The position numbers were made by a program, and so were the translations under genes. 39,996 bases of DNA from Octopus bimaculoides (Eukaryota), in assembly GCF_001194135.2 (NCBI RefSeq), contig NC_069005.1, positions 7,905,589-7,945,584 on the forward strand, given 5' to 3'. Shown piece by piece: positions 1 to 39,996 of the stretch. The notes beneath the pieces are model-generated. The model did no database searches. It saw nothing but the letters and a program-made list of their open reading frames with translations, and had not been told where the DNA came from. Positions within the stretch are counted from its first letter, which is position 1. Each line of letters opens with the position of its first letter.

Positions 1-59
1 TCATGTTAATATGAAAGAGGGCCCATCCCCTCAAGTTTGAGAATTTTTTATTCACTCCT

Positions 60-830
60 GGAAGAATGCATTATTTCAGCCTGGCTGTGTTTGTAGGCAG
101 TTGAAAAGAATACTTTTAACAACCAAAAAAATTAAATGGAAGCATTGTAGTTGCAACCAGTATTTTTAGACCCAGTCTGCTACTGCATACGAATACTTCC
201 ATTGTCGTAATTGGATCTTTTCTGTTTGGCTGCTGATTTTCAATCTCTTCAATTCCTTCTCAAATTGATTTCATATTCGGAGTAATGATATGATTTTATA
301 TGATAATAACGGCTTTGAAATTTATTTTCACAATAAATCAATAAATAAAGAGTTATTAGCTTTTTAAAGTTTGCAAATTTGGGGTAATTTTGGCCAATTG
401 TAAGCCATAGACTCATTCGTGCCTGTTTCCATAGTAACAAGCCAAGCATGAAAACTCTTTTGTCTGCAAGAAAGCACGCGTTGACAAATATATCCCGCTC
501 ATTGATGTTGGACGTCAGATGTGCTAAAAACAATAGCCAAATAGGCCTTAAATCACACACCAAAAAATTTGGGAAAACTACATCACAGCACCAAATTTTA
601 ACTTTTTCAATTAACTTTGAATTTTCGAAAATTGGCAGCCAGATTGAAAAGATCCTTGCAATTTTCCAAAAGCTACATTCGTGTTTCCTATACATGAGAA
701 CACTTCAGTATCGATGCAGGCATTTGAGGATTGCGTAGACCAACTTACTTTGTACATACTTTGCATGAGTATCCTTGAACCAGTTGGCGCCGTACTTCTG
801 TTTTTAGTGTTGATAGTGAGGTCAATGTTG
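60..830 (-). mobile_element. Possible highly degenerate hAT (SPIN/GTF2IRD2-like) transposase remnant
   Basis: Minus-strand fragments in the expected order across frames: DTEVF, WLLFLAHLTSNINE, FMLGLLLWKQ, CENKFQSRY, LKILVATT, loosely resembling the hAT C-terminal half. Recognition by eye only. Confidence 0.3.
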
Positions 831-1413
831 TTACACACTTTTAAGATTTGAACAACACATGCATCTGTTAATTATTTTGTATAATTATATTTGTAATGTT
901 GTTGTTTTGTGTGTGTGTGGAAAACCAAGCTTTTATAATCCTTTCCACTGTAAGCACAAATGCCTGAGATATTTCATTTGGGGTGTGTGTGTGTGTGTGT
1001 GTGGTGCTAGTCAATGATATCGGCACCAGTACTCGCCACCATCATGATCCTTCCTCTTCTCCGCCCCCTTCTCCTCAGTGTCGACGTTGTCGTCATTGTC
1101 ATCATCATCATCATCATCATTATTATTACCTTCATTGTCATTTAAATTGTTGACTATTTCCTTCAAATGTGACGGAAAGTGTAACGGAGCAAAAACAAAT
1201 TAAATGTTCATAATGCTCCAACCTTGAATTTATTTTTAATACAAATTCACTGTTAAAAATTGTTCAGTTTCTCTCTCTCTCTTTCTCTCTCTCTCCGTTC
1301 CCCCTCCTTTCCTCTCACGTATATCTAATTCTAATTCGGTTTCCGTGCTTGGTTTCATTTGTCCTTGTTGAGAGATAGATTGGTATGTATGTATGTGTGT
1401 GTGTATGTATGTA

Positions 1414-1439
<26 letters not shown>

Positions 1440-1450
<11 letters not shown>

Positions 1451-1575
1451 ATGTGTCTATTCAGTTTATTTCAAGATTTCTTGCCAATAGAGAAAGAGTC
1501 GGTTTCTAACCGAGACCCAAGGCTCCTTCATTGGAATTTCAACATCAACAACGAGGTATTTTTGTATGTATATAT
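1440..1575 (+). repeat. About 135-bp interspersed repeat flanked by (TATG)n; inverted copy at about 6330-6465
   Basis: ttcagtttatttcaagatttcttgc...ggctccttcattggaatttcaacatcaacaac recurs in reverse complement at about 6330-6465. Confidence 0.75.
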
Positions 1576-1836
1576 GTATGTATTAGCTGTTGGACCCGGC
1601 ATTGCTCGTGTTTTCCATGTTGAAGTTAAGCCCACCTCTGACTGTTGACATTTTACACATGATTACAGTTCATGTCCATTAGTTGATGCCTGCTCTGGAA
1701 TTAAATTAAAACCTTTACCATCTCCTCTACCACAAAATTTACCTAAATCTCAACTGTCTTTCTCGAACTCGGCAGACGACCAGCTTATGTGGCCATGAAC
1801 TTGTAGACGAGAGCGAAGATCACTGTCACTGGCAAA

Positions 1837-2373
1837 CAGTGGCAGCTCATGTATAGGCACTGTAGAACTGCAGCCCCCCTATTTCCACTTGATATTATCG
1901 ATAACATTCAGTATAATGAGTCCTTTTTTCTTTAATTCTTTCTTTAAACTTGTACATTATATAATCCTTAAGTTTAATGTCAGTAGCCATCCCTTAGTTT
2001 ATGAAAAAATACAAAAATTTTTGTATAGAACTGTGCTCTTCACAGTTCCAGCGACGCGGTGTTTGGCTGTTGTGCGCATACTCACATGCCCGAGATAGGA
2101 TGCTGCACGCTAGGGAGAGAGAGCACTATGGTTCATGCAGTGCCAATCCTGGTGTGCTGGTGAAAGGTAGTGTTTCTTTTTGACTCTGCATATGTTGTGC
2201 TTAAAAACGTGTTTATATTCTTGAATGTGATAAAGTGTAGAATTTGATTATTATCCTGCTTCCAGCTACAGTGTTGCTGCCAGGATTTGAAAAATATTTA
2301 CACAATATTAAAATAACGGCTAAAAATTTTCTGAAGCAGCACCCCCACTAATTTTATCTATGAGCCACCACTA
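1837..2373. mobile_element. hAT-type MITE
   Basis: TIRs CAGTGGCAGCTCAT / reverse complement TAGTGGTGGCTCAT (11/14); 8-bp flanks CTGGCAAA (1829-1836) and CTGGCAAG (2374-2381), a 7/8 TSD. Confidence 0.65.
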
Positions 2374-3197
2374 CTGGCAAGTTATATTATCTTAAGTGTT
2401 AAAGATAATGTCTGTCAGCCATGCTTGTGCTGAAATTTAAAATTAATAACATCTTGCACAGCAATTTAAGGTCAAGAAATTTGAAGTCAATGACAGCTGG
2501 CCTCAACCAGGTGTCAGGTGTCAGGTGATGCCCGTGAGAGTGCTTGGCTTTTCCAATGCCTTAGCAATGCCATCACCTTAGCAATGCTATGATCGTGGTG
2601 GCTTGCTTCAGTAGGTTCCATTGAACCTTGTGGTGTGTGACCAATTGAATCACTTAGTGTGTTACTTTGATGTTTTTCTTCTTTTCTTGCTTCCCCACCC
2701 CTATTTAAAAAAAAAAATTTTTTTCTTGTCATTCTTTTGTAAAATAAATTCCTGTTCATATTTTGATAAAAAATTAAAGAAGACAATTTTCACAACCACA
2801 AGAAAAATAGATAAAGTCAATAACTGCTTGCACGACAGAGCTAAGTTTTTAACCTACAAAGCCAAGTTGTTCAGAGAGCAAGTTCTGCTTTGCAATGACA
2901 TGAGTGTTTATTTCAGAATTTTCTTTTTCCTAAAGTAAAAGATGTCTAAACAGAAACGACGAGTCTCTCACTCCCAGCTGTTGGACAGTCGTTGACTCTA
3001 TTGATTCATCCGTTCTTTGCATATTTTGCTTTTCATGCTGTGGGGTAGGGGCAAAAGCCATTATCTTTAACAAGCATACTCGGTTGGGTTGCTAGTTCAG
3101 ACGCCGACAACCTGACCTTGCAACAGGTTGTACTGGGTAAGGTGTTACCAATAGCACTAAGAATTACCTGAACATGCACACACATTTCATTTCACTC

Positions 3198-3606
3198 GTT
3201 TCAGTCATTTGACTGTGGCCATGCTGGAGCACCGCCTTTAGTCGAGCAAATCGACCCCAGTACTTATTCTTTGTAAGCTTAGTACTTATTCTATCGGTCT
3301 CTTTTGCCGAAACGCTAAGTTACGGAGACATAAACACACCACCATCGGTTATCAAGCGATGTTGGGGGAACAAACGCAGACACATAAACATACACACACA
3401 CACACACATATGTGTATATATTTATATATATATATATATACATATATATGACAGACTTCTTTCAGTTTCCGTCTACCAAATCCACTCACAAGGCTTTGGT
3501 TGGCCCAAGGCTATAGTAGAAGACACTTTCCCAAGGTGCCACGCAGTAGGACTGAACCCGGAACCATGTGGTTGGTAAGCAAGCTACTTACTACACAGCG
3601 ACTCCT
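3198..3606 (-). mobile_element. SINE family A (tRNA-like head, internal microsatellite, tail ...atgctccagcatggccacagtcaaatgactgaaac)
   Basis: Reverse complement of the copy at 14792-15140; internal (CA)/(TA) tract. Confidence 0.8.
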
Positions 3607-3621
3607 ATATATTTATACATA

Positions 3622-3842
3622 ATATCAATTTCAAATTTTGGTACAAGGCTAACAAGTTCGGGGGAGGGAGTATGTCGATTTTTATCAATGCAAATGTTCA
3701 ACTGGGACTTATTTTTATCGACTCTGAAAGGATGAAAGGCAAAGTCTACCTTGGCAGAATTTGAATTGATAACATAAAGACAGACGAAATACTGTGAAGC
3801 ATTTCGCCCGGGATGCTAACAACTCTGCCAGTTCTCCACCTT
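3622..3842 (-). mobile_element. SINE family B (ggcagaatcgttagc...ttctgagttcaaat...cctttcggggtcgataaaataagtacc...cttgtgccaaaatttgaa)
   Basis: Reverse complement of the + copies at 27590-28235. Confidence 0.75.
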
Positions 3843-4559
3843 AATACACACACGCACATCTCAAATCACATCCCATGTAATTTTGTGGACATTTGTAACA
3901 CGAGACTCCTTTGTTGGCTTGTAGTCAAGAACATGTTCTCTGATGGGATTTGAACCTCATATCTATTGCATTGCAGCTGACTATGTTAACAATTACACCA
4001 CAAAACACTTGCCTTCTTGTCATTGTTACTCAGCTGCCACACATTCCCCTCCCCCAATTATTTATTCTTTTATTTATTTGACTGTTACACCTGTTTCAAA
4101 TACTTAATAATGTCGCTTGCTGTGAACACTGATGGATCAAACAATACACTACATTTCCTGGGGTTTTTTGCCCCCCACTCATTTAAGTACTGTATATTTC
4201 AGTCTTGTTAGCTGGTATTGCTAGCTGTTGCTTACAAACTTTTGCGCTATCCAGCTTAATCCAACTGTTGCTTCCACACAAATCTTTGTCACTCATCCTC
4301 CTACTTCGTACCTATCTCCTAACAGTGATTCCTACAAATCCCTACACCCAACCCCCACCCATCTATTTCCCTTGCATTCGTCTACCAACTCTGCATGCTA
4401 GTTTGTCTTCCACTCTCTCACTTCCAACTTATCTTTGTTCCCCATAACACGTTCACTTCCATAATGACGGTACAATCAACGGCATAGAGTGGGTGTGTGT
4501 GAAGTTTGCAGACCACAAAGAGCAGTGACCTTACATATGTGTATTTGCTGTGGTTGAAA

Positions 4560-5050
4560 GGGTGTGGCTAATTTGGCTCTGGCCAAAGGTGGCCAAAAGC
4601 CATGCTACATTATTGCACATGATGTTCTGCTCTTGCCACAAAAGCCAGATCAGGTCTCAGGGTTATGTTCATCGCTTCCACTGGCATCATTTGCTCCATT
4701 TCCCCATTCATTACTATCTCCCAGCTGCTGGAGTACTTGATTGTTCTTCTAAGTATAGGCTGAGAGAAGAGCTCCGCAGCAAAATATGCAAAAGCGAGCC
4801 CCTTCACTTCTTGCAGAACTGGCACACACACTTTTGTCAATCCCCCGTCTCTTAAAATACACCGGAAATAGCAACGCATCCAATGTGGAACCAATTACAA
4901 ACCAAAGAGATCTTGCTGATATTAAACTTAGATCGGTTCACGAGCAGTGCTTCTGATCCATATCTGACCATTCCACAAGATGATTTCTGCAGATGATTTT
5001 TATCCATCAATTGTTTAGGTGCCTGATGAAATAGCAGGTAATTTCTGATT
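4560..5050 (-). mobile_element. Degenerate restriction-like-endonuclease non-LTR retrotransposon (Hero/NeSL-like) C-terminal remnant
   Basis: Minus frame SARSLWFVIGSTLDALLFPVYFKRRGIDKSVCASS...FCIFCCGALLSAYT*KNNQVLQQL, then after a frameshift NITLRPDLAFV. Resembles the CCHC knuckle / RHNQVL / LRPD motif order of RLE LINEs. Confidence 0.5.
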
Positions 5051-5229
5051 GCATAATACATCAATTATGAATATATTACCATGCTGCTGAAACATATGTA
5101 ACATGTATTGAACTGTTATTGCTCATTTATCTTCTTTTATTATATTTCTTTACTGTATGACATGTGTAACAAATGTTACTATTGAGATTAAAGTTGCAGA
5201 ATACCTAATGTCATTAAATATTTGTGATT

Positions 5230-5973
5230 GAGTTATTTAATCTTGTGATTGGAAGATTAATTAATTTATTAGTTTTCCTACAATGTTCACGGCTAACCAT
5301 TTTCATGCTTGAAGCTACCGAACTAATAACTACGATCGACAGCATCAAACTTGTTGATATGTATATGTCGTGGTTGCTCCATCATCACAGATGGTTGCTG
5401 CCCTTTTATGCTTCCTCATTGTGAATTACAATCGGGGGTCTTAGTGGGCCAGAAATTGGGGCTGATGAAGTCATAGAAATACTCCGATAAACACTTCTGA
5501 CTCTTTTCGAAGCTACGGCAAGAAGCTGCTGCCACACATATGGCTTTCGAGTAGCAATCCTCTCCAGCCAGAGTTTGACCACAGTCTCCAGCAGTTTCAA
5601 TTCAGCTGTCTGAATTGAGCCTAAGACTCTGTTCAAAGTTGTTGGGTGATACACTCCAAATCATCACAGTTTTGAAGAACTTGGTTGTCATGGTGTCCAT
5701 GTCATGTCTTGCAGCTTTTACAGTGTTCACAGAGTACTGAGCAGCAGTCATGATGTTGGAATTTTGATACTCGGCACAGATCATCAAGATACAGGTTACT
5801 CTTTTCTCCAGTATCCAGGTGTCTTCCAGTGCTCCATGTCTGCTAACTTTTTCTCAACTACAACTTTAATTGTTATGCTCTCCAATGCCCCTAACTGTTC
5901 ACCAATACACCAAGCTGTGCCTGAAAAAAAAAAAAACACATAAAAAATTGCCAAATTTAGCCCGAACATCCTG
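5230..5973 (-). mobile_element. Tc1/mariner DD37D (maT/Bmmar1-like) transposon remnant
   Basis: Minus-strand TTKFFKTVMIWSVS, LETVVKLWLERIATRKPYVWQQ, FYDFISPNFWP; terminal catcctg|TA at 5967-5975. Confidence 0.7.
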
Positions 5974-6329
5974 TACATACATGCATGCATACATACATAC
6001 ACAGATGTTAACATAAGCTGAAAATCAGTTAAAAAGAGAATACCTATGCTGGACTATTGAGAAATCTGCAATTATTCTATCCTGATTACAAGTTCAGGTT
6101 TATACCTGTAATTATTGGAGTACTGGGAAATGTAACTCACTGCCTAAATGCCAGAATTGAGAAATTAGGCGTCTTAAAACCAGAAAGGAGAAGGCTGATT
6201 TGAAGACTACAGACCCAAGCCATCACTGGAACTGTAAAAGTCTGTAAAACTTTCCAGAAGTTTATCCTTTAAGTCTATGCATGAGAATACAGACATAAAA
6301 CAAAACAGACAAATCTGCACGTATACATA

Positions 6330-6465
6330 CATACATACATGCAAAAATACCTTGTTGTTGATGTTGAGATTCCAATGAAGGAGCCTTAGATCTAGGTTAG
6401 AAACCAACTCTTTCTCTATTCGCAAGAAATCTTGAAATAAACTGAATAATGACATACATACATTT
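6330..6465 (-). repeat. Inverted copy of the repeat at 1440-1575
   Basis: Visible reverse-complement similarity; ORF track shows near-identical peptides SLFQDFL.IEKE.VSN.D.RLLHWN.NINN. Confidence 0.75.
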
Positions 6466-6532
6466 TTGAGTTTTCTTTCTTGCGCTTGTTGTTCGCAAAC
6501 ACATACACACACTCACATATATGTATGCATAC

Positions 6533-6571
<39 letters not shown>

Positions 6572-6607
6572 AATACATGCATGCATGCATACACACACAT
6601 ACATACA

Positions 6608-6737
6608 ATTCTTTACTAAGAATAGTATTCACAATGACTTCGAAATTTCAGCTTGCTAAGCCATCACTGTACAACCCAATGCTGGTTGAGCAGGTGAAAT
6701 TTCGAAGTCACTGTCAGTACTATTCTTGTTAAAGAAT
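6608..6737. repeat. Short palindrome (about 43-bp arms), MITE-like
   Basis: attctttactaagaatagtattcacaatgacttcgaaatttca / tgaaatttcgaagtcactgtcagtactattcttgttaaagaat. Confidence 0.75.
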
Positions 6738-6758
6738 AATAGATTTGTGTTCTACAAA

Positions 6759-7187
6759 NNNNNNNNNNNNNNNNNNNNNNNNNNNNNNNNNNNNNNNNNN
6801 NNNNNNNNNNNNNNNNNNNNNNNNNNNNNNNNNNNNNNNNNNNNNNNNNNNNNNNNNNNNNNNNNNNNNNNNNNNNNNNNNNNNNNNNNNNNNNNNNNNN
6901 NNNNNNNNNNNNNNNNNNNNNNNNNNNNNNNNNNNNNNNNNNNNNNNNNNNNNNNNNNNNNNNNNNNNNNNNNNNNNNNNNNNNNNNNNNNNNNNNNNNN
7001 NNNNNNNNNNNNNNNNNNNNNNNNNNNNNNNNNNNNNNNNNNNNNNNNNNNNNNNNNNNNNNNNNNNNNNNNNNNNNNNNNNNNNNNNNNNNNNNNNNNN
7101 NNNNNNNNNNNNNNNNNNNNNNNNNNNNNNNNNNNNNNNNNNNNNNNNNNNNNNNNNNNNNNNNNNNNNNNNNNNNNNNNNNNNNNN
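6759..7187. other. Assembly gap (N)
   Basis: 429 N, directly upstream of the candidate promoter. Confidence 1.
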
Positions 7188-7189
7188 AC

Positions 7190-7376
7190 GCGTAATTTTT
7201 GCGGACGATTACCGGCAGCCACGTTGACAAAATTCCCATTGGTTCTTTCTGGTCACGTGCTGGTGAATGGTGCGTTCCGATTGGTGCGTTTCTCTCCGTT
7301 CACAATATCCAAGCCGAAGCCATTGAGAAGGCTGAACGTTTTCTATATAAGTGGGTGAGTATAGAAGCAACGTGGC
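7190..7376 (+). promoter_or_regulatory. Candidate calumenin promoter
   Basis: Locally CpG-rich unique sequence with GCCACGTT (7218-7225), its inverse AACGTGGC (7369-7376), CACGTG (7254-7259), ATTGG (7238-7242, 7280-7284) and TATATAAG (about 7344-7351). Strong donors follow at 7355 and 7552. Confidence 0.55.
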
Positions 7377-7551
7377 ATCTTTGTCACGATTGCTTTACTG
7401 TTTAATTGTTTTGTTTTATTTTCCCCCCTCCGAGCAGTGCCGAGTGTCGTTTTCGCTTTAATCGCTTGACATTTAAAAAAAAAAAAAAAATTAGACCAAA
7501 ACATCTTGCTTCCATTCGCTTTCACAAGGATCTGTGATTATTCGTAAAACA
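7290..7551 (+). other. Candidate non-coding first exon(s) with donors gg|gtgagt (7355) and aca|gtaagt (7552); start not determinable
   Basis: The first coding exon starts directly at an acceptor, so an upstream exon is required. These are the best consensus donors next to the promoter-like motifs. Confidence 0.45.
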
Positions 7552-8028
7552 GTAAGTACGCTATAAGTTATACATCGACACATACACCCATATATTACAT
7601 TTATATACACACACCGATGCATCTTTGTATTCGTTAGATGTTTTTAATCCGCCAGATTGTGTGCGAAACCCTCAGAGGTAGCTGAAGTGGTCTCGCTGGT
7701 AATTCTTATATCGTTGCCTGACCCAATGAAGATCCACTCCTCTAAGAAAGAAATGCCAAAATCTTCCTCAAGCCATATACACTGCTTTAAAGAGGACATA
7801 TACGATCATGCATATATAATATATATATATATGAAAAAATAATAATAAAAGACGAAATGATCGCAAATAAGTCTTGATCGATGACAGCTTAACTGTGCCT
7901 AAACAATTACTCCCCCAGCGATTTCTTTTTCGGAACATTGGATCTCGAAGCACATCACATAAAGCTATGTATAGATAGTTGAATTGAAAAACACTTTAAG
8001 ATAGAAGAAATCGAAGGCTGCTGTTTTG

Positions 8029-8070
<42 letters not shown>

Positions 8071-8226
8071 GGAGAGTGGGTGTAGAATATAATTTGAATA
8101 TGTATTCATCATTATATACATTAAAGTGTACAAACTAAAGAAAAATAAATAAATAAATACCTGATGAGTTTATTTCTTAAGTTAATGACTCATTTTGTCG
8201 TTACTCAGTGTTTTTCAAAATTAACC

Positions 8227-8638
8227 NNNNNNNNNNNNNNNNNNNNNNNNNNNNNNNNNNNNNNNNNNNNNNNNNNNNNNNNNNNNNNNNNNNNNNNNNN
8301 NNNNNNNNNNNNNNNNNNNNNNNNNNNNNNNNNNNNNNNNNNNNNNNNNNNNNNNNNNNNNNNNNNNNNNNNNNNNNNNNNNNNNNNNNNNNNNNNNNNN
8401 NNNNNNNNNNNNNNNNNNNNNNNNNNNNNNNNNNNNNNNNNNNNNNNNNNNNNNNNNNNNNNNNNNNNNNNNNNNNNNNNNNNNNNNNNNNNNNNNNNNN
8501 NNNNNNNNNNNNNNNNNNNNNNNNNNNNNNNNNNNNNNNNNNNNNNNNNNNNNNNNNNNNNNNNNNNNNNNNNNNNNNNNNNNNNNNNNNNNNNNNNNNN
8601 NNNNNNNNNNNNNNNNNNNNNNNNNNNNNNNNNNNNNN
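8227..8638. other. Assembly gap (N)
   Basis: 412 N. Confidence 1.
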
Positions 8639-11329
8639 AAATATTTTGGCGAAATAGCCGCTATTCTTACTATATTTAAAAAATATTTTCTTTGTACACT
8701 TTTTTTTTCTTGATCTTACAAAATTCTCTCTTTCTCTCTCTCTCTCTCTGCGATCTTGAACTATTTAATGTAGTTTAGGCGAAAGTATCCATTTTCTCGA
8801 AAATTTTGCGGGCATAAATTCCAGAGGTGGAGGCGCACTTGTGCTAAGTAGGCCTCTTTTTCAAAGATGTACCAATCGCGACCTCCTTGTCTTTCGGGAG
8901 CGATGGAAGGTTGGGCCCTGTCCACCCAGGACTATATCCTCTAATATGTCCTTTCTAAAATGCTAGGTGTGTAATGTGAGAGATTTGGCTGTTATTTCTA
9001 GTAAGTCGAGCCATTAGCTATAAGTATATCTTAAAAAGAAGAAGAAAAAAAAATCTTACTAATTTGTTAACTCTAATTCTTCAGACTTGTGAAATATGTT
9101 CAAAAAGCAGAAACTAGAGATAGTGGAGAATTAGTCTTTTTTGGCGATCTTTCGGTTTGGCAACTTATCTCGAAAAATTGCTTTCTGACATTTGAAATCT
9201 CGATATCATTTATTGCCTGTTATAAACATACACACATGGTGTTAGACGAATGTGTTGCTATTTCATAACATGTTTGCTTAATCCATTCTGGTTAAGTCTT
9301 CAGATCGAATCAAGGATAGAACTGCTAGAAATAGCAATTATATCTCCCTCAAGTCGCATCCTGTCGACCTCACGAAATATATTGAGAATACTTCTTATTG
9401 TATCGTTGGTCATTATCTATAATATCCAAATGAGTTCTCAGTATGATTTGATATGACAATCTATATTTATTTAGTCATGTTTATAGAATCAAAGAAAGAA
9501 AATGCGATGCGGTGTAACAACTAAGAATCGACAAATACGATCCCTGATGTACAAAAAGATAGGATGATCACGGTTGTAACATCTTTGATCCTTGGATTGT
9601 TCGATAGTGGTTGAGCTGGGGATAACGATCCTTCAGAGTTGGCGCCCGATTTGAGAAGCAATATCCGTAGAAGTGGAGTCGCTGCCCTAATTCGGACCTA
9701 GTTGAAGAAAGATTAGCAAAAATCTCTTTAAATGTACGTGGCACTGTCTAAAAAGGGAGGGGGCGGGAAAGGTAGATTGGGTAATGGAGTTCTAGATATA
9801 TATAAAAAGACGGAATGGTTTGATCGAGGAAACTCAACTTGATCACTCGATCTGCTGCCACCAAATCTTTAAAAAGGAATTACATTTTGGATAATGTAGT
9901 TCTAGATAAAGCACCCGGATAAATATAACGGGACGGTGACCCTGGGCCGGAACGAGATAAAATGATTGAGAACTAAATAATAATTTTTGGAGATTTTTTT
10001 TTTATAAGCTATCTCATTATTCTTGAATTGATAGAATTCTAACGAGACGGTCTTCATTTATTTACCAGATAAACGTTTTTTTTTGTTTTATGTTGTTAAA
10101 ATCTAATTTTTGCTGTTTATTTTATTTTTAATACCAGTTCCTAGATAAGTTATTAACAACAGTAACAATAATAACTAATTAGTTAGAACACAAATGTTTT
10201 CTGCAAATTCAGTTTTGAGATGTGTTTTTTATACCTTTACGTAAATTGAATTCCAATCTTTTTATTACGATTTTCATTTAAACCTGCTTTTATTCTCGGT
10301 TCAATTTTTTGTTTTACACTTTCATACAAACATACATTTCCGTCTGAAATGCCATCTATATGTATAAAGTACCAATTTAAATGTAAAATTCATGGAGACA
10401 CTACTTCGTTGCTTCCACAGAATTTTGACTGTTTGTTTTCGCACGTTGCTTCCATAGAATTTTGACACTGCTTGTTTCTGCACGATTGAAAGGGTGGAAG
10501 CGCCAGGACACACTGCACTTAGGCCAATGCACACACCCATTGCCTGAAAATGCAAAAGTCTGGATGGGTTTGGCTGGAGCATTTTTGATCATAGGCCTGC
10601 CCAATCAAGGCTGACCTGGGGTTAAAACAACATCGACATTGAGTGAACGTAGTAGCTGTCAGAATTGAAACCAATTACGTGAAGGAAAAAAAATTTTTTT
10701 GCTTCAATTATGCAATTAACTCAAGAGAAATATTAATGATTAATTTTTTGCTGTACAGTTTCTTCTTAATGGCCTTTCAAGAAAATCTTTCAACCACTTT
10801 GACGTCATACTCAGTGCCAGCCACAAGAAGACCAGAAGTGTACTTGCGTGTGTATCATCTGTCAACGTTTCATGTTGAATTCTAGACTCGTGGGAATTGG
10901 GTCAAAGCTTGGTGACTGTATTCTTTGACAACTGTGTTTTGTCTAGATCATCATTTCTTCGTTTGTCGAACTATGCTTCATCTCTAACTAGCTGCTGATA
11001 GCAGAGGAGCCCTCTAAACCATACATGGGCTTTTTCTTTCTCTCTCTCTCTTTTTTTTTTTCCTTCGAGAAGTGGGCTGCATGCGACATTGCTCATCAGC
11101 AGTCGGGTCACATTACTAAAAAAAAAAGAAAAATTTTGAGTAATTTTTCGTTAGACATGCCATTCAGAAAGTCTCATGGGTCAAAGATTATCCATGGCTG
11201 CTCTTAGCAATCTTGCTTGACCTACTAGAAACAGCAGCTATATATCTTTCAAATTTTATCCATCTTGAAAAAAAAAAAAAAACACATTGGATAATGTTAT
11301 CGTTGGTATACAAAAAAAAAAAAAAAAAA

Positions 11330-11851
11330 NNNNNNNNNNNNNNNNNNNNNNNNNNNNNNNNNNNNNNNNNNNNNNNNNNNNNNNNNNNNNNNNNNNNNNN
11401 NNNNNNNNNNNNNNNNNNNNNNNNNNNNNNNNNNNNNNNNNNNNNNNNNNNNNNNNNNNNNNNNNNNNNNNNNNNNNNNNNNNNNNNNNNNNNNNNNNNN
11501 NNNNNNNNNNNNNNNNNNNNNNNNNNNNNNNNNNNNNNNNNNNNNNNNNNNNNNNNNNNNNNNNNNNNNNNNNNNNNNNNNNNNNNNNNNNNNNNNNNNN
11601 NNNNNNNNNNNNNNNNNNNNNNNNNNNNNNNNNNNNNNNNNNNNNNNNNNNNNNNNNNNNNNNNNNNNNNNNNNNNNNNNNNNNNNNNNNNNNNNNNNNN
11701 NNNNNNNNNNNNNNNNNNNNNNNNNNNNNNNNNNNNNNNNNNNNNNNNNNNNNNNNNNNNNNNNNNNNNNNNNNNNNNNNNNNNNNNNNNNNNNNNNNNN
11801 NNNNNNNNNNNNNNNNNNNNNNNNNNNNNNNNNNNNNNNNNNNNNNNNNNN
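11330..11851. other. Assembly gap (N)
   Basis: 522 N. Confidence 1.
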
Positions 11852-12677
11852 NTATATATATATATATATATATTAATTGCTGGTGATTGTATTTCATTAT
11901 GCCTCCGTAATATACTACCAAGTATATTTTATTATGGCTGGGTTCCAATCTGGGCAGCAGCTACTAAGTTCACCACCTACCACACTTCCTGGTCCATCAT
12001 CACTGCCTCAGGGTCCTGGATACATTCCAGGTCAGTGTCTACAACCAAGTTATCAATGTAAGTGTGACAATGTTTTCCTCTGCTTACATCATCATGAAGT
12101 GGGTTCCACAGGACTAATTTGGATGCTTCCAGTCCAGAGTGATGCACACAATGACTGCAGAGTCACTGCTGTCTTTTCCTGATCTTCTCACTTACTTTTG
12201 GCAGGACTCCATGAAGGCATTCATTTGTCATATATTGCTGCGATTTCACATTTAGAGACATTTGTAGCATGGCTTACAACTCAATACTATGTCACACCTG
12301 TGCTATCAGTGTGATTAAATCACTTTATATATATATATATATATATATAGTTATGTGTATTTCTTCTATCTTAATGAATAAAAATTCTTCTGATAGAATA
12401 AATGGGTTAATAGAAACCAATGTAGCAAAGAACACAAAATAACTGTGGTTTAGTTCCTGTTTTTAAGGCAGGTACTCCTTGAAATTTTGGGTATTTGAGT
12501 ATATTTAAGAATTTAAGGAATGGAGAAAACGCATGTTATAATTGCATACTTTATTCCTACATATGTTTCAAAGGATTACAACCTGTGTGATCCATAGGGA
12601 TCTTTGATATTAAAATTGTAACCTTCTCATCAGGGAAAGCATGGGAATCATCTTAAACGTAAGACATTATGACCGAT

Positions 12678-12708
<31 letters not shown>

Positions 12709-13029
12709 CAAATGATATATAAGCATATGCGTGTATACATACATATATATACATACCTACATCTACATGTATATATAGATGCATATCCAGGTGCAGGATG
12801 TCAAAAAAGTAACTGGAACATAAACAAAGCACAAAAAACGGACTTTTTTTACGAACAACAGAACGAACACATAGGAAAACAGACGAGCCACTTACGGAAC
12901 TTTTCCTTCATCAGCTGCCTCTATTCTGACTAGACATTTCAAAGATGAGGCATATATATATGCAATGCCAAGTGATTGAGACCTTTGGCAATATACTGTG
13001 TTTGAGAAGGAAGATCCATCAAGCTGAGT

Positions 13030-13245
13030 GAAATCGTCATGGCAGACACTGGTGCCACACAACTGGCATGTAAAAGCACCCATTACATTCTTGGAGTGGT
13101 TGGCACCAGGAAGGACATCCAGCTGTAGAAACCATGCCAAATCAGGCTGGATCCTGGTGCAGCCCTTCAGCTTACCAACCCTGGTCAAACCATCCAACCC
13201 ATCATGCCAGCATGGACACCAGATGTTAAATGATGAAGATTATGA
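13030..13245 (+). mobile_element. Retroposon family D (ggcattaggaagggcatccagc core; 3' tail ccaacccatgccagcatgga...ttaaatgatga)
   Basis: Same core and (GAT)n tail as 32520-32772. Confidence 0.7.
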
Positions 13246-13324
13246 TATATACACGTACATACATACATACATACATACATACATACATACATACATACAT
13301 ACATACATACATGTGTGTGTGTGT

Positions 13325-13775
13325 GTGAAAGTGCACGGATGTTGCATTTATGATCACAAAACCATGGTTTCAATTCCTAGACTAATGATTCATGCTATCT
13401 ATTACAAGACAAGTGAACATGAGAAGTTTCCTTGATTGGTGGTGGTAGTAGTGGAAATTTCTTGTTGGGTGAGGATTTGATCATCATAAATATCATGGAC
13501 TCCCCTGTATGAGGATTCAGCAAGAAATTGCTGAACAACCACACAGATGATTTGTTTATAGTGATCAAATGTTTGTGTAGACATAAGCTCACTTGCTCCG
13601 TCAAATTGACATTATCTGTACAAGTGCACTGAGTGCCACAACTCAGATGACGGAATGATTACAAAGCAATATGAAATGTAGTGCTTTGCTCAAGAACACA
13701 ATGCCATACCTGGTATCTGGGAGTCGAACCCATGATCTCACAATCATGAGTGCAACACCCTAACCAATAAGCCAT
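13325..13775. mobile_element. SINE family C pair in opposite orientation (+ at about 13325-13610, - at about 13610-13775)
   Basis: tRNA-like head with B-box-like ggtttcaattcc on +; reverse-complement head gggagtcgaacc...caacaccctaaccaataagcca on -. Confidence 0.6.
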
Positions 13776-13944
13776 TAAGGACTGGAACGTACAATTTCCT
13801 GTAAGTCAGACCACCTCATGGTCCCAGCAGACAAAATGGAAAAGGCTTTGCCCCAGAGGATGGTGTGGGGGATGCACTGGATTAGCCACTCTGGCTTCCA
13901 GGGCTTGCACTTGTAGACATCTCCACCCCAAGATCAGTGTGTAA

Positions 13945-14315
13945 TTGGTACTTATTTCATCAATCCCGAAAGGATGAAAGGCAAAGTTGACCTCGGTGGA
14001 TTTTTGAACTCAGAATGTAAGAATGGATGAAATGCTGTGAAGCAGTTTGCCCGGCATTCTAACAATTCTGTCAGCTCACTGCCTTGATGATAATAATAAT
14101 AATCCTTTCTATTATAGGCACAAGGCCTGAAAGTTGGGGGAAGGGGATAGTTGATTACATCGGTCCCAGTGTTTCATTGGTACTTAATTTATCGACCCTG
14201 AAAGGACGAAAGGCAAAGTCAACCTCAGCAGAATTTGAACTCAGAACGTAGCAACAGACAAAATACTACCAAGCATTTCACCCAGCATGCTAACAATTCT
14301 GTTAGTTTGCCACCT
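13945..14315 (-). mobile_element. Two tandem SINE family B copies
   Basis: gaaaggatgaaaggcaaagttgacctc...gaactcagaa occurs twice, separated by (AAT)n. Confidence 0.75.
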
Positions 14316-14640
14316 TATAATAATAATAATAATTATAATTATAAAACAGGTATCGAGCAAGAAATTTTTGAAAAAGGGAAAAATTGTTAATTTTGACACT
14401 GGTTCTATTTTATTGAACTGTCATAGGCTTAAAACCATGAAAATTTGAAAGGGTACAGTTATTTATATTAATAACAATACTGATTCGTAACTGTGGAAAG
14501 ACAAAAGGGAAAGTCACCCTCTGCTTAATTCTAACTTAATAATCCTAAAAACATGTATTTTTTAATTTATTTGTCAATGAATAATTTGTGTTCACATATC
14601 TGATATGTTTTTTTTTTTTTTGCCTTTTTTCTATTTTCAG

Positions 14641-14754
14641 ATGTTGTCTAGTCAGGAAATAATGAAGTACTACACATTTTTTGTGACAATTTTTCTCTTT
14701 GCTACTACATTATGTTCTACTATTCCTAAACCAAAAGACAGAACCATTGACAAG
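14641..14754 (+). CDS. CALU: Calumenin-like exon 2 (first coding): MLSSQEIMKYYTFFVTIFLFATTLCSTIPKPKDRTIDK, signal peptide
   Basis: Polypyrimidine tract and ttttcag acceptor ending 14640; donor aag|gtaagt at 14755; 114 nt, phase 0; hydrophobic core; ATGs at 14641 and 14662. Confidence 0.88.
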
Positions 14755-14791
14755 GTAAGTGGTTGTTGTTATGAAAAAAAAAAGGTTTTAT

Positions 14792-15140
14792 AGGCACAGG
14801 CGTGACTGTGGTAAGAAGCTTGTTTCCCAACCACATGGTTCTGAGTTCAGTCCCACTACATAGAACCTTGGGCAAGTGTCTTCTATTATATCCTTGGGCT
14901 GAGCAAAGCCTTGTGAGTGGATTTGGTAGACAGAAACTGAAAGAAGCCCGTTGTGTGTGCGTGTGTCTTTGTGCCTGCTTTTATCCTCAACTGATGTTGT
15001 GTTTATGTCCCCGTAACTTAGGAGTTTGGCAAAAGAGACCAATAGGGTAAGTCCTGGGGTCGATTGCTTTGACCAAAAAACCCTTTAAGGCCATGCTCCA
15101 GCATGGCCACAGTCAAATGACTGAAACAAATAAAAGAATA
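14792..15140 (+). mobile_element. SINE family A copy, 37 nt after the exon 2 donor
   Basis: Head gcgtgactgtggtaagaagcttg...ggttctgagttcagtcc; body gccttgtgagtggatttggtagacagaaactgaaagaagcc; shared tail. Confidence 0.8.
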
Positions 15141-15462
15141 ATTCTTTAGCATTCAGATTACTTTGCCAAACACATTCCTTATTTTTTCAGATTGGTTTGA
15201 ATTAATCCTGCATTCTCGTAGCTTTGAGATTTCAATGATGTGATTGTATATTATTACAATGACATTGCATAGTAGTTGTGAGAAGCGAATCTGGTCAATT
15301 TGAACATAAAACTTAGAATATTTGTGTCGGGTGACATTAGTGACTCTATGGCAACTTTCAGATTGGTTGGGAATAAGGAAGGTGTTAGGGACCTGATCTG
15401 ATGTATTGCAACAGCGTAGACTCGGCTAAAGACCCCCCAACAACCAGATGGTCGTTCAAATT

Positions 15463-15640
15463 GGATGTGGCTGTGTGCTTAGAAGTTTGCCTTCCAACCA
15501 CATGGTTCCAGGTTCAATCCCACTTTGTGGTATCTCAGGCAAGTGTCTTCTGCTGTATCCCTGGACCAACCAAAGCCTTGTAAGTAAATTTGGTTGACCA
15601 AAACTGAAAGAAGCCTGTCGTGTTTGTGTGTCCTTTCCTT
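15463..15640 (+). mobile_element. SINE family A, partial
   Basis: Head and body similar to 14792-14960. Confidence 0.65.
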
Positions 15641-16112
15641 GACATCACATGGTAGTTCATAATGTAAGTGGTGCCCTTCATTTCAAGTCTTTTGTGAAAA
15701 TATATCTGGTCATGGAGAAATGTTACTTTACTTGGAAACAGGTAGGAGATCCAGCTGTAGAAAATCTGCTTAAACAAAAATTCCATCCAACCCATGACAG
15801 CATAGAAGAGTGGAAGCTCTAACATCCGCTGTATCTTTTAAATTTTCTACTACTACCCCATGTACACACATGCACATCTTTTAATTTGGATGTTAGGTAG
15901 ATAAAAATTGCAAGCCTAGATTTCACTTTTCTTAATATCACCTTATGTAATTATAAAGCAGTTGGAATAAATTTTGCTGAGAAAGAAGCAGGTTTAAACT
16001 ACTTTCTTCTAGGTCATGATTCCAAATCCTTAATCATTTGGCAACCATCATGGGCGTCATTGATCACTAAATCTGATTTATTTTTAAATATACTTGTCTC
16101 TGGTAAAAGTAT

Positions 16113-16629
16113 GTGGCCTAGTGATTAAGGTGTAGCACTTGTAATCACAAGATCATGGTTTCAATTCTCGGACTGGCAGTGCAATGTTTTTTTGAGCAAA
16201 GCATTTCATTTCACATTGCTCCAGTCCACTCACCTGCAACTGATTGTTATCCAATTCAGGGGTGACGTTGGCCTACCTGCCTAGCCATTTTGGTGGCATC
16301 ATTCGAAAGCTCCAACAATGTGAAGAAGTGCATTGTAACCAGCAGTGTGTAACCACATCTGATAATCTGTTTTGATATTTATCTATAAAGGTAAAAGGTA
16401 GTTAGCTTCTTGAGTTATGCTGATTAGTAAGGGCCAGTTTCCATGGTATATATAATCCCAACCTGGAAAGGCCACTGGTCCATTGTACAATTACTCATTT
16501 TTGCCAGCTGAGTGGACTGGAGCAACGAAAAATGAAGTATTTTGCTCAAGAACATAATGTATTGCCTGGTCCAGGAATCAAAGCCACAATCTTATAATCA
16601 TGAGTCCAACACCCTAACCACCAAGCCAC
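16113..16629. mobile_element. Inverted pair of SINE family C heads (16113-16238 +, 16501-16629 -)
   Basis: gtggcctagtgattaaggtg...ttgagcaaagcatttcatttcacattgctccagtccactca versus tgagtggactggagcaacg...ttgctcaagaac...caacaccctaaccaccaagccac. Confidence 0.75.
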
Positions 16630-17164
16630 ACGCCCCCGTGATATTTATCTATGACCTTGTACCAATGTTAGAAAGTCGTCAGAAATGGTCGAGCACTTGA
16701 GTTAGTGTTTTACAAATAGCCATTGGTCAGTGTTGCTCCACTGGGCTTACAATTTAAAGACGTTGCAGGAAGGACCATCCCATCTTGATTTCAAATCTAA
16801 TGTATAGAAAACGCTATTGTTCACTGCATTCTTCCTTTTTTAAAATAAGGTGAAAATTCTGGATGGTTTGATTACTATCTCTAATGAGTTGAGTGATCAT
16901 GTAAGGCTCCGGCCCCTATTGGCTTTTGATGTTGTTTATGTTATTGTTGATATCACTCAACAAAGCGTGACATCTTTATTATCTGGTCTTCATTTTTTTG
17001 ACCAGACATGTCCACCACTTTCTTTCAATTCCACTAACAGCATTTCAGCCACTAAACCCTTAAAAGAAAAACCTATGTCGTTCAATGGCATTTCTATTCT
17101 TCTGCCAATTTCAAGACTTTTGGTTTTATGTCTGCTTTTTCTATTATTACCAAGATGAGTAAGG

Positions 17165-17335
17165 TAGCAAGCTGGCAGAATTGTTAGCCTGCCAAACGAA
17201 ATGCTTAAGAGCAGTTCATCTGGTCTGAGTTCAGATTTCACTAAGGCCGACTTTGCCTTTCATCCTTTCGGGGTTTATGAAATAAGTACCAGCTAAGTAT
17301 TGTGGGTCAATGTGATCAACTTAAACCCCCATCCC
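17165..17335 (+). mobile_element. SINE family B copy
   Basis: gctggcagaattgttagc...gactttgcctttcatcctttcgggg...aaataagtaccag. Confidence 0.7.
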
Positions 17336-18036
17336 TTACAAAATACAAAAAAATAAAAATAATAATAAAGCAGTCTTCTGGAATCTTTCATGTGCTCAGT
17401 TTCTTCCCAGTTGAGTCCTTCTAGTTTGCATTCCACCATTTTACAAAGAGTTGTGGTATCACATGCTTCTTGGGTTTGCACACGTTGACCACTGATAAAC
17501 ACGGGATTCTGTGCTCCTACATTATGGAGATTCTGGATTGTTTAATAGCTTAGCATTTTATCTTTTACTTGTTTGAGTCGTTAGGCCGTGGTCACGCAGA
17601 GGTGCCGAGGTTGCCTCTGCATCATTGAATCGACCCCACTACTATATTTTTTTGCTTTGGCTGTACTCACTGTATTGGTCTCCTATACTGAACTGCTAAG
17701 TCATGAGGAAGTAAACACACTGATTGTCAAGCAGTGATGAGGACAATGCACACACACACATAGCTATATCTAACACAAGTAGTTTTTATTTGTCTATTTG
17801 TATCATTGTCTCCCTACTTGCTCATCTGGATTCCTCTTATAGCCACTCTTTCTCCTGCTGTCTCAGTCCTCAGTAAGGATCTTGGAGTGTTAGTTCAAAT
17901 CATTTGAGTGCTACTAAGTCTTTTCAGTGTTGAGCATCTCTGCATCTCATTTGTTGACTCTATACATATGTGTATATGTATGTGCATGTATATGTGTGTG
18001 TATATATCTATCTAGTCTGTTAAAGTCTGTCATACC

Positions 18037-18076
18037 GGCCATGACGAAGGGAAATAGCCCTGAAACTCGAGTCGCC
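18037..18076 (+). ncRNA. Degenerate minimal type I hammerhead ribozyme motif (Penelope-like retroelement type)
   Basis: GGC-C(a)TGACGA-AGGG aaatag CCCT-GAAA-C TCGA G-TC-GCC: stem II 4 bp, palindromic stem III CTCGAG, GUC triad, 3-bp stem I; one extra A in the core. Confidence 0.5.
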
Positions 18077-18364
18077 TTTATATACTTATATTTATATATT
18101 TGATCCTTTATATTGAACACTCAATATTACATCTACATTCAATACTTTCTTTCATGGTGCCATCCATTTTTATTTTATCTTATTTTATATTATATATTGT
18201 ATATTATATTATATATTGTATATTCCATATTCTATACCCCACATTGGTTCTGCAGGAATATAAATAAAACATAAAAAACAGACAGTGTTGGAACTCTTTT
18301 AAACAAAATAATATATTCCTCTATACACAATCATACAAAAAAACCACCTTTTTTGTATTTATTT

Positions 18365-18410
18365 TTACTCGCATATATATATATATATTTATATAATATA
18401 CACATACACA

Positions 18411-18486
<76 letters not shown>
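18365..18486. repeat. (TA)n microsatellite; similar tracts at about 6530-6570, 8030-8064, 12675-12705, 34125-34190, 36484-36545; (TACA)n at about 13255-13312
   Basis: Read directly. Confidence 0.95.
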
Positions 18487-18487
<1 letters not shown>

Positions 18488-18643
18488 GACGGGCTTCTTT
18501 CAGTTTCCGTCTATCAAATCCAGTTACAAAGTTTTGGTCGGCCCGAGGCTATAGTAGAAGACACTTGCCCAAGGTGCCACGCAGTGAGACTGAACCCAGA
18601 ACCATGTGGTTGGGGGAAGCAAACTTCTGACCATATAGCCACG
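18488..18643 (-). mobile_element. SINE family A, head half next to a long (TA)n
   Basis: ggcttctttcagtttccgtctatcaaatcc...gactgaacccagaaccatgtggttgg, same as 3455-3600. Confidence 0.75.
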
Positions 18644-18820
18644 CTTACTCAGTAGATGTTTATTTTGTTATTCAATGGCTTAATAGATATTTCCACCATT
18701 TTAAATATATAGTTATTATGTGGTATAATCTCTTCTGTACGGAAGAAGTGTGATGTTGTGAGCGCACAGTCTTTTGTTTCTATCTTTAACATTTTGTCTC
18801 CCCTATTTGTGTTTACACAG

Positions 18821-18951
18821 AAATTGAGTGATATAGATCATGAGACCAATGGTGTCCACAATCCCGATTACGACCATGAAGCAATCTTGGGAAAAGACGA
18901 TGCTAAAGATTTTGACCAACTTTCACCAGAACAAAGCAAAGAGAAATTAGG
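18821..18951 (+). CDS. CALU: Calumenin-like exon 3: KLSDIDHETNGVHNPDYDHEAILGKDDAKDFDQLSPEQSKEKL(G)
   Basis: Acceptor tttacacag, donor g|gtaagc at 18952; 131 nt, phase 0-2; matches the CREC motif YDHEAFLG...FDQLTPEESKERLG. Confidence 0.96.
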
Positions 18952-19249
18952 GTAAGCTGATATTTCAATTTGTTCAACTTCGTTACTGTCTTTGATCGTT
19001 GACGAATGTGTTTCATCTTCATCATTATTATTTAACCCTTTTGATACGAATCCACCTGAGACCACTCCTGGATGTATGATACAAATTTTAAACTGATCTA
19101 AATGGAAAACTTCCAACAAAACTTCATGTTTGTTTATGTTCCAAATAACGGCTAAATAGTAACAGTTATTCCACTAAAATTCTTCATTATTTTCAAAAAT
19201 AATTGAAACAGAGACAGTGCATCTCTACAGAAATGGTAATGAAAGGGAC

Positions 19250-19440
19250 AATGTCCATTTTTTTATTCTGGCATGGATTGGATGGCTTGACAAGGTCTGG
19301 CAAATCCCAGAGCCATGTCAAGTTCCAGTGTCGGTGTTGGTATGATTTTGGTGGCTGGATGCCCTTTCTAACACCAACCAGTCAATTCAGTGTGTTCTGA
19401 GGGATTTCTTTTTTCATGCCACTGGCATTAATGAGGTCAC
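19250..19440 (-). mobile_element. Retroposon family D copy
   Basis: ctggcatggattggatgg...ggctggatgccctttctaacaccaacc. Confidence 0.65.
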
Positions 19441-19589
19441 CAAGCACTTTCAGGATGAGAAAATAGAAAACAGGAACTAAGTTGAGGAAATATTTGAGAG
19501 AGGGCACAGTGGTTCTATGCCAGGTTTTGAGAGGCTCAGGTATGATAGAGGGACAAGTGCAGGTGGGATACATGCTGTGATGGATCAGT

Positions 19590-20030
19590 CCTGAGCACTG
19601 CAAATTGCCTGTCCTCTCTTGGTTTGTTGTCATCTCTTCCGTGAGACTCAGCACCTTAACATCTGCCATCACCACTTCATCCTGGGTCTCCCTCTTCCAC
19701 AAGGTCACTTTAAACGACTGGCAGTTATGCAACTGTCATCCATACACATCACATGACCAAACCAGTGCTGTCCTCTCTCTTGTACACTACATCCTAATTC
19801 CTCTTACGTGCAATTAGTTTTCTCTCAATACATTAGTACTTTGTCACACATGCACACTCAGTGGTACATACATGCAGCACATTGCTGTGTCCATCATCTG
19901 CTGGTGATTCCCTGCTACTCCTGGCAGATGGCAGTTTTGTGCCACTCAGGCAACAACCCTCCAACCCATAGGTCTGTTTTGGGTATTCATTGCTGGTGAG
20001 GGTTTTACAAGGTTGAAGTGCAAAACTTAC
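19590..20030 (-). mobile_element. RTE-clade LINE 3' remnant
   Basis: Minus frames RGIRCSVQERGQHWFGHVMCMDDSC, CGRGRP, DEVVMADVKVLSLTEEMT; typical RTE C-terminal motifs with frameshifts. Confidence 0.7.
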
Positions 20031-20148
20031 CTCGACATCTTTTAGTCAACTTTTATGACATGCTAAGGAAACATTAAGCCTATTCTTTGATATGGCAGTT
20101 CCCACAAAGCACAGCGGATTCATTGCATTCTTTATTTTGTTCATTTAG

Positions 20149-20345
20149 AAAAATTGTTGACAAAATGGATAAAGATCGCGATGGTTATGTTACTGAAGAG
20201 GAACTGAAAAATTGGATTAAATATGTCCAGGATAAATACATCATCAATGATTCAAATGAACGCTGGAAAGAATATGAATTTCAAGACACAGATAAACTGG
20301 ACTGGGAAACATTTAAAAAGAAAACTTATGGATTCACAGAAGAAG
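20149..20345 (+). CDS. CALU: Calumenin-like exon 4: EF1 (DKDRDGYVTEEE) and degenerate EF2
   Basis: Acceptor tcatttag ending 20148, donor g|gtattt at 20346; 197 nt, phase 2-1; KIVDKMDKDRDGYVTEEELKNWIKYVQ...WETFKKKTYG. Confidence 0.96.
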
Positions 20346-20465
20346 GTATTTACATTGTTCTGTCGTTTTACAGTTTTACACCATTCTACTAATTCAGTCT
20401 TTTACCTATTACTTGGTTTTAGTCATTGGACTCTGCTCTGGCAGGGGTACTGATAATGTCTAGGG

Positions 20466-20709
20466 CAGTGGTTCTCAACCATTTTTTTTGTCTGTGGATT
20501 CCTATTTCACTCAGATGTACCCTCATAGCGAATCAATGTTTAATAAAAGTCGTATTGTATTTTTATAATTAAATATTAGGAATTGTATAAAAAAAATTGT
20601 TCAAATATTTTGTGTGTTGTACAAGTATAACAAATTTATTGCACATAAATTTTAACAAAATATTACATGGATCCCCAAGGGCCTTATGGACCCTGATTGG
20701 GAACCATTG
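20466..20709. mobile_element. hAT-Charlie (MER5-like) MITE; a second truncated copy starts at 20718
   Basis: TIRs CAGTGGTTCTCAA / reverse complement CAATGGTTCCCAA; flanks GTCTAGGG and ATCTAGAA fit the nTCTAGAn target preference of Charlie elements. Confidence 0.65.
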
Positions 20710-20789
20710 ATCTAGAACAGTGTTTCTCAACCATTTTTTACCGATGGTCCCCTTCTCATTTTACTTGGATGAACTGAACCCTCCCAGTC

Positions 20790-21165
20790 ATTCAGGTTCT
20801 GGGTTCAGTCCCATTGCGTGGCACCTCAGGCAAGTGGCTTCTACTATAGCCTCTGACCAACCAAAGCCTTGTGAGTGGATTTGGTAGACGGAAACTGGAA
20901 GAAGCCCATTATATATATATATATATATATATACATACACACACATACATTTATGTGTGTCCTTGTGTCTGTCCCCCCCCCCATCGCTTGACAACTGATG
21001 TTGGTGTGTTTACTTCCCTGTAACTTAGCAGTTCAGCAAAAGAGACCAATAAGTAAGTACCAGGGTTACAAAGAATAAGTCTTGGGGTTGATTTGTTTCG
21101 CTAAAATCTTTCAAGGTGGTGCTCCAGCATGGCTGCAGTTAAATGACTGAAACAAGAAAGAAGGA
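20790..21165 (+). mobile_element. SINE family A copy (further fragments at about 21177-21275 and 21375-21520)
   Basis: Same head, internal microsatellite and tail as 14792-15140. Confidence 0.75.
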
Positions 21166-21869
21166 ATAGAGTGCAAAGCATGGCTATGTGGTCAAGAAGC
21201 TTGCTTTGCAGCCACACGGTTCTGAGTTCAGTCTCACTGCACAACATCTTGGGAAGTGTTTTCTACTATAGCCATGTATGTGTATATATGTATTTGTGTT
21301 TGTTCATACACACATATGCATGCACACACACACTATTTCACAGCTGATATTCCTTTCTTTACATCCCCATGACTGAGAAGTTTAGCAAAAGAGACCAATA
21401 GCCCAAGTACCAGACTTTAAAACAAATAAGTACTGGGGGGGGGTAGGGTCTGTTAGTTTGACTTAACCCTTCAACTCGGAGCCCCAGCGTAGCTGTGTTC
21501 CATTGACTGAAGCAAGTAAAATATACAAGATAAAATGTTAGACTTGTGTTTCTACAGTTGCATTAGCAATTACATCCAACAAGTCGTTCAAATATCAATA
21601 AATCATTGGAAAAATGGTTCAATAAATAATTTTAGTTAATTGTAAGATAGAAATTTAAATGTAATACAATGTTTTAAAAGAAATTTAAAGTGCCTACATG
21701 ATAACTGTAAACCTACTTTTGGGCCACCTTGTATATATATATATATATATACACACACACTTACATACATATAGGGATATCTTAACTTGCATCTGTATTT
21801 GGTTCAGCATTACATGAAAATGTTAAGTCAGTTTAGTTGAATTCCACCCAAATTCTTGGTATTTAAGCA

Positions 21870-22440
21870 GATAAGTAATCATTACTACCATCATTTCCCA
21901 TCATTTTCCATTTTCCCATGCTGGCATGGGTTAGCATGGTTCAACAAGAGTTGGCATGGGGTGGCATGGTTCAACAGGAGCTGGCATGGGTTGGATGGTT
22001 CAACAGGAGCTGGCATGGGTTGGATGGTTCAACAAGAGTTGGCAAGCCAGAAGACTGCACTAAACTCCAGTGTTAGCTTTGGCATTCTTTCTGTGCCCTT
22101 CTTAATACCAACCACATTACAGAATATACTGGGTGCTTTTTACATGGCACCAGCTCATGTGAGGTCACCAGGTAGTATTTCATTAAGAATTTGGCCTGGA
22201 AAGGGTTAAGGTACCTCTATGATGATGGATCTTGTCCTCATCATCTTCATTTGGTGCTCAAGTTCTATGCTGGCATGGGTTGTACAGTTTGACAATTTGA
22301 AGGACTGCATCATATTACAATGTCTGCTTTGGCATGGTCTCTACAGCTGGATGTCCTCCCTAACACCAACTCCATTATAGTATGGACTGGGTGCTTTTTT
22401 GACTTTCTGGTGATGCCATTAACACTATTGTGGATGCCAT
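21870..22440 (-). mobile_element. Two retroposon family D copies, the first with an internal tandem amplification
   Basis: ccatgctggcatgggtt at about 21916 and 22267; cagctggatgtcctccctaacaccaac at about 22345. Confidence 0.65.
21921..22038 (+). repeat. 4 x 29-30 bp tandem repeat ctggcatgggttggatggttcaacaggag
   Basis: Units of 30, 30, 29 and 29 bp read directly. Confidence 0.9.
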
Positions 22441-22504
22441 GCAGCTTGCAAGATTACAAACCCCAAAGAAGAGTGTATTCTCATATAGATGGATGCATAA
22501 TACG

Positions 22505-22735
22505 TGAAGGCGCGTGGCCTAGTGGTTAGGCTGATTCCCTGATTAGGTGGTTCATCGTGTTCTTGAGTAAGACACTTCATTTCTCATTGTTCCAGTCCCT
22601 CATTGATCAGTAGGGATTGATGGCCTGCTCGCTTAGCCAGCAGGGTGGCAGAATTTGAGGGCTAAAACAATGCAAAAGCACATTGTGTCCAGTGGTGTGT
22701 AACAACATCTGATAGCCTGGTCGGTCATGTGATGC
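22505..22735 (+). mobile_element. SINE family C copy
   Basis: A-box-like gtggcctagtggttagg head; body cattgtgtccagtggtgtgtaacaacatctgatag shared with 16330-16370 and 24165-24205. Confidence 0.65.
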
Positions 22736-22877
22736 ATGTCACCTGAAGATGACTCCAATGTCCCAGGTTCCTCAGAGGATAGAAACTTTAGAAATCTTTA
22801 ACTGAAAAACCAATTAATTTTTTTTTTTTTTTTTTTTTTTGTGTTCACCAATTAATTAAGTCTTTTTCTACATTCAG

Positions 22878-23044
22878 ATATTAAACCAACTGATGAGAAA
22901 GCTGTTTACAAAGAAATGATCACTCGTGATAAGAGGCGGTGGACCTATGCTGACTTGGATAAAGATAACCACTTAACTAAAACTGAATTCATGCACTTCC
23001 TCCATCCAGAAGAAGCTGAGCACATGAGAGACATTGTTGTTTTG
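22878..23044 (+). CDS. CALU: Calumenin-like exon 5: EF3 (DLDKDNHLTKTE) and HPEE motif
   Basis: Acceptor cattcag ending 22877, donor ttg|gtaaga at 23045; 167 nt, phase 1-0; YKEMITRDKRRWTYADLDKDNHLTKTEFMHFLHPEEAEHMRDIVVL. Confidence 0.96.
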
Positions 23045-23638
23045 GTAAGACATGTCTTAATATACACTTTGATAGTGTGGCAAGTGTGGTTTAGGGTGTG
23101 TCTATCTTGAAGAGAAATGTTGTTTTAGTTATACAAATTTCACCATGGATCTATAGAGTATTGACTACTCAGTGGAAAACATACCTACACCAAGAGGTCT
23201 GTGTTTTTTTGTGATTTTGTAATTGGCTGATGATGTGCTGTGATCATTGAATTGTTGATACAGAAACTTAGTCTTGAATGCCCTTGGGATTCCTAGATAC
23301 CTAGAAAGTTCCCCTCCGAGGCACAAATCTGGGCAAGGTGGTTTATGGAATACCAGTAATTACCCATGCATGCCAGCCTCTCTTCTCCACGCCATCAATG
23401 TTATCCAAGGGAAAGACAAAGGCCGATACAGCTTGGCACCAGTGACATTGCAACTCATTTCTACGGCTGAGTGAACTGGAGCAATGTGAAATAAAGTGTC
23501 TTGCTCAAGAATACAACACACAGCCCAGTCCAGGATTCGAACTCACTACCTCAGGACTGAGCAATGCACCTTTACTTTAATATACTTGGAAGTATATTAT
23601 GGTTGCTAAAGGAAATATGGTGTCCCTCCCAGCAATTA

Positions 23639-23720
23639 NNNNNNNNNNNNNNNNNNNNNNNNNNNNNNNNNNNNNNNNNNNNNNNNNNNNNNNNNNNNNN
23701 NNNNNNNNNNNNNNNNNNNN
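23639..23720. other. Assembly gap (N)
   Basis: 82 N. Confidence 1.
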
Positions 23721-23939
23721 ATATATAAAGTGTAGTATATTGCCACTTAAGTGTGGCTGACCCCTAGGGGTGGATGTTACTGTTGCTTTTAGCCCCAGGA
23801 GGACATCTCCAGCTGGCTTATCGACACACTACTGTGTCCTGTTTGCCAAGGGAAGTTATCCCTCCCATCATGATCTGTAGCACGAACGGACCCGGGTTTC
23901 AGGGTTATTTCTTGGTGTATATATATATATATATTGTAA

Positions 23940-24215
23940 AGGTATGTGGCTTAGTGGTTAGGGTGTTGCAGTCACAATCACAAGGTTGTGGTTTCAATTC
24001 TCAGTAGTGCATTGTGCTGCTTGAGCAAAGCACTTCATTTTGCAATGTTCCAGTTCACTCAGCTGTAAATGGGTAACACTGCAGTGAACTGACATTCTGT
24101 TCAGGTAGGATGTTGGCCTAACCAGTAGAGTGTATCTTCTGAAAGCTACAACAGTGCAAGGAAGTGCATTGTGACCAGCAGTGTATAACAATATCCAATA
24201 GTCTGGTTGATACAG
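23940..24215 (+). mobile_element. SINE family C copy (an opposite-strand head lies at about 23460-23560)
   Basis: gtggcttagtggttagggtgttgcagtcacaatcacaaggttgtggtttcaattc head. Confidence 0.7.
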
Positions 24216-24398
24216 TAATATAACCGTCACCATAAGGTTAGGATATCATCTTTCTAACTATGTGGTTGTGGGTTCGATCCTGTTGTGCAACACCTTAGGT
24301 AAGTGTCTTCTGAGTTGATCAGTATCTTGTGACTGGAATTTGGTGAAGGGAAAATTGTTCTGAAGCCTGTTACATATTTGCTTGATTATGTTTGTGGT

Positions 24399-24948
24399 GT
24401 CAAATAGATTGCTTGATTGTTCACATTATTTGACTTAATCGTGCATTTTCATGTAACTTCAAGTTTTTTATGCTGTGGTTGTTAATTTTTAGAATGACAT
24501 TGTGATTTTTAGGATGACAGATGTGATAAGTTGGATCTGGTCATGCATGGCTGGTTTAACCCTTTAGCATCCAGATTATTCTGTCAAATGTAATGCTTAT
24601 TTGTGCACATTGTTTGGAATTAACCATGCATCGTCTCATAGCTTCATGATCTCAGTAGTGGTATGAGTGTTTTTAGAATGACATTGTAGGGAGATGTGAT
24701 ATGTTGGATCTGGCCAGGTATGGCTGGTTTAACAATTTAGTGTTGAGATTACTGTCAAATGTGATGCTTAAATATTATGCACATTATTTTGAATCAATCA
24801 CGCCTTGTAGCTTCAAGATTTCAATGATGTGATTGTTTTCAGAATGACATTGTAGAGTTGGTATGAGAAATCAGATTTGGCCAGTTTGATTCTAGAGAAG
24901 ATAGAATATTTGGGACAGATATTATTGCTTGAAATGCTAAAAGATTAA
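24399..24948 (+). mobile_element. Tandem triplication of a piggyBac-type MITE (about 173-bp units)
   Basis: ttttagaatgacattg...gatctgg repeated three times; junctions at TTAA 24556-24559 and 24729-24732; one right end aatgctaaaaga|ttaa. Confidence 0.7.
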
Positions 24949-25084
24949 TGGGTTGCATTCATTACATTGCACTCATATTCTCAACTTTATGATGTGTTGA
25001 CCAATGCACATAAGTTGTGTTAGTTTTGTGTGTATGCTTGTGTGTCCTCTGCATTCTTACGTGTGCTTTTAGTAGGTGTGTTAT

Positions 25085-25440
25085 CATCATCATCATCATT
25101 GTCATCGTCATTTAGCATCTGCTTTCCATGCTCGCATCGGTTAGATGGTTCGACTGAAACTGCTAAGCTGTAGAGCTGCACCAAGTTCCAGTCTGATTTG
25201 GTATGGTTTCAATAGCTGGATGCCCTTAACTTAGACCTACCACTCCAAGAATGTAATGAGTGTTTTCTGTGCCACTGGCATTGGCTACTGGCTTGACGAG
25301 GCTTCTCAAGCGCAGTGTATCGCTAACGGTCTCGGTCACTTGTCATCACCTCCATGAGGTCTGATAATTGAAGGGTTTTTTTTACGTGCCACTGGCACAA
25401 GTGCCAGTTACGTGAAACTGGCATCAGCCATGACTATGAT
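25085..25440 (-). mobile_element. Retroposon family D copy
   Basis: (CAT)n then ttagcatctgctttccatgctcgcatcggttagatgg...agctggatgccc. Confidence 0.7.
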
Positions 25441-25524
25441 TTCACTTTCATGTAATTGGGAATTTTCATAAATCTGACGGTCTACGATGTAGTACTTTAT
25501 TTAATAATCTTTACTAAATTCCAG

Positions 25525-25585
25525 GAAACCCTCGAAGACATAGACAAAGATAAAGATGGAAAAGTCAGTCTTGAAGAATACATAA
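25525..25585 (+). CDS. CALU: Calumenin-like exon 6: EF4 (DKDKDGKVSLEE)
   Basis: Acceptor ttccag ending 25524, donor a|gtaagt at 25586; 61 nt, phase 0-1; ETLEDIDKDKDGKVSLEEYI. Not in the ORF track. Confidence 0.96.
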
Positions 25586-25634
25586 GTAAGTTTCTTTATA
25601 CAGCTTATTATTGAATTTTAGAATGATTAATATA

Positions 25635-26223
25635 CAGGGTTGGTCAGAAGTCACCCAGCAGTAAATCAAAATTCCATAAATACTAAATATTTAATGAAAC
25701 TCACTGGCAATAGCTATTTTGAAATGCTGAATGAGTATGTCTTTCCGCTGCTGTGTGACAGGCCAGACTTTAATACTTTGCTGTTCGTACAAGATGGTGT
25801 GCCTCCCCATTGGTCTGGTACGCGATCTGTTAGACACTTTGCCTGCAGGTTGGATTGGACATAGAGGGTCTATTGAATGGGCTCCACATTCATGTAACCT
25901 TACACCAATGGACTTTATAGTATTTGGGGAATGATGAAAGATCCGGTTTTTAATAGAAAACCAAGGACTCTAGCTAAGTTGCAAGCTGCCATAGCAACTG
26001 AATTTGAACTAATTAATACAAATAAGGTACTTTGTCATACTATCTGTAATTCTGTATTGACTCAAATGGAAAAATGTGTCGCTTAAGAAGGACTTGAGTT
26101 TGAACAGTTTTCATCATGTTTCATCTTTAGAGGCTTGTATTAAATTCATTCAGTTGTCAAACACAACTAAATCTAGGAATTAAATAGTTTTGATTTACTG
26201 TCAGGTGACTTTGGCCAACCTTA
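25635..26223 (+). mobile_element. Tc1/mariner (rosa/DD41D-like) internally deleted element, 50 nt after exon 6
   Basis: TA-flanked imperfect TIRs cagggttggtcagaagtcacc / ggtgactttggccaacctta; peptides LFVQDGVPPHW and WIGHRGSIEWAPHSCNLTPMDFIVFG (compare WPPRSPDLTPxDFFLWG). Confidence 0.75.
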
Positions 26224-26799
26224 TATGGAAAGAAATCTTTTATTGTTGAATAAGCTTATTATAAAGTTCTGTTGTAGCTGCTAATGGCCACTTGAGCCCA
26301 TTCTGTACTCCTATCATTGTATTGAGTAATCTAATTTCTAATATCTGATCATAACTTTGGTCCACTCCTGCCACTGTAGAAAATAATATAGTTTTCAGGA
26401 ATTATTTTGGTCTAAACTGCTGTAATTATAACTTTAATCCATACTGTACATCTTTGCTTGTGTATACAGCTGGGTAGCAGCGATGAAATTCGAGCCTACA
26501 TCCTTTGACACCATTGCGACTTGAAAACAAATGTTTCATGATGGTTGTAGTTTTGCAGAAACAACCTTGAATGCTACCTTCTCAATTATTAACTCTTTGA
26601 GCATTGTGCTTTAGAGAAAGATGAATTATTGGTCACTAATCCAAGCTGTTTTTTTTTTTTTTTTATAAATTGCTTGTATTTCTTAAAGACAGCAGGTTAT
26701 AGAAAACTGCATGAACTTCACTATTGTATTAAGTCATGCGTTTGCAAGGCCCGAGATGTTATGAAATTTAATATTGTAACAATAGTTAAAACAGGGAAC

Positions 26800-26950
26800 T
26801 GTTTTTACATTCTGAGTTCAAATTCTGCCAAAGGCAACTTTGACTCTCATCCTTTTGAGGTCAATAAAATAAATACCTGGGGTCAATGTAATTGATTTAC
26901 TCCCTTCCACGAAATTGCTGGCCTTGTGCCAAAATTTGAAATCAATATTG
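26800..26950 (+). mobile_element. SINE family B, partial
   Basis: ttctgagttcaaattctgcc...gaaattgctggccttgtgccaaaatttgaaatc. Confidence 0.65.
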
Positions 26951-27589
26951 TAACAATAGTTTATTCAAGGCTAAGATGTGAAATTTAATAGTTTGATGGT
27001 AGTTTTACGTCTGTGAGGACCCAAGATGTTATGAAATTTGAACAAAAAGACTCTCTTTCATATGTTTTCTTTTCAAACAAATTATTCATTCAGCTAATTC
27101 ATTTGTTTTGTAAATATTTTGAACAGTTTGAAACAAACGGATATTTAATGCTGTACTTACAACATTCTGTATAGTTTATAAAATTCCACTTTGTCACTTG
27201 TGCATGTGATTCCAGCAGGCTTTCCAACTCACTAAACTCATCAGTATTCCAACAGACAAAACTGAATGTTCTGGAATTTGTTGTTATTCTTTTCGAAATG
27301 TCTTGCCATGGTTTGGTCATGCCGAGCAAGCTAAGTAATAGTTACTACCATTTGTATTGAACCATTTCCAAGTATTAATATTTACAGGAATGTGAGAGCA
27401 AGATTATGAATGTCGAATGTATTGCTGTGTTCAACAGCTTCTAAACACAGTACTATGGTCAGCAGTAACTAAAGGCAATACAATGGTCAGTAGTAACTAA
27501 AGCATAGTGTTGTGTTGAATAGTAACAGCACTATGCAGTGTTGCTAATCATGTCTACAGATGGCATTATTAGAGAGAGGCTACGTCAGC

Positions 27590-28235
27590 GAGCTGGCAGA
27601 ATCGTTAGTGTGCCAAACAAAATACTTAGCGCCAGTTCTTCCAGCTTTGTTCTTAGTTCAAATGCTGCCGAGGTCAACTTTGCCTTTCATTCTTTCGGGG
27701 CTGATAAAATAAGTACTGTTTGAGCACCAGGGTCCATGTAATTGACTAACCCCTCCCCCTGAAATTGCTGGCCCTGTGCCAGAATTAGAAAGAACTACTA
27801 GAGCAGGGCTTGGGCATTTAACTGGCAGAATTGTTCGAACATCAGACAAAATACCTTGTAGTATTTGTCTTGGTTCTTTACATTCTGAGGTTGATTCTTC
27901 CCTTCCACCCTTTTAGGGTTAATAAAATACTATATTGTATTATACTAACTGACCCCTGTTTCCTAAAATTTGCTGGTGTTGTGCCTAAATTAGAAATAAT
28001 TATTACAGAGACACTAAGGCAGAAAGCTGGCAGAATCGTTAGCACATCGAGCGAAATGCTTAGTGGCATTTCATCGGTCTTTACGTTCTGAGTTCAAATT
28101 CTGTTGAGGTTGACTTTGGCTTTCATTCTTTTGGGGGTCGGTAAAATAAGTACCAGTTGAGTACTGGGGTCAATGTAATTGACATGACTCCTCTGCTGAA
28201 ATTGCTGGTCTTGTGCCAAAATTTGAAACCAATAT
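27590..28235 (+). mobile_element. Three head-to-tail SINE family B copies (a further partial copy at about 28555-28700)
   Basis: Heads ctggcagaat at about 27594, 27822 and 28027; tails tgtgcc.aaatt.gaa at about 27785, 27990 and 28225. Confidence 0.8.
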
Positions 28236-29275
28236 TACAGGGACACTAAACTTATTCCTGGCAGTTGTTCCTCTTCACAATAGATGTTGGCTGTGACATG
28301 AAGTTCAGCCGACAGAAGCCTATGAGAGAACCTTTTATGTGGCCTCTATGCCTGCTAGAAATAGCAGCTGAATGGCTAATGTGTACAATTTACTCCATAC
28401 CATGTTAATTAGTTAAGGCAGCTATGTTAGTGTCTCACATATGCAAATACGTTTCTATCTGAAGAAGATCAACCTTTATCTAACTGTTGCAGGTCCTTAC
28501 TGAAAGTTTGGACTCTGATTTTGAATGTCCTTAAGTTCTATTATTAAGGGTAGTGGATTGGCTGAATTGTTGTCAGAAAATGAAGCTTTGCAGTATTTGT
28601 TCCAGCTCTTTATATTCTGAGTTCAAATCCTGTATAAGTCAACTTTGCCGTTTATCCTTTCAGTTAAAATATAAATAGCAGTCTGGAACTGGAGTCAAAG
28701 TTACTGGTTTTTCTGCTTAAGTTAGAAACAACTATTTGGCACCTAGGTTCAAATCATAGGAATGGTCTCATGGGTCTTTACTGAGTTGTTATAATTTTTT
28801 AAATTTTTATTATTATTGTGTTATTACTTTGCTTGGGAGACTGGTAAGGGTTGGCATTTGGCCACATAAAATCTGCCTCAGTAAACTCTGTCTGACCCAT
28901 GCAAGTGTGGAAAAGTGGATGTTGAAACAATGATGATCTGTTCATGTCCACGTGATGTCTGTGACATAATTTAACACTAACACCTGACCCTTGTAAGCAT
29001 TTGGATCAAGTCTCTTGCCTGAGGAGGACTTGGTATCTTGATGCAGCAATCTACAAATTGTGGGTTTTTCTCTTTCTTCCTCTTGCTTTCAAAGGCCCCA
29101 TAAAGGTCCTTGCTGACTGATGCCTCTCCTACTCTAATTTATGCCATATAAAAAGATAAATACAACACCTTCACTTAATTATGTCCCCTCTTCTGCTGAA
29201 TGTAGCAGTGACAAAGTTGTTTGGTGAAATTGTAATAATTCTACTATTAATTGGAATGTTAACTTACGTTCATAG

Positions 29276-29487
29276 CTGATATATACGGAAATGAAGACGA
29301 AGATGATGAGGATGAAGATGACCCAGATTGGGTAAACGAGGAAAAGGAGCAGTTCCACAATTTCCGTGATAAAAACAAAGATGGCTTCTTGGACAAAGCC
29401 GAGGTGACAGAATGGTTAATTCCTGAGGAGTTTAATCACCTTGATACTGAAGTAAATCACCTTGTGAGAACGTCTGATGTGGATCAG
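29276..29487 (+). CDS. CALU: Calumenin-like alternative exon 7a (divergent, acidic): (T)DIYGNEDEDDEDEDDPDWVNEEKEQFHNFRDKNKDGFLDKAEVTEWLIPEEFNHLDTEVNHLVRTSDVDQ
   Basis: Acceptor ttcatag ending 29275, donor cag|gtgtgt at 29488; 212 nt, phase 1-0, no stops; canonical EF5 loop DKNKDGFLDKAE; collinear with exon 7b. Not in the ORF track. Confidence 0.85.
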
Positions 29488-29518
29488 GTGTGTAATAGAG
29501 CATTGCCGGTGCAATGCA

Positions 29519-29997
29519 TCAGAAACTGCTCAACAAACTTATAGAATTTTAACACTTCGAGCCTATTTCATGTAGAAAGTAAAGCAGTAAAGCAGAAAGC
29601 TTCTGACGGTTCGTCTCTTATGACTTGTTCCAGTTCCAAAAAGACAGATCTGGAATCAATCATTTCATACCTTTCCTCTTGTGGCACTTATCTACCAGAC
29701 ACTTTACTGCTGACTTTTTTGGTAAAATAGACAGAACCTCAAGAATATAACATGTGGCCATTGAAAGGATTGTGCAGAGAGAACAAATTATTTTTCCATT
29801 TATGTCAACATAGCTTCTTATACAAGGTTGCTAAATTTACTATTGTCTTCTCAATCTATTTGTAAAATTAACTGAATTTTGTATAAAAATTTGAAAATTT
29901 TCTTCTGAAATATATATATATATATTTATATATATATTTAAAAAAAAAAAAATTGAAGTATTGTGTATTCAATGAGTTTGTTGAGCAGATATTTTGA
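29519..29997 (+). promoter_or_regulatory. Intronic long-range RNA duplex between exons 7a and 7b (29519-29547 pairing with 29967-29997)
   Basis: CTGCTCAACAAACT (29526-29539) is the exact reverse complement of AGTTTGTTGAGCAG (29975-29988); extendable on both sides with G-U pairs and small loops. Confidence 0.75.
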
Positions 29998-30044
29998 CTT
30001 GATTTTTTTGACGTATGTTTTGATGACGGCTTTGCCATTTGTAG

Positions 30045-30247
30045 GTGACATGTGGCCCGGGGATAAGGAGGGAGAGCCAGAACCCGATTGGGTTAAAGGT
30101 GAGCGCGAGCAGTTCTCCAACTATAGAGACAAAAATGGTGATCATATGATGGACAAAGAGGAAGTGAAGGAATGGCTACTTCCCTCTGATTACGATCATT
30201 CAATCGCCGAAGCAAGCCATTTAATTTATGAGTCAGATAAGAACAAG
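30045..30247 (+). CDS. CALU: Calumenin-like alternative exon 7b (canonical): (S)[67 protein letters not shown]
   Basis: Acceptor atttgtag ending 30044, donor aag|gtttgt at 30248; 203 nt, phase 1-0; close to the calumenin consensus EREQF..RDKN.D..MDKEE..WILPSDYDH..AEA.HL.YESD. Confidence 0.95.
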
Positions 30248-30784
30248 GTTTGTAACAGTGAACACTACTGCTTCTCCTTGCCCTTGTTTTAAGGTTTTGT
30301 GGTTGCACTTAACTGAAAGCAGGCTGTTTATTTTTGTTTTAATGTCTTTTATAATTCTGTTTTCTCTCTTTTCACTCTAACTCTATAAACAATCTTTCTC
30401 ACTCTCCTCTCTGTCTTTGAGACACTCTGCTATGTTATTTCATGGAATTCATAACAATTAATAGCTCTCTACTCCCAAAAACAAAGGCAGCAAGCTGACA
30501 AAATCTTTAGCATGTCAGGTAAAATGCTTGAAGGCATTTCTTGTGGCTGTGTGTTCTGAGTTCAAATACTACCAAGGTCAACTTCACCTTTCATCTTGGG
30601 GGGGTTGGTAACCAGCCTTATGAATCCTGAGTTCAAAATTAAAAAAAAAATATCTTAACCCTTTAGCATTCAGATTACTCTGTCAAATGTAATGCTTATT
30701 GATTCACATTGTTTTGAATTAATCCTGCATTATCTCATAGCTTTGAGATTTCAATGATGCAGTTGTTTATTTTTAGAATGTACA

Positions 30785-31330
30785 GTCGTCGTTGTCGTCG
30801 TCTAACATCCGCTTTCCATGCTAGCATGGGTTGGACGATTTGACTGAGGACTGGTGAAACCAGATGGCTACACCAGGCTCCAATCTGATTTGGCAGAGTT
30901 TCTACAGCTGGATGCCCTTCCTAACGCCAACCACTCAGAGAGTGTAGTGGGTGCTTTTACGTGTCACCCGCACAAAGGCCAGTCGGGTGGTACTGGCAAC
31001 GGCCACGCTCAAAATGGTGCATTTCATGTGCCACCAGCACAAGAGCCAGTCCAGGGGCACTGGCAACGATCTCGCTCGAAAATCCCACAAAGTCCAGCCA
31101 GGCGGCACTGGCAACGGTCATGCTCAAATGGTGCATCTCATGTGTCACCCACACAAGAGCCAGTCCAGGAGTACCAGCAACGATCTCGCTCGAAAAATTC
31201 CATGTGTCGCCTGCACATGAGCCAGTCCAGGGGCACCGGTAACGATCTCGCTCAAAAATCCTACAACGGCCCCGCACAAGAGCCAGTTCAGGGGCACTGG
31301 CAACGATCTCGCTCGAAAAACCTCATTAGG
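30785..31330 (-). mobile_element. Retroposon family D copy nested in the MITE, with an internal minisatellite
   Basis: ctttccatgctagcatgggttggacg...cagctggatgcccttcctaacgccaacc, followed by tandem units. Confidence 0.75.
30960..31322 (+). repeat. About 6 x 55-65 bp minisatellite of two variant types (A,B,A,B,B,B)
   Basis: B units cacaagagccagtccaggggcactggcaacgatctcgctcgaaaa; A units ...ggcaacggccacgctcaaaatggtgcatttcat. Confidence 0.8.
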
Positions 31331-32519
31331 TGCAAGAAATCAGATCTGTCCAGTTTGAACATAGAACAGGTTGAATATTTTCTTGGCCAGATATGGCTGG
31401 TTTAAATGCTAAAGGGTTAAACTGCTTTTGGCAGTATAGGGGCCAATAGTATTGGGCGGGGGGGTTGTAGTCTTTTTTTTTCCTTTGTAAGAAAAATGAA
31501 TTATCTTTGAAAAGTCTCTCATATTTAAAACTTTTTTTGATATTCTATTTCATGAAATTACATTAACAGAAAACTGCTTTCGATTTATTTACTTCTGTTG
31601 CTGTCTCCTCCACCTCTTCTTGCATTTCTATATTTTCATCATTTCAATACGACACACTTCTATAGTTTTCCTTATGGTGTTGTTCTTCTTAATGAGCTTT
31701 GTTTGTTACCCTATATATTGTGTGTGTGTGTGTGATAATTAGAGCACATGGCCTAATGGTTTAGGGTGTCACATTCATAATCACAAGGTTGTGGTTTCAA
31801 TTCTCGAACTGGGTAATGCGTTGTGTTCTTGGGCAAAACAATTAATTTCATGTTACCTCTGCAATCACTTCAGCATTTGATGTGTGGAAAAACCATGCTC
31901 CTGTACAGGTAATGTTAATTTGAAAGAGGGAGTGAGGGTTAAAACTTGCATATTTTATGAAACTTCTCATGTTGAATTTGTGCATGCAATGACATTAAAA
32001 CAGAGTGATGCAGAAACAATTGTGACTGGTCATTAAAGACATGCTAAACTCTTGTTTTCTTGGATTATATTTTACTCTTCACTAGACACACACATTGATG
32101 TTTACTGATGTGACACCTGACTTTTTCTGCACCAGAAGAATTTCAATCTTATTCAAGGCTACAATTCAAGAGGGTATATATAGCCTTAAGGACTGGAATT
32201 ACTCCATCTTTCTACTCTTCTGGGACCTTAACTCTTTTGGTACCAAACTGTCAAAGACTGCCCTTAATTTATTGTTACAGATTGTAGGTTTTAAAGGGAT
32301 CTAAATTAAAACTTCCTTTTTAAATTTCATGTTATATTATGTTCCAAAGGTGATAATGATAGTTATTTTTAATATATTCGTTATTATTTTAAAAATTAAT
32401 TGAAAGATAAACTGTATTTTAACTGAAATATAATAAAAGGGTTGGGCTTCACTGGGTGAGGTGTGAGGGGTTTGCTGTGCTTGAAAAGACACGTCAAACT
32501 AGATAAAATTATGATCATC

Positions 32520-32772
32520 CATACATACAGGCATGCCCTTTGCAAGTGCCACATGAAATGCACTCATGTTGGTGCTGCATAAACACAGTTGTGCTGGTGG
32601 CATGTAAAAAGCACCCAACACATTCTGTGAATTGGTTGGCATTAGGAAAGACATCCAGCCATAGAAACCATGCCCAAAACAGCTGGAGTCTGGACAGCTG
32701 CCCAACTCTTGTCAAACTCTCCAACCCATGCCAGCATGGGAAATGGACATTAAATGATGATGATGATGATGA
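32520..32772 (+). mobile_element. Retroposon family D copy
   Basis: ggcattaggaaagacatccagccatagaaacc...ccaacccatgccagcatgggaaatggacattaaat(gat)n. Confidence 0.75.
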
Positions 32773-32930
32773 TCTATATGGCTGTTCAATTTCCAAAGTG
32801 TTGAACTGATCATGCCTTTTATTCAGGGGAGTAGAAACTTAAAGGAAATTCATTGTTATGTCATGTATAATTACCATTTTCAGCTGCTCTTGTCTGAAGA
32901 TTATATTTCTGTTTTCCTTTCTCTTTACAG

Positions 32931-33035
32931 GATGGTAAATTATCCAAAAACGAGATCCTGGACAAATACGATCTCTTTGTTGGTAGCCAAGCTACTGATT
33001 TTGGTGAAGCTTTGAAGTCACATGATGAGTTTTAA
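32931..33035 (+). CDS. CALU: Calumenin-like terminal exon 8: [34 protein letters not shown]
   Basis: Strong pyrimidine tract and ttacag acceptor ending 32930; phase 0; [10 protein letters not shown] motif; HDEF then TAA at 33033-33035. Confidence 0.97.
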
Positions 33036-33424
33036 ACAGAATCTCTCAATTAGAATCGTGTGTGAGAAAGAAGAGGAGGAGGAGGAGGAGAAGAGAAAAA
33101 TCAAATCAAAAAAGAGAGCCTCTAAGTCATCAATATTTTAATTAAAAAAAAATTTTTTTTTTTGACTTTCCTCTCTGATAACATGAAGATGCTGACATAT
33201 ACTGGACTTAAGCTGTGGTCACAGATTTCTGTTGATGGCAATTGAATGGTTTGTTTTTGTTTTTTTTGTTTCTAAGTAACTGGTGCTGTACCTTATCTCA
33301 TCTGGTTTTCACATCTACAGTGTAATTGCACATCAAATTATTATTACTGAGAATGACAGAGTTGGTAGAGTAGCAAATAATAATAATAATAATTATTATT
33401 ATTATTTTGAATATTGTATAGTGG

Positions 33425-33895
33425 TGCATTGGCAGAATCATTGGTATGCCAGACGAAATGCTTAGTGGTGTTTCTTCCGTGTTTTATGATCCAAGTTCAA
33501 ATTCCACCAAGGTTGACCCTGCCTTTCTTCCTTTCGGAGTCGATAAAACAAAATACCAGTCAAGTACTGGGGTCGATGTAATTGACGGCCCCATTTCCCA
33601 CAAAAATTTCAGGCCTTGTGCCTATTGTAGAAAAGATTATTTTGAATATTGTGCCAATATTAGAATACATTATTATTTTAATTATATTGGTATGAATGGC
33701 AGAATTGATTGAATGTAGAAAACAAAATGCCCTGTGGCATTCAGTTACATTCTCAATTCAAACCCGGCCAAGGTCAACTTTACTTTCCATCCTCAAGGTG
33801 TTAACAAAATTAATACCAGCCTAGTAACTGGGGTCAATATAACCAACTGTTGCACTTTCCCCTAAAATACATGGCTTCGTGTCTAAGTTACCAAG
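33425..33895 (+). mobile_element. Two tandem SINE family B copies downstream of the stop codon
   Basis: ggcagaatcattggtatgccagacgaaatgcttagtgg and ggcagaattgattgaatg heads; shared body. Confidence 0.7.
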
Positions 33896-34137
33896 TTATT
33901 TCCTACTGCCAACTCGTGTCCTACAGTATAAGTCTGTGATCATGTGAACTAGCTAAGTTCTGCCCCTTAGGTATTTTTTTTTTTTTATGTATTTCAATTT
34001 TCTTGCTTTTACTTTATGGAGTATCCATCAGTAATGCTTCATTGTAAATTAGCTGGGAAAACTGATAATTTTAGATTTAGTTTTGAAGCTATCTTGCAGT
34101 TTTATTCTCTCAGCTTAATCTAGTTTATATATATATT

Positions 34138-34183
<46 letters not shown>

Positions 34184-34190
34184 ATATATA

Positions 34191-35413
34191 CAGGGTGTGG
34201 ATGGTATTTGAGGACATTTATGGTTTTAAAAAAAGGCTTATACAATAACAGGGAAAAAAAAAAAGATTTTTTAAAATAACAAGCATAAAGCTAAATTATC
34301 AATTTACTAATTTCATTCAATAAACCCACCATAAGCTTCAACAACTACCTCTACGTGGGGTCGAAATCGTTTACAAGCTTTTACATGGTCCTTGATAATA
34401 TCAGACATGACTTGAACTATGGTGACTTTCAAAGAACCTTTGGTGTTGTGGGGGTGTTCACTGGTATTTTTCACAACGATGCTTTATACATAGTACACCA
34501 GTGGACTGAGATCTGGGGAATTCGGAGGCCAATTGTTGGGGGTGATGTGATCATGCAAATTGTCGGGCACCATACTTGTCATTTGAGCCTTGTGTGATGG
34601 TGCAGAATTTTGTTGAAAGACATAAGGTCTCCCATTGCGTACACTGTTGATCTAAGGCTTAAGAACTTTATCCAGAACCTCAATATATGCAGTAGCATTC
34701 ACCCTGAGGCCTTGTGGTAAAAAGTGAAGACACATCACCTGTCCTTCGTTGCTAACAACACCCAAAACCATGACACTTGCAGAAAATTTTGTGTGCGTCA
34801 CACTTGGAAACTCAGAAGGGTCTACACATAGCCAACTGTGATTTGTTTCCGGTCCTGGTCAAAGTTTTTCTCATCTCAGGAAAACCAAATCACACCATCT
34901 TCTGATGGATTTTTAAGTTTGTTCGAAAGTCTTTGGGATCTGATTAAACAATTTCCTTTTGCTTTTTCTGACATGAATTGACCTCTCCTCATCATGGAAG
35001 ATTTGTATCTGATATCTTCATGTACAACATTTCTGAGTGTTTTCTTCTGACACACAAAATTGTTTAACAATTGACCTCATTGAATTTCCAGGATTGTCTT
35101 CAATGTTTTGCTTAACTTCCTGAATAAATTCAGGTTTCCTGATAGAATCACAGCATTCGGAATGCTTTTTTTTACATTTTGATACAGGCAATACTCTTCC
35201 TTCTCTAACTCAGGCTGAATCTTGTGGACAAAAAGATCTAGCAACTTTCAGAAAATGAGAAATTTCTAAATCACTATGCTTAGCCTTCAAAGCCAGTTCA
35301 TTTGTAAGCATTGGACCTATCGTTATTATTTTCTGAAATAGAAGTGCAATAAAAATTAGTCAAATAAAAATAATGCCTAAAAATACACGTCCTCAAATAC
35401 CATCTGCACCCTG
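34191..35413 (-). mobile_element. Near full-length degenerate Tc1/mariner DD37D (maT/Bmmar1-like) transposon, 1223 bp
   Basis: TA|CAGGGTGTGGATGGTATTTGAGGAC ... GTCCTCAAATACCATCTGCACCCTG|TA (25-bp TIR, 2 mismatches). Minus-strand VVHEDIRYKS.MMRRGQFMSEK, VMVLGVVSNEG, RPYVFQQNSAPSHK, WPPNSPDLSPL with stops and frameshifts. Confidence 0.9.
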
Positions 35414-36479
35414 TATATGTATATATATATGTATATATATACATATGTCTGTATGTATGTATATATATATTGAATATATTATATATGCTTTTATTTTTGA
35501 GTTATTAGGTTGTCTCCAAAATATTTTAATTTCTCATATATATCTAGAAAAGAAAAAACAAACTTATTTGTGGATAACCTGTTCTTTTTATTATTTGCTA
35601 TTTATTATTTCTACTATATAGTTTAAAAGCAAAAATTGGTAAAGGTTTTTAGACCTCAGATTGAAATAGCTTTTGCTATGTATTTTTTATTTCCTATTGC
35701 ATTTTCATTTTCTCAAATTCCAAAAAAAAAAAAAAACTTTTTTTAAAAAAAAATCTCCTTTTAATCCTGATCATAGAATGTAGTATTTGCATGAACAAAA
35801 AAAAAAGTATGTCAGACATTTATTCTCCTATGCAGCCATTTATCATTTGTGTGTCTTGTGGACATATATCTATATTTAGAAATATCTTTTGGCTCTACTT
35901 GAAAAATCTGCAAGCTTCATGACTGATTCAGTGTTGAGGAAAAAAATCTAAGTATTACAAGGGTTTCGGGGAGGGGGGACGGGAAAGAAATTTGTCAAAA
36001 AGCTTTTTTTTATGCATCCTTCGCTATCATCACCCACCACCACAAGCATTTAATGTTCTTAAATTGTGTGTGTGTTCTTGTTTAGTGCCAAGTCAGTAAG
36101 CCCAAGTATGGATCAAAGGCATTCCTGCCATGACCATTCAGTCTGATTCTTTTTCTTGTTCCTCCCTTATTTTAGGACTGCATTATTTGATGCGTCCTCT
36201 ATTTAAAAATGATAGGGTGGTGTGGATTTGGCTGCATGCCAAGCAAGTTACATCCCGATTCCACTCATCTACTTGTCTGTGTTTTGTATTTCAACGGGTC
36301 CGAAAATCACAGCTGTTTTATCTCCCTCATCTCAACAGCTTATTTGAGGGCAGAATTGTTAATGACGTCTATTGTTAAATACTTGTCTTCTTTCTGCGTT
36401 TATTATTATAAACACTAATTACCCACCGACATTAACCATTCATCACACTACTTCCCCTCCACTTTGACTTTTATTTTCT

Positions 36480-36548
<69 letters not shown>

Positions 36549-36872
36549 TATGTATGTATGTAAAAGTAATGTTAGGCTTTTTCTTACACAACAAAAAAGA
36601 AATAAAATTTTTTAAAAATTATTTAAAAAAGAATTTATTTTATTTTCTTTTACAACTTTTTTTTTCAAAGTTACACTTTCCTGTTTAAGGTTGAAAATAA
36701 AGTAGATTTTTTTAATTAAAAAAAAAAAACAAATTTGTCATATATTGTAGTTTTTGTTGTTTTTTCTTGTGTTTTGAAAAATGGTGGGATGATCATGGGT
36801 GGAATGTCTTGATCAATCATTGGTATAGTCCTGTGATTCCTGACATAGGGCACTATAATAATTCGGTGAGGC

Positions 36873-37109
36873 ATGTGTAGGTTTATACTGAATTTTTATG
36901 CTCTTTTTTACACAACAGAGGGGGGGGGTTATTAACAATTTTTCCGAGTTTTGACACTTTAGAGACATCAAATCCCAAAGATGATTCGAAAAATTTTTCA
37001 GTATCTGATGTCTCTAAAGTGTCAAAACTTGGGAAAATTGTTAATATCCCCCCTTCCTATTGTGTAAAAAGAAAAAAAAAGCATAAAAATTCAGTATAAG
37101 CCTACACAT
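36873..37109. repeat. Long palindrome/foldback (about 100-bp arms 36873-36970 and 37006-37109, about 35-nt spacer)
   Basis: atgtgtaggtttatactgaatttttatgc...ttaacaatttttccgagttttgacactttagagacatca versus tgatgtctctaaagtgtcaaaacttgggaaaattgttaa...gcataaaaattcagtataagcctacacat. Confidence 0.85.
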
Positions 37110-37549
37110 TAGTGGTATGTAGGTAATTACAAACACATGTTTGTGTGGTGCTTAGACAGACTTGTGTGTCTAAGAGTATAGAGAAAGATTTCTACTAAAG
37201 CAACAAACAGGCAAATGAAGCCCTCACCAGGAAACTAGTTATGTTAAAATTAACAGCTAAAGGGTCTGTTATTAAGAATACTTAACTGTTGCATACAATT
37301 TTGTTTCACTTGAAGTAAATAATCAGGTAAACGTCTCTGGGCAGGAAACACAGTAAGTAAAAATAAAGAATATACATGCACAATTAAATAAAGAAGTCGA
37401 AAGCATAATTTGTTACATAATCTCTTTAATAAAATAAACATGATACTGAATGGAACTTTATTAATTACATAAATATGTATGTGATTAGAAATCAATGGAT
37501 GCACAAAACGAAGAAAATGAAACAAACATGGACAACTTGTTCAGTAACA

Positions 37550-38221
37550 ATATTATATTATATATATAATATATATTATATATATTATATACACATATTA
37601 TATATTATATATATAATATACTATATATATATATATAATATAATATATATATAATTTAGGCACTGTCATGGTATTAGCTGTCAGAATTGAAAGTAGAACT
37701 GACAAGGAACGTTACTGCTGGTTTGAAGTTGAGCTATCTGTCTCTCTCTCTATCACTCGAAAGTTATTGGAACAAATTTGACACCTATATCCATGTGTTT
37801 GAAAACACACAGAGTATAAGGGTACTACTAAAGCAGAGTTGGTCCCGAACGCGCAGTCGCGAGTCCGTGCTAGCTAGTCGTGAGTGGTCGATCCTATTAT
37901 TTTTAAACTTTAAACTTCATTTGTTTTCTATTTTGATAAATTCTCTCTGTTGAAAATTATATTTTTATATTTTAAATAATTTGCAATTTCAGAAAATGTA
38001 TTTTTATATTAAATTTGCGTTTTCTAATTTCATAAATTCTACGGACACAAACAGAGGTGAACGAGTGATAGATAGATAGCTATAGAGAGAGAGATAGACA
38101 GACAGACAGATAGATAGCTCCGGCTAGTCAGTAGCCAAAGGATCAACTCAAACCAGCAGTAACGTTCCTTGTCAGTTCTACTTTCAATTCTGACAGCTAA
38201 TACCATGACAGTGCCATAATT

Positions 38222-38262
<41 letters not shown>

Positions 38263-38566
38263 GATATATATTATATAATATATATATATAATTTATATAA
38301 TATATATATATAATTTATATAATATATATAATATATGTATATTATATATATAATATAATATATATATAATATATATAATATAATATATATATAATATATT
38401 ATATTATATATATATATATTATACATATACTATATAATATAATATATGTTATATTATATATATATAATATAATATATCTATAATATATATTATATATAAT
38501 ATATATTATATATATAATTATATATATATTATATATATAATATATAGTATATTATATATATATTAT
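37550..38566. repeat. Extended AT-only microsatellite field (interrupted by the MITE)
   Basis: (TA)n/(TAA)n degenerate tract running into an N gap. Confidence 0.9.
37659..38215. mobile_element. Young MITE, 557 bp, perfect 68-bp TIRs, 8-bp TSD ATAATTTA; Merlin-like
   Basis: 37659-37726 is the exact reverse complement of 38148-38215; ATAATTTA at 37651-37658 and 38216-38223; terminus GGCAC fits the GG-start, 8-9-bp TSD pattern of Merlin. Confidence 0.88.
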
Positions 38567-38666
38567 NNNNNNNNNNNNNNNNNNNNNNNNNNNNNNNNNN
38601 NNNNNNNNNNNNNNNNNNNNNNNNNNNNNNNNNNNNNNNNNNNNNNNNNNNNNNNNNNNNNNNNNN
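38567..38666. other. Assembly gap (N)
   Basis: 100 N. Confidence 1.
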
Positions 38667-38700
<34 letters not shown>

Positions 38701-39099
38701 TCAGTGTATCATGTCTCTGGAAAAAATGCATCCTCTAAAGCACAGAGCAGCGATGTATCTGCAGTTAAGTCTATGTGAAGTCAGTTAGTAAGTAAAGTAT
38801 AAATAATCCAGTATGGGTTATCTCCCTTAGACAAGTTCATATTGCTCAAAGAAAGGAAGAACGGGGAATCTCACCCTTAATCTGCCTTTAGTCTGTAAGG
38901 ACCTTTTCAGATCTAATCGATAAATGGGGAATCCCATTTTTGCATCCCTCGTGAACTAAAAGCAGACTAAGAGGCGAAATTCTCTGTTCTTCCTTTTTTG
39001 ATTTAAATGAACGGGAACTGGTCTAAGGGAGATAACTCGTCCTGGCTTGTTAATTCTTTTGTTATTAACTAACTGACCATAACGGATTCCTACCTTCTT

Positions 39100-39400
39100 A
39101 GCGTCTTCGAATTGAACGGTCACAGCTCTGGTACTACAGACATGATTTAGAATGTTGCAGCAAAGAATTGCAAGATGGATTCTTCAAGCTGAGTCAACTA
39201 GAACGAGACCTAACGGTAGACCAGAAATGAGATTACTGGATAATATTCATAGTCTCAGTTGGTCATTCTTGGGAATCCAGCCGGAAAGTATAATGACAGC
39301 TGCTCCTGATAGGACCCTATGGAAGATGTACCTGAGGACTCTGTCCCCCAGTCTAGGTCCCTCCTAAAAATAGTGGACTGAGAAGATAAATGGAAAGAAC
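39100..39400 (+). mobile_element. RTE-like LINE 3' remnant
   Basis: QQRIARWILQAESTRTRPNGRPEMRLLDNIHSLSWSFLGIQPESIMTAAPDRTLWK resembles the RPRGRPR.RW.D...DR..WR C-terminus of RTE-type LINEs. Confidence 0.6.
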
Positions 39401-39639
39401 TTTGTCATTATGAAGCTGATGTTTGGAATATAAATTAACACCAAATTTTGAGGGAGGATTTTAATTTAGATTACTTTAAACAGGAAATTTTTATCATAGA
39501 ACTAAGGGCAGTTTCAGGGAGGCTGGTATCAAAAGGGCTTAACCCTTTAGCATTCAGACTTTGTCATTTAAAAAAAAATCCTGCATTATCTTTCAGCCTT
39601 GAGATATCAATTATGTGGCTGTATACTTTTCAGATTGTG

Positions 39640-39996
39640 GAGGCGCAATGGCCCAGTGGTTAGGGTAACAGACTTGTGGTCATAAGATCGCGGTTTCGAT
39701 TCCCAGACCGGGCGTTGTGAGTGTTTATTGAGCGAAAACACCTAAAGCTCCACGAGGCTCCGGCAGGGGATGGTGGCGAACCCTGCTGTACTCTTCCACC
39801 ACAACTTTCTCTCACTCTTACTTCCTGTTTCTGTTGTGCCTGTAATTCAAAGGGTCAGCCTTGTCACACTGTGTCATGCTGAATATGCCTGAGAACTACG
39901 TTAAGGGTACACGTGTCTGTGGAGTGCTCAGCCACTTGCACGCTAATATCACGAGCAGGCTGTTCCATTGATCGGATCAACTGGAACCCTCGACGT
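39640..39996 (+). mobile_element. Well-preserved tRNA-derived SINE, truncated by the window end
   Basis: A-box-like tggcccagtggttagg and B-box-like ggtttcgattcc followed by a non-tRNA body; GC-rich relative to flanks. Confidence 0.75.

Follow-up and report, generated by a model that had tools for sequence, protein, structure and literature searches.

Calumenin is an ER and secretory-pathway protein of the CREC family that carries six EF-hands and tunes calcium-dependent folding, sorting and secretion. The stretch of DNA analysed here, referred to as the window, comprises 39,996 nucleotides of Octopus bimaculoides (contig NC_069005.1, positions 7,905,589 to 7,945,584) and is, by its coding content, the calumenin gene of this species. 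When the window was searched by tblastn with human CALU, two copies of exon 7 and one copy of each other exon were found, and the match was collinear over all exons, accounting for the six EF-hands. The features of the gene that are needed below are as follows.

14641..14754, + strand: coding exon 1, from an ORF and donor scan; start codon at 14641 (deposited proteins) or 14662, signal-peptide-like hydrophobic stretch, donor AAG/gtaagt.
18821..18951, + strand: coding exon 2 (KLSDIDHE...SKEKLG), from human CALU tblastn.
20149..20345, + strand: coding exon 3, EF-hands 1-2, from tblastn; its counterpart is duplicated in vertebrate CALU and single here.
22878..23044, + strand: coding exon 4, EF-hand 3 and the start of EF-hand 4, from tblastn.
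25525..25585, + strand: coding exon 5 (exon 6 of the first-pass annotation), EF-hand 4 loop; phase 1 end, common donor for 7a and 7b (ACATAA/gtaagt).
29276..29487, + strand: exon 7a, 212 nt; acidic run NEDEDDEDEDD, EF-hand 5 loop DKNKDGFLDKAE, EF-hand 6 entering helix and first four loop residues DVDQ.
29526..29540, + strand: intronic element A, CTGCTCAACAAACTT, 38 nt past the 7a donor and complementary to element B.
29974..29988, + strand: intronic element B, GAGTTTGTTGAGCAG, 56 nt before the 7b acceptor and reverse complement of A (15 bp, one G.U).
30045..30247, + strand: exon 7b, 203 nt; canonical-type exon (GDMW...), EF-hand 5 loop, EF-hand 6 start DKNK.
32931..33035, + strand: last coding exon, common acceptor cag/GATGGT; remainder of the EF-hand 6 loop (DGKLSKNE), C-terminal helix, HDEF and stop codon.

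Sequence comparison showed that UniProt entry A0A0L8FHN1 corresponds residue for residue to the window exons, and that coding exon 1 encodes the N-terminus of both A0A0L8FHN1 and A0A0L8FIB5, which are identical in this part. The best named matches of the window protein in a protein search were Octopus calumenin or reticulocalbin-3; top matches also came from other molluscs, arthropods and vertebrates, with E values down to 1e-204. Pfam EF-hand models matched the C-terminal part of both isoforms, and helix-loop-helix units were present along the whole protein in an AlphaFold2 model. The N-terminus encoded by the first coding exon (MKYYTFFVTIFLFATTLCS...) contains a hydrophobic 10-mer with a mean of 2.41 on the Kyte-Doolittle scale and may act as a signal peptide; the last exon ends with ...ALKSHDEF and a stop codon, an HDEL-like ER retention signal. 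The exon that precedes the pair had been given a start at 25524 in the first-pass annotation; the actual start is 25525.

The same annotation had described two collinear, stop-free exons of 212 and 203 nt, both phase 1-0 and with GT-AG sites, and these coordinates and sites were confirmed. Exon 7a is bounded by the acceptor ttcatag/CT and the donor CAG/gtgtgtaa, exon 7b by tttgtag/GT and AAG/gtttgtaa, and the intron between them is 557 nt long in O. bimaculoides. Both exons are 2 mod 3 in length, contain no in-frame stop and run from phase 1 to phase 0; because each is 2 mod 3, inclusion of both or of neither breaks the frame. Joined to the upstream exon and the last exon, 7a yields an open CDS of 321 codons and 7b one of 318 codons. 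When 7a and 7b are combined, the frame shifts and a premature stop appears inside 7b, 98 nt before the last junction; such double-inclusion transcripts would be expected to be removed by nonsense-mediated decay. When both are skipped, a stop is reached after two codons and the protein ends in ...EEYIRW. The proposal that either exon alone, but never the two together, joins the common flanks in frame is therefore borne out. The gene thus very probably contains a tandem-duplicated pair of homologous exons of which one enters each productive mRNA, the choice swapping the EF-hand 4-5 linker, EF-hand 5 and the start of EF-hand 6. The exchanged cassette would run from the linker past EF-hand 4 through the whole of EF-hand 5 to the entering helix of EF-hand 6 and four residues of its loop.

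From the PDW motif onwards, 7a and 7b share 28 of 55 residues, in agreement with the count made before, and BLASTP aligned them with 31 identical residues out of 59 (E = 2e-22), which places their match far beyond chance. The exon aligns to residues 213-281 of human CALU, to which 7b is 63% and 7a 44% identical (tblastn), and 7b is the canonical bilaterian type. The Ca2+ loops, which had been read as intact in both exons, are as quoted at the time; in 7b, position 6 of the EF-hand 5 loop is occupied by His in place of the usual Gly. Against the Pfam EF-hand pair model, the 7a form scored 51 bits and the 7b form 39 bits. Across 10 species pairs, the net charge is -18 to -27 for 7a versus -9 to -14 for 7b, an extra acidic run being present in every 7a and the negative charge roughly doubled, while position 8 of the EF-hand 5 loop is Leu in 7a and usually Met in 7b. 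For the O. vulgaris 7a form, AlphaFold2 gave pLDDT blocks of 80-96 over the EF-hand 5/6 part and 66 over the acidic run, and the 7a cassette is predicted from this model to fold as a normal EF pair with the acidic run as a lower-confidence loop. At their C-terminal EF pair, the two isoforms may bind calcium with different capacity or affinity, or may interact with different partners.

The lengths of 212 and 203 nt, the phase and the donor and acceptor motifs are identical in five cephalopod loci, namely those of O. bimaculoides, O. sinensis and Argonauta and the loci L001 and L002. Among these loci, dN/dS was 0.05-0.41 for 7a and 0.03-0.20 for 7b, values which indicate that both exons are under purifying selection; the view that 7a reflects old purifying selection and is no decaying copy is upheld by these values and by its intactness in all five. 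The genomic order 7a, 7b, last exon was found not only in the four other cephalopod loci but also in Pecten, Crassostrea, Aplysia and the annelid Ridgeia. The pair is old, with order and phase the same in cephalopods, gastropods, bivalves and an annelid. It is peculiar neither to octopuses nor to cephalopods, being common to molluscs and at least one annelid. Physella, Lineus and Saccoglossus, and with them nemerteans and hemichordates, lie outside this genome-level comparison of order.

In neighbour-joining trees of the 55-residue core, none of 200 bootstrap replicates placed cephalopod 7a and 7b as sisters, and in 99.5% of them the exon closest to octopus 7b from outside the cephalopods was of the 7b type. 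The split joining all 7a-type exons received a bootstrap of 0.5-8% in the same trees, because the core offers too few sites, so that a single origin rests on exon order, phase, and the charge and Leu signatures. Molluscan and annelid 7a could instead stem from independent duplications of the same exon. This weak clade support would agree with such a history, as would the absence of the PDWV motif from Ridgeia 7a and the evident proneness of this exon family to duplication. The brachiopod Lingula, in addition, has a single exon 7 and no pair, so that either the pair was lost there or molluscs and annelids duplicated the exon separately. With the Ridgeia 7a form as query, no other named annelid isoform of the 7a type was retrieved. 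Repeated duplication would nevertheless have had to produce, in all ten species pairs including Ridgeia, an acidic copy lying upstream with the same phases, Leu versus Met at position 8 of the EF-hand 5 loop and a roughly two-fold charge difference. We therefore consider independent origins unlikely, though deserving of some weight, and favour one ancestral event.

The intron between the two exons contains what is apparently a new item, the 15-bp complementary pair formed by elements A and B, conserved in four cephalopod loci. The core of element A is invariant in all five cephalopod loci; A and B together occupy matching positions in four, across intron lengths from 557 to 2988 nt. Between Octopus and Argonauta, only A and B (plus a microsatellite) align in this intron. 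The A/B pairing is the closing helix of the minimum-free-energy fold of the intron, which has z = -3.7, with duplex energies of -23 to -27 kcal/mol and 93% of cells paired. The 14-nt perfect match within the window was equalled in 0 of 1000 shuffles. No compensatory double changes occur in the core, where the one change, C to U, gives a G.U pair, so that pairing is inferred from conserved complementarity; beyond the core, the helix extensions differ in sequence and keep their pairing in L001 and Argonauta. Allowing up to 3 mismatches, no further copy of either element was found in the interval from the upstream exon to the last exon (25586 to 32930), and window-wide 9 such copies were counted against a chance mean of 13.6. 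In Pecten, Crassostrea, Aplysia and Ridgeia, only scattered 11-mers (0-2 mismatches) without a partner were seen, and the best end-to-end intron duplexes in Aplysia and Ridgeia were no better than shuffles (z -1.0 and -0.6). A third competing RNA element, as in the docking/selector model, was sought and dropped, there being a single A/B pair between the flanking exons.

In Octopus and Argonauta, the last AG of B is the last AG before the 7b acceptor, and the AG-free stretch ahead of 7b begins exactly at B, with 54 nt in Octopus and 210 nt in Argonauta; in L001 this stretch is only 14 nt. Given how rich in pyrimidines it is, the Argonauta AG-free zone is only slightly out of the ordinary, AG being absent from 4% of shuffles.

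These properties could also be read as those of a transposon terminal-repeat relic, or of a protein-binding motif present twice, and not of a functional RNA helix. Such an origin would account for the lack of compensatory covariation in the 15-bp core, for the microsatellite and repeat sequence in the loop, and for the absence of the elements from Aplysia, Pecten, Crassostrea and Ridgeia. It would not be expected to keep both arms in corresponding places in four cephalopod loci when the intervening 430-2700 nt can no longer be aligned, nor to retain pairing at the single core substitution, as G.U, and in the diverged extensions of L001 and Argonauta. A relic or motif is therefore improbable, and a helix remains the preferred reading.

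In cephalopods, the A/B duplex would loop out the long 7a-7b intron and might help to govern the choice of exon. It may hold the 7a donor near the 7b branch-point region, making those two sites unspliceable to each other, an effect that the bivalve introns of 54 nt (Crassostrea) and 75 nt (Pecten) would achieve by their length. Even with the loop removed, about 93-108 nt separate the 7a donor from the 7b acceptor (264 nt in Argonauta), so that steric exclusion would need branch points lying just after B. As a tentative scenario, which we hold to be possible rather than probable, the coleoid intron may have grown from a short ancestor of the kind retained in bivalves, the A/B helix looping it out, placing the 7a donor beside distant 7b branch points and so recreating the steric block. 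If true, an RNA structure would here stand in for a short intron and would have been kept across the four cephalopod loci sampled.

Both forms of the O. bimaculoides gene are deposited in UniProt, as A0A0L8FIB5 (7a) and A0A0L8FHN1 (7b), with the junctions as predicted. In O. vulgaris, isoform X1 contains 7a and isoform X3 contains 7b, and either 7a or 7b is also present in deposited proteins of O. sinensis and Argonauta hians; of the deposited proteins, P0391, P0390 and P0392 contain 7a and P0122 contains 7b. In octopus RefSeq, 7a is annotated and the 7b form is missing, entry XP_052832783.1 using 7a. With a 125-residue query, the hits were all short proteins and did not include the 99%-identical O. 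vulgaris isoform; absence from these protein searches is therefore no evidence of absence. Full-length 7a-only ORFs were found in gastropods and a mussel-like bivalve (P0132, P0140 and P0202) on contigs of only 1.2-2.2 kb, which must therefore be spliced cDNA. The first-pass annotation had known of no description of the pair. In the searchable literature, no paper was found on 7a and 7b as a conserved mutually exclusive pair, on the date of the duplication or on its mechanism, and to that extent the statement stands; the isoforms, however, have been in UniProt and RefSeq for years, so that both protein forms are already known as database records and the pair is not new to databases.

The deposited models also bear on whether the exons are strictly exclusive, since a third in-frame product could contain both cassettes, and so be longer by an EF-hand unit, through an alternative 7a donor. 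RefSeq isoform X3 of Crassostrea angulata (P0126) is such a model, in frame via a donor 16 nt inside 7a, and suggests that some double inclusion may be real. In-frame models with both cassettes exist as well for Ridgeia, Solemya, Elysia marginata and the metaclust protein P0001, and in the window the 7a donor, CAG/gtgtGTaa, offers a second GT four bases downstream, use of which would put 7a and 7b in the same frame. The proteins of Ridgeia, Solemya and E. marginata, however, bear generic or 'hypothetical protein' names, and their cassettes are joined via two extra residues (VC or VG) that correspond to the first intron bases; these fusion models are taken to be ab initio prediction artefacts. 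Moreover, no cephalopod model of this kind was present in the clusters examined, and the EF-hand 6 loop begun in 7a would be interrupted in the product. We regard a third product of this kind as quite improbable, and one cassette per productive mRNA as the better account. That 7a is a decaying or non-functional duplicate, protein being made from 7b alone, is extremely improbable: its lower identity to human CALU (44% against 63%) and its long tree branches are outweighed by its use in the RefSeq calumenin of both O. bimaculoides and O. sinensis, by its intactness and dN/dS in the five cephalopod loci, by the cDNA-like contigs and by its canonical EF loops and modelled EF-pair fold, which already contradict it.

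Molluscs and at least one annelid would accordingly possess two versions of calumenin whose acidic charge differs consistently, by a factor of roughly two, and the either-or cassette amounts to a natural experiment on the role of EF-hands 5-6. For the evolution of splicing, it represents a second, independent exon duplication in the calumenin gene family whose copies came to be used in mutually exclusive fashion. The choice between them appears to be controlled differently among lineages, by a very short intron in bivalves and, in cephalopods, by a conserved RNA bridge within a long one. The pair also accounts for a recurring annotation error, several gene models in which both exons stand fused in one protein of about 390-450 residues. 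The type of feature is well known and the isoforms were already deposited, so that the finding is no first-order surprise.

The closest known counterpart lies in the same gene family. The vertebrate CALU pair, which distinguishes calumenin-1 from calumenin-2, consists of mutually exclusive homologous exons that arose in jawed vertebrates (PMC4494069); in human they are located at chr7:128754261-128754455 and 128754528-128754722. The device is alike, an either-or choice between tandem-duplicated exons that swaps an EF-hand cassette. The vertebrate pair, which the first-pass annotation had placed near the first EF-hand, indeed encodes EF-hand 1 (PMC4494069), at about residues 75-138 in human, whereas the octopus pair encodes EF-hand 5 and the start of EF-hand 6. 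Since the octopus counterpart of the exon duplicated in vertebrates is single in the window (20149-20345), the octopus pair is a separate one at a different place, as the first-pass annotation had supposed in calling it independent and assigning it to the C-terminal EF pair. Among molluscs, the retrieved RefSeq and UniProt isoforms of Physella acuta, Pecten maximus and Saccostrea cucullata (X1/X2) include one 7a-type and another 7b-type sequence between identical flanks and are the isoforms predicted.

With respect to mechanism, a short intervening intron can impose mutual exclusion through a spatial constraint between donor and branch point (PMC6071210). The bivalve introns fit this system and are likely to be short enough for steric exclusion; Octopus differs, as the linear distance across its 557 nt intron permits splicing. 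For OGDH exons 4a/4b, exclusivity depends on distant branch points that lie close to the donor of the intron between the two exons (PMC7969005). The octopod AG-free stretch starting at element B is compatible with such distant branch points, which the A/B helix would bring near the 7a donor, and steric exclusion through this helix would be possible in Octopus if branch points lay just after B. Competing RNA structures with docking sites and selectors operate in the Dscam exon clusters, 14-3-3zeta and Mhc (PMC6071210) and in ATE1 exons 7a/7b (PMC7797038). The octopus intron resembles these systems in having conserved complementary elements that adjoin mutually exclusive exons. Steric hindrance plus RNA structure has reportedly been the subject of a study of Dscam exon 17. 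Docking/selector systems have at least two selectors per docking site, whereas the octopus gene has one pair, with both arms in the 7a-7b intron.

The calumenin gene of Octopus bimaculoides lies on the plus strand of the window, and its assembled exons translate residue for residue to UniProt A0A0L8FHN1_OCTBM. In a protein search, its best named relatives were calumenin or reticulocalbin-3 from Octopus, other molluscs, arthropods and vertebrates. When human CALU (used for exon location only) was compared with the window by tblastn, one exon was found in two copies, 7a and 7b, and each other exon in one. The coding exons are:

14641/14662-14754, plus strand, first coding exon, with two candidate start codons
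18821-18951, plus strand, coding exon
20149-20345, plus strand, coding exon
22878-23044, plus strand, coding exon
25525-25585, plus strand, coding exon upstream of 7a and 7b
29276-29487, plus strand, exon 7a, alternative to 7b
30045-30247, plus strand, exon 7b, alternative to 7a
32931-33035, plus strand, last coding exon, ending in HDEF and the stop codon

The N-terminus contains a hydrophobic signal-peptide-like stretch, as judged by eye. UniProt entries of the protein begin MLSSQEIMKYY; compared with window 14641-14754, the RefSeq models P0390 and P0392 have 73-90 extra residues before the Met of this stretch, probably an upstream ORF drawn into the model. The window is a draft sequence with five N runs marking assembly gaps (6759-7187, 8227-8638, 11330-11852, 23639-23720 and 38567-38666; 1546 bases in total), one of them within the intron that separates coding exon 4 from coding exon 5. 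A tandem repeat with units of 61-62 and 114 nt in 2-3 copies occupies 30971-31323, between 7b and the last exon, and produces a spurious 183-codon ORF (30854-31405).

The coordinates, lengths, phases and splice sites that the first-pass annotation had assigned to 7a and 7b were confirmed on the window sequence. Exon 7a has 212 nt (acceptor ttcatag/CT, donor CAG/gtgtgtaa) and 7b has 203 nt (acceptor tttgtag/GT, donor AAG/gtttgtaa), both lengths being 2 mod 3. The upstream exon leaves over one base, and this codon is completed to Thr by 7a and to Ser by 7b. Either exon alone fits in frame, as had been proposed, giving an ORF of 321 (7a) or 318 (7b) codons if the Met at 14662 is taken as the first. 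In-silico splicing of both exons together led to a frameshift and a stop within 7b, 98 nt before the last exon junction, a position that would be expected to trigger nonsense-mediated decay; when both are skipped, the protein terminates in EEYIRW. The count of 28 identical residues out of 55 from the PDW motif onwards was reproduced, and BLASTP aligned 7a to 7b with 31/59 identities (E = 2e-22). Alignment with human CALU bore out the content attributed to the cassette, namely the linker following EF-hand 4, the whole of EF-hand 5, and EF-hand 6 as far as its entering helix and the initial four residues of its loop.

Both forms of the O. bimaculoides gene are deposited, and the junctions predicted in the first pass match the deposited octopus proteins exactly. 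A protein cluster look-up identified the 7a form as UniProt A0A0L8FIB5 (328 aa) and the 7b form as A0A0L8FHN1 (325 aa), the RefSeq and UniProt isoform models being predictions. Two RefSeq proteins named calumenin [Octopus bimaculoides] (XP_052832783.1 and XP_014789761.1) carry 7a, which is also used in O. sinensis RefSeq calumenin XP_036369108.1 and in Argonauta hians isoform X1; in O. vulgaris, isoform X1 contains 7a and X3 contains 7b. Exon 7a is therefore neither rare nor doubtful: it is the annotated form in octopus RefSeq, where 7b is missing. In several deposited gene models (P0125, P0126, P0127, P0137 and P0001), both alternative exons are fused into one protein of ~390-450 residues. 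In the Ridgeia, Solemya and Elysia marginata models and the fragment P0001, the cassettes are joined via two to six extra residues starting VC or VG, which match the first intron bases. The fused models are probably annotation artefacts, with the possible exception of Crassostrea angulata X3, a RefSeq model that joins both exons by taking a donor 16 nt inside 7a.

Among the sequences retrieved, Physella acuta, Pecten maximus and Saccostrea cucullata each have one annotated isoform with an acidic 7a-type exon and another with a canonical 7b-type exon. Proteins of the 7a type were also retrieved from Aplysia, Biomphalaria, Elysia, Lymnaea, Patella, Batillaria, Crepidula, Mytilus coruscus, Sinanodonta, Ruditapes and Mercenaria. 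At the genomic level, the order upstream exon-7a-7b-last exon is shared by O. sinensis, Argonauta hians, the cephalopod-like contig L001, Pecten maximus, C. angulata, Aplysia californica and the siboglinid annelid Ridgeia piscesae, and the lengths of 7a and 7b are 2 mod 3 in all loci compared. Full-length ORFs with 7a only, in which 7a runs straight into last-exon sequence, were found on contigs of 1.2-2.2 kb (P0132, P0140 and P0202); these contigs can only derive from spliced mRNA. An exhaustive search with a 7a exon profile gave 1289 proteins (E up to 0.001); the matches examined that cover the profile start, with its acidic N-terminal section, were for the most part genomic ORFs of a single exon. 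In the locus of the brachiopod Lingula anatina, exon 7 occurs once and follows the upstream exon after only ~230 nt. For this species, the RefSeq calumenin model (P0123, 480 aa) has its N-terminal half repeated twice; the corresponding exon lies at 3216-3305 and 8949-9038 of the locus with an unrelated opposite-strand gene in between, reflecting either a local duplication or an assembly artefact. The view of the pair as conserved and old stands; it is already visible in annotation (UniProt, RefSeq isoforms) and present well beyond octopus.

Purifying selection on 7a, which had been anticipated, was supported by pairwise Nei-Gojobori dN/dS values of 0.05-0.41 over five cephalopod loci, the fifth being a fragment with 7a only (L002; like L001, placed by its cephalopod-like sequence). 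The corresponding values for 7b were 0.03-0.20. With only ~36 synonymous sites these ratios are noisy, yet every value is well below 1. In neighbour-joining trees built on the 55-residue core, none of 200 bootstraps placed cephalopod 7a and 7b as sisters, and in 99.5% of replicates Octopus 7b had a 7b-type exon as its nearest non-cephalopod neighbour; the duplication is therefore older than the cephalopods. A single clade uniting all 7a exons was not recovered in these trees (0.5-8% bootstrap); the core is too short for this, and 7a is the faster-evolving copy. The acidic copy lies upstream, with identical phases, in every pair examined. In ten species pairs including Ridgeia, the net charge is -18 to -27 for 7a and -9 to -14 for 7b, and position 8 of the EF-hand 5 loop is Leu in all ten 7a exons and Met in nine of the ten 7b exons. 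A common origin of the 7a exons is better supported by these shared features of order, phase, charge and Leu than by the tree.

The EF-hand 5 loop of 7a, DKNKDGFLDKAE, is canonical. In the 7b loop (window 30125-30160), position 6 is His in Octopus and Lys in Argonauta (loop DKNGDKVMDKDE) in place of the usual Gly, which is kept in L001 and other molluscs. The Pfam EF-hand pair model gave 51 bits for the 7a form and 39 for the 7b form. AlphaFold2 modelled the 7a form of O. vulgaris with a mean pLDDT of 78; in this model, residues 273-337 form a normal EF pair with a short loop-loop bridge (pLDDT blocks 80-96), and the acidic run 261-271 has the lowest confidence in the C-terminal half (pLDDT 66). 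The differences between 7a and 7b are therefore located in three places: a flexible poly-Asp/Glu insert ahead of EF-hand 5; the EF-hand 5 loop and its exiting helix; and the EF5-EF6 linker with the EF-hand 6 entering helix, where one form reads IPEEFNHLDTEVNHLVRTSD. The swap may alter low-affinity calcium capacity, loop affinity or the partner-binding surface of the C-terminal lobe.

The frame rule, by which both exons or neither break the frame, holds in all species examined. In bivalves the 7a-7b intron measures 54 nt in Crassostrea (L007 3507-3560) and 75 nt in Pecten (L006 5916-5990), short enough for the classical mechanism in which crowding of donor and branch point prevents one alternative exon from being spliced to the other (as summarised in PMC6071210). 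The inner 7a donor of C. angulata X3 lengthens this intron to 70 nt, consistent with such a constraint in bivalves.

The cephalopod 7a-7b intron is long (557-2988 nt). It contains two complementary elements, both found in O. bimaculoides, O. sinensis, Argonauta and L001:

29526-29540, element A, CTGCTCAACAAACTT, 38-52 nt past the 7a donor across loci
29974-29988, element B, GAGTTTGTTGAGCAG, 55-212 nt ahead of the 7b acceptor across loci

Microsatellite aside, A and B are the only alignable parts of this intron between Octopus and Argonauta. Together they form a duplex that is 15 bp long in O. bimaculoides, has energies from -23 to -27 kcal/mol in the species compared, and closes the minimum-free-energy fold of the intron (fold z = -3.7); their 14-nt perfect match was equalled by none of 1000 shuffles. 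Among the loci compared, no double compensatory change was found in the core, the sole change being C-to-U, which leaves a G.U pair; the helix extensions vary in sequence by lineage but still pair. A hairpin, GCATTG-ccggtg-CAATGC (window 29500-29517), lies 13 nt past the 7a donor; O. bimaculoides, O. sinensis and L002 share it, and Argonauta and L001 do not clearly do so. Within the part looped out by the putative helix lie an (AT)n microsatellite and a poly-A run (29895-29955); similar microsatellites are scattered across the Argonauta and L001 loci.

A docking/selector system was rejected, no third copy of A or B able to compete being found in the interval. Either the A/B helix modulates the 7a/7b ratio by another route or, in a reading to which we give only a minor share of probability, it would be a structural counterpart of the short intron of bivalves: candidate distant 7b branch points would lie just after B, and the helix would set them ~40-70 nt from the 7a donor. 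Such branch points fit the position of the last AG before the 7b acceptor, which is the terminal AG of element B in Octopus and Argonauta, and the long AG-free stretch that follows (54 nt in Octopus, window 29989-30044; 210 nt in Argonauta, L005 12742-12953; only 14 nt in L001). Given its composition, the Argonauta stretch is slightly out of the ordinary (4% of shuffles), and two other AG-free gaps in that locus are longer.

Our literature search, whose coverage left out most subscription journals, found no report of such an exon pair at the C-terminal end of calumenin in invertebrates. The pair is well conserved, of a well-known type and visible in annotation, and as far as can be told it is uninterpreted. 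The exon pair of vertebrate CALU codes for EF-hand 1 and is of jawed-vertebrate origin (PMC4494069). Whereas that exon is duplicated in vertebrate CALU, it is present in one copy in the octopus gene. The octopus pair is therefore independent of the vertebrate one, as originally put forward, and two independent duplications have occurred in one gene family.

Follow-up and report, generated by a model that had tools for sequence, protein, structure and literature searches.

A conserved intronic RNA duplex between two alternative calumenin exons in octopods, with a probable role in exon choice

We found that the intron between the alternative exons 7a and 7b of the calumenin gene in Octopus bimaculoides carries two complementary elements that are preserved in Argonauta hians. 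On the comparison of these genomes, a functional and conserved long-range intronic RNA duplex (a "zipper") is well supported, and it probably has a role in controlling which of the two exons is used. In addition, it is plausible that the zipper sterically blocks the joining of 7a to 7b, which the initial annotation of this DNA had put forward as a candidate mechanism of exclusivity. The duplex presumably forms in vivo, and its effect would be inhibition rather than activation of 7a-7b joining. The window, that is, the whole stretch of DNA analysed, comprises 39,996 nt (contig NC_069005.1, positions 7,905,589 to 7,945,584, forward strand); coordinates refer to positions in the window unless another sequence is named.

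The exon pair and the intron between its members

The exons were placed using tblastn together with a splice-site model. Exon 7a encodes (T)DIYGNEDEDDEDEDDPDWVNEEKEQF...SDVDQ, a divergent "DIY + acidic" copy, and exon 7b encodes (S)...SDKNK, a canonical-like copy. The two are paralogous tandem exons of the same phase with about 50% protein identity to each other, and their identities to human CALU are 44% (7a) and 63% (7b). Both the 7a isoform and the 7b isoform read through to HDEF*. Annotated proteins with 7a only were found in O. bimaculoides (P0125/P0126), O. vulgaris (P0002), O. sinensis (P0122), and A. hians (P0123), and those with 7b only in O. bimaculoides (P0001) and O. vulgaris (P0121); no protein with both 7a and 7b was found among the annotated proteins of these octopods. 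The mutual exclusivity assumed in the initial annotation is therefore borne out by the annotated proteins, in which each of these tandem homologous exons of shared phase is used alone.

If 7a and 7b are joined, the frame shifts and translation meets a stop 34 codons into 7b, ahead of the last junction. If both exons are skipped, a stop appears two codons into the last exon. Since both exons are 2 mod 3 in length, frame and nonsense-mediated decay (NMD) already remove the 7a+7b products, and frame incompatibility alone can account for the absence of double-exon proteins; the exons of the oyster have the same phases. Nevertheless, the 7a donor must bypass 7b, because 7a-only proteins are annotated in four species and the 7a protein sequence is 89% conserved, which reflects protein-level constraint.

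The features of the locus are as follows.

29276..29487, + strand: exon 7a, 212 nt, phase 1 to 0, 2 mod 3
29488..29493, + strand: 7a donor GTGTGT, same sequence in Argonauta
29500..29517, + strand: local hairpin GCATTGC-CGGT-GCAATGC, only in Octopus; its GGTGCAATG part is conserved
29519..29524, + strand: outer helix, left strand TCAGAA, weak (AU/GU)
29526..29547, + strand: arm 1, core CTGCTCAACAAACT (same in O. vulgaris and A. hians) and extension TATAGAAT
29550..29560, + strand: inner helices, left strands TAA (29550-29552) and ACTTCGA (29554-29560)
29561..29952, + strand: looped-out intron interior, not alignable with Argonauta
29953..29963, + strand: inner helices, right strands TTGAAGT (29953-29959) and TTG (29961-29963)
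29967..29988, + strand: arm 2, extension ATTCAATG and core AGTTTGTTGAGCAG (same in O. vulgaris and A. hians)
29989..30044, + strand: AG-free zone up to the 7b acceptor, with 55 nt separating the last AG of the arm and the acceptor AG
29992..29997, + strand: outer helix, right strand TTTTGA, overlapping the branch-point-like TTGAC (29994-29998)
30045..30247, + strand: exon 7b, 203 nt, 2 mod 3

The intron is 557 nt long, from the donor G at 29488 to the acceptor G at 30044. The pairing that the initial annotation had described in it was reproduced in every part. The core is formed by CTGCTCAACAAACT (29526-29539), the exact reverse complement of AGTTTGTTGAGCAG (29975-29988), and gives 14 perfect base pairs. 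It extends to 29547/29967 through a G-U pair, 2 bp, an A-A mismatch, and 4 bp, and 29526-29547 with 29967-29988 thus make a 22-nt pairing with two mismatches. On the other side, across a 1 × 3 internal loop, TCAGAA (29519-29524) forms six pairs, one of them G-U, with TTTTGA (29992-29997). Arm 1 begins 31 nt past the 7a donor, and a TTGAC motif at 30008-30012, with its A at 30011, lies 14 nt past 29997. The loop (29548-29966) has no exon inside, and both arms belong to one intron.

Arm 2 includes a GAGCAG that contains the last AG ahead of the 7b acceptor in both Octopus and Argonauta. Candidates for the 7b branch point, whose location is deduced, were taken only from yUnAy motifs and AG-exclusion zones; those in the AG-free zone are TTGAC (A29997), TTGAT (A30002), TTGAC (A30011), and TTGATGAC (A30023/A30026).

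Conservation and stability of the duplex

The comparison of orthologous introns, which had been named as a check of the duplex, showed that both arms are conserved in A. hians although its intron is 2,988 nt long and cannot be aligned with that of Octopus outside the conserved parts. The core arms are identical at 14 of 14 positions each (L005, 14018-14031 and 16728-16741). Between Octopus and Argonauta, the only colinear intronic matches in the whole gene are 79 nt downstream of the 7a donor and 29953-29990. We used the divergence at four-fold sites of the calumenin gene as the neutral yardstick, in place of divergence time. These sites differ at 28 of 48 (58%), so that neutral sites are near saturation, and the chance of 28 neutral sites remaining unchanged is about 2e-11. 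Conservation under such divergence is the decisive evidence. The O. vulgaris intron is 96% identical to that of O. bimaculoides and is too close to inform (neutral chance of unchanged arms about 0.17). A search with the squid-like Logan protein P0003 returned no further annotated cephalopod genome, and the comparison stands without decapodiforms and Nautilus.

The pairing was compared between Octopus and Argonauta on a manual alignment, as MAFFT misplaced the right arm around ATTC. Two single substitutions in the inner helix keep the strands paired through wobble: Argonauta has A for G29559, turning G.U into A-U, and G for A29956, turning U-A into U.G. Besides these, one pair was gained and two were lost, and the core is invariant, in three sequences of which two are 96% identical. 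No double compensatory substitutions were found among the three sequences, which are effectively two independent ones. Furthermore, the duplex of Argonauta is longer (-54 kcal/mol), and there GGTGCAATG pairs instead with the distal GACCATTGCATT in a species-specific outer helix of 12 bp. The imperfect duplex spans about 44 nt in Octopus and 66-80 nt in Argonauta. Coding read-through of arm 1 was rejected: the indels between Octopus and Argonauta are not multiples of three and break the frame, and the conserved flank is thus non-coding.

Folding against shuffled controls, another check that had been proposed, also favoured the duplex. The pair probabilities of the core were 0.996-0.999 in the intron of O. 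bimaculoides and 0.93-0.999 in the full introns of the three species, including the 2,988-nt intron of Argonauta. The minimum free energy (MFE) of the whole intron had a z of -3.7, and the MFE structure includes the helix. A perfect inverted repeat of at least 14 bp appeared in 0 of 300 dinucleotide shuffles of the intron (shuffle maximum, 12). The gapped bridging score was 56, compared with 26.4 ± 3.9 in shuffles (0/500, z 7.7). This statistic is a gapped local alignment score of Watson-Crick and G-U pairs, and it replaced RNAduplex on the 150-300-nt ends, a poor statistic because shuffled GC- or pyrimidine-rich ends chain many weak helices. Five other calumenin introns were without a bridging duplex (z -0.4 to 2.2).

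In the region from exon 6 to exon 8, the arms were found to have no competing partner. The strongest other pairing reached -15 to -19 kcal/mol, which is 8-12 kcal/mol weaker than the -24 to -27 kcal/mol of the cognate 22-mers, and it was not conserved. In these folding models, the duplex is real and thermodynamically dominant. However, the window holds about 10 perfect inverted repeats of at least 14 bp within 1 kb that are not of low complexity, and none of them is shorter than the present one, whose length others share. When 557-nt segments were drawn at random from the window, 2.3% had the same bridging score or a higher one. The repeat would therefore be only mildly significant in one genome, and it is the cross-species conservation that leads us to judge the element more than chance.

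Donor-to-branch distance and the introns of other molluscs

Previous studies place the limit for steric interference at about 50 nt and describe distant branch points that enforce exclusivity (PMC7969005, PMC5740500). The initial annotation had claimed that the duplex reduces the effective distance from the 7a donor to the 7b branch point to 45 nt or less. This figure can be reached (31 + 14 = 45 nt) with the outer helix, but the conserved core alone gives 38 + 23 = 61 nt, above the limit. The lower figure relies on the weak outer helix, which loses a C-G pair in O. vulgaris, where C29520 is G. The linear distance from 29488 to the candidate A30011 is 523 nt in Octopus, and the corresponding distance is about 2.8 kb in Argonauta; both far exceed the limit of about 50 nt for linear steric hindrance, whereas in Crassostrea, Solemya, and Lottia the short length of the intron by itself puts the distance below it.

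The position of the arms differs between the two genera. The left arm lies 31-38 nt from the donor in Octopus and 32-52 nt in Argonauta, and the right arm lies 56 nt and 181-212 nt from the acceptor, respectively. In Octopus, the end of the stem is 14-23 nt ahead of the candidate A30011. In Argonauta, the path is 32 + ~29 = ~61 nt only if branching occurs at the distal TTGAT (A16801 of L005) and about 180 nt otherwise. A conventional branch point would make the path about 75 nt long in Lymnaea and about 180 nt long in both Argonauta and Elysia. Octopus has an AG-free tract of 55 nt, and Argonauta has one of 211 nt. Since this tract runs from the GAGCAG of the arm to the acceptor, a branch point adjacent to the arm is permitted. 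The steric model would hold in Argonauta only with the distal branch point, and the 211-nt tract permits that.

The 7a/7b exon pair is pan-molluscan, and the duplication of exon 7 of calumenin had already occurred when bivalves, gastropods, and cephalopods diverged. The length of the homologous intron is only 54 nt in Crassostrea (oyster), 57 nt in Solemya, and 63 nt in Lottia; in Solemya, the introns next to it are 2-4 kb. The short intron in these three molluscs supports the idea that proximity matters. Meanwhile, the long introns of Elysia and Lymnaea each contain an unrelated bridging duplex of about 30 bp in the MFE structure (Elysia, z 7.2, 0/500; Lymnaea, z 2.5, 13/500). A scan of metagenomes returned only intron-less invertebrate calumenin cDNAs (L001-L003).

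We tentatively prefer the explanation, which seems to us quite possible, that the zipper makes an expanded intron act like a short one, so that the sites of 7a and 7b cannot be used together. The duplex would tie the RNA 30-50 nt past the 7a donor to the RNA just upstream of the 7b branch and polypyrimidine region, and most of the intron would be looped out, some 420 nt of it in Octopus and about 2.7 kb in Argonauta. The zipped intron of octopods would then behave like the ancestral molluscan intron of 54-63 nt. With U1 bound at the 7a donor and U2 at the branch region of 7b, the two would sit too close together, or the anchoring and branch region of U2 would be occluded, and the two sites would not be used jointly. 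The 7a donor would skip over 7b and splice to the last exon, and 7b would be included only in transcripts that lack 7a. Any 7a+7b product that escaped the block would be out of frame, with the stop 34 codons into 7b, and would go to NMD.

A wider rule for molluscan calumenin is possible but doubtful: the intron would be either physically tiny or, once expanded, zipped, with pairing replacing shortness to stop joining. Such a rule would cover the conserved duplex of octopods together with the independent duplexes of Lymnaea and Elysia. Observations in other molluscs also count against the steric model. The long intron of Aplysia (1,000 nt) has no significant bridging duplex by the gapped bridging score, and the oyster model isoform X3 joins both copies through a 68-nt intron.

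Known systems and alternative explanations

The exons 2/3 of alpha-tropomyosin and 4a/4b of OGDH are known steric-hindrance pairs, and OGDH has distant branch points with a long AG-free polypyrimidine tract (PMC7969005). The calumenin pair resembles them in having exactly two homologous exons, a proposed clash of U1 (upstream donor) with U2 (downstream branch point), an AG-free pyrimidine tract from arm to acceptor (211 nt in Argonauta), and an intron of 54-63 nt in other molluscs. However, the short distance is linear in those genes and constrains intron size, whereas it is 523 nt to about 2.8 kb in calumenin. For this class, no description of proximity created by base pairing was found in the literature searched. 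Linear steric hindrance fits only some 9% of human mutually exclusive pairs, and joining reads are absent for most of the frame-incompatible ones (PMC5740500).

Most two-exon exclusive clusters lack an established mechanism. A duplex that recreates proximity would explain how exclusive pairs outlive the expansion of introns by transposons, and this prediction can be tested by mutation. The calumenin locus is a compact test system, with a core of 14-22 bp and natural variants in the form of tiny introns, zipped long introns, and the unzipped intron of Aplysia. If the steric explanation is true, exclusive splicing would have a further mechanism, different from linear steric hindrance, docking/selector competition, and clean-up by NMD, and calumenin would be the first case based on RNA structure outside arthropods and vertebrates. 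The element would also extend conserved long-range RNA structure in splicing control to molluscs, for which no case was found in the literature searched.

The docking/selector systems (the exon 4, 6, 9, and 17 clusters of Dscam1, 14-3-3zeta, Mhc, srp, and human ATE1) likewise combine conserved long-range intronic pairing with exclusive exons, and the range of pairing lengths listed for them takes in the 14-22 nt of the calumenin core (PMC6027157). However, calumenin has no second selector or competitor, and because the loop holds no exon, the duplex cannot choose an exon by looping out others. We therefore rejected this model, as neither a competing partner from exon 6 to exon 8 nor an exon in the loop was found. 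A 2013 study in RNA Biology, which PMC7969005 and PMC6071210 cite, reportedly describes a two-exon cluster in which the linear interval gives steric hindrance and exon choice is set by RNA structures that mask splice sites or bring them together. Both cases invoke interval size or branch-point proximity together with RNA structures, but structure is reportedly not the source of the hindrance there.

In vertebrate FGFR2, compensatory mutagenesis of the stem formed by IAS2 (ISE-2) and ISAR between exons IIIb and IIIc reportedly showed that it activates the upstream exon and represses the downstream one. The FGFR2 stem reportedly works by approximating control elements. As in FGFR2, two conserved complementary elements were found several hundred nucleotides apart inside the intron that separates exclusive exons, forming a single stem without docking/selector competition. 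However, the calumenin arms lie at much shorter distances from the donor and, for Octopus, from the branch region, and they belong to another phylum and another gene.

A switch of isoform ratio like that of IAS2-ISAR is a serious but rather unlikely alternative. The stem would set the amounts of 7a and 7b, either by masking the 7b branch or anchoring region or by placing bound regulators beside one exon, and the exclusivity itself would come from splice-site competition together with frame and NMD. The architecture is the same: both elements sit within the separating intron, the loop is free of exons, and a competing partner is absent. The lengths of the two exons are 2 mod 3, and the extended pairing covers the branch-point-like TTGAC at 29994-29998 in Octopus and a TATGAC in the 12-bp outer helix of Argonauta. 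In addition, the distances to the acceptor (56 versus 212 nt) suit approximation or masking better than a strict distance rule, and the sequence of the arms is stricter than pairing needs, which could mean recognition by a protein. However, a general masking of 7b would hinder the splicing of exon 6 to 7b, the source of the apparently canonical isoform. The switch also leaves the homologous intron of 54-63 nt in three molluscs unexplained, and no regulator motif was identified.

Improbable in our judgement is a zipper that promotes splicing, in which a shorter donor-branch distance would allow efficient removal of a long intron, the outcome being 7a+7b transcripts bound for NMD (regulated unproductive splicing) or a compacted pre-mRNA. 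There is precedent for it, which also speaks against the steric model: zipper stems in yeast (RPS17B/RP51B, RPS6B, and APE2) are placed close to the donor and the branch point and promote splicing at structural distances of around 20 nt (PMC2536676), and reviews class bridging structures as generally activating (PMC11802352). The calumenin stem resembles them in Octopus, with its strands near the donor and branch point of one intron; in Argonauta a long distance separates the right strand from the acceptor. The effective zipped intron would be 78-216 nt in four species, a size that is readily spliced. However, yeast stems promote the removal of their own intron, and efficient removal of this one would join 7a to 7b into a frameshifted mRNA. 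For this reason promotion is unlikely, and the selective value expected here is opposite to that of the yeast zippers. Furthermore, 7a-only proteins are annotated in four species and 7a is under protein-level constraint, and it is difficult to see why selection would retain an element that eliminates the 7a isoform.

A platform of double-stranded RNA apart from splice geometry, such as an ADAR substrate, an editing inducer, or a site for another dsRNA-binding protein, seems very improbable. Heavy A-to-I RNA editing is established in coleoids, the duplex (about 44 nt in Octopus to 66-80 nt in Argonauta) is long enough for dsRNA-binding proteins, and it lies less than 40 nt from exon 7a. However, there is no exon-intron pairing, and analogous duplexes exist in Lymnaea and Elysia, which to our knowledge are not known for extensive recoding. 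The position of the duplex exactly between the alternative exons and the short-intron pattern in molluscs also point to splicing.

Finally, a chance inverted repeat or a transposon remnant with terminal inverted repeats and no function is scarcely credible: the many inverted repeats of the window, the 2.3% of equal random segments, and an AT-rich interior with a microsatellite would suit it, but the arms are unchanged in Argonauta against a four-fold-site difference of 58% and an otherwise unalignable intron. The suspicion that the arms might be pieces of a repeat family was not borne out within about 130 kb of cephalopod sequence. Each arm occurs exactly twice per locus in the three species, and searches of the 40-kb window, of 28 kb from Argonauta, and of 60.7 kb from O. 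vulgaris turned up no further copies. No target-site duplication was seen at the flanks (AGAAA / ATATT), and with no further copies in the sequence searched, a MITE-like inverted repeat was ruled against. A search of 29200-30300 against Rfam gave no match at E ≤ 1. The element may nevertheless have originated from a transposon and been exapted later. The intron interior includes a (TA)n/poly(A) tract, at about 29908-29954, that is not the same in O. bimaculoides as in O. vulgaris.

Calumenin and its duplicated exon

The gene in the window is Octopus bimaculoides calumenin on the + strand, and the rebuilt full-length query was a 100% match to UniRef A0A0L8FHN1 (protein P0001). Its exons are listed below.

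18821-18951, +, coding exon
20149-20345, +, coding exon
22878-23044, +, coding exon
25525-25585, +, coding exon
29276-29487, +, exon 7a (212 nt, 2 mod 3)
30045-30247, +, exon 7b (203 nt, 2 mod 3)
32931-33035, +, last exon, ending HDEF-stop

Exons 7a and 7b are paralogous copies of one exon, with 44% and 63% identity, respectively, to human CALU. The reading frame stays open to the stop with 7a alone or 7b alone. Inclusion of both leads to a stop 34 codons into 7b, and when both are skipped the last exon is open for just two codons before a stop. Proteins with 7a only are annotated in O. bimaculoides (XP_052832783.1, A0A0L8FIB5), O. vulgaris (isoform X1), O. sinensis, and Argonauta hians (isoform X1), and proteins with 7b only in O. 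bimaculoides (A0A0L8FHN1) and O. vulgaris (isoform X3); no protein with both was found in the public annotation of these octopods. Thus, the mutually exclusive pair proposed in the initial annotation holds at the annotation level. The known vertebrate CALU exon pair is another exon than 7a/7b (PMC4494069). The homologue of that vertebrate mutually exclusive exon (first EF-hand region) is 20149-20345, which is single-copy in octopus, and thus molluscs and vertebrates duplicated different calumenin exons. Our literature search found no report of the molluscan 7a/7b pair.

Tandem copies A ("DIY + acidic") and B ("DMWP") in the same phases were found in Crassostrea angulata, Lottia gigantea, Solemya velum, Aplysia californica, Lymnaea stagnalis, and Elysia marginata. 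Judging from these sequences, the exon-7 duplication is old and pan-molluscan. In addition, oyster isoform X3 (P0005, 400 aa; about 3493-3560 of the Crassostrea locus, L007), an annotated model, carries both copies in frame. The model splices from an internal GT located 14 nt before the usual donor, so that its intron is 68 nt long. In the Lingula anatina protein P0004 (480 aa), the N-terminal ~150 residues are repeated almost exactly, probably an assembly or annotation duplication.

The intronic duplex and its conservation in octopods

The 7a-7b intron (29488-30044) is 557 nt long, and 29526-29539 is the perfect complement of 29975-29988. This core helix extends to 29547/29967 by a G-U pair, 2 bp, an A-A mismatch, and 4 bp, and an outer helix, TCAGAA (29519-29524) with TTTTGA (29992-29997), lies beyond a 1x3 internal loop. 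All of these positions and pairings, taken from the initial annotation, were correct on rechecking. Beyond them we found two inner helices, TAA/TTG and ACTTCGA/TTGAAGT, and the whole duplex (29518-29561 with 29952-29998) has a predicted energy of about -40 kcal/mol. The duplex is part of the intron's MFE structure (MFE z = -3.7 against shuffles), and core pair probabilities were at least 0.996, also when both exons and 100-nt flanks were included. At 29908-29954, in the looped-out part, a (TA)n microsatellite runs into poly(A), and this tract has a different length and sequence in O. vulgaris. Five assembly gaps (6759-7187, 8227-8638, 11330-11852, 23639-23720, and 38567-38666) lie outside this intron.

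In the O. vulgaris locus the arms are identical, but this says little because the whole intron is 96% identical; the sole substitution close by (C29520 to G) costs the outer helix a C-G pair. In the Argonauta hians locus (L005), 7a (13754-13965) and 7b (16954-17156) are separated by 2,988 nt. BLAST of the whole Octopus gene against this locus gave just two intronic matches in colinear position, namely the 79 nt that follow the 7a donor and 29953-29990. The remaining matches were exons and multi-copy repeats at non-colinear places, and the other exon flanks were alignable over just 2-20 nt. Within and next to the calumenin introns, short interspersed repeats (15541-15618, 18488-18583, 20814-20910, 30889-30947, 32624-32773, and 33490-33586) match several such places and represent a repeat family common to both octopod genera.

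Both 14-mers are identical in Argonauta (14018-14031 and 16728-16741), with no other copy in L005. Across four exons of this gene, 28 of 48 four-fold degenerate sites differ between the two genera (JC distance ~1.1), and therefore the chance of 28 neutral sites remaining unchanged is ~2e-11. The Argonauta duplex is longer (13997-14062 with 16694-16773; predicted -54 kcal/mol), with a 12-bp outer helix (GGTGCAATGGTC/GACCATTGCATT) absent from Octopus, and when the entire 2,988-nt intron is folded, it is part of the MFE structure and its core pairs have probabilities of at least 0.93. Pair changes were counted on a structural alignment made by hand. The core does not vary, nor do GAAT/ATTC and TAA/TTG. 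Two positions of the 7-bp inner helix differ, each by a transition that preserves the pair (G.U to A-U; U-A to U.G), and beside the core there is a loss of two pairs and a gain of one. The initial annotation had proposed aligning orthologous introns to look for conservation and compensatory changes. The arms are conserved in Argonauta with wobble-compatible changes, but the Octopus-Argonauta alignment contains no double compensatory change. Therefore, the evidence for pairing is arm co-conservation and wobble-compatible change, not classical covariation. Taken together, it is very likely that selection maintains this RNA duplex and that it is tied to the 7a/7b region.

Coding read-through of the conserved flank was ruled out by interspecies indels that are not multiples of three. 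A docking/selector system was rejected, as each arm has a single partner and no exon lies in the loop; the best alternative partners from exon 6 to the last exon were 8-12 kcal/mol weaker and not common to both species. No Rfam family matched the duplex region. A repeat-family origin of the arms, named in the initial annotation as something that would refute its reading, was not demonstrable, with no further copies in the window or the O. vulgaris and Argonauta loci.

Chance expectation and intron length across molluscs

An inverted repeat of 14 bp was reached in 0/300 dinucleotide shuffles of the intron. The bridging score (gapped WC+GU score of the intron's first 150 nt against its last 250 nt, window sizes picked with data already seen) was 56, versus 26 +/- 4 in shuffles (0/500). 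However, 2.3% of random 557-nt segments of the window and 6.7% in the O. vulgaris locus reach 56. Thus, the duplex exceeds chance when judged by shuffles, but far less convincingly when judged by real octopus sequence. The window holds ~10 non-low-complexity perfect inverted repeats of at least 14 bp within 1 kb, among which the 7a-7b repeat ties for shortest. In a single genome, a repeat of this kind is findable somewhere in 40 kb by a careful reader. Another of the ten, a 16-bp perfect inverted repeat (30655-30670/31405-31420), lies inside the next intron, between 7b and the last exon, and shows how frequent they are; BLAST gave it no colinear counterpart in Argonauta. Downstream of the gene, a large inverted repeat (37622-37726/38148-38252; 105-nt arms 421 nt apart, 89% complementary, 68 bp perfect) adjoins simple repeats and looks transposon-derived.

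Inter-copy introns and bridging test (z; shuffles reaching the score)
Crassostrea angulata (duplication at L007 3268-3757): 54 nt; not applicable
Solemya velum (L010 about 19088-19144): 57 nt, neighbouring introns about 2.4 and 4.2 kb; not applicable
Lottia gigantea (L009 5199-5261): 63 nt; not applicable
Lymnaea stagnalis: 462 nt; z 2.5, 13/500
Octopus bimaculoides: 557 nt; z 7.7, 0/500
Elysia marginata: 627 nt; z 7.2, 0/500
Aplysia californica (L008 8479-9478): 1,000 nt; z 1.6, 45/500, not significant
Argonauta hians: 2,988 nt; z 9.4, 0/500

In Crassostrea, Lottia, and Solemya, the inter-copy intron is far shorter than its neighbours (up to 4 kb in Solemya). Five other Octopus calumenin introns gave no bridging duplex (z -0.4 to 2.2). 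The Elysia (L012 6689-6740 with 7047-7099) and Lymnaea (L011 4017-4056 with 4336-4372) duplexes have about 30 bp and -34 to -36 kcal/mol, are in the MFE structures with high pair probabilities, and have no sequence in common with the octopod arms. These few species are suggestive of a pattern in which the intron is either tiny or zipped, with Aplysia as the exception.

Possible modes of action

The duplex may act as a pair-specific block, steric or occlusive, that would stop the 7a donor from joining 7b; the initial annotation proposed the steric form, with the donor-branch distance brought under ~50 nt. We hold this reading tentatively, because only it explains both the bypass of 7b by the 7a donor and the short-intron pattern: 7a-only mRNAs need that donor to bypass the nearer 7b acceptor, and in three molluscs the inter-copy intron is so short that any branch point lies within ~50 nt of the donor. 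A donor-branch threshold of ~50 nt is documented and is exploited by distant branch points with long AG-free tracts (PMC7969005, PMC5740500). The collapse to ~45 nt or less in the initial annotation is reached with the weak outer helix, but the core alone gives 61 nt. The left arm begins 31-38 nt from the donor in Octopus and a similar 32-52 nt from it in Argonauta. In both species, the last AG upstream of the 7b acceptor is inside arm 2, the downstream arm. Therefore, the 211-nt AG-free, pyrimidine-rich tract with a 20-nt U run that precedes the Argonauta acceptor (L005 16742-16951) would permit a branch point beside the arm; it starts exactly at the conserved arm, a signature associated with distant branch points. 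If the candidate TTGAT (A16801) is the branch point, the Argonauta path is ~61 nt, equal to the Octopus core value. The copy-B acceptors of Aplysia and Elysia are also preceded by pyrimidine tracts (~100 nt).

Against the block, ordinary branch points give paths of ~180 nt in Argonauta and Elysia, Aplysia has a long intron without a significant zipper, and the oyster X3 model joins both copies using an internal donor. Furthermore, introns of 54-63 nt may be spliceable in molluscs, and the frame rule already hides any 7a+7b product. An FGFR2-like ratio switch is a somewhat less likely alternative than the block; the FGFR2 IAS2-ISAR stem has the same placement as the Octopus duplex. A splicing-promoting zipper is quite improbable; yeast zipper stems of the same geometry have the opposite effect to the proposed block, enhancing splicing at structural distances near 20 nt (PMC2536676), and a recent review counts bridging structures among the activating ones (PMC11802352). 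An ADAR/dsRBP platform and a duplex with no function each have little probability.

Our literature search found no RNA-structure-linked mutually exclusive splicing in molluscs. The closest known systems are the FGFR2 and yeast stems, steric exclusion in tropomyosin and OGDH, which follows the same logic as the proposed block but is linear there, and Dscam-type competing structures, which are alike in general theme and different in architecture.
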